Assembly (NCBI GenBank): GCA_965206645.1
Contig: CBDBKE010000002.1
Span: 160,001 to 224,000, forward strand
Origin: Terriglobia bacterium
GTDB taxonomy: Bacteria; Acidobacteriota; Terriglobia; JAJPHL01; JAPKYU01
Length of the DNA stretch: 64,000 bases
Direction: 5' to 3'
Shown in pieces: positions 1 through 64,000 of this stretch. The notes under the pieces were generated by a model. That model saw nothing but the letters and a program-made list of their open reading frames with translations. It was not told the origin of the DNA and made no database searches. The position numbers and the translations under genes were made by a program. Each line of letters starts with the position of its first letter. The first letter of the stretch is position 1.

Positions 1-158
1 AAGCCCGATTGCCGGTCACTAGAGCGCTGGCCCGGAAACCCGGGCGGTGTGCCGGTTTTACCCAGGCGGCCTTGACGTCCGCATTGACGGTGGTGTTGCG
101 CCACTGTAGAATCGGGCGATTTCTCTTTCACTGGCCTGGCAGCAATTGGGGGCTTCGC

Positions 159-1078
159 ATGGCAAACGCAGATCTGCAGGTCCACACCGGCCAAGTCCCG
201 CGCCCCATTTCCCGCGCTGGCGTTCGCGTCCGTGAGGACACAGTCTACGCCGACCACCGCGGCCGGGAACGGAAGGGCGTACGCAAGCGCGCCGACAAGG
301 CCCTGGACAAACTACAAGAAACGCTGGCCAAGGTATTGGAGCCGGACGAAGCCATCCTGCATGTGGCCCGCTGCCAGGCGCCGGCCGGAATCCTGGAGCA
401 GTTTGCCTTCGGGTGGTACATCTACTACGTCACTGCGACGGTTCTAGTGTTCACCAACCGGCGTCTGTTGCACTTCCCGGTTCGCCGCGACGGCAGTTGG
501 AAGAAGAGCCTTCGTAGCCTTCGCTGGGGGGACCTGTCGGAGGCGAAGGTCCACGGCTTGTTCGGGCCCAGACTCCGGCTGAAGTATCAAGACGGCAAGG
601 TCGAAACCTACTGGGGCCTGCGCCGCGGCGATGCCAAAACAATCAAAGTCTTGCTCCCGGTTCTGCTCTCTGCCAGCTGGGGGAGACCAGCCCGGCGCAG
701 GCCATGTCTTCCCTCTGCCCGGAGTGCTTCGCCGGCCTCAGCCCCGGAGCCTACCAGTGCAGCCGCTGCAGCCTTACCTTTAAGGATGAGAAGACCATGA
801 TCCGGCGCTCGCTGCTGATCCCCGGCGGTGGCTACTTTTACACTGGGCACTGGTTTCTGGGCGTCGGGGACTTCGTTGCTGAAGCTATCTTGCTTTTTTT
901 GGTGGTGATCTCGGTGCTGCTGGCGTTCGGGTTCCTGGCCGAGCCAGGTGAACCACAGGTCACCGCCGGCGTTGCTCTGTTCGAAGTCGCCTTCTTCGGC
1001 GGGATTCTCGGCGTGGAGAAGCTATTCACGATCTACCATTGCCGACGCTTCATCCGCAACTTCATTCCCACCCGGTGA
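159..1078 (+). pseudogene. Hypothetical protein (PH-like N-terminal domain, CxxC..CxxC zinc ribbon, C-terminal TM hairpin), split by an apparent frameshift near 676-690
   Basis: ATG at 159 lies in the frame of ORF 9..800. Protein-like sequence continues in ORF 704..1078 (GETSPAQAMSSLCPEC...CSRC), and the switch falls at a G run. May be a sequencing error. Confidence 0.55.
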
Positions 1079-1270
1079 GGCGCCTCACAAGTTCCGATGC
1101 CTCCTGGCCACGCTCCTCTCAATCCCCCGAGTTCCACCGAACGCTCCCATGGGCGGTGGGGGCCCAGTGGTACTCACCACCAGAGGCATCGCATCCAACA
1201 CCGTCACCATCGCCTAGGAGTAGCCTGCCCGACTGAAGTCGCGACACGTGACTTTATCCAAGCGATGCCG

Positions 1271-1300
1271 TTGACCATTTTGCGGCCGCTGTGCTAGCCT
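1271..1300 (+). promoter_or_regulatory. Candidate sigma70 promoter of the atp operon
   Basis: TTGACC-N18-TAGCCT with an extended -10 TG, 66 nt upstream of atpF'. Confidence 0.4.
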
Positions 1301-1366
1301 TCTTTTTTTTTCAGTGGGTTCGGTGACGCCGCTTGTGTCGCACCCATAAGGGACCGCCGAGAGGCA

Positions 1367-1825
1367 ATGGAAAAGGTCGTTGAGGCCCTGGCTCTCTTAT
1401 TGCGCAACGCAGTGCCGACCTTCGTGTTGGTGCTGCTGCTTTACATATTTCTCAAGAAAGTGTTCTTCAACCCACTGGAACAGATCCTGCACCAGCGTCA
1501 CCAGGCGACGGAAGGCGCGATGCAGGCTGCCCGAGAGCGTCTGGAGTTGGCCGACCGCAAGAGCGCCGAGTACCAGCAGGCTCTGAGGGAAGCTCGCGCG
1601 GAAATGTACCGCGCTCTGGAACGGGAGCGCCAGCAAAGCGTGGAGGAATGCGCCCAGCAAGTGCGCCGCGCCCGGACACAGGCGGATGAGCAGGTGCGGA
1701 TGGCGCGCAAGGAACTGCGCACCGAGGTCGAGAGGGCCAAGGCGTTGCTGGCCGAGGAGAGCGGCGGAATGGCAGATTCCATCACCGAGGCGGTCTTGAG
1801 AGCCAAAGCGGAGACGGCCCGTTGA
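1367..1825 (+). CDS. atpF2: F0F1 ATP synthase subunit b'
   Basis: N-terminal TM helix, LKKVFFNPL motif and long coiled coil; first gene of the atp cluster. Confidence 0.85.
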   Translation: MEKVVEALALLLRNAVPTFVLVLLLYIFLKKVFFNPLEQILHQRHQATEGAMQAARERLELADRKSAEYQQALREARAEMYRALERERQQSVEECAQQVRRARTQADEQVRMARKELRTEVERAKALLAEESGGMADSITEAVLRAKAETAR

Positions 1826-2355
1826 TGACCTTGCCTCCTCCCTCACTCTTGCTCCTTCTCTTCGCGGCGGAGTCCGGCCCAATCCAGGGCATTTTGAAGT
1901 GGATCAATTTCCTGGTTTTCTTCGGCCTGCTTGGCTATCTGCTGCGTCAGCCGATCAAAGAATTTTTCGCCGGCCGTACTCGGGCGATCCAGGAAGGCCT
2001 GGAAAGTGGTCGCCGCGCACGCGAGGAGGCAGCACAGCGCCTTCACGAAATCGAAGGCCGCCTGGAGCGCCTGGAAGCGGAGATGGCCGAACTGCGAGCG
2101 ACTGCCGACAGCGAGGCTGAGACCGAGAGGGCGCGCCTGCGCAAAGCCGCCGGTGCCGAAACCGAAAGGATTTTCGCGTCAGCCGAACAGGAAATGCGTG
2201 CCCTGGCCAAGTCTGCCAGAGGAGAGCTGAAGAGCTACGTTGCCGGATTGGCAGCGGAACTGGCGGAGCAACGGATTCGGGGCCACCTGACGCCAGAGCG
2301 GCAGGTGGCGCTATTGCGGGAGTACGCAGGAAGCCTGCGCGGAAAACAAGTCTAG
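1825..2355 (+). CDS. atpF: F0F1 ATP synthase subunit b
   Basis: KWINFLVFFGLL TM, PIKEFF..R...I motif, coiled coil; overlaps b' at TGATG. Confidence 0.88.
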   Translation: MTLPPPSLLLLLFAAESGPIQGILKWINFLVFFGLLGYLLRQPIKEFFAGRTRAIQEGLESGRRAREEAAQRLHEIEGRLERLEAEMAELRATADSEAETERARLRKAAGAETERIFASAEQEMRALAKSARGELKSYVAGLAAELAEQRIRGHLTPERQVALLREYAGSLRGKQV

Positions 2356-2462
2356 CAGGGGGCTGAAGAACTGTCTTCCATGTCATTCCGAGCGAAGCGA
2401 GGAATCTGCTTTTCGACCGCCATGCCTTGCCTGACACGCAGGCGGGGTTTTCAGCACGCCGT
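2354..2462. repeat. MITE/REP-like element in the atpF-atpH spacer
   Basis: GTCATTCCGAGCGAAGCGAGGAATCT palindrome enclosed by imperfect inverted ends GGCTGAAGAA...TTTTCAGCAC. Confidence 0.5.
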
Positions 2463-2507
2463 TGGAGCAACGATGCCTCTTGAGCAACGACAAGGAGAAA
2501 TGATTTC

Positions 2508-3049
2508 ATGGCCGCTGTAGCCGCCCGATATGCGCGAGCTCTGGCCGACGTGCTGGCGCGCCCCGATGCCCCGGCTGCATCCGAAGGTGTGGTTGCCGGG
2601 CTGCGCGAGTTCCTCGGGCTTCTGGAAACCAGCGAGGAGCTGCGCGCGGTGCTGGCCAACCCGGCGGTGCCGGCCGCCCGCAAGAGCGCCTTGATCGAGC
2701 GTTTGGCGGCGCCGCTCAAGCTTTCCCGCACCAGCCGCAATTTCCTGCTGGTGCTGCTGGATCATCGTCGGATGAATCTGCTGGGCGAGGTCCTGGGCAA
2801 GCTGGAAACGTTGCTGGACGAGCGGCGGGGCATCGTGCGAGCCGAGGTCACGACTGCCGGCGAGCTGGCGGCGGACGAACGCCAGTTGCTCGAGGACGCC
2901 CTGGGGGGTTTGACCGGCAAGCAGGTCCGGATGCGATGCTCAATCGATCCGGAGCTGCTGGGCGGCGCCGTGACCCGCATCGGCAGCACTATCTACGACG
3001 GCTCGCTCCGCGAGCAATTGAGGCAGGTTCGCCAACGCTTGAGTTCTGA

Positions 3050-3053
<4 letters not shown>
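2508..3053 (+). CDS. atpH: ATP synthase delta subunit
   Basis: AARYARAL, DPELLGG...IGSTIYDGS motifs. Confidence 0.95.
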
Positions 3054-4661
<1,608 letters not shown>

Positions 4662-4687
4662 CCCATGCCCTCGCTGCCTGTTAATTC

Positions 4688-5605
4688 ATGCCCTCGCTAA
4701 TCGATATCCGGCGGCGCCTGCGGAGCGTGCGCAACACGCAGCAGATCACCAAGGCCATGAAGATGGTTGCGGCGGCCAAGCTGCGCCGAGCCCAAGAGCG
4801 TGTGTTCAGCGCCCGGCCCTATGCCGCGCTGATGCGGCAGACGTTGGCGAACGTGGTGGCACGGCTGGAGGCCAGCCAGCAGCTCGGCGAAGAGGACGCC
4901 ACTGCTCACCCGCTGCTGGCCCGGCGTCCGGAGCGCCGGGTGCTGCTGCTGGTGCTCTCCGGCGACAAGGGATTGGCCGGGGCTTTCAACACCAACGTCG
5001 TCAAGGCCGCGCAGGCGTTTCTGGAGGAACGCGCTGCCCAGGAGCGGCAGGTCGGCCTGATCCCCGTCGGGCGCAAGGGACGGGATTTTTTCCGCCGCCG
5101 GCGCGACCTGGAAGCCGAGTACGTTAATATCTTCGCCCGGGTGGATTACGCTCACGCACAGGAGATCGCCGGGGAGGTGAGCCGGCGCTATTCCGACCAG
5201 CGGTACGACGCCATTTATCTCCTCTACAACGAATTCAAGAGCGTGCTTTCACAGCGCCTGGTGGTGGAACGCCTGCTGCCGCTGGACCCGATTCCGCCCA
5301 GCCCGGGCGAAGCGCCAGGGGACTACGGCCAGGTAGACTACGGCCAAGTGGACTACATCTATGAGCAGCGGCCTGAGGAAATCTACCGCCAGCTGCTGCC
5401 CCGCTATGTGGAGGTGCAGGTGTTCCGGTCGCTGCTGGAGTCGGCGGCCGCCGAGCATGCCGCTCGCATGACCGCCATGGACGCGGCCACCACCAACGCC
5501 GCCGAGATGATCGAGCGGATCACGCTTAACATGAACCGCATTCGCCAGGCCTTCATCACCAAGGAAATCATCGAGGTGGTTTCCGGAGCCGCAGCCTTAG
5601 GATAG
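4688..5605 (+). CDS. atpG: ATP synthase gamma subunit
   Basis: ITKAMKMVAAAK, ARMTAMDAATTNA, RQAFITKEIIEVVSGA. Confidence 0.98.
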   Translation: MPSLIDIRRRLRSVRNTQQITKAMKMVAAAKLRRAQERVFSARPYAALMRQTLANVVARLEASQQLGEEDATAHPLLARRPERRVLLLVLSGDKGLAGAFNTNVVKAAQAFLEERAAQERQVGLIPVGRKGRDFFRRRRDLEAEYVNIFARVDYAHAQEIAGEVSRRYSDQRYDAIYLLYNEFKSVLSQRLVVERLLPLDPIPPSPGEAPGDYGQVDYGQVDYIYEQRPEEIYRQLLPRYVEVQVFRSLLESAAAEHAARMTAMDAATTNAAEMIERITLNMNRIRQAFITKEIIEVVSGAAALG

Positions 5606-7060
<1,455 letters not shown>

Positions 7061-7064
7061 GGCT

Positions 7065-7478
7065 ATGGCTGAAACATTTCGATTGGAAATCACCACCCCG
7101 GAACGGATGGTGGCGCGCGAGGACGTGGAAGAGGCGCAAATTCCCGCCCGCAATGGCTACCTGGGCGTGCTGCCGGGACACGCGCCACTTCTGTCCCAGT
7201 TGAGGCCTGGGGAAATCAGCTATCGGCAAGGCAGCCGGACCCAGCGCCTGGTAGTGGGGCGAGGCTTGGTGGAAGTCCTGCCGGAGCACACGAAGGTGCT
7301 CGTCGACACGGCCGAGAAGGCGGAAGAGATTGACGTGTCGCGGGCGAGGGCGTCGCAAGAGCGAGCCGAGAAGCGTCTTGGCCATCCCGACCCGGAGACC
7401 GACGCAAAGCGGGCCATGGTGGCGCTGCAACGGGCGCTCGTGCGCTTACAGGTCGCCGGCAAAGCAGCCAAACTTTAG
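7065..7478 (+). CDS. atpC: ATP synthase epsilon subunit
   Basis: LEITTPER, GYLGVLPGHAPL, C-terminal helical hairpin. Confidence 0.96.
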   Translation: MAETFRLEITTPERMVAREDVEEAQIPARNGYLGVLPGHAPLLSQLRPGEISYRQGSRTQRLVVGRGLVEVLPEHTKVLVDTAEKAEEIDVSRARASQERAEKRLGHPDPETDAKRAMVALQRALVRLQVAGKAAKL

Positions 7479-7593
7479 CATCTCGCCGGACTTAGCAACT
7501 CGGAGACAGATCGCCACTCCCCACAGGGCCGCAAGTTGACCCGCAAGTTTGACCAATGCTACCCGCGTCCCTGCTTACTTTGTCCACCGTCGG

Positions 7594-9165
7594 TCAGTCA
7601 GTCTTTTCTGCCTCATCTATTTCGTAGCCCAGGTATTGCAACACCTGGCGGGCAACGGCGCGGTCGTCGAAGGGCAACGCCCGCTCGCCGATGATCTGGT
7701 AGGTCTCGTGGCCCTTCCCGGCGAGCAGCACGATATCGCCGGGTCGCGCCTCGCGCAGGGCCAGCTCGATGGCTTGGGCGCGGTCGGGCTCGATTATCTG
7801 TCGTGTGTGTCGCGCGCCGGTCTGTTCGAGGCCCACCAGCGCATCGTCGATGATGGCGCGCGGCTCCTCCGAGCGTGGGTTGTCGCTGGTGAGCACCACC
7901 AGGTCGCTGAGAGAGCCGGCCACTCGCCCCATCAGGGGGCGCTTGGTGCGGTCACGGTCGCCGCCGCAGCCGAACACAGTGATGACGCGGCCACTCCGGT
8001 TAATCAACTGGCGGGCCGTGGTCAGCAGATTGCGCAGGGCGTCGTCGGTGTGGGCGTAGTCCACCAACACCAGAAAAGGCTGGCCAGCTTGCACCTGCTC
8101 GAAGCGCCCCGGCACAGCTTGCAGGTCCGCCAGCCCGCGTTCCACTTGTTCGACGCCGAATCCTAGCGCCAGTGCCGCGGCGGCTGCGGCCAGCAGGTTG
8201 TAGACGTTGGGCCGCTCCAGCAAAGGCGATCGGCTCTCCAGCTTTCCCCACGGACTGTCCATGAGTAAGCGGCCGGAATTTGGCCCGGGGCCTGCGCCGT
8301 GCGGGCGCACTTGCGCGTTGGCACCCAGGCCGTAGGTAAGGACGTTTGCGCTGCCACAGCTGCGCAGCTCTGCTGTCCGGAGATCGTCAGCGTTCAAGAT
8401 AGCCCACTCGGGCGGCCGAGCCCCCCAGCCGGTGAACAGCTTCCGTTTCTCGGCGAAGTAAGCTTCCAGGGTACCGTGGAAATCCAGATGGTCACGGCTC
8501 AGGTTGGTGAACACTGCGGCCCGGAAGGGGCAGCCATAGACACGGTCCAGGGCGAGGGCGTGCGAGGAGACCTCCAGCGCGGCGTGCGTTGCGCCTAGCG
8601 CCTGAAGTTCGGCCAGGTAGGCTTGCAAGTTCAGCGATTCCGGCGTGGTGTTGGGTGCTGGCAGGCGACGTCCGGCGAGCCGGTATTCGATGGTGCTGAA
8701 CAGCCCGGACTTCTTGCCCGCCGCAGCAAAGATGGCGTCCAGCAGGAAACAGGTGGTGGTCTTCCCGTTGGTCCCGGTGACTCCCACCAACTCCAGCGCG
8801 TGCGCCGGGTGGCCGTAGAAGTTAGCCGCCGCTGTGGCCAGAGCCTTGCGCGCGTCTGTCACCTGCGCCCAGGCGCGCCCTGGGGAGGGCGGCGTGCGGA
8901 CTCCGAGATGCGGAGCATCCGTGTCGGATGCGCCGGATGCGATGTCTATAGAACGCGGAGACGCCTCGCTGACCACGGCGATTGCCCCGCCCTCCAGGGC
9001 CTGCGAGACGAACTGATTCCCGTCAGTCTTCTCTCCCCGAACGGCCGCAAACACCTGGCCCGGCTGGATGCGGCGGGAATCATAGTGCAGGCCGGTGACC
9101 GAAATCGCCGCATTCCCGAAAATCTCGACCGGCTCGATCCCGCGCAGAAGTTCCCGGAGCTTCAT
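7594..9165 (-). CDS. murE: UDP-MurNAc-Ala-Glu:meso-DAP ligase
   Basis: GTNGKTT, TTPES, EVSSH, DYAHTDD, and the DNPR motif associated with DAP specificity. Confidence 0.97.
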   Translation of the reverse strand: MKLRELLRGIEPVEIFGNAAISVTGLHYDSRRIQPGQVFAAVRGEKTDGNQFVSQALEGGAIAVVSEASPRSIDIASGASDTDAPHLGVRTPPSPGRAWAQVTDARKALATAAANFYGHPAHALELVGVTGTNGKTTTCFLLDAIFAAAGKKSGLFSTIEYRLAGRRLPAPNTTPESLNLQAYLAELQALGATHAALEVSSHALALDRVYGCPFRAAVFTNLSRDHLDFHGTLEAYFAEKRKLFTGWGARPPEWAILNADDLRTAELRSCGSANVLTYGLGANAQVRPHGAGPGPNSGRLLMDSPWGKLESRSPLLERPNVYNLLAAAAAALALGFGVEQVERGLADLQAVPGRFEQVQAGQPFLVLVDYAHTDDALRNLLTTARQLINRSGRVITVFGCGGDRDRTKRPLMGRVAGSLSDLVVLTSDNPRSEEPRAIIDDALVGLEQTGARHTRQIIEPDRAQAIELALREARPGDIVLLAGKGHETYQIIGERALPFDDRAVARQVLQYLGYEIDEAEKTD

Positions 9166-9252
9166 CGGTTGGTGAACTGATTATAGAGCTTTCACCTGAC
9201 TGGCCCACCTGACTGGCCTACCCGACTGGCAAAGACGGTCGCGAAAAGGCGG

Positions 9253-11316
9253 CTAGGGGGAGAAGCGCACGGTGACCTTGGTGTCGGAGGCCAGGGGGCT
9301 ACCGGGAGGAGGCACCTGCTGGCGGGCAACCCCCGTTCCTCGCAGCTCCACCGCCAGTCCCAGCGAGAGCGCCTGTTCGGCCACGTCGCGTACCGACTTG
9401 CCCAAGAACTCCGGCGCCACCTGTAACTGCTCCAGGTCGAGCACAACGGTTGAGCTGGCTTTCGAGGCCTTCCGGACGCCGGAAGCCGAGGCGCGAGAGG
9501 CCTTGGCCAAGTCGAGTTGGGGCGCAAAGTCGATCACCTGGGCGGCATCCACCTCCGGCTGCTCTGCTTCCGGGAGGATAGGCAGATCGCGCGGCACGCC
9601 CAGGTAGGACAACACCTGTTCGGCAATGCGCTGGAACACCGGTGCAGCCACTTCGCCGCCGTGATAGTTTCCGCGCGGGGAGTCCAGGATGACCACCATG
9701 CTGATCGCCGGCTCATTCACCGGAGCGAAGCCGACAAAGGAGGCCACGTAATCGGTCCGCGAGTAGGAGCCGGTGGCCGGGTCGGTTTTCTGTGCCGTCC
9801 CCGTCTTGCCGCCGGCTGACCAGCCGTTCAGTTGCGCCTTCCTGCCGGTGCCTACCAACACCACCTGCCGCATCATCTGCTTCACCTCCAGCGCTGTCTC
9901 GGGACTTAGCACCCGCCTGCCTTTTGGCTCCGGCGTGCCGGCGCGCAAGCCGGCGAACATCAGTGCCGCCTGCCGCCTGGGCGAGTGACGGAAGTGCTTC
10001 TGGACAATCCTGGGCTCATGGAGGATGCCGTCGTTCGCGACCGCGGAGATGGCGGTGATCAACTGCATGGCGGTGACACCCACTTCCTGGCCCATGGAGA
10101 TGGCGCCGATGGAGATCTTTGACCAGCGGTCTGGGGGCCGCAGCAGGCCCCGGGCCTCGCCGGGCAAGCCTGCCCCGGTCGGGGCGCCGAATCCGAATTT
10201 CCGGATGTAGCGGTACATGCGGTCGTTCCCCAGCCGCAGCCCCAATTTGATCGCCCCCACATCGCTGGAGTAAGCCAGGATGCGAGTGACCGTGAGGGGA
10301 CCAAATGGTTTGTGGTCACGGATCGTATGCCCGGCAATTTCGATGGACCCCATCTGGCAGTCAATGACTTCGCCGGGCCGGGTGAGCCGCTCCTCGAGCG
10401 CCGCGGCAATGGTCACCACCTTGAAGGTGGAGCCGGGCTCGTAGGCCGCCGCCACCGCCAGGTTTATCCAGGCTTTCCGGGGCGCCTGAGCGTACGCGTT
10501 CGGGTTGAAGGTGGGCCGATTGGCCAGCGCTAGAATCTGGCCGTTGCTGGGATCGAGCAGCACTACGGTGCCTGCGCGCGCCCGCGTCGTGGCCATTGCT
10601 GCCGACAATTCACGCTCGACAATGTACTGGATCTTCTCGTCGAGGGTGAGAACTACGTTCTGGCCGACCTCGGGCGGCCGCTCCGTGCGGCCATACCAGC
10701 GGCGGCGGGCGTCGGTCTGGATGAGCAGATTGCCAGCACGTCCACGGACCGTCTTGTCCAGCTTGAACTCGAGGCCCGCCAACCCGACTTCATCCACACC
10801 CACATAGCCTAGCACGTGGGCTGCCAACTCACGCTTAGGGTAAAACCGCTTGTTCTCTTTTTGAAAGTAGATGCCCTCCAGGTTGAGGGCGCGCACCCGT
10901 TCCGCCTCCAGCCGATCCACTTTCCGCTTCACCCAACAGAAGTTGCGGCTGGACTTCATGCGCGCCAGCAAGTCACCTTCGTTCAACCCGAGCACGCCCG
11001 CTAGTAACGCGGCGACGTTTTTCGGTGCGGGGATCTCCGACGGGACCGCGAAGACCGAGTCTACCGAAACACTCCTGGCCAGCTCGTGAAAATTGCGGTC
11101 GTAGATGACGCCCCGCTTCGGACTGACCTCAATAGTGCGTTGCTGCTGCCGCTGCGCTTTGCTCAGGAACTCGGTGTGACGAACAACCTGGAGCTGCACC
11201 AAGCGAACGGCTTCAGCCGCCATCCAAAGGACGAAGATAGCAATGAGCACCGGGTAGCGGACGGAGGCAGAGGGAGCGCTTTCGGAAGCGCCCCGGCGGT
11301 CGGCTACCGGAAGCAT
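9253..11316 (-). CDS. ftsI: Division transpeptidase PBP3 with C-terminal PASTA domain
   Basis: RGVIYDRN, EPGSTFK (SxxK), SSD (SxN variant), KTGTAQK; dcw position. Confidence 0.93.
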   Translation of the reverse strand: MLPVADRRGASESAPSASVRYPVLIAIFVLWMAAEAVRLVQLQVVRHTEFLSKAQRQQQRTIEVSPKRGVIYDRNFHELARSVSVDSVFAVPSEIPAPKNVAALLAGVLGLNEGDLLARMKSSRNFCWVKRKVDRLEAERVRALNLEGIYFQKENKRFYPKRELAAHVLGYVGVDEVGLAGLEFKLDKTVRGRAGNLLIQTDARRRWYGRTERPPEVGQNVVLTLDEKIQYIVERELSAAMATTRARAGTVVLLDPSNGQILALANRPTFNPNAYAQAPRKAWINLAVAAAYEPGSTFKVVTIAAALEERLTRPGEVIDCQMGSIEIAGHTIRDHKPFGPLTVTRILAYSSDVGAIKLGLRLGNDRMYRYIRKFGFGAPTGAGLPGEARGLLRPPDRWSKISIGAISMGQEVGVTAMQLITAISAVANDGILHEPRIVQKHFRHSPRRQAALMFAGLRAGTPEPKGRRVLSPETALEVKQMMRQVVLVGTGRKAQLNGWSAGGKTGTAQKTDPATGSYSRTDYVASFVGFAPVNEPAISMVVILDSPRGNYHGGEVAAPVFQRIAEQVLSYLGVPRDLPILPEAEQPEVDAAQVIDFAPQLDLAKASRASASGVRKASKASSTVVLDLEQLQVAPEFLGKSVRDVAEQALSLGLAVELRGTGVARQQVPPPGSPLASDTKVTVRFSP

Positions 11317-11325
11317 GGGCTTCGC

Positions 11326-11841
11326 TTAGGGAACAACGGCCGGAAGCGCGGCCCCGACCGACTGGGCTCCGACGGACTGGGAAAGAGGCGGGGGATGCAC
11401 GGCGGCGAACACCGCTCCGTCCGAGCCGTCCGGCAGTGGCTCCAGAGGCCGCATCTGGCTGGGCGTCGGCGTGGCGAAACCGAGCTGCGCGCGGGCAATA
11501 GCATCCACCCGCTCCGGGTTCCGGAGCGACGATTCTTCCAGGTGCAGTTGCCGGTTGGCTTCCAGCAGTTGCTCGCGCTGCCCCTTCAGCTCCTCCAGGC
11601 GGTAGCCGCTCCGGATGATCGCGAATCGCTGGTAGGCGGAGGCCAGGATGGCGGCCGACAGCAGCAGGCTGACCAGCACCAGGCGGTGCTGCGCGCGCCG
11701 CTCCCGCGGATCGGCCACCTTGACCAGCCGTGAGTTGTCAATCTTCTGTGGGAGGGAGAAAGCGTCAGCTCGAACGACGCATTGCGGAAGACGCCGCCCG
11801 GTCGGGGGGGGTAGGTTCGGGAACCGAAATGCATCTGCCAT
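11326..11841 (-). CDS. ftsL: Cell division protein FtsL-like
   Basis: Single TM, leucine-zipper coil, P.RV..IAR..LG motif; lies between rsmH and ftsI. Confidence 0.8.
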   Translation of the reverse strand: MADAFRFPNLPPPTGRRLPQCVVRADAFSLPQKIDNSRLVKVADPRERRAQHRLVLVSLLLSAAILASAYQRFAIIRSGYRLEELKGQREQLLEANRQLHLEESSLRNPERVDAIARAQLGFATPTPSQMRPLEPLPDGSDGAVFAAVHPPPLSQSVGAQSVGAALPAVVP

Positions 11842-11847
11842 GGAGCC

Positions 11848-12819
11848 TTAACCTTTCTTCAGGTTTGCCGAGTTTGTGCGGCCGCCGGCGGCCGAGATTT
11901 CCGCTGCGCGGAGCTTGGCGCTGCGCGCCCTGGGGTTGGCTTGAACCTCCGAGGGCGACGGCACCACCACGTGCCGGGTCAAGATGCGCGCGAATCCCTC
12001 AGCCTGCCACTGCCGATACGATTGCTTTACGATTCGGTCTTCCAAAGAATGAAAGCTGATGACGACGATTCTGGCACCCGGCCGAAAGGTGCGGGAAGAA
12101 GGTAAGGAAGCCAGCATGGCCTCGAGCTCGCCCAGTTCATTGTTCACGAAGATGCGCAGAGCCTGAAACGTGCGCGTAGCCGGATGGAGCCCTCGACGAC
12201 GCGATGGCCCGGACGCGGCCTGAACAATTTCTGCCAACTGCTTGGTGCTCCGCAGCGGCCGCGCCCGGACAATCGCTCTGGCGATTTTCCTCGACCTCCT
12301 TTCTTCTCCGAATTTGTAAATCAAATCGGCCAGCTCGCGCTCGCCGGTTCGATTTACGACTTCTGCGGCGGTTCGGGGCTGAGCTGGATCCATGCGCATG
12401 TCGAGCGGCCCCTCCGTCGCAAAACTGAAGCCCCGCTGGGGATTGTCCAACTGCATCCGGGAGAGGCCGAGGTCGGCCAGCAGGCCATCGGCCGGCGCGG
12501 CACCCTGTTGCCGCGTGGTCTCAACCAGATCTTCGAAGTGGGCTTGCACCAGCTTCACCTTGTTCCCCAACTCTGTGTTCCCCAACTCTGTGTTCCCCAA
12601 TTCGGCGTTCCCGAATTCGGCCAGCCTCTGCCGCGCCAGCTCAAGAGCTTGTGGATCGCGATCCAGCGCCAGCAGCCGGCCGGTGGTCAATCTCCGGGCG
12701 ATCTCGGCGCTGTGCCCTCCAGCCCCCACCGTGCAGTCCACGTAGGTTCCTTCGGGCCGGATGGCCAAGTACTCCAGCGCCTCGCGCAACAGCACCGGAA
12801 CGTGCCCGGACAGGGCCAA
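11848..12819 (-). CDS. rsmH: 16S rRNA m4C1402 methyltransferase
   Basis: HVPVLL, DCTVGAGGHS, PLDMRMD, FQALRIFVN, SFHSLEDRIVK, NPRARSAKLR. Confidence 0.98.
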   Translation of the reverse strand: MALSGHVPVLLREALEYLAIRPEGTYVDCTVGAGGHSAEIARRLTTGRLLALDRDPQALELARQRLAEFGNAELGNTELGNTELGNKVKLVQAHFEDLVETTRQQGAAPADGLLADLGLSRMQLDNPQRGFSFATEGPLDMRMDPAQPRTAAEVVNRTGERELADLIYKFGEERRSRKIARAIVRARPLRSTKQLAEIVQAASGPSRRRGLHPATRTFQALRIFVNNELGELEAMLASLPSSRTFRPGARIVVISFHSLEDRIVKQSYRQWQAEGFARILTRHVVVPSPSEVQANPRARSAKLRAAEISAAGGRTNSANLKKG

Positions 12820-12822
12820 TCC

Positions 12823-13266
12823 TTAAATCCCCAACTGCTCCAGCAGCCCCTCGTCCTCAGACGTAATCGGGTTCTGCTCGATCCTCTCCTTCACGAAGCG
12901 CTCGCGATTCCACACTTCCAGGAAGGCCAGGTTGCCGAGCACCGCCACATCGCCTTTCATCTCGGCCTCTTCCCGCAAAACAGCGGGAATCAGCACTCGG
13001 CCCTGCTTGTCCATTTCTACCAGTTGGCCAAAGTAGTTGGTCCGGTCCAGGAACTTGCGGCGCGTGCGGTTGAACGAAGAAGCCGCCTGGAGTTTCTCTT
13101 CCAGCTTGTTCCACTCTTCCAGGGGATAAATGCGAACGTACTGACCGTCCAGGCTGGTGATATAAAAATGTTTTCCGTAGTTCTCTTCCAGGTCGTCTTT
13201 GAAGGGGGCGGGAACCTTCAGCCGCCCTTTCTCGTCTACTCGCGCCGGGTAGTTGCCTCGAAGCAT
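12823..13266 (-). CDS. mraZ: Transcriptional regulator MraZ
   Basis: Two DxKGR/DxQGR AbrB-like repeats; precedes rsmH. Confidence 0.96.
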   Translation of the reverse strand: MLRGNYPARVDEKGRLKVPAPFKDDLEENYGKHFYITSLDGQYVRIYPLEEWNKLEEKLQAASSFNRTRRKFLDRTNYFGQLVEMDKQGRVLIPAVLREEAEMKGDVAVLGNLAFLEVWNRERFVKERIEQNPITSEDEGLLEQLGI

Positions 13267-13329
13267 CGGTCACGCCCGTTTCAAAACTGCCTGGTACCGT
13301 CAGCCAATGCGGTCCGTCAGGCCACAGCT

Positions 13330-13512
13330 TCACTCGTCGAAGCACTGCTCGGACTCCCTCTCGCCTTCCAAGAGCCGGTCCAATTCCACGGTAGCCACGT
13401 TGTAGTCATCTGCGTCCCAAACGATGCGCCCGTGCGCTCGCATGTTCTGGTTGGCTGCGTCGGTGGCCGCAGCCCATGCCATCTCCTGCCGCAGCTCGCT
13501 CACTGGTGTCAT
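13330..13512 (-). CDS. Small hypothetical protein (60 aa) upstream of mraZ
   Basis: ATG at 13512 with GAGGGAAG RBS; helical sequence AWAAATDAANQNMRAHGRIVWDADDYN. Confidence 0.55.
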   Translation of the reverse strand: MTPVSELRQEMAWAAATDAANQNMRAHGRIVWDADDYNVATVELDRLLEGERESEQCFDE

Positions 13513-13639
13513 TTTGCTTCCCTCAGCCGCGCTTCCCTCAGCCACTCTGGCCGTGCATCCTCCGAGCCGACGATAAGCTTGACCCTGACCCGGATGTCCC
13601 ACTTACAGGAGAGTTCGGGGCCAGCCCGTTCATGCCCCT

Positions 13640-13692
13640 CCACTTATCACCACTTTCGCCCACTTTTTACCCTTTCCACCCACAACTGTCAA
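13640..13692 (-). promoter_or_regulatory. dcw promoter with MraZ-binding GTGG repeats
   Basis: Plus-strand CCAC at 13640, 13650, 13660 and 13680 (10-bp period; CCCT at 13670). Minus-strand TTGACA (13692-13687) N17 TAAAAA. Confidence 0.8.
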
Positions 13693-13809
13693 GGGAAATT
13701 TTGGCCTCCCCGTAACCCAGGCCGTGGAGATAGCCCGGCTACGACTGGTTGAGGAATCTAGGGGTTGGCTGTCTATATGTGGTATGGAACGGGGTGGTAC
13801 ACGGCCATC

Positions 13810-14358
13810 CTACCCTGTCAAGACACTAGCACGCCCAAGTTGAAGTTCAGCTAGGTCGATCCAATCGCCCGCATTGTTCTGGCGTACGAAGGTCAGCGTC
13901 CTTGCCGGATGGCAGCGGGGCCCGGCATAGGCGGCAAATCCGCTGGAAACCTGGGCGAACACATCCAGGATGCGTTGCTCGCTCAGATCCTGGGCGATGG
14001 TGATGTGTGGGACGAACTCGAGCGGCTCCGGGCAGGCTAGGTATCCACGGTTCAAAGTCTGGTGCAAGCGGCGCAATTGGTCGGCCCCCTGCCTGAGCCC
14101 CAGGTAGACAACGCTATGAACGGGGAGGAAGGTCTGTACGCTGCCGACCTCCAGCTCGAAAGGTTCCCACCCGACGCACTGCGCGCGTGCCTCTTCCGCA
14201 GCCGCCTCCTCGGAAATGACCAGCGGGCGAGGCGGAAGTACCGTCACGTGGGCACCCTTGCCTGCGTATTCGGGGTTGAGCTGCTCCCGGAGGCGGTTCA
14301 CAAATTGGGCCAGAGGACCATGCAGGTAGACGACAATGGCGTAGGTTTGCTCCTGCAT
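13810..14358 (-). CDS. 2H phosphoesterase (2'-5' RNA ligase family)
   Basis: Two HxT motifs (AHVTV, PHITI). Confidence 0.85.
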   Translation of the reverse strand: MQEQTYAIVVYLHGPLAQFVNRLREQLNPEYAGKGAHVTVLPPRPLVISEEAAAEEARAQCVGWEPFELEVGSVQTFLPVHSVVYLGLRQGADQLRRLHQTLNRGYLACPEPLEFVPHITIAQDLSEQRILDVFAQVSSGFAAYAGPRCHPARTLTFVRQNNAGDWIDLAELQLGRASVLTG

Positions 14359-14463
14359 TCGATCTAGAAACACAATACGGGCAGAACGTTAAAAATGTCA
14401 ACGCAGCCCTTGCCCCACCGGGCGCGGATAACCAAGCGAGTCACTGTCCCGGAGCCGACAACT

Positions 14464-15867
14464 TCACTCCGGCCGGAGCGTGCGGAGGTCGATGCTGAGC
14501 TGCCTGCATTTCTTGTGAAAGTGGCTGCGCTCCAAGCCCAAGGTGCGAGCGGTCGGCGCGATCTGGTAGCCGTGCTGTTCCAGCGCCTCCAGCACCACCT
14601 GCCGCTCAACCTCTTCCATGGTTTCTTTCAAGGGGCGGCCGCGGAAGCCAAATTGGCCGGAGTCGCGACTGGAGGCTCGACCGGAGGCACCGGGCGCTGT
14701 GCCTAGCAACTCATCCACCAGCGGGCCAGCGATTTCGCCCCCGCGTGCCAGAATCAACGCCCGTTCCACCACGTTCCGCAGTTCCCGCACATTGCCCGGC
14801 CAGCCGTAGCGGACCAGCCGCTCTAGGGCCTCAGGCGCGATGCGCGCCTCCTTCCAGTTGTTCCTCAGGGCGATCTCGCGGGCGAAGTGCTCGGCCAGCA
14901 GCGGTATGTCCTCCAGACGTTCGCGCAACGGCGGCACAGCGATGGGGAAGACGTAGATGCGGTGGAGGAGGTCTTCGCGGAACTGGCCGGCGGCGATCAG
15001 GCGGCGCAAATCCTTGTTGGTGGCAGTCACCACTCGGACGTCGGCGGAAATCATCCGATGGGAACCGATGCGTTCGAACTGGCGCTCCTGCAGCACGCGC
15101 AGCAGCTTGGCCTGCATCGGCGCAGGCATGTCGCCGATCTCGTCCAGGAACAGTGTTCCCCCGTTGGCCGCCTCGAACTTGCCGATGTGTCGGCTGACGG
15201 CCCCGGTGAAGGAACCCTTCTCGTGGCCGAACAACTCACTCTCGATGAGTTCGGCCGGCACGGCGGCGCAGTTGAGCTGGACGAAGGTGCCGTCGCGGCG
15301 CGGGCTGGTGCGGTGGATGGCGCGAGCCACCAGCTCCTTCCCTACCCCGGTTTCGCCCAGAATGCAGACGGTTGAGTCGGTGGGCGCCACCAGCTCCACC
15401 TGGGAGGCGACTTGCTGCATCGCTCGGCTGCGAAACAGCAGCTCGCCGCCGCCCATCTGGCCTCCCACCTGGCGGCGGAGTTCGACGTTCTCTTCTTCCA
15501 GGCGGCGCAGGCGCACCGCGTTCTCCACTGTCACCAGCAGCTTTTGCGCCGAGACCGGCTTTTCCAGGAAATCAATGGCGCCGGAGCGCGTGGCGCTGAC
15601 GGCAATCTCAATGTTGGCCTGGCCGGAGATCATCACGACCGGCAGGTCCGGGCGCTCGCGGCGGATCGCTTCCAGCAGTTCCAGCCCGCTGGTCCCGGGC
15701 ATCACCACGTCGGAAACCACAGCATCCACGCTGTTCTCGCGCAGTCGCTGAAGCGCCGTTCCAGCCGATTCGGCGACCACCGCTTCCAACCCCTCCATGC
15801 GAAACGCCCGCGCCAGCTGCGCCAGCGTGTTGGGGTCGTCATCCACGATCAGGATTTTCAATTTCAT
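14464..15867 (-). CDS. Sigma54-dependent response regulator (NtrC/NtrX family)
   Basis: REC domain, GETGVGKE, ESELFGHEKGSFTGA, WPGNVREL, C-terminal HTH. Confidence 0.95.
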   Translation of the reverse strand: MKLKILIVDDDPNTLAQLARAFRMEGLEAVVAESAGTALQRLRENSVDAVVSDVVMPGTSGLELLEAIRRERPDLPVVMISGQANIEIAVSATRSGAIDFLEKPVSAQKLLVTVENAVRLRRLEEENVELRRQVGGQMGGGELLFRSRAMQQVASQVELVAPTDSTVCILGETGVGKELVARAIHRTSPRRDGTFVQLNCAAVPAELIESELFGHEKGSFTGAVSRHIGKFEAANGGTLFLDEIGDMPAPMQAKLLRVLQERQFERIGSHRMISADVRVVTATNKDLRRLIAAGQFREDLLHRIYVFPIAVPPLRERLEDIPLLAEHFAREIALRNNWKEARIAPEALERLVRYGWPGNVRELRNVVERALILARGGEIAGPLVDELLGTAPGASGRASSRDSGQFGFRGRPLKETMEEVERQVVLEALEQHGYQIAPTARTLGLERSHFHKKCRQLSIDLRTLRPE

Positions 15868-17699
15868 GATGAGGAGAGCTCGATGCGGAAGCGAGTCCCT
15901 TTCTGGGGGGCGCTTTCCACCGTGATGCGGCCGCCGTGGTCGGCTACTATCGACTGCACGATGGCCAATCCCAGTCCTGTGCCGTGCTGCTTGGTGGTGT
16001 AATAGGGACTAAAGACGCGCTGCTGCTCGTCTTCGTTAAGTCCCCGGCCGGTGTCGGCGACTTCCACGACGGCGCGGCCGTTGTGGGTGAAGACACACAG
16101 TTCTAGACGGCCGCCGCCGGGCATAGCGTCCAGTGCGTTCAATACCAGGTTTCCCAGGGCCTGGCTCACCAGGTAGGGATCGGCGTGGGCCACTACGGGT
16201 TCCTGGGCCAGCTGCAAATCCAGCGCGATGCTCTCCTGACGGATGCGCGCTTCGTACAGGCGCGCCGTCTTTTCAAGCAGGCCCCTCAAGTCAGTCTGCT
16301 CCGGCTCCGGCCGCGGCATCCGGGCAAAATCATTGAAGCGCGCCACAATCTGTTTTAGCTCCTCGAGTTCGGCCAGAAGCGTGGTCGTTCCTTCCTCAAA
16401 GACTTCGTTGAAGTTGGCCGGATCGGTCTGGCAGGCACGGCGCAGGTTCTCAATCGAGAGCTGGAGCGGGAACAACGGGTTCTTCAGCTCGTGGGCCAGG
16501 CGGCGGGCCAGCTCGCGCCAAGCGGCCACTCGCTCGGCTTGCATCAGACGCTCACGATGTTCTCGCAGGCTGGAGGCCATCTGGTTGAACGCGCCTGAGA
16601 GACGGGCCATCTCATCATCTCCGCGCAGCCGGATGCGGTACTCCAGATTGCCGCCAGCCACCTCCCGGGAGGCACGTACCAGATCGGCGACCGGGGCGGT
16701 GATTCTGTGGGCCAGCACCACCGTCAGCACCATGGCAGCCAGCAACCCTAACGCCCCGGCCACCACGGCCGCCCAATACAGCGAGCGGATCACCTGGACC
16801 CGTTCGGCCCCCGATACGGTGACCACCAGGGCGCCCAGCGTGGTTCCGGCAACGTCGCGAATCGGTGTGCCTGCGACGCTGGAGGGCGCAGTCACGCCTT
16901 CCGCGCGCACCAGTTCGCCCCGGTACTCCGCGCCAGAAAGGACCACGCGTTCTGCGACGAGGCGTAGGGCTTCCCCGACGCCGGGCCCTCGTCGGCTCTG
17001 CTGCTCGCCGGCAGCTTCCCGCTGGAACGCCGTGGGCGCGGGCCGCCGGCCGGCCGCCCCGGACATGGGCACCAGTTGCCCCTGCTCGGCCAGGCGGAAC
17101 AGAACCACATGTTCCAAGCCTGCCTGGCTGAGTTCGCTGACGAAGGACTCGTCCAGAGGGTACCCACCTATCAGGTACAGCTGACGCGCCCCGAGGCCGA
17201 GCTCGCGCACCACCTCGACTGCCAGCACCTGCCCCGAGGGCAACTCCTCCAGGCGCACAAAGGGGGTCTTGCGCGAGACCAGTCGCGCCAAGCCTGGTTC
17301 TCGGTAGCCGGCGCGCGCCTGCCACTGGGCCGAAGAGAGGATTGTTCCGTCCTCTGCGATCAGTTGCAGCAGGTCCAGCTCGTGAGCGCGTGCCAGCGTG
17401 GATGCTTCCGTCAGGAAAACGCCTGGAGCGGGGGTTCCCTGCGGCGACTGGTTCAGTGCGATCGCCATCCGGGTGGCGGCTTCGCTTTCCGAGGCCGCAG
17501 TCACACGCCGGCCCGCCAGCTCGCCGCGGCGCTGGATGCTCGCCTGCGCCTGCCCCAGTACCCCTTCGATTCGTTCCCGGTCGCTGCGAAGGAAGGAAGC
17601 CCCCACCAGCCGCGTGGCCACGAATGCCACGACCGCCACCGCCACCACGGTGGTGACGCCAAACGCCAACAGCAACTTCCAGCGGAAACTCAAGCGCAT
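15864..17699 (-). CDS. HAMP-domain sensor histidine kinase (NtrY-like)
   Basis: Two TMs, HAMP, AHELKNPL H-box, N/G1/G2 boxes; overlaps the regulator by 4 nt. Confidence 0.93.
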   Translation of the reverse strand: MRLSFRWKLLLAFGVTTVVAVAVVAFVATRLVGASFLRSDRERIEGVLGQAQASIQRRGELAGRRVTAASESEAATRMAIALNQSPQGTPAPGVFLTEASTLARAHELDLLQLIAEDGTILSSAQWQARAGYREPGLARLVSRKTPFVRLEELPSGQVLAVEVVRELGLGARQLYLIGGYPLDESFVSELSQAGLEHVVLFRLAEQGQLVPMSGAAGRRPAPTAFQREAAGEQQSRRGPGVGEALRLVAERVVLSGAEYRGELVRAEGVTAPSSVAGTPIRDVAGTTLGALVVTVSGAERVQVIRSLYWAAVVAGALGLLAAMVLTVVLAHRITAPVADLVRASREVAGGNLEYRIRLRGDDEMARLSGAFNQMASSLREHRERLMQAERVAAWRELARRLAHELKNPLFPLQLSIENLRRACQTDPANFNEVFEEGTTTLLAELEELKQIVARFNDFARMPRPEPEQTDLRGLLEKTARLYEARIRQESIALDLQLAQEPVVAHADPYLVSQALGNLVLNALDAMPGGGRLELCVFTHNGRAVVEVADTGRGLNEDEQQRVFSPYYTTKQHGTGLGLAIVQSIVADHGGRITVESAPQKGTRFRIELSSS

Positions 17700-17784
17700 G
17701 GTTGGCGCTCATCCAGGGATCGCGCGGACGACGGGAATCCGCTAGGAGATCTTCGGCTTCCCGATGGCATAAGGCCGACGCGGG

Positions 17785-19305
17785 TTATCGCTTCCAAGCA
17801 TTGGCCAAGTCCAGCATACCACTTTCCCTCAGGCGCACCTGTTCCAGGCCGGACTGGAAACTGTACTGGTCGCGGCAATGAAGCAGCGGGATCAGGCGCA
17901 GATCCTCCAGCGCCGCTCTCTCCAGCCGGTACTGGAGCTCAATCGAGCGGCCTGGCTGGAACAGTTCCACCGGAACCCGCTCCGGGGTGTGGCGAGACAG
18001 CAGGTCGGCCAGAGCGGCCGCAGGGTGTTCTACACGCAGGGACACCGATTCCAGGAACAGGTCATAGCGGCCCGCTTGCCGGGCCTGTCTGAAGCCGGCG
18101 CCAGGGAGGCCCTGCGGGCGCAACTCCATCCCCACGCCGCGCAAGTCCAATGCGAGCCGCGAAGCAGCCAGTTCTGCTACCGGATCGGCCGCGTCATAGA
18201 TCAACCGAAGCGGTCCCCGAGGCAGCGCACCGGCGGGCTGTGGTAGAGGCCGGGCCGGCGCAGCCTTTCGCCAAGCTCCGAACCCAAGCAGAAAATCGTA
18301 GCCGCTCACCCAACCCGGCAAGAATGCCTTTGCCGCACGGGCCCGCCCCGGCGGCAGCAGGCCGGCGAGCGCTTCCCGGTCCAATACGGCCAGCAGCGCC
18401 TGGCGGGCAGCGAGCCCGCCCTGCCCGCCTCCGCGCAAGAACGCCGTGGTAGGGGAAAAGCCCAGCAGCAGCAGGTTGGAAGGAGGCGTAGCGCGCACCT
18501 GGCCTGGGGCACGAGCTTCCGTGGGCACTGCTACAAGCACGTCCACGCGCTTCAGTTCGAAATCGACCCGCTGCCGCCGCGGGTCGGTTCCGAATCTTGC
18601 TTCAATTGCGTCCAGGAAGGGCCGGCCCTGCCGGTACTCGTCGAATGCTTCCAGTCGAGCACGAGTTCCCAGCGACCAGGAGGCCAGCTTCCAGGGGCCG
18701 GTACCGGCTCCGTCAGACTCGGCGCTGGCCAGAGCCGGATCGGCCAGCAGCTTCGGCAGCGCCGCTATGGGCTTAGCCAGGTTGCAGGTCAGGCGGTTCG
18801 GGGAAGGCGATGCGCACCTGAATCGCGCGCGGCGCAGGTAAGCTGCGCTAGCCGTCTGCGCCCGGGCCACTGCCCGTTCCAGGGAGGCCTGCACCGATGC
18901 CGCATTCAGAGGCGCTCCATTGTGGAACCGGATGCCGGGACGCAATTGAAAGACCCAGCGCTTGCCCCCCAATTCTGCATGCCAACGAGCGGCCAGCCCC
19001 GGCGCGGCAGCCATGGCTCTGCCCTCCCGATCATCCCCCTCCCGATCATCCCCTTCCCGATCATCCAACACCACCAGGGTCTCGTAGAGGGTGCGGGCGA
19101 GGAGGCGTTCGGGCAGCGTGGTAGCTGCCGTAGGGTCGTAAGTCTCCGCGGTTTGGTAAAAAACCAGCCGGAGGGTGCCGCCGTAGCGCGGTCGAGCGGC
19201 GCCGGACAACTGCAGCACCTCGCTGAAAATGCAGGCGCAAATCAACAAGGCTTGCCGAGCACGAATCCGGCGCTTGCCCTGTGGCCGCAGCTTCACGGCG
19301 AGCAC
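17785..19305 (-). CDS. Family-5 extracellular solute-binding protein (SgrR/OppA-like)
   Basis: RPRYGGTLR, YETLV, WVFQLRPGIRFHNG, GTGPW. Confidence 0.8.
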   Translation of the reverse strand: MLAVKLRPQGKRRIRARQALLICACIFSEVLQLSGAARPRYGGTLRLVFYQTAETYDPTAATTLPERLLARTLYETLVVLDDREGDDREGDDREGRAMAAAPGLAARWHAELGGKRWVFQLRPGIRFHNGAPLNAASVQASLERAVARAQTASAAYLRRARFRCASPSPNRLTCNLAKPIAALPKLLADPALASAESDGAGTGPWKLASWSLGTRARLEAFDEYRQGRPFLDAIEARFGTDPRRQRVDFELKRVDVLVAVPTEARAPGQVRATPPSNLLLLGFSPTTAFLRGGGQGGLAARQALLAVLDREALAGLLPPGRARAAKAFLPGWVSGYDFLLGFGAWRKAAPARPLPQPAGALPRGPLRLIYDAADPVAELAASRLALDLRGVGMELRPQGLPGAGFRQARQAGRYDLFLESVSLRVEHPAAALADLLSRHTPERVPVELFQPGRSIELQYRLERAALEDLRLIPLLHCRDQYSFQSGLEQVRLRESGMLDLANAWKR

Positions 19306-20551
19306 CTCAGTTCGATTTCTTCGATGCGGGTGGCCTGGTTGGCTTGAGCCGCGACGTCGCTTTGAACCACGGCGCTGCTTTGAACCACGGCGTTGGTTTG
19401 AACAACAGCGTTGCTTTGAATGACGGCAAGGATGCGCCGCGCTTTGCCGACAGGAGCGAGAGTCTTCAGACGACGGACGGCGCCTTCCATCGCCAGGCTA
19501 GTGAAGGGCAGCAGACGGTCATTCTCTACACGAAGGACACTGATGCGGTCGCGGACCGGATGCGGCTCGGGGCCGGCCGCCATCACGACGGTCCCCGTGC
19601 AGGGCAGGGCCGCCGAGGCGACATCGCCTCCGAAAGGGCCGGAAGCGATGCTGATCGGCCGCAAGCTGGCGTCGGTCAGCACCAGACGTCCGGTACCGTC
19701 CAACAGGACCCAGCGCGCGCGGAGCGGGCTGCGCACCGGGGCCAAACCGTACAGCTTCGCCACCGGACCGCCGTAAAGGAAGTTCCTGCCGGCAGCGAGC
19801 CGGAACTGGAGGGAGACAGCACGCCATGGATGTGACATCCGTAGTGGGGCCGAAGCTTCCAAGCTCCTGAGAGTGTAGCCCTCAATGGTCCGGGGAGGCG
19901 CCGGCGCCAGCGTCTCGGCGGCGGAATACAACTCCAACCGGCGCGGGCTGTCGTGCGCCAGCAACCGTACCAGCGGGTCGCGCAAGCGCTCGGCTCCCGT
20001 GTCGAGCCTGACCTCTGCTTTTACTGGGGCTTTGACCGGCGGACCGGCGGCGTTCAAGTCGAAGACAACCAGGCGGTCCGGGTGCAGGACAAAGAGGTTT
20101 CCCTCCCGATCGGCCTCCAGGTCCAGCACCGGAAGCTCGGTGGTCAGTAGCGTCCGGGTGCGGATAACCATCGGAGGGCCTTCCGGTTGAATCGGTTCGG
20201 GCGCCGAGCCGGGCGAAAACTCGGCAAACAGCCCGCTACCTCCTTACCTTTACGCAGGATTCGTACCGTAGCCAGTGGCCGGCCACGGCGCAGGCTCAGG
20301 TAGGCAAACACCTGATGGCTGAATTTCCCCGCGGCCATCAGCTCAAATCCTTCAAGCAGGAGCGCTTCTTGCAAGGCGCTGCCGAGTTGGCCGGCAGCGC
20401 CGACCCCTCCAGCGTCCTCCACCTGCAACAGAACGCGACTGTGCGGACCCGGCGCCTGGCTCTGAGCCAGGGCCTGCGCCACCCTTCGAGCAAAGGCGTC
20501 GACTTCCGTCTGGGGCAGGCTTAGTGCCAGAAGCAAAACAAGCGGGAGCAT
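19293..20551 (-). pseudogene. Secreted hypothetical protein split by an apparent frameshift near 20230-20240
   Basis: The signal-peptide ORF 20144..20551 switches to the frame of 19293..20171 (LFAEFSPGSAPEPIQPEGPPMVIR reads open upstream of the second ATG). Confidence 0.5.
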
Positions 20552-20613
20552 GCGCCGATATTACCCTAGTGTTGTGTCCCGGAAAAATGTTGCATATGTT
20601 TGTGTGCTTGTGG

Positions 20614-20683
20614 GACCGCTTGCTGACGCGCGCGGCTCTGTATCTTCAACGCGCTTCCGAGCCACGAGCGTGAGCGAGTGGTC
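20614..20683. repeat. Extragenic palindromic element
   Basis: GACCGCTTGCTGACGCGCGCGGCTC...GAGCCACGAGCGTGAGCGAGTGGTC imperfect inverted pair. Confidence 0.6.
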
Positions 20684-20885
20684 ATACGGACGCGAAGCCC
20701 TGACTCGCGGACAGGTGCGATTGAGAAATTTCACAGATTGCTGTCCGGATGCTCCCGCGGAACCCCGGAGCGCATGATCCGGAGCAGGAGCTTCAGGAGG
20801 AAGTAGTCGGCGGCCAGTGCCATCTGGAAACCCACCACGGCCGCCAAGGAGACGTACAGCGTGTCTGCGAAGCCCAGTTCCATGG

Positions 20886-21515
20886 CTAGCTCCCCCCGAC
20901 CAGATCGCCAGTGCCGGTGTCGGTGCCGTCTGGGCGATACGAGTCGCGCAAGGTGGCGGCGTCAGCCGTCACCGACTCAGCCAGGATTTCCACCTGGTCG
21001 CCAACTTCCAGGTGGGCAAACAGGTCTTCGGCCTCGCGGTTGAGCATGCGAATGCAGCCGCGGGAGGCCGCGTGCCCGATGGAGTCGGGGTCGTTGGTTC
21101 CGTGGATGCCGTACCCTTTCCTGTCCAAGCCCATCCAGCGCGTCCCTACTGGATTCTTCTTGCCCGGCGGGATCACTTGCTTGTTCGGTCCGTACCAGGT
21201 GGGGTTCTTGACCTTGGTAGAAACTTGAAAGGTGCCGAGTGGGGTCGGTGTCGAGGGCTTGCCCACGGCGATGGGGTAGCTCTTCACCCATTCGCCGTTC
21301 TCGAATAGTTCCAGAGTCCTGGCACGGACATTGATCACCAGCCGGCGCTCGCTCTGATGTTCCTGTTCCGGGACGGCGGCAGAGTTTTGAGCGCTGGCGG
21401 GCTCCATTGCTGTCAAAGGGGCTGCCAAATGGGCTGCCAGAAGCGCTATGGCGATCGCCAACGCGGCCCTCGCCAGGGCTGTTTGCTTGATTGGCTTGCT
21501 TCCAGAGGGCATCAT
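20886..21515 (-). CDS. L,D-transpeptidase (YkuD family)
   Basis: Signal peptide, YPIAVGK..TPTP.G, YGIHGT...S.GCIRM. Confidence 0.92.
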   Translation of the reverse strand: MMPSGSKPIKQTALARAALAIAIALLAAHLAAPLTAMEPASAQNSAAVPEQEHQSERRLVINVRARTLELFENGEWVKSYPIAVGKPSTPTPLGTFQVSTKVKNPTWYGPNKQVIPPGKKNPVGTRWMGLDRKGYGIHGTNDPDSIGHAASRGCIRMLNREAEDLFAHLEVGDQVEILAESVTADAATLRDSYRPDGTDTGTGDLVGGS

Positions 21516-21668
21516 GCCCAAGATGAGGGCAGGCCTAGGACCAAAAGCTAACTCATTGCTGGGAAATAACTTGTAGAGAGTTAGGGCAATCCAGGGCGTG
21601 GTGCGGCGAACACTCGCGTCAGAATTGACACGGCCCCGGCGATCCCAGGCGGAAGGATTTTAAGGCGA

Positions 21669-22826
21669 TCAGAAGGCGCGGCCTTCCGCTGTCTGGCGAT
21701 AAATTTCCAGAACGCGTCCGACCGAGCGCTCCCAGGAGAATTTCTTCACCTGCTCCAGGCCACGCTGTCGAAGCAGCTCGCGGGCGTCCACGTCCAGCAG
21801 AACGCGCTTCACCCCGCGAGCGATGTCAAAGACGTTGTCAGGGTTTACCATCACCGCCGCGTTCCCCACCACCTCCGGCAGGGAGGAGACATTGGAGACC
21901 ACCACCGGCGTGCCCTGCGCCATCGCCTCCAGCGGCGGGAGGCCGAATCCTTCGTGCAGCGAGGGGAAGACAAACACCTCGGCTGAGGAATAGAACACTC
22001 GCAGCACGTCCACCGGCACGAAGCCCAGGAAGCGCACATCCTGTTGGATGCGGGTCTTGACCACCGTGCTGCGCAGGTGAGGGTGCTTGCCCAGTTCATC
22101 GCCGATCAGGATCAGCTTCAGGCCGCCGTAGACAGGGTGCGCCCGCAACTCTCCCTTCAGTACGGCAAAAGCCTCGATGAGACGGACCAGGTTTTTCTGT
22201 GCCTTAACGTTACCGGCGTAAAGGACGAATGGATAGTTGACCCCGTAGCGCTCCAGCGCCAACTTTTTTTCTTCGTGACGAGTAGGAACGCTGAAACGCT
22301 CGTCAATAGCGTTATGCACGACCTCAACTTTTCTTGGAGGGATCCGGCAAAGTTCGGTCAGGTCCAGGTGGGTGGCGCGGGAAACGGTGATGATGCGGGC
22401 CGCGCCGCGCAGTCCGTGCCGCACGAAATAGAGGCGCAGGCTGTTGCGGAATCCGTTGTCGGCGGGAAACAGGAAATCGGCCAGGTCGTGAACAGTGACT
22501 ACATAGCGGCAGGGCACCAGCAGAGGGATGCGCATGTGGGGGATATGCAGCACATCCACGAGCCGCTCCCGCAGCAGGAATCGGAACCGGAAGTGGTTCC
22601 CGGGTGATTCATCACTCTGGGTGTAGTCCACGGACTCAAAATTGGACGGCAGAGCGTCCAGCTCTTCTATCTGTTCCGGCGACCCGATCAGCAGATAATG
22701 GTTCTCTGTGTCCTTGTGGAATAAGGTGCGCACCAAGTTACGGATGTAGGTGCCGACGCCGAAGTCGGCCAGGCGTCGCACGTCGATGGCGATGTTCTTC
22801 GGGCGATGTTCATCGGCGATGTTCAT
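21669..22826 (-). CDS. GT4 family glycosyltransferase
   Basis: [18 protein letters not shown] (EX7E), KNL..LIEAF. Confidence 0.93.
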
Positions 22827-22909
22827 CAAACAACGTCCAAGGCCCTAAGGGTCCAAAGTCGCAAGTCCCAGTCGTTAGGGCTGAGCGACCTTGGGCTCAC
22901 ACCGCGGAC

Positions 22910-24181
22910 TCACACCGCGACGGGACGCAGTTTCCACGCATATAGGGGAAACGCCTCGCACAGCTCGCGCACCTGCTGATGGACCCGCTCGATCCGGTTC
23001 TCGTCGGTGTGGTGGCGCAGCACCTCGCTAATCCAGCGGCCGATCTGGCGCATCTGGTCCTCTTGCATTCCTCGTGTGGTCACTGCGGGCGTGCCCAGCC
23101 GGATCCCGCTGGGGTTGAAGGGAGAATTGGTCTCGAAGGGAATGGTGTTGCGGTTCACGGTGATGCCGGCTCGGTGCAACACCTGTTCGGCCGGTTTCCC
23201 GAGCAGGCCTTCGCGGAACACATCCACCAGCATCAGGTGGGTATCGGTGCCGCCGGAGATCACGCGGAGTCCTTCGTCGGCCAGCGCGGCGGCCAGGGCG
23301 CGCGCGTTGGCCGCGATCTGGGCCTGGTACTGTTTGAACTCAGGCTGCATGGCGTCCTGGAAGCACACGGCCTTGGCCGCAATCATGTGCACCAGCGGCC
23401 CGCCCTGCATGCCGGGAAACACCATTTTGTCAATTGCGGGACCGTATTGGGCACGGGCCAGGATAAAGCCGGAGCGTGGACCCCGAAGGGTCTTGTGGGC
23501 GGTCGAGGTGACGATGTCGGCGTGCGTCACGGGATTGGGGTGCAAGCCGCCGGCCACCAGTCCGGCAAAGTGAGCCATGTCGACCAGCAGTAGAGCGCCT
23601 ACCCGGTCGCAAATCTGGCGCAGGCGCGCAAAGTCAATGATGCGCGAGTAGGCGCTGCCCCCGGCGATCAGCATCTTCGGGCGGTGCTCCTCGGCCAGGC
23701 ACTCCAGTTCGTCGTAGTCAATGGTTTCCGTTTCGCGCGACACTCCATAGGGAATGACCTTGTAGTAGCGGCCGGAAAAGTTTACCGGGCTGCCGTGGGT
23801 CAGGTGACCGCCGTGGGAAAGATTCATCCCGAAGATAGTGTCGCCGGGTTGGAGCACGGCAGCATAGGCGGCCATGTTGGCCTGGCTGCCGGCATGCGGT
23901 TGCACGTTGGCGTGCTCGGCGCCGAACAGGCGCCGCGCGCGTTCGATGGCCAGCGCCTCGACCTCATCGGCCCACTCGCAGCCGCCGTAATAGCGCTTTC
24001 CCGGATAGCCCTCCGCGTACTTATTGGTGAACACCGAGCCCATGGCCTCCAGCACAGCTTCGGAGACGAAGTTCTCGCTGGGGATCAGTTCCAGTTGTTC
24101 CTGCTGCCGGCGTGTCTCATTCTGGATGGCCTCGTACACCCGGGGGTCAACCTCGCGCAGTGGGCGGGCAAAATCCTTCAT
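22910..24181 (-). CDS. glyA: Serine hydroxymethyltransferase
   Basis: [33 protein letters not shown]; ATG 24181 with GAAAGGA RBS. Confidence 0.98.
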
Positions 24182-24380
24182 CCCCGATTCCTTTCTAACT
24201 CGGTGATCTTCTTGAGGCGCCTCTGGTGACGCCCGCCAGCGAAGCCTGTTTCCAGCCAGGCGCGAAGCGTCTCCAGCCGGCGCCCACCGCGATCTCCATG
24301 CGGTGATTGTACTATAGGGGCCATTGGCCGCGCGCGTTTCCCAAACAGGAACCCGGAGGGCGCGCACACGCAAAAACCTC

Positions 24381-24410
24381 TAGACAGAGTTTCCCGGGCC
24401 TGCGTATAAT
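24381..24410 (+). promoter_or_regulatory. Sigma70 promoter of the DAHP synthase leader
   Basis: TAGACA-N18-TATAAT. Confidence 0.6.
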
Positions 24411-24417
24411 CCAAAAG

Positions 24418-24492
24418 ATGACGCTCCGAGGCCAACTTTGCGGGTCTCGATTTAGCCGCTCCTACTGGCGTGTCTGCCAGGTGTGCAGCTGA
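24418..24492 (+). CDS. Putative aromatic amino-acid leader peptide MTLRGQLCGSRFSRSYWRVCQVCS
   Basis: Starts 7 nt after TATAAT, contains Phe, Tyr and Trp codons, and is followed by a terminator before the DAHP synthase. Confidence 0.6.
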   Translation: MTLRGQLCGSRFSRSYWRVCQVCS

Positions 24493-24521
24493 GTGCGTCT
24501 TAGGAGTTTGGCATCATCTCG

Positions 24522-24556
24522 GCGGCCCACCGGCAACGGTGGGCCGCGATGTTTTT
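24522..24556 (+). terminator. Intrinsic terminator/attenuator hairpin
   Basis: GCGGCCCACCG-GCAA-CGGTGGGCCGC followed by GATGTTTTT. Confidence 0.75.
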
Positions 24557-24600
24557 AGCCTGCCAACGCTCAGACCGACCGCCCGAAGGGAGAACCGATC

Positions 24601-25650
24601 ATGATTATCTCAATGAGGCGAGGCGCCCCACGGGAAGAGATTGACCACGTCTGCGAGCGCATCCGGCAGTTCGGTTACAAGGTCCATTCCATCAAAGGAA
24701 AGGAGAGGGTGGTGATCGGAGCGGTCGGCAGTGGCGACCTCACCCGCGCGATCGAGCAACTGGAAGCGACCCCGGGAGTGGAGCGCGTGGTGCCCATCAG
24801 CCAGCCTTTCAAGCTGGTCAGCCGCGAGTTCCAGCGGGAGAAGACCACGATCCCCATTAATGGCCTGGAGATTGGCGGAATCGACTTCACGCTGATGGCC
24901 GGACCGTGCTCGGTGGAGAGCGAAGAGCAACTCTTGAGCACAGCCCGGGCGGTGCGCCAGGCCGGGGCACGAATCCTGCGCGGAGGCGCGTTCAAGCCCC
25001 GCACTTCCCCCTACGACTTCCAAGGGATGGAGCGCGAGGGGCTGGAGCTGCTGCGCAAAGCCAAGCAGGCCACCGGGCTGGCCATTATCACCGAGGTGAT
25101 GACCGACTCCGACGTGGACCTGGTGGCCGAATATGCCGACATCCTCCAGGTGGGCGCGCGCAACGTGCAAAACTTCGCGCTGCTCAAGGCGCTGGGCCAA
25201 CTGCAGAAGCCGGTGATGCTCAAGCGCGGCCTCAGCTCCACGCTGAAGGAGCTGCTGCTGTCGGCCGAATACATCGTCAGCAAAGGCAACGCCAAGGTCA
25301 TCCTATGCGAGCGTGGCGTGCGGACCTTTGAGACCTATACTCGCAACACCCTGGACCTGTCAGCGGTGCCGGCCCTGCAGGAACTCTCTCACCTGCCCGT
25401 CATCGTGGACCCCAGCCATGGCACCGGAAAACGCTCCCTAATCGCACCTATGGCTCGGGCGGCGGTAGCCTGCGGCGCCGATGGGCTGATGCTCGAGGTG
25501 CATCCTCGACCGGAAGACGCCTTCAGCGATGGCCCGCAGTCACTAACCTTGGAAATGTTCCAGCAGTTGATGGCCAGCCTCGAGCCTTACCTGGACCTGT
25601 GGAGAACAGAACGCGCCCAGCAGCGGCGGCCTGCCGCCGTTTCTGCGTAA
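24601..25650 (+). CDS. aroF: DAHP synthase type I-beta with N-terminal regulatory domain
   Basis: [37 protein letters not shown]. Confidence 0.95.
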
Positions 25651-25880
25651 CGATCTCATTCCGCGGGCCTCTGTGGGCACCTGGCCACCGGCTAGCCCAC
25701 AGCTCCTCACGCCGCTCAGGTACGGCCAATCTGGGTGGCGTCGCGCTCTTGCCCAGCCCGGCCCTCCGCTGACCCGTGGTGCCGGTGAGTGATGGTGAAG
25801 GTTATGGGGCAGTTGCGGTAACCGACCTCGAATTGTTTAGAATTGGGCGCTAGGCGAGCAAACCGGAGAAAGCTGCTCTA

Positions 25881-27250
25881 ATGGAGATTGCCATCATCGG
25901 CGCGGGGTATGTGGGATCGGTCACCGGGGTGGGGCTGTCCGAGATTGGTCATCGAGTCACGCTGGTGGACCACGATGCGGCCAAGATTGCCGAGCTTCGC
26001 CAGGGCCGCCTGCCGATTTACGAACCGGGCCTGGAAGAACTGGTGGCGCGCAATGCGGGCGCCGGGCGCCTCCACTTCTCGACAGAAATTCCGCCAGCAC
26101 TCAACCAGGCCTCGATCGTGTTCATCGCCGTGGGCACGCCTGCCCGCCAGGACGGCGAGGCCGACCTGACCGCCATCGAGGCGGTCTGCCGCGACATCGG
26201 GCGGTGTCTGACGAGCTACCGAGTGATCGTGGAGAAGAGCACCGTGCCGGTGAACACCTGTGAAAACATTCGTTCTCGCCGCGTCATCAACCTCAATCAC
26301 CACGGCGGCGACTACGACCTGGTGTCCAATCCGGAATTCCTTCGCGAGGGCTGCGGCCTGAACGATTTCTTCCGCCCGGATCGCATTGTGGTGGGGGCCG
26401 ATTCCGAGCAGGCGCGCCAACTGATGGCTGAACTCTATCGGCCGTTAACTTCCGGAGACTATTACCGCGCCGCCGGAATCAGGGACACTTCCCCACCGCC
26501 GTTGCTGCTCACCGATATCAAAAGCGCGGAATTGATCAAACACGCTTCCAACGCGTTTCTGGCAATGAAGATTTCCTTCATCAATGCCATCAGCATCCTG
26601 ACAGAGCAATCCGGAGCGGACATTGCGGATGTGGCGCACGGCATTGGACTGGATGCCCGCATTGGTGCCACCTTTCTCCAAAACCCGGCCTGGGTTATGG
26701 CGGCTCCTGCTTCCCCAAAGACCTGAAGGCCTTCTACCAGATCGCCGAGCAGCTTGGCTACGACTTCCGCCTCCTGCGCGAGGTGGAGGGCATCAATGAA
26801 GACCAGAAGGCGCGCTTCCTACGCAAGATCCGGGGGGCGATATGGAACCTCAGGGACAAGACCGTCACCGTGCTCGGCCTGGCTTTCAAACCCGACACGG
26901 ATGACATTCGCCAAGCGCCAGCCCTTGAGATCATCCGGGAACTTTTGCGGGAGGGTGCTTCGGTGCGCGCTTACGATCCCTGCGCCATGAAAAACGCGCA
27001 GCGCGTGCTACCCCAGGTGGTTTACTGCCAAGATGCTTACGCCACGCTCAAGGAATCCGACTGCCTGGTCCTGTGCACGGAATGGGACGAGTTCCGCCAG
27101 CTTGACCTGGCCCGGGTACGGAAGCTGATGCGCTACCCGATCGTGGTGGACGGCCGCAACGCCTTCGATCCGGCCACCATACGCGGGCACGGCTTCCACT
27201 ACAGTTCCATCGGGCGATCCGCACTAAGCTCCGAGTCGGGCTCCGAGTAG
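25881..27250 (+). pseudogene. ugd: UDP-glucose 6-dehydrogenase, frameshifted near 26675-26685
   Basis: GAGYVG, KSTVP, SNPEFLREG and KHASNAFLAMKISF are in frame 1. The catalytic GLGYGGSCFPKD and GLAFKPDTDD are in the shifted frame after ctccaaaaccc. Confidence 0.85.
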
Positions 27251-27314
27251 GCCAGCTCCACTTGGCGGCGATTCGACCCTCGCTCTTAACCCCACAAGGT
27301 TGGCAAGGAAACCG

Positions 27315-27707
27315 TTAGTCCTCCGGCAGCTTTTCTTCCTCCCGCAGCGGGGGCTCCCGTAGTTCATGGCCTTCTTCCATCAGTTTCACGGCCGGCGATG
27401 GTGTTCCTAGGCGACTGAGAATTTCAACGACTTCCGTCATACGCCGTTCCAGGGCAGCCACCCGGAGTTTCAAATCCCCCAGTTCCAGCATCTGTATCGA
27501 TGTCTTCGGTTGCCGAACCTTGGCTTCGAGCTCTTCAATCCGCCGCAAGACATGCGGCCTGGGTTCCTCGGGCGGCGTGCCGTAGAGGACTTGGTCGATC
27601 CAGCTTTTCGATACGCCAAGCTGCGACGCCAGCTCGCTCCAGGTCATTTGCAGGGCACTCTTTAGCATCTTCAGGCGCTTGACGAGTTCGCGGGAGTGTT
27701 CCTGCAT
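27315..27707 (-). CDS. XRE-family helix-turn-helix protein
   Basis: MTWSELASQLGVSKSWIDQV HTH pattern followed by a coiled coil. Confidence 0.65.
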   Translation of the reverse strand: MQEHSRELVKRLKMLKSALQMTWSELASQLGVSKSWIDQVLYGTPPEEPRPHVLRRIEELEAKVRQPKTSIQMLELGDLKLRVAALERRMTEVVEILSRLGTPSPAVKLMEEGHELREPPLREEEKLPED

Positions 27708-27981
27708 AAAGCCTTCTTATACACTAATGATTAATGTAAATACGCACATTATAAGCCTTACGGCATATTCTGAAAAGCTTACTATGCGTCAAGAAAACGC
27801 CTTGGCGGCTGTCAGCATTCCCAAGGTGCCAAAAACCCAAAGGACCAACCCGCAGGGTAGCGCAGGTCGGTACCGAGGTGCAAGGCCGGGACAGAAGGCT
27901 GGAGCGGCAAGGCCGGAGTGGGGGGCCCAAGTGGAGGGTGACGATCGGCACACTCAAGCATGACCGGATGAAGGTGAGACA

Positions 27982-28152
27982 ATGACGGCAGAGGAAATTC
28001 GCACGGAATGGAAGCGAGTCGCCGCGGCGGCTGAGACCGTGGGTGTCCCGCCAACCAATATAGAGCTGCTGAAACTGGGCGCGCTGATGGAAACTGCGGC
28101 CCAACTGGCGGACCTGAACCAGCGATTGGAACATCGCGACGATCGTGGCTGA
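27982..28152 (+). CDS. Small hypothetical protein (56 aa; below the ORF-track cutoff)
   Basis: AAGGTGAG RBS, then MTAEEIRTEWKRV...ETAAQLADLNQRLEHRDDRG-stop. Confidence 0.45.
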   Translation: MTAEEIRTEWKRVAAAAETVGVPPTNIELLKLGALMETAAQLADLNQRLEHRDDRG

Positions 28153-28224
28153 GCCCTTGGAACCAACCTGCATTCGCACCGCTCTTGAGAATGCCTTGCC
28201 GTACCGCTGACGCGTTGGGCTACC

Positions 28225-28674
28225 ATGGAAGTGATGATGTTCTGTGTGAGCTTGACGCTCCTATTGGCGCTGGCTGCATCCGGAGCCGGCGGTATCCCCT
28301 TCAAGCCTGCCACGGCAGAGGCGCGCGCCTCCCTCGCAAAAAAGGTGCGCAAGGTACGCCGCGCGCCCCCAAGCATCACCTTGGACAGACGTGGAGACCG
28401 TGTGGTCATCGTGGCCGCTCTCGGCGAAAAACCCACAGGCGGCTACGCGATCGAGATCACGCAAGTGAACTTGCACGGCTCTACCCTTACGGTCGAGGCC
28501 GGGGTCACTGTTCCCCCGAAGGACGCTATGGTGACCCAGGCGCTGACGTATCCGTTCGATGCGGTATGGATCCCAGCGGATCGCCTGGAGAACCTGCCCA
28601 AGCCGCTCACCGCGCGCCTGTCCGATGAGCAAGGGAAGGTCCTGGCGAAGGGTGGTCTGGGACAACCGCGCTAA
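28225..28674 (+). CDS. PrcB C-terminal domain protein (secreted)
   Basis: Signal peptide, LGEKPTGGYAIEI and VTQALTYPF motifs. Confidence 0.75.
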   Translation: MEVMMFCVSLTLLLALAASGAGGIPFKPATAEARASLAKKVRKVRRAPPSITLDRRGDRVVIVAALGEKPTGGYAIEITQVNLHGSTLTVEAGVTVPPKDAMVTQALTYPFDAVWIPADRLENLPKPLTARLSDEQGKVLAKGGLGQPR

Positions 28675-28727
28675 GTTGATGGGCGCGGAGCGCTGTGCTA
28701 GTCTGAGAGATACTGATAGTTCCCTGC

Positions 28728-28804
28728 GGTGAGCGTAGCTCAATCGGTAGAGCACCGGACTGTGGCTCCGGACGTTACGGGTTCGATCCCCGTCGCTCAC
28801 CCCA
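28728..28804 (+). tRNA. tRNA-His (GTG)
   Basis: Cloverleaf with acceptor GTGAGCG/CGCTCAC, G-1:C73, anticodon loop CT-GTG-GC, TTCGATC T loop and encoded CCA. Confidence 0.96.
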
Positions 28805-28887
28805 CCCCCGACTGGCAGCGCACCTTCTTGCTACAGATGAAAACAGCGCTTGACCCGGGCCTTCTGCCGCGCTAAAGGTGCGCCGAA

Positions 28888-31291
28888 ATGCCGCGCCGTC
28901 CCAAGGACATCCTACTGCCCGCATTGTTGTTCGTCGGCAACCTGACTCTGCTGGGGCCTTACCTGGTTGCCGAATTTTCCCTGCGCGGCTGGAGTGCTGA
29001 ATACACCTCGATCGGGCTGGCCCGCCTTTTCCAGCAGCAGCACTTTACCTGGAATCCGCTGTGGTACGGCGGCATTCCCTTCCACTACGCCGGCCCGCCC
29101 CTGCTGCCCGGCAGCGTGGCCCTGCTGGCCTGGCTGATCCCGGGCTTGTCGGTGGCGCGCGCTTACCACCTGGTGAGCGGGCTGGCTTACGCGCTGGCTC
29201 CGGTGACGCTGTATTTTCTCGCGCGGTATCTGCTGGGGAGCCGGCTTTGGGCCGCCGTTGCCGCGCTCGCTTACAGCATGCTGCCTTCTGCGATTTACCT
29301 GCTCCCCGATCCGGCCGGGCTGGCCCTCCGCTACGGGAGGGCCCCGTGGCCGTTCGTGACGCTGCTGGAATACGGTGAGGCAGGGCACCTGGCGGTTGCG
29401 GCCCTGCTGCCGTTGGTGCTGATAGCTGCCTGGCGCGCGCTGGAAGACTTTCGGTTCTTCAACTATTCCGTCGCTTCGTTTGCCGCCGCACTGCTGCCGC
29501 TGACGAGTCAGTCGGGCACTTTGGCGCTGACGATGGGGTTGGGGGCGGTGCTGGTGGCGCACGCAAGGCCGCATCGTCGGCATGGGCCGCACCCCGGACT
29601 ACCGGACCGCCATCAAGCGCACGCTGGCCATCTGGGTGACGGCCCACACCCTGGGCGCCTTCTGGCTGACCGCGGGCTCTTTTGCAACCCGAGCCAGCAT
29701 GGCCTACGTCGAGCACCTGGCCGAGCGGGTGCTGCTGAGCGAGATGAGCCTGTTCGCCGTTGGGGCCGTAGCCGCAGCCGGCGTGTTGCTGAGTCTGGCG
29801 ATGTGGTCGCGCACCCCGCCCATTGTCGCCTTCCTGCTCGCCTGGATTGCTCTGACCGGAGCTTCCGGCCTGGTGTTCTTGCAGGCCGGAAACGATTCCT
29901 TCTCCAAGCCGTGGCGCTCGGGCGTGGAATTCCACATGGCGCTGGCGCTGGCCTTGGGACTGGTGCTGTCACTGCTGCCGAAGCCGCTGCGGCTGACGCT
30001 GCTGGCCGCACCCATCATCATTGCCATGCTGGGAGCGTCGCATCTGTTTCTGCGGACCGCCTGGGGCCACCAGTTTGCGGCTGACCCGCGCGCCACCCTC
30101 TTCTACCAGCTCACCGATTGGTTGGCCCGCCAGCCACCCGGGCGGGTCTTCGTTTCGGGCGAACCTGCAGGCACGCTGAACGTGTTCACGGATATTCCGC
30201 AGGTGAGCGGTGGCAGCCCACAAGGCGCAGCCAATCCGCTGATCCTAGCGGCGCAGCGCGAAGCTGCCCTGGGTTCCTGCGACTCACGGCAGAAGGCGCG
30301 CCGCCTGGCGCAACTGTGGCCGCGCGCCCTCGGCTGCCGCCGCGTGCTGGTGCACTCAGCGGCGTCTCACGAGTACTACCATCACTACGTCTTTCCTGAG
30401 CGCTTTGCTGGACTGCCGCAACTGTTGAACAACGGGCGAGGCGACAAAATCTACGCCGTGCCCGGCGCCGGGCCAGCCGCAGTGGTGGTGAGCCTGGCGG
30501 CGCTGCGGCGGTTGCCCGCGCTGCGCTCCACTGACGACAGAAAAGCACTGGCCGCCTACGTGGCCTGGGCCCAAGGCAAGCGCCGGGCCCGGCTTGAGTG
30601 GACCAGGCACGACCGAGCGCGGGTGTCGGAAAATCTGGGCCGGGGCGAGGCGATCCTGGTCAAGACCAACTATGATTCAGGCTGGCTTGCTCGTGGCGGT
30701 CAGTTTCGGCTCACGGCCGACCCCATCGGCTTTCTGTTGCTCGAGCCCCGGCGTAGCGGAGCCCAGTCCTTTGAACTGCGCTACCGCGGCTCCTGGGACC
30801 TGTGGTTGGGCCGGGGTCTGGCCGCTGTCACCGCGCTGGTACTGCTGCTGGGCGGCGTGTCCCCGCTGCGGTTCGCGCTGGGGCTGGCGGTGGTGTGGCT
30901 GGCTTCGTTCGGGGTGTGGACCTGGAAGGAATCGCGGCACGGGCTGGGCAATCGCATCGCCGTTGCCCGGGAGGCCTTCGGACACCTGCAGCCGCCGCCG
31001 ATTTCCCCTGGCGGAATCGTGAACGCCGAGTCCTACCAGCCTCCGCCGCTCGCGCCCGGGCGCCCAGTGGCCATCTTCGGCCGCAATCTGGGCAATCCAC
31101 AGGACCGCCTCCGCATTCTGGTGGATGGGCGCGAAGCGGGCGTGCTGGATCGCTCCAGCCGCCGGGTGAGGATCGAACTACCTCCGATGGCTGGAGCACG
31201 GCGGGTGGAGATCGCCGCCGAAGTCAACGGCTGCCGGGGCAATGCCTTCCTGGTGGACGTTCGCGGCGGTGCCGCATCCGCGGGGCGCTGA
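28888..31291 (+). pseudogene. Polytopic GT-C-like (PTPS-related membrane protein type) with C-terminal IPT/TIG domain; apparent frameshift near 29560-29570
   Basis: WNPLWYGGIPF..Y.PP motif and many TMs. Reading continues in ORF 29582..31291, which ends with ISPGGIVNAESY...PG...IFG.NLG. Confidence 0.6.
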
Positions 31292-31336
31292 ACCTTGCCG
31301 AATGTAAGGCCGGCCGAATGTAAGGCAGGCCGTCCC

Positions 31337-32467
31337 CTACTCAGTCCCGAACACCAATACTCCCCGTGCCACCTTTCCTGATTCCATGTCATCAAAGGCT
31401 CGGGCCAAATCATCCAGCGGATAACGCTCAGTGATGAGCTCGTCAAGCTGAAGTTTTCCGGCGCGGTACAGCTCAAGAAGCATCGGGAGATCCAGCCGAG
31501 GTCGAATTGAGCCGGCAAATGAACCAAGCAGCCTCTTGTTTTGGTAGATCAAGGCTGCGGGCGAAATCGGAACCTCGACCTCGAGAATCGGCACGTCGGC
31601 CCTGGCAGAATGCAATCCCACAATGGTTGTCGTGCCTCCGGGTCGAGTGAGCGCCAGCGCCTGAGGTATTGTCGCCGCAGAACCTACGCTGTCGAAGATA
31701 TACTCTGGTCCGCCGTCGGTCAGGTCACGAAGGGCTTCTTCCAAATTCGACGTCTTCGGGTTCACGACGTGCGTTGCACCGAGGCGTTTGGCGAAGATCA
31801 GCTTACGGTCGATCACATCAATGGCCACGATTGGATTGCAGCCCGCTAATCTACAGCCCTGAACCGCACTAAGCCCTACGCCACCGCAGCCGATGACGGC
31901 AGCTGGCGTTCCCGCCTTTGCCTGCGCGGTGTTGATCACCGCACCAACCCCGGTTGCCACGGCGCAGCCGGTAATGGCTGCCACCTCGAACGGGACATCC
32001 GCGGGAAACAAGATCACGCTCGCCTCATCAACAACTGCGTGTTCTGCCATGGTGGCAGCGCCGAGCATGTGCTTCAACGCGATCCCGTCGAGCGTTTTTA
32101 GCCGAGAAGTTCCATCCAAAAGCATGCCCTTGAAAGTGGTGTCTGCGAATCGCTGGCAGAGGTTAGGACGACCGTTGAGGCATCGGGCGCACGTTTCGCA
32201 CGCCGGGAGCCAGTTGACGACAACACGGTCGCCCTGCTTAACCCGGCCGACCTGACTACCGACAGCCTCTACGACACCCGCCCCTTCGTGGCCCAAAACA
32301 ATAGGCGGCCTGACGCGCAACTCCCCTCTGTACACATGCAAATCAGAGTGGCAGACACCGGCCACGCGCATGCGGACCAAGACTTCGGTCGCTTTCGGCG
32401 GGTCGAGTTCAACCTCTTCAGTCGTCAGCCGACCAACCTCGCGCGCAAGTGCCGCTCGAATCCTCAT
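31337..32467 (-). CDS. Zn-dependent alcohol dehydrogenase (MDR, class III-like)
   Basis: CHSD, GHEG.G, CxxCxxC...C structural zinc site, GCGGVG. Confidence 0.92.
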   Translation of the reverse strand: MRIRAALAREVGRLTTEEVELDPPKATEVLVRMRVAGVCHSDLHVYRGELRVRPPIVLGHEGAGVVEAVGSQVGRVKQGDRVVVNWLPACETCARCLNGRPNLCQRFADTTFKGMLLDGTSRLKTLDGIALKHMLGAATMAEHAVVDEASVILFPADVPFEVAAITGCAVATGVGAVINTAQAKAGTPAAVIGCGGVGLSAVQGCRLAGCNPIVAIDVIDRKLIFAKRLGATHVVNPKTSNLEEALRDLTDGGPEYIFDSVGSAATIPQALALTRPGGTTTIVGLHSARADVPILEVEVPISPAALIYQNKRLLGSFAGSIRPRLDLPMLLELYRAGKLQLDELITERYPLDDLARAFDDMESGKVARGVLVFGTE

Positions 32468-33133
32468 CCTGTGATGCCCCCTGCTTGTGTTTGGCAGACA
32501 ATTCCGGCCATTCCGCCGCCGTGATTATGACCAAGACCTGGTTGTTGTTCAACCGCGCCGCGCTCGGAGTAGTAGGTCAGTTTCCGGGAAGCCGACTATT
32601 CGCCCAACTGAAACCGGGATTGATAAACGCTAGCCCGTTAGTGGTGACCTGTCCGGCATTGGTGGTGACAGGGGCTCTTCTCGACAGCCATCAGGCAGCG
32701 ATGATGCAGGAATGCTGCTTTCGAGTAGGGCAGATCAAAGTTCCATCGAAGAACCTAATTCGGGATTTGCAGACGATCTGCTATTAGCCAATATGAGTTG
32801 TGCCGGCGGAGATAACCAACTATAATCTGCGACTTGCACTTTATCCTGCTTCCGCTTTCTTTCCCGGCTGTAATCTCTACCCTGTTTTAGTCTGGTAACA
32901 TCTTTTGAGCAAAGGTAGCTGAACATGACCAGACGCGATCTCGTCCTGGCGGCACTGGCGCCCGCGAAGGGCGGTTTTTACCCCGCCGGAGGACAACCTG
33001 CAGGCTAAATATCGCAGCTAGCCTATCGGAAGCCGCCATCGCAAGGCAAGCGGGTTCGCGGCCCGGTTGGGGAGAATGGATTTAGAGCGTGATTCCCGAT
33101 TCCCCGCAGGGTTCCGGCGTGAGAAACAGCAGC

Positions 33134-34783
33134 TTACTGGTAATTGACGAAACTGATGACGTTATCCGAGTAACCCACATACCCATGATCGAGGCCGGAA
33201 GCTGTAAATGGGTTGATTATGTATACCCCCGTGAAGAGGGTGCCGGTAAAGAACTCAAAGGGCGGGAAGCCGATGGTGGTGGAGGGCGGCAGCGAGAGCA
33301 GGACGGCCGCAGGGACCGTGAACTGTCCGGGGCCGGATGGGACCTGGCAAAAAAAGGAAGCCCCGAAGGCGGTGCTGTCCGCATTGAGGACATAAGAAGC
33401 CCCCCCGATGATAACGGTGCCGTTGGCAGGCCCGCCCGTCCATTGAATGGTGAGATTCTGCGAGCGAGGAACGTTCGTGATGTTCGAGTTGGTCCAGTTC
33501 AAGGGAGCGCCAATGTTGATCGAGGACGAGAACGCTCCGACATCCGCGCCGCCCGGACCGCTGAAGGTGTAGTTTCCGGCGGTGATGTAGGTTCCGGGCT
33601 CCGGAGGAGTGTTGAACCTGGCGTCGTAAGTGCCTGGAAATTCCGTAAACCTTGGAATCTGGCGCGTGCCGTTGGGACCATTGACGGAGAGCGAAGCGCC
33701 CGCGTCGAGACCGACGGACGCGGCAAACGAGGGGTCTGGGGGGGCTTCCCCGGAGAAGTTGGAAACGACACAGCCGCCGATCGAAACCTGGTTGAGCCAT
33801 TCCTGAGATTGCAAGAGGGTCGCCTGGTCAACGCGAGCGAAGGTGGCGATCCCGTTTTCAAAAACCAGCGTGGTGGCGCCGCTGATGCCGAAGGAAGGGG
33901 CGCCGACCTTGCTCAGGAAGAAGGAGCCGATGCGGAGACTGCCCGTCGAGGAGAGTTGCTGCAAAGCTTCGGAAGACAAGCCGGTGGGATCGGAACAAGG
34001 GCCGCTGGTCGAGACGGCGATGGTGACGAAGTTGCTCACGATGTCATTGATCTTAACCGCGACGGGAATGGTGCAGCCGAGTTGCCCGGAAGGGACGATG
34101 AAATTGATCTGGTCAAGACCAGCGCAGCAGCCGGCGCGCCCTTGATATTGAACGTCTGCGTCGGCGGAGCCGACAAGGACTTCGACCGAAGCCGGCAGGT
34201 TGCCCTGGGCGGGCGGCTGGGTCTCGTCACCGGAGATGGGACCGAGGCCTGTTCCCCAAAGAATGACGACCTGACCGGGAGAGGCCGGGTTGAGGGCGGT
34301 GATCGGCTGGTTGCTGGCGTTGGTGATGATGGCGGCGCCGGTGCCGGCCTGGTTGAGCGTGAAGGCGCCGAAACTGGTCTCGACGACTTGGATGACGGCG
34401 GGCGCACTGGTGGTGCCGTTGTAAGTCAGCGTGAGGGTCCCGGTGCCGGTCGGCGTGTTGGAACGCAGGACAGCGGCGACCTGGCCGGCCGAGGTATAGA
34501 TCATGATGGCCTCGGTGGTGGTTCCCGAAACGGTGACGCTGATGGACGTGCCGACGAGATCCGTGGGGAGAGGGAACGAGGTTGCGTTCTGCAAGGTGGC
34601 CGGGCCGAGATTGGTTCCGAACACAATAAACATGCCGCCTTGGGGAATGCCGGAGTTGGGGAGCCCGGACAGGGCGTAACTCGCCGCGTTGACGACTCCG
34701 CCGGTGTTGATCACCGGTTGCTGCGCGACGGCAGTGGTGGCCAGAAACAGGAAAACTCCGAAAACGATACCGATTCGATTCAT
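33134..34783 (-). CDS. Secreted TIGR03437-like (IPT/TIG) surface protein
   Basis: Signal peptide, GGVVNAASY, IVFGTNLGP, ILWGTGLGP, GLDQINFIVP motifs. Confidence 0.8.
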   Translation of the reverse strand: MNRIGIVFGVFLFLATTAVAQQPVINTGGVVNAASYALSGLPNSGIPQGGMFIVFGTNLGPATLQNATSFPLPTDLVGTSISVTVSGTTTEAIMIYTSAGQVAAVLRSNTPTGTGTLTLTYNGTTSAPAVIQVVETSFGAFTLNQAGTGAAIITNASNQPITALNPASPGQVVILWGTGLGPISGDETQPPAQGNLPASVEVLVGSADADVQYQGRAGCCAGLDQINFIVPSGQLGCTIPVAVKINDIVSNFVTIAVSTSGPCSDPTGLSSEALQQLSSTGSLRIGSFFLSKVGAPSFGISGATTLVFENGIATFARVDQATLLQSQEWLNQVSIGGCVVSNFSGEAPPDPSFAASVGLDAGASLSVNGPNGTRQIPRFTEFPGTYDARFNTPPEPGTYITAGNYTFSGPGGADVGAFSSSINIGAPLNWTNSNITNVPRSQNLTIQWTGGPANGTVIIGGASYVLNADSTAFGASFFCQVPSGPGQFTVPAAVLLSLPPSTTIGFPPFEFFTGTLFTGVYIINPFTASGLDHGYVGYSDNVISFVNYQ

Positions 34784-34869
34784 TTCTCCTTCAATCCGGG
34801 ATTTCCATTATGGCCTCCCGGCTGTGCCAATGGTACACCCATTGGTCGGAATGGGAGCACATTTTTTGC

Positions 34870-35093
34870 CGCTCGACCTCGTCATGTGCTCAGCCTCGTG
34901 CAGCGACGGCCAGGTCACGATCGGCAGCAACCTGCTGGGCCAGCTCCCGCTCAGCAGCGAAGGCGCCGCGTTCTTGACTGCGAACTTTTTCTCCGACCTT
35001 CAGAGCGGCCGAATCGAGGCTTCCGGCCTGGACTTCGGCCTGTTTGGGTACAACGTCGGGGAGGTTCTTTTCGGAGTCACCCTGACGCAGTAA
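34870..35093 (+). pseudogene. C-terminal fragment of a paralogous TIGR03437-like gene
   Basis: LVMCSASCSDGQVTIGSNLLGQLPLS...IEASGLDFGLFGY parallels FFCQVPSGPGQFTVPAAVLLSLPPS...FTASGLDHGYVGY of the adjacent gene. Confidence 0.55.
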
Positions 35094-35537
35094 TATTCTC
35101 CACCTGATTGTTTCCTGCTCCCGGGCAGCGCGTCGCCCAGTCGCTGCCCGCTGACGAACATCGCCCACCATGCCGGGCAAAGGTTCATCCAGGCTCATCC
35201 GGGTTTAGAGAACTGGTATGCAGAGGGAAGGCGCTTTGCGGGGCGTGGCATGTCCCCTCACTCAGCCGCCTTGGTCTTCGCTGTTTTCTTCCGGGCTTTG
35301 GACCAGCGGGCTCTTTGAGTCTCTGAGTACAAGACGTTTACTTCAGATTCAGTGGATAGGGTCCCCACTAGTCGGTTAGCGTTTACCTATGCTGCCACGC
35401 AGCCCACTTGGCCGTAAAACGCCCTTTCCGGAAACTGACCTACCACCGCGCGCGGCGGGCTCTCTGCTTACTGGATTATAGGTGAGTTGCCGACGGCGAC
35501 GCCTGTGGCTCTAGCCCGTACTTTTCCTGGCCGAAGT

Positions 35538-36467
35538 CTAAGCGGGCGACTTGGGGCGGGTTGGGGTAGGTGGTTCGTCCGGGGGGATGAGCTTCAGCGG
35601 GGTGCGGGCCAGTTGCTGGCGCGCGTAGGATGCCCAGGGGCTGCTGGGGTCCAGTTTTAAGTAAGCGCGCCAGTGATGGACGGCCTTGCCGCGCATCTCC
35701 AATTTTTCGTACACCAACGCCAGGTTGTAGTGCGCGTCGCCGTAGTCGGGCGAGAGACGCAGGGCCTGTTCGTAAGACTGCCGGGCTTCCTCCAGATTTC
35801 CCCGCTCATCGTGGACGTTGCCCAGATTGAAGCAGGCCAGCGAATATTGCGGATCGATTTCGATGGCTGCACGGTAGCACTTTTCGGCCTCGGCCAGGCG
35901 GTGCTCGTTGTAGTACAGGGTTCCCAGATTGATGTAGGCGCCGGCGGCTTTCGGGTTCAGCGCGATGGCCCGGCAGTATGACTGCATCGCCTCGGGCAGC
36001 GTTTCCGGGTGCTGTTCCAGATCCAGGCCGCGGAGGAACCACTCCTCGGCCTCCTGCCGACGATGCGGAAGCTCGGCCGGGGGAGTCTTCAAGGCGCGGA
36101 TGCTGGCTTGCAACTGACGGGTCTCGAAGTTAAACAGCAGCTGTCCGGTGTCGGGGTCCATTGTCGCGCCCCGGTAGTTGACGATAACCCGATGCCCGTC
36201 GGAGGAAATCTTCAGCTCCGTCAGAGGGTGTTCAACTTCGTTCAGCTTGCGCTTCAGCGCGACAACGCTACGCTGGATTTTCTTCAGTGGGATGTTGCTG
36301 CTGCGGAGCTTCTGGATGGTCTTCAGCGCGATCAGGTCGGAGAAGCTGTACGGGCCGGTATGGCTCACCAGCCCTTGCTTCTGCCAGGCAGTCAACTGGC
36401 GTTGGGAAAGGCCAAGAATCCTGCCCATCTCCTCGCGCGAATAGCTCTCGCCTTGGGCGGATGCCAT
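35538..36467 (-). CDS. MerR-type HTH plus tetratricopeptide repeat protein
   Basis: N-terminal YS..E...ILG.S..QL..W...GLV...YSFSDL; several TPRs (AYINLG, ACFNLG, AHYNLA). Confidence 0.85.
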   Translation of the reverse strand: MASAQGESYSREEMGRILGLSQRQLTAWQKQGLVSHTGPYSFSDLIALKTIQKLRSSNIPLKKIQRSVVALKRKLNEVEHPLTELKISSDGHRVIVNYRGATMDPDTGQLLFNFETRQLQASIRALKTPPAELPHRRQEAEEWFLRGLDLEQHPETLPEAMQSYCRAIALNPKAAGAYINLGTLYYNEHRLAEAEKCYRAAIEIDPQYSLACFNLGNVHDERGNLEEARQSYEQALRLSPDYGDAHYNLALVYEKLEMRGKAVHHWRAYLKLDPSSPWASYARQQLARTPLKLIPPDEPPTPTRPKSPA

Positions 36468-36471
36468 CGAG

Positions 36472-37380
36472 CTAACTGCTCCGGGACCGCGCCGACTTGC
36501 GCCGCGCCCGAGCCGCAGGCGCCGCTCCGGCCGCCGCCGGCTCAGTCACTCGCTGCGCCGGGTGAACTGCCGGCTCGGCCGCCGAGTCAGCGGCGGCCTG
36601 CTTGCGTGGCAACTTGCGCGCGTCTTCCAGACTCTTCTTCAGCGCCGCCATCAGGTCAATGACCGGAGCCAGCTTGGGCTTTTCCACTTCCGTCACCGGC
36701 TGGCCCTGGAGCTTGGCATCCAGCATCGTGCGCAGGTTCGCCTGGAAGCTGTCGCTGTATTTCTCAGGCTCAAAGGGGGCGCTCAGGCTTTCGATCAACG
36801 AGTGAGCCAACTCCAGTTCCTTCTCCTTGACTTCCAGGCCGTTGACCGGGCCTAGCTCTTCGATCCGTCCCACCTCGTGCCGGAAAAACATGCTATGGAG
36901 AGCCAGCCCCTGCGCGAGCGGTCGCAGGACCGCCGTGTACTCGCGGTTGTGCATGGATAACCGGGCGATCGCGCACTTGCCGCTATCCGCCATCGCCCGC
37001 CGCAGCAGCACATAGGCGCGCAGCCCCGGATCGTCCGGCACCAGGTAGTAGGAGGTGTCGAAGAACATTGCGTCGACTTCGGCCAGGGGGACAAACTCCA
37101 GAATCTCCATAGCCCGGGCGGGGCGGGGCTCGATCTTCTTGATCTCCTCCGGGCTGACCTCGATGTAACGGTCCTTCTCGAACTCGTAGCCCTTGACGAT
37201 TTCCTCCCGCGTGACCGGCCGCTCGTGCACCGGGCAGATGTACTGCTGCTTGACGCGCGTGCCGCACTCCTTATGGAGCATACGGAAGCTGATGCCCTCG
37301 CTGCGCGCCGCCGAGAACAGCTTCACCGGGATGGAAATCAGGCCGAAGGTCACGTAGCCTGACCAGACTGAGCTGGGCAT
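36472..37380 (-). CDS. ku: Non-homologous end joining protein Ku
   Basis: WSGYVTFGLISIPVKLFSA, IVKGYE, YYLVPD, VIDLMAALKKSL and a basic tail. Confidence 0.96.
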   Translation of the reverse strand: MPSSVWSGYVTFGLISIPVKLFSAARSEGISFRMLHKECGTRVKQQYICPVHERPVTREEIVKGYEFEKDRYIEVSPEEIKKIEPRPARAMEILEFVPLAEVDAMFFDTSYYLVPDDPGLRAYVLLRRAMADSGKCAIARLSMHNREYTAVLRPLAQGLALHSMFFRHEVGRIEELGPVNGLEVKEKELELAHSLIESLSAPFEPEKYSDSFQANLRTMLDAKLQGQPVTEVEKPKLAPVIDLMAALKKSLEDARKLPRKQAAADSAAEPAVHPAQRVTEPAAAGAAPAARARRKSARSRSS

Positions 37381-37539
37381 AACCCGGCCATGCTAGCACG
37401 GAATCGCGCGATCAGAGCAGCGCCGCGTACCAACTCAGGCATGAGACCCCACACCCGTGGACCGGTCGGCAATTCGGTCTTGGCGAAACCCAAAACGCTG
37501 TGATAACGTTGACTCGGTCGCAAGAGGGCATTGGGCACA

Positions 37540-37800
37540 ATGCAGAGAGACGAGTTCCCCCACCCACAGCGCGAAGCGGCCTTCTTCTTTGGTCTGTTCC
37601 TGCGTGGTCATTCCGCCGAGCGGTTGCGCCGCGACATTGATGTGCCCCGAGAAATCCTGGCCAAGTGGCAGCGCGCCTGGGAACATGGTCAACTGGGGTT
37701 TCCCGCCAAAGCGCGCCGCGCCTACGAATTCCGCAAACAAGTGCTGGCGATCTTCGACTTCCTGGTTTCCTCCGAGAACAGTCATTCCCTTAAAATGTAG
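37540..37800 (+). CDS. Small hypothetical protein
   Basis: GAGGG RBS, ATG 37540, compact helical sequence. Confidence 0.6.
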   Translation: MQRDEFPHPQREAAFFFGLFLRGHSAERLRRDIDVPREILAKWQRAWEHGQLGFPAKARRAYEFRKQVLAIFDFLVSSENSHSLKM

Positions 37801-37848
37801 GCCAGCCGAGGCAGGTTCAGGCGAGGGCGAGGAAAAGCAGCGCCGGGG

Positions 37849-38451
37849 CTAAGGGACCGAGGCGGGCACGAGCCGGCGTTCCAGGACCTGGTCCACGATG
37901 CCGTAGGCGATCGCCTGTTCCGGCGTGAGGATGAAATCGCGGTCCACGTCCTGTTCCGTCTTCTCCACCGACTGGCCGGTGTGCTGGGCCAGCAGACGGT
38001 TGAGCTGCTCCCGCAGCCTCAGGATTTCCCGGGCGTAGATGTCAATGTCGGTAGCCTGTCCAGAAAGCCCGTAGAGGGAGGGTTGGTGCAGTAAGATACG
38101 CGAGTGCGGCAGCGCATAGCGCTTGCCGCGCGTGCCGGCGGCCAGCAGGATCGCGGCCATGCTACCCGCCTGTCCCATGCAGATGGTGCTAACCTCGTTG
38201 CGCACGAACTGCATCGTGTCGTAGATCGCCATGCCGGCCGAGACGGAGCCCCCAGGCGAGTTAATGTACAGGGCGATGTCCCGCTCCGGGTCTTCGGCTG
38301 CCACAAACAGCATCTGGGCGATGACGTTGTTGGCGATCTCGTCATCGATCGGCATTCCCAGGAAAATAATGTTCTCCCGCAGTAGCCGGGAATAAATATC
38401 GAAGGCGCGCTCGCCACGCGGCGTCTGCTCCACCACCATGGGAATCAGCAT
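37849..38451 (-). CDS. clpP: ATP-dependent Clp protease proteolytic subunit
   Basis: [28 protein letters not shown]. Confidence 0.97.
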
Positions 38452-38723
38452 TTGCTTCTGTCCTCGGCGACCGTCTCTATATCCTCGGCGACTGCTTCTA
38501 TGTTATCCGGAAAGCGGAAGCACAGCAACCGCCAGGTCCCTCGTGAAGCTTTAGCCCCGCACCTCCCCTCCTTTTCCCCATGACCACTCGGCTGCCCTCG
38601 AAGCACCCGCTGCCGGGCTCTTTCTGGCCCGCGTGCTAAACTGGCCGCAATGTCGAGCCGTCGCAACCCGTGCACTCGCGGTGTGAGACGGTGGGATTGG
38701 ATCCTGCTCGTTGTGGTGGCGCA

Positions 38724-41009
38724 ATGAGCCGCTCGCGACAATTCCTGTTGCTGGGCGGGTTCACCCTGTTGCTTCACCTTCCTTTCCTGTTCCAGCCGGT
38801 CCATGAGGACGAAGTCAATTACCTGGATATGGCGGAGCAAGTCCTCGAGCGGCCATTGACTCCGCTGAATTTTCGCTACGTGTTCCAGGGGCGCCTGGTA
38901 GACATGGCCGGCCATCCGCACCCGCCGCTGAATGCCTACTTCCTGGCTATGCTCTGGGCACCATGGGGAGCCTTCTCGCCATTGTTCTTTCACGCCGCCT
39001 ACCTGCTATTCGCGTTGACCATCAGCTTTGCGGCCTACGCGCTGGCCGCGCGTTTCACAACCCAGCCGCTATGGGCGGCGCTGCTGGTAGCTTCCTCGCC
39101 GCTGGTGCAGGTAAACACCAACACTCTGGCAGCGGAGGGCCCGACGCTGGCGTTTCTGCTTCTGGGTGCGGCCTTGTACCTGCGCGAGCGTTTCTTGGCC
39201 GGAGGAATCTTCCTGGCGTTAGCCGGCTTCGCAGCCTTACAGGCGCTGGCGTTGCCGCCGATCTTGCTGCTGAGCTATGCCTGGCGGCGGGCGCGCCCCC
39301 CCCGCGCCGCGTGGGCGGCCGCGGCCGCGCCCTTCCTGCTGCTGGGAGCCTGGCAGGCGCTGCAATTCGCGTTCATCCACCGCCTCCCGTTTGCGGTGTT
39401 GCTTGGCTACATGACCGGCCCCACTTTGGGAAAGCTCAGCTTGAAAGGTGCCAATGCCCTGGCGCTGCTCCAGCACCTGGGCGTGCTGGTAACGTTGCTG
39501 CCGCTGTCCCGGCTCCGGCCGCTGCTGCTGGTCCCAGGCCTGCTGGCCGCCGTGCTGGTTCCAGGATACCCCTGGTGGGAGCGCGCGGTGCTGCTCGTTT
39601 TCGTGTCTCTCGGGATCCATGCTCTTCTCTGGCTCTGGAACGCCCGTAACCGCGAGCCCTTCCTGGCTGGCTGGTGCCTGCTGTACTTCGCCTTTGCGCT
39701 TGTGGCTTTCTTTGCTGGCGCGGCGCGCTACCTGCTGCCGCTGGTCGCGCCGATGGTCTTGCTGGTGGTGCGGCAGTGCGCTACACGACCACGATGGTTG
39801 GCGCTGGCCCTGGTGTTTAATACCTTTCTCGGTCTGAATCTCTCCTTCGCCACCTACGAATTTGCGCGGCTGTACCCTCAGCTCCAGCCGCCACCCGGCG
39901 TCACGTTTTTGGTAAACGGCGAGTGGGGCTTCCGCTACTACATGGTCCAACAGGGCGGGCGCATGCTCCAACAGAGCAGCGTACCGCTGTCCGGCGAATG
40001 GGTTATCTCTTCGGAGATGTCGCTGGCGGGAAACTACGGAAGCCTGGCGGGAGCCCTAGCCGTGCCGCTCGAAGTGAGAGAACTTGCTGTTCGCAGCCCG
40101 CTGCGCCTGGTGGACCGCTACGCGCACAGCGGCTTTTCCAGCGTGACTTTCGGTCTGCTACCTTTTTCGTTTTCACGCCGGCCCGTGGACCGCGTTACCT
40201 ATGCCCGGACCTCCCCTTTCCTGAACTTGGAAGCACCCTGGACCCCAACACAGTTTGACGGCCGCCTCGTGTATCTGCCTGCGCCCGGCGCTGCCATCCG
40301 CCTGCCCTTGGAACCTGCCTGGCAGAGCCTGCGCTTGGCCCTGTTTGGTAACGAAAGCGGCCAAGCCACCTTCAAGATTTGGGACTCATCGGGTCGGATG
40401 CTCCTTGAGGAGAAAGTCGAAGTCCTCGAGGAGTTATGGGAACCTCGAACGGTGCCGCTTGACGGGGCGCGCGAGGTGGTGTTGTCGGTTGAAGCTTCCC
40501 CCGGACTGCGCGCAGGCTGGGGGGAGCTGGTTCCCGTCGGCGCCGACGGGCCCACCGCCGTTCCGGCCCGCTCGGCCACCGCTCCTGGGAGCGATCCCTC
40601 CCTCAGCTACCTTCATCTCGGTGACCTGCGTGCCAGGCATCAGTTGTTGGGACGATGGTATCCCATTGAAGACGGCAGCTGGCGCTGGATGGGCAAGCAG
40701 GCTCGGGCGGTCTTGAGGACCCCGCAGGAATCGCCGGTAGACTTTGAACTGCGGCTGTTTTTCCCAAAGAATCACCCGCAGCGAGCGGGCGGGCCGGTGA
40801 CCGTCTCTGTCCTGCTGGAAAACGAGCTGCTCGTGGAGAAGACCTACCGTGCGGCCGGGGTCTACACCATCCGCCAGCCGGTGCCGCCCGGTTCCCTTCC
40901 CCACCCTGTCACCCGGATCACCATCCGCCTGGACCGCGCTGTTCCGGCGACGGGCGAGGAGCAGCGCGAGCTGGGCGCGGTGGTGCTGGGCTTTGGTTTC
41001 GCGAGATGA
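38724..41009 (+). CDS. ArnT/PMT-like (GT-C) membrane glycosyltransferase with periplasmic C-terminal domains
   Basis: DE motif after TM1 (HEDEVNY), HPPL, many TMs, WRWMG beta-sandwich tail. Confidence 0.7.
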   Translation: MSRSRQFLLLGGFTLLLHLPFLFQPVHEDEVNYLDMAEQVLERPLTPLNFRYVFQGRLVDMAGHPHPPLNAYFLAMLWAPWGAFSPLFFHAAYLLFALTISFAAYALAARFTTQPLWAALLVASSPLVQVNTNTLAAEGPTLAFLLLGAALYLRERFLAGGIFLALAGFAALQALALPPILLLSYAWRRARPPRAAWAAAAAPFLLLGAWQALQFAFIHRLPFAVLLGYMTGPTLGKLSLKGANALALLQHLGVLVTLLPLSRLRPLLLVPGLLAAVLVPGYPWWERAVLLVFVSLGIHALLWLWNARNREPFLAGWCLLYFAFALVAFFAGAARYLLPLVAPMVLLVVRQCATRPRWLALALVFNTFLGLNLSFATYEFARLYPQLQPPPGVTFLVNGEWGFRYYMVQQGGRMLQQSSVPLSGEWVISSEMSLAGNYGSLAGALAVPLEVRELAVRSPLRLVDRYAHSGFSSVTFGLLPFSFSRRPVDRVTYARTSPFLNLEAPWTPTQFDGRLVYLPAPGAAIRLPLEPAWQSLRLALFGNESGQATFKIWDSSGRMLLEEKVEVLEELWEPRTVPLDGAREVVLSVEASPGLRAGWGELVPVGADGPTAVPARSATAPGSDPSLSYLHLGDLRARHQLLGRWYPIEDGSWRWMGKQARAVLRTPQESPVDFELRLFFPKNHPQRAGGPVTVSVLLENELLVEKTYRAAGVYTIRQPVPPGSLPHPVTRITIRLDRAVPATGEEQRELGAVVLGFGFAR

Positions 41010-41022
41010 GCGGTGGTCTACT

Positions 41023-42207
41023 TCAGCGGGCCACCAGCAGCCCCGTGGAGAACATCACTAGAAATCCAGCCGCAAATCCGGCCAGGTTTGGGGCGCTGAA
41101 CAGAGAGCCGGCGCGAGTCAAGTATTTACCCACCTGGTAGAGCACCTGGAGGATGGCGCCGGTGCCCAGCGCCAGGAACAGCAGGGCCCAGGCCTCCGAG
41201 TACACCAGCCCGCCGATCAACGCGCCGAAGATCGTTGGCACTCCAGCCACCGCTCCCAGCCAGACCAACTGGCGGATTTTCACGCGTTCGCGCATCAAGG
41301 GGGCCACGATCGCGACCCCTTCAGTGGTGTTGTGCAGTGCGAAGCCCAACACCAGCATGGTACCCAGGGCTGCCTCGCCCAGCGCGAAGGCAGCGCCCAC
41401 CGCCAAACCTTCGCCCAGGTTGTGCAGCCCGATACCGATGCTGATGGAAGTTGCGAGTCCCATGGATTCGGATTGCGCGCCCACAGGCCTTTGGCCCGCC
41501 GCAGCCAGGGCCAGCAGGCTGCCCGCCACGCCTGCTGCGATCAGGGCGAATGGTTGGTAGGCGCCTGGAATCCGTCCTGCGGTTTCCAGCGCCTCGTGTA
41601 ACGCATCCACCGCCAGGAAAAACAGCAGGCCCACCGTCAGCGCCAGTAGGAAGTGCATACCCGCCTGGGGGAGGCGCCGGAGAAAGGGGAGGAAGGCCAA
41701 TCCCAGGAAGACCGGCAGAACGCCGACATAGGTTCCCATCAGGATGAACAGCCCGGCGGCGTGCCAACCCAGTTGCGGCGTGGCCACGGCCACCGGGATT
41801 TCCCGCGTAAAGGTCAGGCCGGTGCTGGTGATCAGCGTCACTTCGTGCGTTTCGCCCTGCACCCAGGGATAGGGAACTCGCACCTCGGCTTGCCCCAGCC
41901 GCGGGATGCGTCGGCCAGGCGTGACCGTGTGCGTCCAAAAGGCCTCGTCCACAATGACCTGGGCCAACGTGAGTTCTGCCGGCCCGACGTTGGTCACCTG
42001 CAGGATGATCTCGTCGGGCTGGAGCACGATGCGCCGGATCGAAAGCTCCTCGGGTGGCGGCACGCCGATTTGGAAGACGCGGTCAGGCCGCCACACTAGT
42101 AGCAACACAAAGCCGGCGGCAATGGCCAACAGCGGCAGCAGGGCTGCCACCCAGCGGCGCGCTTGAGGCGCTCGTTGCTCGGCCGGAACCGTTGCGCGCT
42201 CGCTCAT
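41023..42207 (-). CDS. ZIP-family metal transporter with N-terminal extracytoplasmic domain
   Basis: GLHNLGEG and ALHNTTEG ZIP motifs. Confidence 0.88.
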   Translation of the reverse strand: MSERATVPAEQRAPQARRWVAALLPLLAIAAGFVLLLVWRPDRVFQIGVPPPEELSIRRIVLQPDEIILQVTNVGPAELTLAQVIVDEAFWTHTVTPGRRIPRLGQAEVRVPYPWVQGETHEVTLITSTGLTFTREIPVAVATPQLGWHAAGLFILMGTYVGVLPVFLGLAFLPFLRRLPQAGMHFLLALTVGLLFFLAVDALHEALETAGRIPGAYQPFALIAAGVAGSLLALAAAGQRPVGAQSESMGLATSISIGIGLHNLGEGLAVGAAFALGEAALGTMLVLGFALHNTTEGVAIVAPLMRERVKIRQLVWLGAVAGVPTIFGALIGGLVYSEAWALLFLALGTGAILQVLYQVGKYLTRAGSLFSAPNLAGFAAGFLVMFSTGLLVAR

Positions 42208-43211
42208 GGCTCCACCTCAAACAAACCCATCCAGCCCAGCTCGGCAAACTCGGTCTGATGTGCGTGAAACATGAATTGGCCGGGAAAGCGGAAGTCAAAC
42301 TCCAGGATGGAGCGTTCGCCCTGGCAAAGCATCACCGTGTCGGTGTAGTTGCCGGGTTCCAGCCGCGTGCCTGTTCTGTACTCGTGGAAGAAGTGGGCGT
42401 GCAGATGGAAGGAATTGAGGAGGTCGAACTCCAGCAGGTTCACCAAGTAGACCCGAATCAGCTCGCCCAGCCGGACGCGGATCGGGTGGCGCATGAAATG
42501 AAAGGCCACCGAGTTGACGGCATAGATCTCGTTTTCGTTGTCGAAGTTGGTGTCGAAGCCGTTCATCACCATCAGCAGCTCGCGGGCTGGGGGCCGCGGC
42601 TCCGGTGGATCCACAATAAAGGCCCCGTACAGTCCCTTGTGAATGTGCCGCTTCAACGGATTGGTGTGGCAGTGGTAGAGATGCAGGCCGAACGGTTCGG
42701 CGTCGAACTCATAGACGAAGTTCTCCCCGGGGCGCACGTACTGCGCCACCCCGGCTCCGTCCATAGCTGCCGGGTGGAAACCATGGAAGTGAATCGTATG
42801 CGGGTGTGCTCCGGCATTGGAAAAGCGGATGCGAATGCGGTCCCCCTGGCGCGCGCGAATGGTGGGGCCCGGCACCCGCCCGTTGTAGGTCCAGGCCGGG
42901 AAGTAGACGCCTGGGGCAATCTCGATCTCGAGGTCCGTGGCCACCAGCTCGTACTGGCGCAGCGTCTGGCCGCTGGGCAGCGTGGAAACCTCGCCGCCGT
43001 CAAAGTCGGCGAGGTAGCTGGTGGGGTCTAGGCCTCCAGGGGCAATGTCGCCAACGGTAATCAGGTCGTGCGCGGCGGTGTGGTCGCTGGGGGGCGGACT
43101 GGCCAGGTTGGCCTCGGGGCTGACAGAGCGCAGCCCGGCTGCCGTCAGCGCGCCGGCGCCAGCCGACCCCGCTCCCAGGAACATTCTTCGGGAAATCTTC
43201 TTGCGTGCCAT
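42204..43211 (-). CDS. Tat-exported two-domain multicopper oxidase
   Basis: SRRMFL Tat signal; HTIHFHG, HCH, FHLHAH and FHAH copper motifs. Confidence 0.9.
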   Translation of the reverse strand: MARKKISRRMFLGAGSAGAGALTAAGLRSVSPEANLASPPPSDHTAAHDLITVGDIAPGGLDPTSYLADFDGGEVSTLPSGQTLRQYELVATDLEIEIAPGVYFPAWTYNGRVPGPTIRARQGDRIRIRFSNAGAHPHTIHFHGFHPAAMDGAGVAQYVRPGENFVYEFDAEPFGLHLYHCHTNPLKRHIHKGLYGAFIVDPPEPRPPARELLMVMNGFDTNFDNENEIYAVNSVAFHFMRHPIRVRLGELIRVYLVNLLEFDLLNSFHLHAHFFHEYRTGTRLEPGNYTDTVMLCQGERSILEFDFRFPGQFMFHAHQTEFAELGWMGLFEVEP

Positions 43212-43226
43212 ATGAATCTGGGTAGA

Positions 43227-43278
43227 CGCAGAATATTAACCGCAGAATATTAACCGCGGAATATTAACCAAGGTTAAT
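43227..43278. promoter_or_regulatory. Three 14-bp tandem repeats ending in the palindrome ATTAACC-AA-GGTTAAT (putative operator)
   Basis: CGCAGAATATTAAC x3 at 43227-43268; palindrome at 43263-43278, directly upstream of the oxidase. Confidence 0.55.
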
Positions 43279-43434
43279 TTCTAGCGACAGCCTACTACAT
43301 CTGTCCCCTTCCCTACAAGAGACCCCGTCTTGGAGGCTCCCTGAAGGGCCGCCTCCGCTGAGAGACAGTTCCAAGCGCTTTTCTAAGACGGGTTCCTTGT
43401 ATAACGCACGAAATTTGGAAGGAGGACGCCCGCT

Positions 43435-43755
43435 GTGGCTGAAGGGGCCGAGAGAAGATCTCGCAAGCGGCACGCCCTGCCGGCGCTGGGAATGGTGCTA
43501 TTTCACGCCCCATCGGGGCGAAGCACCGCCATCGCCCGCGACGTTTCCATAGGCGGCATCCTGCTGGAGTCGGAGAACCCCTGGCCGCCGGCGGGTTCCG
43601 AAATCGAGCTGACCTTCTCGGTGGAAGAATACGGCCTCATGTTCTCGTTGCCCGGCAGGATCGCGCGGCTGGAAGGCCTGCGGGCCGGCATCGCCTTCCG
43701 GGAAGAATCAGAGAAGCTGCAGCAGGTCATTGAGAGAGCGCTGGGGGCGGCTTAG
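43435..43755 (+). CDS. PilZ domain protein
   Basis: ERRSRKR (RxxxR) and DVSIGG (DxSxxG). Confidence 0.85.
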   Translation: MAEGAERRSRKRHALPALGMVLFHAPSGRSTAIARDVSIGGILLESENPWPPAGSEIELTFSVEEYGLMFSLPGRIARLEGLRAGIAFREESEKLQQVIERALGAA

Positions 43756-44301
43756 GTGAGCGCCAGCGTTTCTTCCGCCGACGGACTGAAAGTCCTGCTA
43801 TTGAGCGAACAGATCCAGCAACGCGTCCACGCGATAGGGGCCCAGATCAACGGCGACTACCGGGGCCGGCTGCTCCACCTCGTCTGCATCCTGAAGGGTG
43901 CCAGCATCTTCCTGGCCGATCTGCTGCGGACGCTGGAGTTGGAAGTTTCCCTGGATTTCATTGCCGTCGCCAGCTACCACAAAGGGTCCAGCAGTTCCGG
44001 CGAAGTCCAGATCACCAAGGACCTAGACCTTCCCGTGGAGGGGCGCGACGTGCTGATCGTGGAAGACATTGTGGACACCGGCCTGACGCTGAACTATCTC
44101 TACCATCTGCTTGAGTCGCGCGGCCCGCGCTCGCTGAAGATCGTGACATTGCTGGACAAGCCGTCGCGGCGCCTGCTGCCCATTCGAGCGGACTACGTCG
44201 GCTTCGAGATTCCCGACTCCTTCGTGGTCGGATACGGGCTGGACTACGGCGAGCGGTACCGGCAGCTTCCGCACATCTGCGTGTTGGAAAATTCGGCCTG
44301 A
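43756..44301 (+). CDS. hpt: Hypoxanthine phosphoribosyltransferase
   Basis: ILKG, SY, VLIVEDIVDTGLT, FVVGYGLD. Confidence 0.96.
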   Translation: MSASVSSADGLKVLLLSEQIQQRVHAIGAQINGDYRGRLLHLVCILKGASIFLADLLRTLELEVSLDFIAVASYHKGSSSSGEVQITKDLDLPVEGRDVLIVEDIVDTGLTLNYLYHLLESRGPRSLKIVTLLDKPSRRLLPIRADYVGFEIPDSFVVGYGLDYGERYRQLPHICVLENSA

Positions 44302-44332
44302 GGCCCCCCGGAGCGCAGCGCCGGGGGGCCTC
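44300..44332 (+). terminator. GC-rich hairpin after hpt
   Basis: GAGGCCCCCCGG-N9-CCGGGGGGCCTC with no clear U tract. Confidence 0.35.
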
Positions 44333-44478
44333 TGCTGGCCAACAAGGCCAGCAGAGGGCTCGCCACACTGTGTTATGATGGCTGCCTGAAGGCAGCAAAT
44401 CCGCCGACGGAAACCACCCGACAAAAGACGGCGGCGGCGCAAGATATCGCCACCTGCACCCCCGAAATCGGCACTCGG

Positions 44479-45417
44479 ATGAGTACCGCCGATATCGAGA
44501 ACCTCATCGAGGCCATTGCCGCGGAGGTCTATCTTCGGCTGACTCACCCGAGCGTGGGTGGTGCCGCAGGCGCAGAGCGCAACGAACTGCAGTGCCCCAG
44601 CTGCCGGGGCGACTGTGCCTTCACCTGCCAGCATCGGACCGAGCGCATAGTAAGCGCCGGGGCCTGCCGCGTTTCGATGACGCCGCCGGTTCCGGCGGGA
44701 CTGGCGAGTGCCCTGGGCTTGGCCGCCCTGATTGATCACACTTTGCTGCGGCCCGAGGCAACCCAGGCCGACATCCTGCGCCTGTGCGACGAGGCACGCC
44801 AGCATGGCTTTGCCAGCGTCTGCGTCAACCCGTACTGGGTGCCGCGGGTGGCCGAGCGGATGCGCGGCACCCGGGTGAGGGTCGCGACCGTGGTGGGCTT
44901 TCCGCTGGGAGCCACACTGCCGGCGGTGAAGCGGCAGGAAGCGGCGCGAGCCATCCATGTTGGGGCGCAGGAAATTGATATGGTGGTCAACGTGGGCGCG
45001 TTGCGCTCTGGCGATCTGGAGAGCGTGCGGCTGGACATCGCCGGCGTGGTCGAGGTCAGTCACGCCGGCGGCGCCCCGGTCAAGGTGATCCTGGAGACGG
45101 CGCTGCTGGACGACGAGCAGAAGGTTGCCGGCTGCTTGCTGGCACAGGCGGCTGGCGCCGACTTTGTCAAGACCTCGACCGGCTTCGGCCCTGGTGGCGC
45201 CACGGTCTACGACGTCGAACTGATGCGCTTCGTCGTGGGCCAGAGCCTGGGGGTGAAGGCTGCGGGCGGAATTCGCACGCTGGAGGACATAGAGAGGATG
45301 GTGTCCGCTGGAGCCACTCGCATCGGCGCCAGCGCCAGCGTCAAGATCCTCGAGGAAGCCGCGGGTCGGATGCCCGCTCAGCCTCCCTCCGCTGCCGGCG
45401 CTCCGGCTCCCTATTAG
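44479..45417 (+). CDS. deoC: Deoxyribose-phosphate aldolase with N-terminal extension
   Basis: IDHTLL, VVGFPLG, EIDMV, KVILET, FVKTSTGF, VKAAGG, RIGAS. Confidence 0.95.
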   Translation: MSTADIENLIEAIAAEVYLRLTHPSVGGAAGAERNELQCPSCRGDCAFTCQHRTERIVSAGACRVSMTPPVPAGLASALGLAALIDHTLLRPEATQADILRLCDEARQHGFASVCVNPYWVPRVAERMRGTRVRVATVVGFPLGATLPAVKRQEAARAIHVGAQEIDMVVNVGALRSGDLESVRLDIAGVVEVSHAGGAPVKVILETALLDDEQKVAGCLLAQAAGADFVKTSTGFGPGGATVYDVELMRFVVGQSLGVKAAGGIRTLEDIERMVSAGATRIGASASVKILEEAAGRMPAQPPSAAGAPAPY

Positions 45418-45559
45418 AGGAAGCCTGCCATGGCCTGCTACGGCCTATTACTGTTTGTGGGACCCAATGGGAGGGGGCCGCAGTGGGAGGTGGCCGTCGG
45501 CTCAACAATGAGAATCAGTTCCCGGGAACACGTTTGAGTTAGTTTCCAGAGACGCAAAG

Positions 45560-47362
45560 ATGCCGAAGGAGCCCAGCTCGGTTTTCGACATCCGCTCGGA
45601 GCCGGAAACCCTCCAGTTCCTGCTGCAGGTAGCCGAGGTAGCCAACAGCTCGTTGGATCTGGATGAGCTGTTAGAGCGCATCGCGGACGTGATCCGGCAG
45701 GCGGTGGATTACGAGATCCTGGCCATCCTGCTGCTGGAGGAGAGCACCCAGGAGCTGGCGATCCGCTACGCGATCGGGCACAGCGAGGAAGTGGTGCGCT
45801 CGCTTCGTATTCAGGCCGGCCAGGGCATCACCGGAGCGGCCGTGGCGGAGCGGGTCCCGATTCTGGTCACCGACGTTCGCTCCGATGCCCGCTACATCCA
45901 GACGCGGGACGACGTGTGCTGCGAATTGGCCGTCCCCATGATCGTCCGGGATCGGGTGGTCGGCGTGATCGACCTGCAGTGCACGCAGGACGGCTGCCTC
46001 ACCGAGCGCCACCGCGACCTGCTCTCGGTGGTCGCCGACCGGCTGGGCCTGGCGGTGGAACACGCTCGGCTCTACCGTTCCACGCTGCAGCAGGCCCGTA
46101 CCCTGGCCACCCTCACCGAGATCAGCCAAGAGTTCTCTTCCATCCTGAACCTGGACGACTTGCTTCGGAAGATCGCCGAGCTGCTGCACCGCCTGATCGG
46201 CCACGACGGCTTCCATGTACTGCTGTTGGACCAGCCGCGCGGGCTGCTCCAGCTTTACCTGAGCCAGCCGCGCAATGAGCAGGAGTGGCAGAAGGGCACG
46301 GTTCCCCTGGGCAAGGGCGTCGTCGGGCGCGCCGTCGCCGAGCGCCGAAGCCTGCTGATTCCAGACGTGACGCTCGATGCGGGCTACCTCAACGTGAACC
46401 CGGAGACGCTTTCCGAGCTGGCTGTGCCGCTAGTGAGCAAGGAGCAAGTCATGGGGGTGCTGAACCTGGAAAGCAGACGCAGGGGCTTCTTCACCAGACA
46501 GCATCTGCAAATGGTCGAGCTGCTGGGGCCGCAGGTGGCCATCGCTATCGAGAACGCCCGCCTGTACCAGCAACTGGCCCTGAAAGAGGCCCGCATGGAG
46601 AGCGACCTGCGAGCCGCCCGCGAGTTAGCGTACAGCTTGCTGCCTCGCGACTTTCCAAAAATCCCCGGCCTCCAGCTTCACGCCCGATACGAGCCAGCAC
46701 GCGAGTTGGGCGGTGACCTCTACGACTTCCTCGAGTACAAGGATGAAGACAGCTCCTGCCGCGGGCTGGGCGTCTTTACCGGCGACGTCAGCGGCAAGGG
46801 TGCCCCGGCGGCCCTCTACGCCGCGCTCTCGCATGGCCTGCTGCGCACCCTAGCCTCCCGCTGCCAGCCGGTCGGGAGCATTCTGCACCAACTGAACCAG
46901 GCACTTTGCCAGCGCCGCGTCGCGGCGCGTTCCCTGGCCCTCTGCTATGCCTTCCTGGACCCCCAGGCCTGGACCTTGGACATCGCCAACGGCGGCTTGC
47001 CCCATCCGATCTTCTGCCAGGGAGGGAAGGTTCTGCCGGTGCGCGTGGAGGGCGTGCCGCTGGGACTGCTGGAGAACGTCGAGTATCAGGCGGACGCGTT
47101 CCAGTTGCGCCCCGGCGATATCGCCGTCTTTTACTCCGACGGCATCACGGAGAACCTGAACCGCGCCGGCGAGGAATTCGGGCGGCACCGTCTCCAGGAG
47201 CTGGTCTGCCGTTATTGCGCAGCAAGCGCCGAGGAACTGGTGGAGCGAATTTTCGAGGAGGCGCACCGCTGGGCGGCGTGGCAGGAGCCAGCAGACGACC
47301 GCACCGTGGTCGTGCTGAAGGTCGGCGAGAACAGCCCCGAGGGAGCGGCCCCATGCGCTTGA
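45560..47362 (+). CDS. GAF-GAF-SpoIIE (PP2C, RsbU-like) phosphatase
   Basis: Two GAF repeats, GGDLYD, GDVSGKG, YSDGITE, DDRT. Confidence 0.92.
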   Translation: MPKEPSSVFDIRSEPETLQFLLQVAEVANSSLDLDELLERIADVIRQAVDYEILAILLLEESTQELAIRYAIGHSEEVVRSLRIQAGQGITGAAVAERVPILVTDVRSDARYIQTRDDVCCELAVPMIVRDRVVGVIDLQCTQDGCLTERHRDLLSVVADRLGLAVEHARLYRSTLQQARTLATLTEISQEFSSILNLDDLLRKIAELLHRLIGHDGFHVLLLDQPRGLLQLYLSQPRNEQEWQKGTVPLGKGVVGRAVAERRSLLIPDVTLDAGYLNVNPETLSELAVPLVSKEQVMGVLNLESRRRGFFTRQHLQMVELLGPQVAIAIENARLYQQLALKEARMESDLRAARELAYSLLPRDFPKIPGLQLHARYEPARELGGDLYDFLEYKDEDSSCRGLGVFTGDVSGKGAPAALYAALSHGLLRTLASRCQPVGSILHQLNQALCQRRVAARSLALCYAFLDPQAWTLDIANGGLPHPIFCQGGKVLPVRVEGVPLGLLENVEYQADAFQLRPGDIAVFYSDGITENLNRAGEEFGRHRLQELVCRYCAASAEELVERIFEEAHRWAAWQEPADDRTVVVLKVGENSPEGAAPCA

Positions 47363-48612
47363 CCCACTTCCCTTACCGTACCGGCCGGCTCTACTGCGAG
47401 GACGTGCCAGCCGAGCAAATTGCCGCAGCCGTGGGCACGCCCGCCTACGTGTACAGCCGCGCCGCCATCGAGCACAACTTTCGCCGCTTTGACCGCGCCT
47501 TCGCCGACTATCCTCATCGTGTCTGCTATTCGGTCAAGGCCAATTCCAACCTGGCGGTTCTTGCGCTGTTAGCCCGGCTGGGCGCCGGCTTTGACATCGT
47601 CTCGGCGGGCGAGCTGCATCGTGTGCTGCGCGCCGGCGGCGATCCGCGCGGCGTGGTCTTCTCCGGCGTCGGCAAGACGGAGGCGGAGATGGACGCGGCG
47701 CTGGAAGCGGGCATCCATCTGTTTAACGCCGAGTCGGAAGACGAGCTGAAGCGACTCGCGAGACGCGCCCGGCAGTCCAAGCGCCGGGCGAGGGTCGGGC
47801 TGCGCGTGAACCCGGACGTGGACGCGGCAACCCATCCCTACATCGGTACCGGGCTGCGCCGGCACAAGTTCGGCGTCGAGTTTGCCCGCGCCGACGCCAT
47901 CTACCTGCGGGCCGCAAAACTGGCCGCGCTGGAGGTGGCCGGGATCAGCTGCCACATCGGCTCGCAAATTCTCGACGTGGCCCCGTTCCTGGAGGCGCTG
48001 GAGAAGCTGCTGGAGCTGGCCGAACGGCTACGCCGTCATGGGCTCGGCATTCGCTATCTGGATCTGGGCGGCGGTCTGGGCGTCCCTTACCGGCTCGGGG
48101 AAACCGGTCCGGATGTGGCCGAATTTGCCCGCCGGGTGGTGGAACTGATTCGCTCGGCAGGCCGCGACCGCTATCACATCCTTGTGGCCCCGGGACGCTC
48201 CATCGTGGGAGAGGCCGGCGTCTTGCTTACCCGAGTGCTCTACCGAAAACGCAACGGGGAGAAAAATTTCCTTGTCGTGGATGCGGCGATGAACGACCTG
48301 CTGCGGCCCGCCCTCTACGGCTCTTACCACGAAATCCGACCAGTCGTGAAAAACACCCGCCGCGAACTGGTGACGGACGTGGTTGGCCCGGTATGCGAGA
48401 CCGGAGACTTTTTCGCCCAGGACCGCCACCTCCCGGCTGCGCGTCCCGGAGAGCTGCTGGCGGTGTTCACCACTGGTGCCTACGTCGCCTCGCTGGCCTC
48501 CAACTACAACTCGCGCCCCCGTATCCCGGAAGTGCTGGTGGGTGGCAAGACCTTTCGCGTGGTGCGCGAGCGCGAAACCTACGAGGACCTGATCCGCCTG
48601 GAACGCCGTTAA
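47353..48612 (+). CDS. lysA: Diaminopimelate decarboxylase
   Basis: YSVKANSN, HIGSQ, DLGGG, GPVCETGD, NYNSRP; ATG at 47353. Confidence 0.96.
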   Translation: MRLTHFPYRTGRLYCEDVPAEQIAAAVGTPAYVYSRAAIEHNFRRFDRAFADYPHRVCYSVKANSNLAVLALLARLGAGFDIVSAGELHRVLRAGGDPRGVVFSGVGKTEAEMDAALEAGIHLFNAESEDELKRLARRARQSKRRARVGLRVNPDVDAATHPYIGTGLRRHKFGVEFARADAIYLRAAKLAALEVAGISCHIGSQILDVAPFLEALEKLLELAERLRRHGLGIRYLDLGGGLGVPYRLGETGPDVAEFARRVVELIRSAGRDRYHILVAPGRSIVGEAGVLLTRVLYRKRNGEKNFLVVDAAMNDLLRPALYGSYHEIRPVVKNTRRELVTDVVGPVCETGDFFAQDRHLPAARPGELLAVFTTGAYVASLASNYNSRPRIPEVLVGGKTFRVVRERETYEDLIRLERR

Positions 48613-48716
48613 CGAAGCTAGATGGGGCTAGCGTCTCGGCGGCCCACTGTGGGACACCAGCGCGAAGCCGGCGCTTACGAAAGCTCCGTTTGTGTCAGGA
48701 GGTGGCGCCGGCAGTT

Positions 48717-48758
48717 CGGGCCAGCGCGCGCAGGATGCCGCGGGTGGGTTGAAATCCT
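48717..48758 (+). repeat. Direct repeat copy 1 (duplicated 3' end of the cNMP-binding gene)
   Basis: CGGGCCAGCGCGCGCAGGATGCCGCGGGTG-GGTTGAAATCCT matches 52737..52779. Confidence 0.85.
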
Positions 48759-49758
48759 GCCAGCAAAGTGACCGCAAAGCGCGGATTGGCGCCTTGCTCC
48801 AAATATTCGGCGTAGCACCATTCCGTAGCACCATTCCTACGATGAGCACCTCCGTACCAGAAGCGAGCCCAGGAACCTACGCGGGCCTTTTCCTTGTGAC
48901 GCTCGCTACCTTGCTCTACGAGGTGCTGCTGACACGAATTTTCAGTGTCACGATGTGGTACCACTTCGCCTTTATGGCTGTTTCGCTGGCCCTGTTCGGT
49001 CTGACGGTGGGCGGACTCCTGGTTTATTTGCGGCCGAACTACTTTACGCCCGGGCGGGCCCACTTGCATCTGGCGGGAGGCTCGTTGATGTTCGGCATAC
49101 TCGCCATCGTCAGTTTTTTCATTCACGTCCGCTTGCCGTTCAACACGCCGACGTCCCTTTACCCACTCCTCTCCATAGCGGTTTCCTACGCCGTCATCGC
49201 AGTGCCGTTCGTATTCAGCGGCATCAGCGTTAGTGCGGCGCTGACAAAATTTCCGGCGCAGATCAGTAAACTTTACGCCGTCAACCTGGCGGGGGCGGCT
49301 GCCGGCTGCATTGTGTTCATCTACACTCTTCGGATTACGGACGGTCCGACGGCGGTCTTCGTAGTCGCGCTTTTGGCCTCGTTCAGCGCTACTTCCTTCG
49401 CGAGTTAGCTCGACAGTCGCGGACTGTTCAGGTTGGCCGTTATCTTCAGCATTGTTTTTGCTGCCTTTACGGTTGTCAACACAATCCTGGTGTGGAAGCA
49501 GCGTCCCTTGGTGCGCCTGCAACAGGTGAAGGGTGTGGCAGACTTTGCACCACTGTATGAAAAGTGGAATTCGTTTTCGCGCATCACCGTGACCGGTGAT
49601 CCCCACGGTTATGAGGAACCGTTCCTCTCGGGACCGAGTCCCACTTATCCCACTCGCCGTCGGGTGAGACAACTTTACTTAACAATCGACGCGAGCGCTT
49701 TAACCACTCTGACCGCGTTTGACGGTAATTTCGACCAGCTGGACTATCTTCGGCATGA

Positions 49759-51038
49759 TGACCTGCCTGGCGATTTCCGGACCAGCTGAAGCCTGAGAGA
49801 ATGGCGCCCTCGGAGAAACGAGGGAGCCATGAAGAAGACCCGGTTTACCGAAGAGCAGATGGTGACGATCCTCCGCGAGGCCGATCAGCGGCCCGTTCCG
49901 GAGGTGGCCAAAAAGAACGGCGTCAGCGCCCAGACGCTCTACGCCTGGCGGAAACACTTCGGCACGTTGGAGCCCGCCGATGTGAAGCGGCTGCGGCAGC
50001 TCGAGCAGGAGAACGGCCGGCTGAAAAAGATGGTGGCCGATCGAGATCTGGAGATCGACGTGCTCAAGGAGATCACCCGAAAAAAATGGTAGGCGCACGC
50101 GTGCGCCGGCCGCAGGTCGCGTATGCACGTGCACGCGGTCTGTCGGGTCGCCGCGCGTGCGCCTTGCTCTCCGTCGCACGGTCCACGCTGGGCTACCAGT
50201 CGCGGCTGGTCGACCGGGATGCCCCGGCGCTGGCCGCGATGCGTCGTCTGGCGGCGCAGTATCCGCGGTACGGCTATCGCCGGATTCGGATTTTCCTAAA
50301 ACGCGAAGGGCACACGATGAGCACGGACCGGACCCATCGCCTCTGGCGCCAGGCGGGGTTGCAGGTGCCTCGGCGGCGGCCGCGGCGCCGGGTCGCCCTG
50401 AGCCGGCCCCGCCCGGTGCCCGCCACTGCGGTCAATCACGTCTGGGCGTACGACTTCGTGTTCGACACCTGCGCGAATGGGCAGACGCTCAAGTGCCTCA
50501 CCGTCGTCGACGAATGGACCCGCGAGTCACTCGCGATCGACGTGGCCGGCGGCATTCGGTCCGGGCGCGTTATCGAGGTGCTCACGCAGCTCGTGAGCGT
50601 CCACGGAGCCCCACGTTACCTCCGGTCCGACAACGGCCCCGAGTTTGTCGCGGGTGCGATTCTCCGGTGGCTGCTCCAGGCGCAGATCGAAACCGCGCTC
50701 ATCGAGCCGGGCAAGCCGTGGCAGAATGCGACCGACGAATCGTTCAACGGGAAGTTCCGCGACGAGTATCTGAGCCTGCAGTGGTTTCGGAACCGCGTGG
50801 ACGCGAAGGTGGGGATCGAGCAATGGCGACGGCACTACAACGACGTGCGACCGCACTCGAGCCTTGGCTATCTGACGCCAGCCGAGTTCAAAGCGCAGCT
50901 CCGTGCTGGCTCGGATGACGGTGGGCGCTCGCCGGCGATGCCGGCTCACGCTGACCAAGAAGAACACGAGAGCGACTTAACCATGCCGACTGGCGCTGTT
51001 CTCCAGTAATCGGTGGTCCGAAGAAAGCCGGCAGGTCA
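49759..51038 (+). mobile_element. IS3-family insertion sequence (IS407-group-like), 1280 bp
   Basis: TG...CA ends with imperfect IRs TGACCTGCC...CGGACCA; 4-bp target duplication ATGA at 49755-49758 and 51039-51042. Confidence 0.95.
49829..51009 (+). CDS. IS3 transposase OrfAB (programmed -1 frameshift)
   Basis: OrfA 49829..50092 (KTRFTEEQ HTH), A7 run at 50080-50086, OrfB with WAYDF, SDNGPEF and ESFNG DDE motifs. Confidence 0.93.
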
Positions 51039-52714
51039 ATGACATCACCAATTTTGTGCACTACATCAGGCCGGAGTCCAGAGTGTTTATTGTGGGCGCG
51101 GGAGGCGGAAGAGACATCCTCTCGGCCCTGGTGTTCGGGCAGAAGTCGGTTTTAGCCGTCGAGATCAACGAGGATATTATTGACGCAGTCAATGGTCGGT
51201 TCGGGGACTTCACCGGTCATCTCGACCGGATTCCCCGTGTCACGTTCGTCAACGATGAGGCCCGGAGCTACATTGCCAGGCACCAGGAACAGTTTGATAT
51301 TATTCAAGCTTCCCTGACTGACACCTGGGCGGCAACGGCTGGCGGCGCTTTCGTGCTGACTGAAAATTCGCTTTACACCGTCGAGGCCTGGAAACTTTTC
51401 TTCGACCGAACGACCAGCCGTGGAGTTCTCAGCTTCTCCCGCTGGCATCATCGTGATTATCCAGTTGAGCTGTATCGACTCACCTCCTTGGCCTCTGCGT
51501 CATTGGCGCAAACCGGAGTGGAGGATCCCCGGAAGCACATTGTCATCGTAAGGCATCTCCCCGCGGCCCAAGTGGAGGCCGGAATCGGCACGATGCTGGT
51601 GAGCAAGGTGCCGTTTACTCCGGAAGACCTGGAGACCATCGAAGATGTGTCTCGGAAGCTCAGGTTCGAGGTGGTTCTCAGTCCGAGATTCTCTCTCGAC
51701 ACCACCTTTGCAACACTGGCTACAGGAAAAGGACTGGATCAGTTGGCTGCCACTTTCCCTTTCAATATCGCGCCGCCCACGGATGATAGCCCTTTCTTCT
51801 TTCAAGTGTCGCGGCTTCGTGATGTTAGCAACTTGAAGCTGCGGCAGCTGAACCCGTCGCGGTATCTGACCGCAGGAACGCTGATCCTGGGAATTCTGCT
51901 CATCACTGTGCTGGTGCTGACTTGCCTTGCGATTGTTGTCCCGCTTTGGCTGGCCCGCGGCCAGGCGCCACTCAAGGATGCGATTCCACTGCTTCTGTTC
52001 TTCGGCGCTATAGGATTTGGCTACATGTTGGTGGGAATTTCACAAATGCAGAGGCTCATTATTTTTCTCGGACATCCGACTTACAGCCTTTCCGTTGTCC
52101 TCTTTACCATGCTTTCGTCCAGTGGCGTGGGTAGCTTCCTTACAAGGAAGCTCGACAACCCAGATTTGGAAAAATCAGGGCAGCGCCGTCTTCTCTTGCT
52201 GCTCTGCACTCTGGTGCTTTTTGGGTTGCTCGCGCCGCAATTCATTCGCCTGTTCCACGACTCCGTCACGCCAGTCCGAATTCTGGTGGCGAGTGCAATC
52301 CTCTGCCCGATTGGACTGTTCATGGGGATGGCCTTCCCTCTCGGAATGAAGGCAGCCTCCAAGGGGTATGCCGAGTTGACACCCTGGCTGTGGGGAATCA
52401 ACGGAGCTACCTCGGTATGCGCCTCGGTGCTTGCGGTCGCGATCGCTCTGCAGTTCGGCATTTCCAAGGCTTACTGGAGCGGCTTTGCATGGTACTTGGT
52501 CGCTTTTCTGGCCTTCGCTTGGATAGTGCGAACAAAGCGCCAAGGATTTCCCTAAGCTGGCATGGTAGGCTTTTCGTAAACGGCATCCCGGCTACCGGCC
52601 GAGCCACTGCCGCGCTACAGTAGCCGAGTCCGATCACCGCATGTTTGCCGGCAGGCATCCCCGGCGCTCTCGGGCGTCCGGGTCCCCTGCTCTCTCTCCC
52701 CGACGCCTTCCACG

Positions 52715-53125
52715 TTAGGGGGCAGTGGCCGCCGACCGGGCCAGCGCGCGCAGGATGCCGCGGGTGAGGTTGAAGTCCTCGGCCATGGCGTCGTAGAACT
52801 CCTGCTGGTCCAGTTGCAGCGCGAGGGTCGGCTGGGTGGCCCTGGCCGAGTCCGGCTGGGGCTGATCGGCCAGCATGGCGAGTGCCCCCACCTCGGAAGG
52901 GGGGGCCAGCTTTTCCGTCTCCTGTCCATTCCGCAGCAGGACCACTTCGCCCTCCATCAAGGTAAACATACTTTCGGCGGCGTCGTTCTCCCGGTACAGC
53001 AGACTGCCCGCCTCATAGCGAACCTCTTGGGCCAAAGCTGCCAGCCGGGCCAGGCTTTCGGTAGGGACCTCATGGAAGAGGGGGACTTTCTGCAGGATAT
53101 TCACCTTCTCGAGGACAGTCAGCAT
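52715..53125 (-). CDS. Cyclic-nucleotide-binding domain protein
   Basis: EKVNILQKVPLF, cNMP barrel, degenerate phosphate cassette (GALAML...PDS). Confidence 0.85.
   Translation of the reverse strand: MLTVLEKVNILQKVPLFHEVPTESLARLAALAQEVRYEAGSLLYRENDAAESMFTLMEGEVVLLRNGQETEKLAPPSEVGALAMLADQPQPDSARATQPTLALQLDQQEFYDAMAEDFNLTRGILRALARSAATAP
52737..52779 (+). repeat. Direct repeat copy 2 (inside the 3' end of the cNMP gene)
   Basis: Near-identical to 48717..48758. Confidence 0.85.
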
Positions 53126-53143
53126 GGCGATCCTTAAGTGGCC

Positions 53144-55644
53144 TCAGCTAGTGGCAGCAGGAGCCAGCCGGGCGTTGGTCCACTGCCAGGTCTCTTCGAG
53201 CAGCGCATCGCCGGCGCGGGAGACGTGGGGTAGGTCGGCGGACAGCTCTGCCAGACGAGCTTCGCCGACCGCGTGCAGGGCGCAGGCGCGCAGCCAGCGG
53301 TCCTCCGAGTGGAGCAGGATGCGCAGGGCCTCGGCTGCTGAGTCCACGCTGGTGCGGACAAGCTGGCGGGCAAAGCCAAGCTTCTGCTGCAAGGTCATCT
53401 CGGGATCCAGCACGTAGGCCAGCGGGCGGTAGAGGTCGGTGCGGAGCAGGTTTTCCAGCACCTCCAGGGCGTTGGCCTGGAGCTGGGGGCGCGGAGAGGC
53501 CAACCCGACAAAGGCGTTGTGGATGTCGCGGGGCGGATACAGTAGAGCCAGCAGGCGGAAGATGCGCTCCAGTTCGTGATCCATGCGCTCGCGCAAAGCT
53601 CGGGAGAGCAATGGTTCGCTGCCCGGGGCCCGCGATGCGGTGCTGGCGCGTGGGTCCACGGCAGCCAGGATCTGGAAGGAGCGGTAGTAGCCCATCAGCT
53701 CGGCCCGCAGCACGTCTTCGCGCTCCGCGTTGGGCACCAACAGCGCCGGATGCGAGCGGCGAAGTTTATTCATGGCTTTCAGCACGTCATAGCGCAGCCC
53801 GGGCTCGCCTTGGATGAGGCTGCTGGCCAGCACCGCGGCCGCCTGCTGGCTGGGGATGCTGGCCAACACGCCAGGGATTTGCTTGCGGACGGGCAGCGGG
53901 ACGTCCTCGTCGTTGAGGTGGTCCTGCAAGGTGCCCACAGCGCGCTCGCCGTACTGAGCTAGAGCAGCGCGGGCGGCGGAGGCCAGGCGGCGCCGTCCCA
54001 GCTTCTCAATGATCAGCGGCAGGTACTCAAAGCGTTGGATGTTGCCGGCGCTCAGCAGCGCGTGCCCGGCCACATCAGGGTCGTCATCACGCAACAGGTT
54101 CAATAGCTCGGAGTGAAGGGGAGAGGGCGCCGGAATTGTCCCCAGCACGCGGGCAGCTTCGGTGCGCGCGCGCGCTGGCGAACGGCAGGCGAGAGATGTC
54201 CGAGCAAACCGCGGAGCATGGGGTGGTGGCCGGGCTGGCCCCCCACCTCAAACAGGCTTAGCCCGTACAAGATTTGCTGCTCGTCGCCCTGTTCCAGTGC
54301 CAGCGCCAGCACCCCGGTCGTGGTGGCGTCCAGTATGCCGGTAGCGGTGCGTTCCGGATCCAGGGCGTGACGCTCGATGGCCCGCCGCAGCACGTTCAGG
54401 TATTCTTGCCGGACACCGTACGCGATGCCGATCCAGCCCGTCAGGAAGACAAAGTTAACCACGCTGATGCGGCCGGGACTGAAGTGCAGCAGGTTGGCGA
54501 AAACCCACAGCACCAGGCCCGCTGCCCCGTCGGCGACCCGGTACATAAAAATGTCGAGAAACGACTTGATCTGGCTCTTGATGTCGGGCGCCATGGGCAG
54601 GTAGAGCAGTTCGGTGCTGGAGCGATCCAGGGAGTAGAGCAGCAGATTGTGGCTGCCGCGGAGCACCACCACCGAAACCAGGGTGGGAACCAACAACACG
54701 AGCATGCTTCCCGCCAAATACACGAAAGGCAGGATCAGCAGGGTGACCCGGATGCCCAGGGAGCGTAGCAAACGTCCGGTCAGAATCAGTTGCAGCAAGA
54801 AGGAAGCCACGCCCATGTAGCCGTAGAATTGGCCGAAGAAAGCGGTCAGCGCAGCCTTGTCCGTCCCGTAATGGGCCTTGGCAATGACCTTGAATTGATA
54901 GCCAATGATGGTGGTGGACACCGAGCCAATCACGATCAGCGCGGTAATCAGCAGCAAATAGCGGGAGCCACGAAGCAGCGCCAGGCTCTCGAGGAGGTTC
55001 TTCGGGGACTGCTCGCCCGCGCTCGGGGTCGCATCCAGGCCAGCAAGCCGTCGCCGCGTCTTCCCGAACAAGATCTTGACCAGCGGCATGCACATTCCCA
55101 GCGAAACGGCCATGGCCAGCAGCAGCGTCTCGGAGCGCACGTACCGTGTCGCCGCATTCGTAAAGAAGCCGCCGAAAATCCCGCCCAGGATGGCGCCGGC
55201 GCCGATGAAGCCAAAGACTCTCCGGGCTTGCCGCGTGGTCAGCACGTAGTTGGCCATCGTCCATCCCGTCGCCGTGCCCACCACCGCCGCCGTGTACACC
55301 CAAAGGTAAATCAGCACGTAAACGAACTTGCCGGGCAGGTGCGTCAGCCACCAAAACAAGAGAAAAGACAGGGAAAAGAACAGAAGCGATCCGGTGATCA
55401 ACCGTTCCAGCCGTAGCCGGTGCGACAGGCGGATGTAGACCCAAACGAAGAGGCCGCTCGACAGCGCCGTACCCATAATCACGTGGGGCAGGTAATTGGG
55501 AAAAGCGTTCAGGAACAGGGCGTCGCCCACCGACTGCCCCATCATGTAGAAGGCGATCACCAGAAACAGGTAGAGGAACAGCAGCAGGGCCGGCGCGAAC
55601 TCGTGGCGGCGCACGTTTAGCGCTTTTTCAAGGTAGCCGATCAT
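53144..55644 (-). pseudogene. Npt1/Npt2 (TLC) nucleotide transporter-like domain fused to HEAT repeats; frame break near 54165-54175
   Basis: Multi-TM MFS-like domain (QARRVFGFIG.G...GG, YSLDRSSTELLYLP) followed by HEAT-like repeats; the frame switches at a CG dinucleotide run. Confidence 0.75.
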
Positions 55645-55911
55645 GACCGTCGGGAGGCACAAGGCCGGGCCGCGGTGGTGGAAATCCGGAATGGACGCTT
55701 TACCACAATAGAGGCCCGTTCGTGGCGTCGGCGTCAATCTAATCTGCTCCCTTTTGGATTGCAAGTGTATCCTGAGTCCAAGTTGCCACTTCGGCTGGCA
55801 GCTTTCGCCGGTGCCGCTGAGCCAGGTAGAAGTCCAGCGTTGCCGGACGACGCCAAAGGCGAGTAAAGTTCATCCCAGCAGGCAGACCTGCGCAGTTTCA
55901 GGAAGAGCTCG

Positions 55912-56715
55912 ATGTCGTGCCGTCCTTCAGGAGCGTTGCTCGGGGCCGCGCTGGCCGGCCTGGTCGCCGCCGGCTTCCTGGTTGCTGCGGAAGAGCCGAA
56001 CCTTACCCCAGAGCGAACACGACAGTTCCTGCTGAGGGCCAAAGTGATCCGCAGCCGGCAGCTCAGCCGAGGCATCACCGCTCCATGGCGGCTGACGCTG
56101 ACGGACGGCACGCTGACGCACGACGCCGCCTTCCAGTCCGTTGACGAACGCAAGCTCACCGGCCACACAGAGCCAAACTTCCGCGACTCCTACCACTTCA
56201 ACATTGCCGCCTACGAGCTAGCCAGGCTACTCGCCCTGGGGCACATGATGCCGGTGACAGTGGAGCGCAAATGGGCCGGCAAGACCGGCGCGCTGAGCTG
56301 GTGGGTCACCTTTAAGTGGCACGAGCGGGATCGCTTTCTGAAAAAGCTGCGGCCGCCCGACCCGGAAGCCTGGGACCAACAGATGTACAGGGTGCGGGTG
56401 TTCTCCCAGCTCGTCTATGACACCGACCGCAACCTGGGAAACCTGCTGATCACCGAGGACTGGAAGCTTTGGATGATTGACTTTACGCGCGCCTTCCGCT
56501 GGCATCACGAGCTGCGGAGACCCAAGGACCTAGTTAAGTGCGACCGGCAGTTGCTCGAGAAGCTGCGCCAGTTGAGCGCGGCCGAAGTTCGGGAGAAGAC
56601 GCGGCCCCACCTGAACGCACCGGAAGTCAAAGCCCTGATCAAGCGGCGCGACAAGATCGTGGCGCGCTTCGAGAAGCTCATTGCTCAGAAGGGCGAGGAC
56701 CAGGTCCTGTACTGA
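55912..56715 (+). CDS. Secreted atypical kinase-fold protein (PI3K/PI4K/Fam20-like motifs)
   Basis: Signal peptide, IAAYELARLL...PVTVER, DTDRNLGNLLI, MIDFTRAF. Confidence 0.6.
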   Translation: MSCRPSGALLGAALAGLVAAGFLVAAEEPNLTPERTRQFLLRAKVIRSRQLSRGITAPWRLTLTDGTLTHDAAFQSVDERKLTGHTEPNFRDSYHFNIAAYELARLLALGHMMPVTVERKWAGKTGALSWWVTFKWHERDRFLKKLRPPDPEAWDQQMYRVRVFSQLVYDTDRNLGNLLITEDWKLWMIDFTRAFRWHHELRRPKDLVKCDRQLLEKLRQLSAAEVREKTRPHLNAPEVKALIKRRDKIVARFEKLIAQKGEDQVLY

Positions 56716-56885
56716 TTCCTCCGCAGATTCGGCAAAGACTTCAAGCCACGCAACGCTTGACGGCGCGCGATGTTGCTTGACAGGCAGAAGTCCCCATGAT
56801 AGAAGAACTTATAAGCGTCGTCCTCGGGGACGCACGGGCTGGTTCGTCGGCCTCGCTCGTCAGGACCGAGTTAGCCACTCTCGTC

Positions 56886-57173
56886 ATGAAGACCAACGTA
56901 ACCCGGACCGCTATGCAGGTGGCCGCGCTTATGGCTGGGTTGGCGTTGCTCGTCATCACCACCGCTGCCTCCTCGCCGGGCCTATTTCATGGTGACGATT
57001 TCAACCACTGCTGCGAGTTTTGTCACCTGGGGCATGTACCCATTTTGAAGCCGGTTCCTCGCGTCACCTGCCACGCGCCTCCGCTACAAGTTTCTTCTCT
57101 CGGAATTGAAACTGCCGGAGCACCCGATTCCTTCTCCGCCGTTCCCCGCGCCGCCCGCTCTCCTCCTGCATAG
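56886..57173 (+). CDS. DUF2946-like small membrane protein/uORF
   Basis: N-terminal TM, H..HCCEFCH, Pro-rich linker, C-terminal RSPP. Confidence 0.65.
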   Translation: MKTNVTRTAMQVAALMAGLALLVITTAASSPGLFHGDDFNHCCEFCHLGHVPILKPVPRVTCHAPPLQVSSLGIETAGAPDSFSAVPRAARSPPA

Positions 57174-57307
57174 AACACTCTTCCATAGAACACTCTTCTT
57201 TGGTTTAGCTCTGGGGTTTTAGCTCTGGTTGTGTTTAGGGAATGCCGCCGACCACGGCTCGGTAGCGGGAGCGTTTGCCTCGAATGAAGGCCAAGCAGGA
57301 TGAGTTG

Positions 57308-59587
57308 ATGCTTCTTGCCAAACGCCTATTCTTTGTTTTGACGGTTGGAATCTTCTGTTTCTTCCCTTATGCCAGCCTCAACGGCCAGCCTCACGGCTCC
57401 ATTGAGGGACGAATCATCCTAGCTAACACCGGAGAGGCGCTCGATCGAGCTGCGGTGGTGATTGTCGAGCTGGGACGCACGGCGACCACCGATGAGGAAG
57501 GCCGCTACCGCTTCGACCAAGTTCCTCCAGGCAGCTACCGTTTACTGGTCCACCTTGACAGCACCTTAACGGAAGAGACCCGGAGCGTGGAAGTGAAGGC
57601 CGGTGTGGTAGTCACCGCGAATTTCGCGCTTGAGGTCGCCCCCGAGCGGTATGAACTCACGGTCACTGCCAGCGGACGCAAGGAAACAGCCTTTGAATCC
57701 TTTCAGAGCGTCACCTTGCAGACTTCGTTTGACATGGCGGACTCAATCGCGCCGGGGATCGGCGAGGTCCTGGCTGGCCGGCCCGGCAACGGCATTGCCG
57801 CACGCAGCTTCGGCCCAGGCAACTCGCGGCCCATCGTGCGCGGATTTGACGGGGACCGCGTACTGATTATGCAAGATGGGATTCGTACCGGAACTCTTTC
57901 CTCGCAGTCGGGCGATCACGGAGAGCTGATGAATACGGCGGCTCTGGACCGGGTGGAAATCGTGAAGGGGCCTGCGACTCTGCTTTACGGCAGCAACGCT
58001 CTGGGAGGAGTGGTCAACGCCATCACACGCCATCACGCGGTACACGTACACCCACACGCAGGTCTGCGAGGCCACGTTTCCGCCACTGGGGGCTCAGCCA
58101 ACGCGTTTGGCGGCAGCACGGGTGGTTTCGAGTATGGGATCGGTAAATGGATGATCTGGGGCGGTGGAGGCGGCCAGCGAAGTGGAGACTACAGCACTCC
58201 GGAAGGCAAAGTCTTTAACTCCGGAACCCGCGTGGCCAATGCCTACGGCGGTGTTGGCTGGTATGGAAACAGGAATTTCCTCAGCTTTGGCATCCACGTA
58301 GATGACGGCGTTTACGGTGTGCCGTTTGCTGAACAGTTCGGGGCCCACGAGGAGGAAAGCGAGGACCCCAAAGAAAGAGAAGTTGAGAGAATCGAGCTGG
58401 ACTCGCGGCGCCAGTCCTATCAGTTCAACTGGCGCCTTCGCAAGATGGGTTCGGCAATCGACAACTTTGCCCTGAAGCTGAATTTTACCCAGTGGGAACA
58501 CGACGAGATTGGGATTTTCACCGATGGCGGGCGCGAGGCGGGAACCAACTTCAACCAGGAGCAATTTGTTTACCGGGGTTCTTTTGAGCAATCCAAACTC
58601 GGTCCGCTCACCGGGCGGTTTGGGTTCTGGGGTCTGGCTCGGGATTACGACGTCCGCGGGGAGGAAGCGCTTTCCCCTCCGGTGGACCAGAACGCGTTTG
58701 CTGTGTTCGGGCTCGAGGAACTCAAGTTCGAACGAGTCAAGCTCCAGTTCGGTGGTCGACTGGAGAGGACCAGCTATCAACCAAAGGTGCTGGTGGGCAA
58801 CCAACTTGCACTTGGATTGCCGAAGCGCACGTTCACCGGAGCTTCGGCGGCGGCCGGCGTCCACCTCGGCTTATGGCGGGACGGCGCCCTGGTGGTCAAC
58901 TATGCCCATTCGTCCCGCGCGCCGGCACTGGAAGAGCTCTACAACTTCGGTCCTCACGTTGGCACCCTCTCCTTTGAAATCGGCGATCCAGATCTCTCGA
59001 CCGAGATCGGCAACGGTGTGGAGGTCTCGCTTCGCCAGAGGGGCGGCAGGGCGCGGGGCGAGCTGAACTTTTTCTATTACAACTTCGACAACTTTGTTTT
59101 CCCGTTCGCCACCGGTGAGGTCGCGGAGGGTCTGCGCGTCATCCAGTTCACCCAGCTCGATAGCCGCTTCCTGGGAGCGGAGGTGAACTTGGACTTCGGG
59201 CTTCATAACAACCTATGGCTGAACCTGGGGATGGATCTTGTGGACGCGCAAGAAACAGTCAATAACAACCCCTTGCCACGCATCCCGCCGCTTCGCGGCA
59301 GGGTGGGTTTTGACTTCCGCTATCAGGGCCTGAGTGTAAGGCCGGAAGTAATCCTAGCCAATAGCCAGCACCAAACCTTTGGCGGAGAGTCGCGGACGCC
59401 TGGCTACACCGTGGTCAACCTGAAGGCCTCCTACACGATTGCACGAAGGCGTATTGTGCATCAGTTCGCGGTGAATGTCTTCAACATCGCCGATCGGCTC
59501 TATCGAAATCACACCTCTTTCATCAAGAACTTCGCGCCGGAAATTGGGCGTGGAATTCGCTTTACGTATCGGATTCGATTCTTCTGA
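57308..59587 (+). CDS. TonB-dependent receptor (ZnuD-like metal uptake)
   Basis: Carboxypeptidase-regulatory-like N-terminal domain, SRPIVRG, SGDHG, VEIVKGPATLLYG...GGVVN, GPH, C-terminal Phe; start could be 57284. Confidence 0.9.
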   Translation: MLLAKRLFFVLTVGIFCFFPYASLNGQPHGSIEGRIILANTGEALDRAAVVIVELGRTATTDEEGRYRFDQVPPGSYRLLVHLDSTLTEETRSVEVKAGVVVTANFALEVAPERYELTVTASGRKETAFESFQSVTLQTSFDMADSIAPGIGEVLAGRPGNGIAARSFGPGNSRPIVRGFDGDRVLIMQDGIRTGTLSSQSGDHGELMNTAALDRVEIVKGPATLLYGSNALGGVVNAITRHHAVHVHPHAGLRGHVSATGGSANAFGGSTGGFEYGIGKWMIWGGGGGQRSGDYSTPEGKVFNSGTRVANAYGGVGWYGNRNFLSFGIHVDDGVYGVPFAEQFGAHEEESEDPKEREVERIELDSRRQSYQFNWRLRKMGSAIDNFALKLNFTQWEHDEIGIFTDGGREAGTNFNQEQFVYRGSFEQSKLGPLTGRFGFWGLARDYDVRGEEALSPPVDQNAFAVFGLEELKFERVKLQFGGRLERTSYQPKVLVGNQLALGLPKRTFTGASAAAGVHLGLWRDGALVVNYAHSSRAPALEELYNFGPHVGTLSFEIGDPDLSTEIGNGVEVSLRQRGGRARGELNFFYYNFDNFVFPFATGEVAEGLRVIQFTQLDSRFLGAEVNLDFGLHNNLWLNLGMDLVDAQETVNNNPLPRIPPLRGRVGFDFRYQGLSVRPEVILANSQHQTFGGESRTPGYTVVNLKASYTIARRRIVHQFAVNVFNIADRLYRNHTSFIKNFAPEIGRGIRFTYRIRFF

Positions 59588-59665
59588 CCTTCACCCTTTC
59601 AGCAGCCCCCGTCATTCGCGAAATAGGCTGAGCTCCCAGATCTCTTGCTCCAGACGCGCCGGCGG

Positions 59666-60715
59666 TCAGGAGCGCAGCGCCTGGCAGAGGGCATCGCCCA
59701 CCTGGCGGGTGCCGGCCCGGCCGCCCAAGTCGGGCGTCCGCATTCCGGAAGCCACCACCTGCTCCACGGCCGCTTCAATCGCCGCCGCCTCGCGCTCCAG
59801 CTTGAACGAATGGCGAAGCATCAGGGCAGCCGACCCGATCGCGCCCAGCGGGTTGGCGGCGTCCTGACCGGCGATGTCCGGCGCGCTGCCGTGCACCGGC
59901 TCGTAAAGCCCGGGGCCGCTACCCAGCGAGGCCGAGGCAAGCATGCCGAGGGAGCCGGCCAGTACGGCCGCTTCGTCGCTGAGGATGTCGCCGAACATGT
60001 TCTCGGTCAGCAACACGTCGAAGGCGCGCGGGTCCGTCACCAGCCTCATCGCGCAGCTATCTACCAGGGCATGCTCCAGCTCGACGTCGGGAAATTCGGC
60101 GGCCACTTCGTTGACCACTCCCCGCCAAAACTGCGACGTTTCCAGAACGTTGGCCTTGTCCACCGAGGTCAGCTTCTTGCGGCGCCCGCGGGCCAGTTCA
60201 AAGGCGGTGCGCGCGACTCGATCGACTTCCTGGCGCGTGTAGCGCAGGGTGTTCAGCCCGTAGTCGGCGGCCAGCTCGCGCGGCGTGCCGTAGTAGATAC
60301 CACTGGAGAGCTCGCGGACCATCAACAGGTCGGTGCCTTGCACCACCTCGGCCCGTAGTGGAGAAAATCTCTCCAGCCCTGGGAGGATGCGCGCCGGGCG
60401 CAGGTTGGCGAACAGGTCTAACTCCTTGCGCAGCCGGAGCAGGCCGCGTTCCGGGCGCTTCTCGGCGGGCCAGTTGTCGAATTCCGGCGCGCCAGCCGCG
60501 CCAAACAAGATGGCAGCACAGTCCCGCGCCGCCTCCAACGTTTCCGGGGGCAGCGGGGCGCCTGTGGCGTGAATGGCCGCGCCGCCCACCAATCCTTGAC
60601 AGGTTTCCACGTCATGGCCGAAAAGTTTGGCCACTCGCTCGATGACCTTCATCGCTTCGCAGATTACTTCAACACCGATTCCGTCCCCGGGCAAAACCGC
60701 AATTTTTAAGCGCAT
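59666..60715 (-). CDS. leuB: 3-isopropylmalate dehydrogenase
   Basis: [38 protein letters not shown]. Confidence 0.96.
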
Positions 60716-60787
60716 GAACTCTTAGTGAACCTCTCTTAGCAGGATGCTCAATTTCACCCCTCACGAAAGTATTCGTATGCGGGAAGA

Positions 60788-60921
60788 AAATGGAAGCTTT
60801 TTTCTATCCGCAGACGTCGCAGAAGATGTCGCAGATTGGCACAGGTGGACACAGGCGGGCGGGCAGCCGGGACTCTTCGGGTCGAGTCTCAGCATCTGCG
60901 AACTCTGCCTAATCTGCGGAT
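60788..60921. repeat. CGCAGA/TCTGCG-type inverted repeat element in the leuA-leuB spacer
   Basis: ATCCGCAGAcgtCGCAGA...CGCAGAT facing ATCTGCG...ATCTGCGGAT. Confidence 0.5.
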
Positions 60922-60924
60922 TAT

Positions 60925-62499
<1,575 letters not shown>

Positions 62500-62557
62500 C
62501 GAAACCTCCCGGGCTGACGCTCAGCGCCGAAAGTCCTAGCATGCCGGAGTTAGCCAG

Positions 62558-62602
62558 ATAACGCAAATTTATAATTCTTTTAGGAAGATAAGCTTCTGTT
62601 AT
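62558..62602. promoter_or_regulatory. Two LysR-type T-N11-A boxes
   Basis: ATAACGCAAATTTAT (62558-62572) and ATAAGCTTCTGTTAT (62588-62602) in the AT-rich divergent spacer. Confidence 0.6.
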
Positions 62603-62612
62603 AATCACCGCC

Positions 62613-63515
62613 ATGGAACTCAGCCAACTGGAAGTCTTCCTGGCCGTGGCCACCGAAAAAAGCTTCTCCCGGGCCGCCCAGCGGCTGCTGCGGACCCAGC
62701 CCGCCGTCAGCCTGGCACTGCAAAAGCTGGAGGCGGAATTAGGCGAGACGCTGGTGGACCGCTCGCTGAAAGACGGCACGCTCACCGACGCCGGACGCAT
62801 CGTGCTGGAGTACGCGCAAAAGTTTGAGAACCTGCGCCGCGACCTGAACAACGCGCTGGTGGAGCTGCGCGACAACAGCACCGGACGGCTCACCATCGGC
62901 GCCAACGAGAGCAGCGTCATCTACCTGCTGCGCCACGTCCACAACTTCCGCGCTCTCTACCCGCGGCTGAAGGTGGAGGTGCGCCGCAGCCTCTCCAGCC
63001 GAATCCCGCAGGACGTGCTGGAGAATTCGGTGGAGCTGGGCGTCATCTCCTACGAGCCTGCGGACCGCAACCTGCGGTCCATGATCATCTACACCGACCA
63101 TCTAGCGTTTGTGGTCTACCCGGGACACCGCCTCGGGAGGAAGCAGCCAGTCAAGATCCGCGATTTGGGGATCGAGACCTTTATCGCCCACAACGTCGTC
63201 TCCCCCTACCGGCAAACCGTGCTGCGCGCCTTCCAGAAGCACAAGGTGCCGCTCAACATGGAAGTGGAAATGCCCACGCTGGAGGCCATTAAGAAGGCGG
63301 TGCAGTCGCGGATGGGGGTGGCCTTTCTACCGCGGATGGTGGTGGAGCAGGAGCTGGAAGCGGGCACGCTGGTCGAGGTGCCGATCAAGGAACTGCGCGT
63401 GGAGCGCAAGATCCGCCTGCTGCACCCCGGGCGCCGCCATCTCTCCCACGCCGCCCGTGCTTTCCTGGACGTGGTGCGCCGCTCCGGCGCCGTCGAGGAA
63501 GCTGCCACCAGCTAG
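62613..63515 (+). CDS. LysR-family transcriptional regulator
   Basis: SFSRAAQRLLRTQPAVS..L.KLE.ELG HTH plus substrate-binding domain. Confidence 0.95.
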   Translation: MELSQLEVFLAVATEKSFSRAAQRLLRTQPAVSLALQKLEAELGETLVDRSLKDGTLTDAGRIVLEYAQKFENLRRDLNNALVELRDNSTGRLTIGANESSVIYLLRHVHNFRALYPRLKVEVRRSLSSRIPQDVLENSVELGVISYEPADRNLRSMIIYTDHLAFVVYPGHRLGRKQPVKIRDLGIETFIAHNVVSPYRQTVLRAFQKHKVPLNMEVEMPTLEAIKKAVQSRMGVAFLPRMVVEQELEAGTLVEVPIKELRVERKIRLLHPGRRHLSHAARAFLDVVRRSGAVEEAATS

Positions 63516-63617
63516 CGCGTAAATGTGAAAGCGTGCTGAACCGCTGGGTGCCGTTTCAGCAGGCAGCTAGACATCGGCGTGCCGCTGAATATCATGCTAG
63601 GTTGTGAGGATAAATAA

Positions 63618-64000
63618 ATGCTGCAAATCTCCACCGACGAATATCGAAGGCGCTTGCAATCACTCCAGGCCAGCGTGGCGGATGCAGGCCTGGATCTGTT
63701 CATCGTTTCGGCGTTCGACAGCATCTACTACCTGACCGGTGCTGGATTCGAGCCGCTGGAGCGCCCGTTCTTTCTCTTGATTCGTCCCCAACACGCTCCA
63801 ATCCTGTTGGTGCCCAAGCTCGACCACGAGCACATGAAGAAGGCCCGCAACATCAAGGATAAGGAGCAAGACATTCAAACCTATTGGGAGTATCCGTCCC
63901 CCCCTGGCCGTGGGTGGCCGGAAAGGCTCCACGAGCTTATCGGTAGTGCCAAGCAGATCGGAGTCGAGCCCACGCTTCTTCAGGAGATTGCAGCAAAGCT
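63618..64000 (+). CDS. Xaa-Pro aminopeptidase (M24) N-terminal part, truncated by the window end
   Basis: GAGGA RBS; MLQISTDEYRRRLQSLQ...GLDLFIVS...SIYYLTG creatinase-N pattern; frame open to the end. Confidence 0.75.
   Translation, partial: MLQISTDEYRRRLQSLQASVADAGLDLFIVSAFDSIYYLTGAGFEPLERPFFLLIRPQHAPILLVPKLDHEHMKKARNIKDKEQDIQTYWEYPSPPGRGWPERLHELIGSAKQIGVEPTLLQEIAAK

What the first reader, a model, noticed from the sequence alone, without database searches (positions are those of the whole stretch)
52715..56715. Nucleotide-transporter/HEAT plus cNMP genes facing a secreted kinase-fold protein: possible periplasmic phosphorylation system
Seen: an Npt/TLC-like transporter fused to HEAT repeats, a stand-alone cNMP-binding gene, and a divergent signal-peptide protein with DTDRNLGN and IDF motifs. 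Known: TLC carriers exchange ATP/ADP; Fam20- and CotH-type kinases act outside the cytoplasm; the periplasm normally lacks ATP. Inference: the carrier could supply nucleotide to an exported kinase under cNMP/HEAT control. The positions expected for the catalytic Lys and Glu appear to be Q (AAFQSVD) and N (YHFNIAAY), so it may be a variant or a pseudokinase.
Basis: partly seen in the sequence, partly recalled or inferred. Interest (0 to 1): 0.72.

Follow-up and report, generated by a model that had tools for sequence, protein, structure and literature searches.

The report
Exported kinase-phosphatase pair with nucleotide carrier
An exported bacterial protein with the fold of animal secretory-pathway (Fam20) kinases is inherited together with an exported protein-phosphatase-like enzyme and a membrane nucleotide carrier, which points to an undescribed phosphorylation system outside the cytoplasm, though the carrier gene is broken in this genome.

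Summary
On the minus strand lie a TLC/NTT-like carrier with HEAT repeats and a separate cNMP-fold gene. Facing them is a 267-aa protein (KL, 55912-56715) with a signal-peptide-like N-terminus and the motifs DTDRNLGN and IDF.

KL sits near an NTT-HEAT gene in 51 of 75 related loci. The new result is a third partner: an exported Shewanella-like PPP phosphatase (X). X precedes the carrier in 43 of 75 loci and is often fused to KL. It occurs in exactly the same 31 of 121 sampled Acidobacteriota genomes as KL, and all 31 also carry an NTT-family gene.

My best reading (about 0.45) is an extracytoplasmic phosphorylation/dephosphorylation cycle fed by the carrier. No activity was tested.

In this genome a real 280-bp deletion splits the carrier gene, X is unlinked, and the cNMP fold lacks the canonical ligand-contact residues.

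The parts
55912..56715 (+). KL: exported Fam20/PI4KII-like kinase-fold protein, 267 aa, of the Gln75/Asn97 type. Asp92, Arg119, Asp172, Asn177 and Asp190 are conserved.
55912..55989 (+). Signal-peptide-like N-terminus of KL (residues 1-26). The proposed cleavage is after VAA, just before the conserved EPNLT block.
   Evidence: Sequence and alignment. The region has pLDDT below 50. The h-region heuristic is met in 67 of 75 relatives.
55645..55911 (.). 267-bp divergent intergenic region between the carrier gene and KL.
   Evidence: No sigma-70-like site was found.
54100..55644 (-). 5' piece of the NTT-HEAT gene. It holds the complete TLC/NTT carrier domain and the first HEAT repeat, then 23 out-of-frame codons and a stop.
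   Evidence: Pfam TLC. It aligns to residues 1-537 of the 973-aa orthologue at 95% identity. The family profile hits solved ADP/ATP carriers 9j3n (5.7e-24) and 9j3j (1.6e-22).
54165..54178 (.). Junction of a ~280-bp deletion at a (GC)n microhomology. It removes about 92 codons (two HEAT repeats) and shifts the frame.
   Evidence: Contigs from three runs of three studies cross it without gaps.
53144..54148 (-). 3' piece of the NTT-HEAT gene: a HEAT-repeat ORF of 334 aa with a possible GTG start.
   Evidence: Pfam HEAT_2. It aligns to residues 630-973 of the orthologue at 97% identity. pN/pS is 0.14 against L001.
52715..53125 (-). Stand-alone cNMP-binding-fold gene, 136 aa, 18 nt downstream of the HEAT ORF.
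   Evidence: Pfam. Orthologues and forms fused to the carrier.

Best explanation
KL belongs to a conserved three-part envelope module.
- KL is an exported kinase-fold enzyme homologous to the Fam20 secretory-pathway kinases.
- X is an exported Shewanella-like PPP phosphatase.
- T is an inner-membrane NTT-type nucleotide carrier with a cytoplasmic HEAT (plus or minus cNMP-fold) tail.

Proposed mechanism, all of it inferred:
- T exchanges cytoplasmic ATP, or another nucleotide, for periplasmic ADP.
- KL uses that nucleotide to phosphorylate a periplasmic or envelope substrate, either protein or glycan.
- X removes the phosphate.
- The cytoplasmic tail of T gates the supply.

What is shown: the fold and homology of each part, export signals on KL and X, their fusion, and their synteny and phyletic co-occurrence.

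In this genome the module is altered. T is split by a 280-bp deletion and X lies on another contig.
For: Fold and homology of KL:
- Foldseek puts Fam20 on top at E about 1e-8.
- The 75-sequence profile hits Fam20A at 4.5e-10, DrFam20C1 at 1.5e-5, hFam20C at 3.1e-5 and the xylosylkinase at 5.6e-5.
- In that alignment D190 pairs with the Fam20A Asp that is Asp430 by the chain offset. The offset is anchored on Gln258 and Asp430 from PMC5413348 (passages). This residue is the DFG Asp.
- D172, N177 and D190 are kept in 81 of 84 KL ORFs of the genome loci; 2 of the other 3 are partial ORFs.

Extracytoplasmic location:
- 67 of 75 relatives have an N-terminal h-region.
- P0214 is Pkinase(15-259)-TM(589-607)-KL(914-1165).
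- X proteins and X-KL fusions begin with hydrophobic leaders.

Identity of X:
- It has the PPP motifs.
- This genome's own X hits the Shewanella cold-active protein-tyrosine phosphatase 1v73 at 1.3e-42.

Linkage:
- Of 75 KL-centred genome loci, 51 hold T and 43 hold X, and all 43 with X also hold T. X and T are 300 bp or less apart in 39.
- X-T-KL or KL-X-T operons, and X-KL fusions next to T, occur in metagenome loci.
- 16 of 20 longer KL proteins examined are X-KL fusions.

Phyletic pattern in 121 Acidobacteriota genomes at least 90% complete:
- KL is in 31 and X is in the same 31.
- An NTT-family match is in 49, including all 31.
- Within family f3, 1 of 8 genomes has all three parts and 7 have none.

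Identity of T: it is homologous to solved ADP/ATP carriers.
Against: - The canonical beta3 Lys is absent in this clade (Gln75). The partner position is Asn97, so ATP-dependent kinase activity is not assured.
- The N-lobe could not be aligned to Fam20 by sequence. The Lys assignment therefore rests on strand order and covariation. On the tree that covariation amounts to only about 1-2 events.
- NTT-HEAT carriers have no known substrate or direction (PMC5381601, passages).
- An outer membrane with porins would leak ATP (general knowledge).
- 24 of 75 KL loci lack T within the flank. Of the 45 loci with full flanks, 13 lack T. In 8 of 31 genomes none of the three genes are adjacent (hand tally).
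- 18 of 90 KL-negative genomes have an NTT-family match, so T is not restricted to the module.
- PPP relatives include Ap4A hydrolases, so X need not act on proteins.
- Only 2 of the 5 AF2 models had mean pLDDT above 70.
- In this genome T is split.
Confidence: 0.45

Rival explanations
1. KL is a non-catalytic, pseudokinase-like ligand or nucleotide sensor. It binds and regulates, or targets, the exported PPP phosphatase X. Nothing is phosphorylated outside the cytoplasm, and the carrier moves the ligand that KL senses or the product of X.
For: - The Lys/Glu pair is replaced by Gln/Asn in 54 of 75 diverse relatives and by a Q-type residue in 79 of 84 acidobacterial ORFs.
- The best sequence match in the PDB is the pseudokinase Fam20A. 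That protein binds ATP without catalysis and activates a partner (PMC5413348, abstract and passages).
- KL occupies the position of an extracellular sensor domain in Pkinase-TM-KL proteins.
- KL and X co-occur perfectly and are often fused.
Against: - The catalytic-loop Asp172, Asn177 and DFG Asp190 are essentially invariant across the Q/N, K/E and R/E types. This is unusual for a dead kinase.
- 17 of 75 relatives keep a basic/acidic pair.
- Q and N are themselves conserved rather than drifting.
Confidence: 0.25
2. The module scavenges or takes up nucleotides or phosphate. X hydrolyses extracellular nucleotides or dinucleoside polyphosphates. KL binds or re-phosphorylates nucleosides. T imports nucleotides, as NTTs do in intracellular bacteria.
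For: - Characterised NTTs are importers (PMC5381601, abstract).
- X has weaker similarity to Ap4A hydrolases ApaH and PrpE.
- A TonB-dependent receptor gene follows KL in this window.
Against: - The TonB receptor neighbour is seen only in the closest relative: of 75 loci it is found strongly in L001 alone.
- X is far closer to the Shewanella protein-tyrosine phosphatase (1.3e-42) than to ApaH (3.4e-4).
- A periplasmic kinase would still need a phosphate donor.
- No nuclease or nucleotidase genes recur in the loci.
Confidence: 0.12
3. This reading does not exclude the others. In this particular genome the module is no longer working as a unit. The split carrier gene and the unlinked X are stages of decay, and KL is a leftover.
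For: - A 280-bp frameshifting deletion lies in T. It is present in contigs of three runs from three studies.
- An IS3 element has truncated a gene 2 kb away.
- KL has the highest pN/pS of the four genes, 0.50.
Against: - Both halves of T, the cNMP-fold gene and KL are open. Their pN/pS against L001 is 0.14-0.50.
- The carrier domain itself is complete.
- Fissions of NTT-HEAT-cNBD proteins are known (PMC5381601, passages).
- X is intact elsewhere in the genome.
- pN/pS over the whole divergence cannot date the loss.
Confidence: 0.3

Closest known systems
Fam20 secretory-pathway kinases (Fam20C casein kinase, Fam20B xylosylkinase, Fam20A pseudokinase)
   Same: - Profile-level sequence homology runs through helix C, the catalytic loop, the DFG-like Asp and the C-terminal helices.
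- Both act outside the cytosol after signal-peptide export.
- Both depend on a membrane carrier for luminal ATP. For the eukaryotic case this is recalled knowledge.
   Different: - KL is bacterial and is about 240 aa without the Fam20 N-terminal segment and insertions.
- The window protein has no Pfam hit, and only 3 of 75 relatives reach E<=0.01 for PF06702.
- Gln/Asn replaces the Lys/Glu pair.
- KL is paired or fused with a PPP phosphatase.
- 'Bacteria' occurs only once, in a reference-list entry on another bacterial pseudokinase, in PMC7948968, and not at all in PMC5865150 (term searches).
Type II phosphatidylinositol 4-kinases; Pfam PI3_PI4_kinase and HipA_2
   Same: - 26 of 75 relatives hit PF00454 weakly and 18 of 75 hit PF20613.
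- The catalytic loop is DRxxxN-like.
- Some relatives are named 'Phosphatidylinositol 3- and 4-kinase' by JGI.
   Different: All hits are below or near the cut-offs. KL is exported rather than cytosolic. There is no evidence for a lipid substrate.
NTT-HEAT and NTT-HEAT-cNBD carriers (Major, Embley and Williams 2017, PMC5381601)
   Same: The domain order is the same. The separate cNBD gene a few nucleotides downstream (18 nt here) is exactly as that paper describes. The clade is widespread in free-living bacteria.
   Different: - The passages read give no function and no kinase or phosphatase neighbours.
- Here the carrier is linked to KL and X.
- In this genome the NTT and HEAT parts are separated by a deletion.
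Shewanella-like PPP phosphatases (Shelphs; cold-active protein-tyrosine phosphatase 1v73/2z72)
   Same: X has the GDxHG, GDxxDRG and GNHE motifs. It matches 1v73 at 1.3e-42.
   Different: X carries an export leader and about 100 extra residues. It is fused or linked to a kinase-fold domain and a carrier. The bacterial role of Shelphs is unknown (PMC535813, passages).
Other exported or atypical bacterial kinases: H. pylori CtkA, CotH, HipA
   Different: Each acts in a host cell, on the spore coat or in the cytoplasm. No carrier or phosphatase partner is known for them (recalled).
LpxT, periplasmic phosphorylation of lipid A
   Same: Phosphoryl transfer on the periplasmic side.
   Different: LpxT is a PAP2-type enzyme that uses undecaprenyl pyrophosphate, not ATP, as donor (PMC2229476, title and abstract in the listing). 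It is unrelated in fold.

Membership tests
Protein-kinase-like superfamily, Fam20/PI4KII branch | Bilobal kinase fold | tested here: met
   [not shown]
Protein-kinase-like superfamily, Fam20/PI4KII branch | Catalytic-loop Asp and Asn, and a metal-binding DFG-type Asp | tested here: met
   D172 and D190 are invariant and N177 is in 73 of 75. D190 aligns to Fam20A Asp430, equivalent to Fam20C Asp478. That D172 equals Fam20C Asp458 is recalled.
Protein-kinase-like superfamily, Fam20/PI4KII branch | beta3 Lys paired with a helix-C acid | tested here: not met
   The window has Gln75 and Asn97. In the family the pair is Q/N in 54, K/R+E/D in 17 and other in 4, of 75. An invariant Asp92 lies beside the position of the essential Glu of Fam20C in the HMMER alignment. 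Which acid is the true counterpart is not settled.
Pfam Fam20C (PF06702) | Score above the gathering cut-off | tested here: not met
   The window protein has 0 Pfam families. 3 of 75 relatives hit at E<=0.01. One tandem protein, P0123, scores 29.4 against a cut-off of 26.8.
Sec-exported protein | N-terminal signal peptide: n-region, h-region and a small-x-small cleavage site | tested here: met
   Own heuristic only, because SignalP was not available. 67 of 75 relatives pass, and 5 of the other 8 have the h-region but a non-ATG first codon. VAA|EEP-type sites are visible in alignment A1. There is no twin-arginine motif.
NTT / TLC nucleotide carriers (PF03219, TC 2.A.12) | TLC domain above the cut-off and homology to solved ADP/ATP carriers | tested here: met
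   45.3 bits against a cut-off of 21. The orthologues score 46-77 bits. The profile hits 9j3n at 5.7e-24 and 9j3j at 1.6e-22.
NTT / TLC nucleotide carriers (PF03219, TC 2.A.12) | Nucleotide transport and its direction; substrate-contact residues | not testable with these tools
   No paper on the 9j3j-9j3o structures was found in the library, so the contact residues were not compared.
NTT-HEAT(-cNBD) clade (PMC5381601) | One polypeptide, NTT then HEAT, with the cNBD fused or encoded just downstream | tested here: not met
   The orthologues meet it: 973 aa in L001, and about 1070 aa with the cNBD in L019, L024 and L027. In the window the gene is split by a 280-bp deletion. The cNBD gene 18 nt downstream is present.
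cNMP-binding domain (PF00027) | Domain score, and the phosphate-binding cassette Glu and Arg that contact the cyclic nucleotide | tested here: inconclusive
   The domain scores 53.4 bits against a cut-off of 27.5. At the cassette the window reads GAL...DSA, where the canonical motif (recalled) is GEL...R[ST]A. 11 of 14 aligned relatives lack the Glu.
Shewanella-like PPP phosphatases (for partner X) | [quoted passage not shown] | tested here: met
   The motifs are in the own-genome X and are invariant in A5 and A6. 1v73 at 1.3e-42 against ApaH at 3.4e-4. The motif definitions are from PMC535813.

The most novel reading that the evidence does not exclude
Diderm soil bacteria run an ATP-fuelled, reversible phosphorylation system in the periplasm. 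A Fam20-type kinase and a PPP phosphatase, often one polypeptide, act on envelope substrates. A dedicated NTT-type carrier exports ATP and retrieves ADP (+Pi). This would give NTT-HEAT carriers their long-missing function. It would also be a prokaryotic counterpart, or even ancestor, of the eukaryotic secretory-pathway kinase system. The conserved Gln/Asn replacement of the Lys/Glu pair would then mark a new catalytic variant of the kinase fold.
Probability: 0.3. Interest if true: 0.9.

Novelty: new variant of a known kind. Interest (0 to 1): 0.8.

Why it matters
- The periplasm is taught as a compartment without ATP and without kinases. A conserved exported kinase-fold protein that travels with a phosphatase and a nucleotide carrier challenges that view and gives a concrete, testable system.
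- It offers a first functional context for the widespread but uncharacterised NTT-HEAT carriers, which also occur in cyanobacteria, chlamydiae and oomycetes according to PMC5381601.
- It gives the same context to bacterial Shewanella-like PPP phosphatases.
- It identifies clear bacterial sequence homologues of the animal Fam20 kinases.
- The family is large: 3374 representatives at 50% identity have E<=0.001. None of the 120 best relatives carries a precomputed Pfam domain.

Tried and rejected
- **KL + X complex prediction.** The calls were 69, 72, 75, 79, 82, 84, 90, 93, 97, 99, 101-103, 105, 107, 110, 112, 114, 116, 118, 123, 124 and 129. Physical binding of KL and X is therefore untested.
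- **Fold of a fused X-KL protein.** The job (A3) had not finished. No result.
- **Narrow profile against the PDB.** The 33-sequence profile A1 gave only insignificant hits, E 0.54 and 1.2. The broader A2 was needed.
- **NCBIfam on KL.** Only sub-threshold hits: TIGR03843 at 28 bits against a cut-off of 172, and Kdo kinase at 19 against 142.
- **Ser/Thr kinase genes near KL.** They occur in 16 of 75 loci. I set this aside as about what chance would give if these genomes are as rich in such kinases as I recall. That density is recalled and was not measured.
- **Promoter and terminator scan of 52500-57400.** 0 promoter-like sites. 7 terminator-like sites against 4.1 expected, none of them at gene ends.
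- **RNA evidence.** Contigs of one metatranscriptome run cover only 54219-54544 and 54639-54693. This does not demonstrate transcription.
- **Earlier findings of this scan.** Three look-ups returned nothing.
- **Literature.** Searches for NTT-HEAT (3 papers), bacterial Fam20, periplasmic kinase or periplasmic ATP and NTT structures found no description of this module. Subscription-only papers and supplements were not seen.
- **pN/pS.** Cannot tell whether the split carrier still works.


Full report
**1. What is in the window**

The minus strand of 52715-55764 carries three ORFs.
- A TLC/NTT-like membrane protein at 54100-55764. Its likely start is the ATG at 55644. PF03219 E 7.2e-12, 45.3 bits against a cut-off of 21.
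- A HEAT-repeat ORF at 53144-54148. PF13646 E 8.8e-10.
- A 136-aa cNMP-binding-fold protein at 52715-53125, 18 nt further on. PF00027 E 2.6e-14.

Across a 267-bp gap, on the plus strand, lies a 267-aa ORF at 55912-56715, here called KL. It has no Pfam hit and only sub-threshold NCBIfam hits to TIGR03843 and Kdo kinase. Its N-terminus (MSCRPSG, a hydrophobic run, then VAA|EEP) looks like a Sec signal peptide. DTDRNLGN is residues 170-177 and IDF is 189-191.

**2. The carrier gene is broken here, and the break is real**

The TLC and HEAT ORFs are in different frames and overlap by 49 nt. A relative with 90% identical KL (locus L001) has one intact 973-aa NTT-HEAT gene.

The window matches residues 1-537 and 630-973 of that protein. 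At the DNA level about 280 bp of the L001 gene (nt ~1611-1890, two HEAT repeats) are missing. The ends are joined at a GCGCGC microhomology near 54165-54178, which shifts the frame.

Contigs of three public runs from three studies cross the junction without gaps. One of those runs may be the window's source. The other two differ from the window by 4 letters each over the stretch they cover. So this is a genomic deletion, not an assembly error.

The carrier domain itself is complete. The remaining HEAT part could start at a GTG. pN/pS against L001 is 0.31 for the TLC part, 0.14 for the HEAT part, 0.23 for the cNMP fold and 0.50 for KL. These values neither show nor exclude loss of function.

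**3. KL is an exported kinase-fold protein homologous to Fam20**

*Size of the family*
- 3677 of 8000 scored candidates have E<=0.001. The best 120 are 'hypothetical' with no precomputed Pfam domain.
- 3374 representatives at 50% identity have E<=0.001.

*Fold*
- An AF2 model built on 33 relatives has mean pLDDT 82.6 and pTM 0.79. Only two of the five models exceeded a mean pLDDT of 70.
- Foldseek puts Fam20C, Fam20A and Hydra Fam20 first (E about 1e-8, TMq 0.64-0.68), then PI4KII and Vps34.

*Sequence homology*
- A profile of 75 relatives (34-66% identical to the window protein) hits solved Fam20A at E 4.5e-10, DrFam20C1 at 1.5e-5, human Fam20C at 3.1e-5 and the xylosylkinase at 5.6e-5.
- The alignments cover helix C, the catalytic loop, the DFG-like motif and the C-terminal helices.
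- The narrower 33-sequence profile had found nothing significant.

*Location*
- 67 of 75 relatives have an N-terminal hydrophobic leader.
- One relative is Pkinase-TM-KL, the topology of a receptor kinase with KL outside the cell.

**4. The active site**

Asp172 and Asp190 are invariant in the 75 relatives, and Asn177 is present in 73.

In the HMMER alignment Asp190 pairs with the Asp of the Fam20A 'LDN' motif. I fixed the offset between chain index and residue number on Gln258 and Asp430. By that offset this Asp is Asp430, which PMC5413348 equates with Fam20C Asp478, the DFG Asp (passages).

Asp172 pairs with the Asp of 'NMDRHH'. Its identity with Fam20C Asp458 is recalled and comes from no call.

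Three things support this.
- In the model, residue 75 is on the third strand (69-76) and residue 97 is in the following helix (95-106).
- Across the 75 relatives the two positions covary: Q/N 54, K/E 10, R/E 4, K/D 3, other 4.
- The fused relatives are mostly R/E.

The limits of this evidence are as follows.
- On a quick tree the Q/N type is essentially one group: 53 of the 54 Q/N proteins fall in a single 55-protein group, plus one outlying sequence. The covariation is therefore about one or two events.
- The N-lobe did not align to Fam20 by sequence.
- The essential Glu of Fam20C (Gln258 in Fam20A) falls beside KL's invariant Asp92 in that alignment, not at position 97.

So the window's clade is a conserved Gln/Asn variant with an otherwise intact catalytic set. 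All 84 KL ORFs in the related genome loci carry Q or, rarely, V at position 75.

**5. The carrier link is real**

Of 75 KL-centred loci from other genomes (mostly Terriglobia MAGs), 51 hold an NTT-HEAT gene within the fetched flank. Among the 45 loci with full 8-kb flanks, 32 do.

The arrangements are:
- divergent, as in the window;
- NTT-HEAT(-cNBD) directly upstream of KL with overlapping stop and start (L019, L027);
- KL - X - NTT-HEAT - KL.

This genome has one copy of each gene in 4.4 Mb. A chance neighbour within 16 kb would be expected in well under 1% of loci (my estimate).

**6.

A gene cluster found in 43 of 75 loci is a 400-480-aa metallophosphoesterase, here called X. It lies directly upstream of the carrier gene.
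- It has an export leader and the PPP motifs GDVHG, GDxxDRG and GNHE.
- Its nearest solved relatives are the Shewanella cold-active protein-tyrosine phosphatases: 7e-33 for one X, and 1.3e-42 for this genome's own X. ApaH scores about 1e-3.

X and KL are often one protein. Of the 20 longer relatives examined:
- 12 have an N-terminal Metallophos domain, and 4 more are 5'-truncated pieces of the same architecture;
- 2 are Pkinase-KL;
- 1 is a tandem KL;
- 1 is KL-TPR.

Metagenome loci show X-T-KL operons (for example L099, L105, L137, L144), KL-X-T (L114, L142, L160) and fused X-KL next to T (L082, L084, L089). Of the 27 loci of at least 8 kb, 13 hold all three genes. Both Q/N-type and R/E-type or K/E-type KL proteins occur with X or T.

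**7. Phyletic pattern**

I searched 121 Acidobacteriota genomes of at least 90% completeness.
- KL is found in 31.
- X is found in 31, and these are the same 31 genomes.
- An NTT-family match is found in 49, including all 31. This tally includes the unpublished genome G048, which is KL-negative.

My hand tally of the printed coordinates gives the following.
- A match spanning NTT and HEAT occurs in 26 of the 31 KL-positive genomes, against about 7 of the 90 others.
- KL and X are fused or at most 2 kb apart in 17 of 31.
- KL and T are at most 10 kb apart in 13 of 31.
- In 8 of 31 no two of the three genes are adjacent.

In family f3, one of eight genomes has all three genes and seven have none. 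Related genomes are not independent, so no statistical test is given.

In the window's own genome X is intact but lies on another contig (G000:C3).

**8. The cytoplasmic tail**

T is homologous to solved ADP/ATP carriers (9j3n at 5.7e-24, 9j3j at 1.6e-22).

The architectures NTT-HEAT, NTT-HEAT-cNBD and a separate cNBD gene a few nucleotides downstream are already described, with function unknown (PMC5381601, passages).

The cNMP fold of this clade lacks the canonical cassette residues. The window reads GAL...DSA where the canonical form is GEL...R[ST]A (motif recalled), and 11 of 14 aligned relatives lack the Glu. The ligand may therefore not be cAMP or cGMP.

**9. Interpretation**

Shown:
- three families of known fold;
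- export signals on two of them;
- fusion, synteny and a perfect KL-X phyletic match.

Inferred:
- the carrier supplies nucleotide across the inner membrane;
- KL transfers phosphate to an extracytoplasmic substrate;
- X reverses it.

An ATP-for-ADP(+Pi) exchanger would balance such a cycle. That NTTs carry Pi along with ADP is recalled knowledge.

I put this reading at about 0.45. The rivals are:
- a non-catalytic KL that regulates X (0.25);
- nucleotide or phosphate scavenging (0.12);
- decay of the module in this particular genome (0.3), which is not exclusive of the others.

**10. Novelty**

I found no description of this module in searches for NTT-HEAT, bacterial Fam20 relatives, periplasmic kinase or ATP, or in a 2026 survey of new kinase-like families (passages). 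'Bacteria' occurs only once, in a reference-list entry on another bacterial pseudokinase, in one Fam20 paper, and not at all in the other (term searches). Subscription-only literature and supplements were not seen. The earlier notes of this scan held nothing.

The parts are members of known families. Their combination, and the Gln/Asn active-site variant, are new.

Noticed in passing
window 49801-52555: An IS3-family transposase gene (49801-51009, NF033516 E 1.3e-67) sits directly before a spermidine-synthase-like membrane protein ORF (51056-52555, 499 aa). That ORF equals residues 387-884 of the 885-aa orthologue in L001 at 94% identity. The first 386 codons are missing, so the gene appears truncated by the insertion.
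   Followed up: partly
window 57275-59587 (and 56796-57173): A TonB-dependent receptor gene with a CarboxypepD_reg domain follows KL. The best NCBIfam hit is ZnuD-like and far below its cut-off. Among the 75 related loci this neighbour is strong only in the closest relative, L001, so it is not part of the conserved module. In L001 one ORF matches both the 125-aa ORF 56796-57173 and the receptor.
   Followed up: partly
own genome G000:C3:851131-852090 (locus L077:1078-2214, minus strand): This genome's single copy of the exported Shewanella-like PPP phosphatase is intact at 378 aa. It is unlinked to KL and the carrier, and lies next to a beta-propeller-like gene and a possible OMP decarboxylase-like gene.
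   Followed up: partly
genomes G045:C23:40174-48880 and G115:C207:3453-12666 (coordinates): Some Acidobacteriota have expanded clusters. One has five tandem KL genes after X and a split carrier gene. Another has KL - carrier - carrier - KL - KL. KL copy number per genome ranges from 1 to 11 matches.
   Followed up: no
proteins P0214 (1167 aa), P0219/P0272: Ser/Thr protein kinases occur with a transmembrane segment and a C-terminal KL domain. KL therefore sits where extracellular sensor domains of receptor kinases sit.
   Followed up: partly
window 52715-53125 and alignment A7: The cNMP-fold proteins linked to these carriers mostly lack the canonical Glu and Arg of the phosphate-binding cassette (motif recalled). 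Three Blastocatellia-type relatives (L006, L014, L017) keep the Gly-Glu.
   Followed up: partly
window 54219-54693: Contigs of one metatranscriptome run (X19) cover parts of the carrier ORF with one mismatch. This hints at transcription but does not prove it.
   Followed up: no
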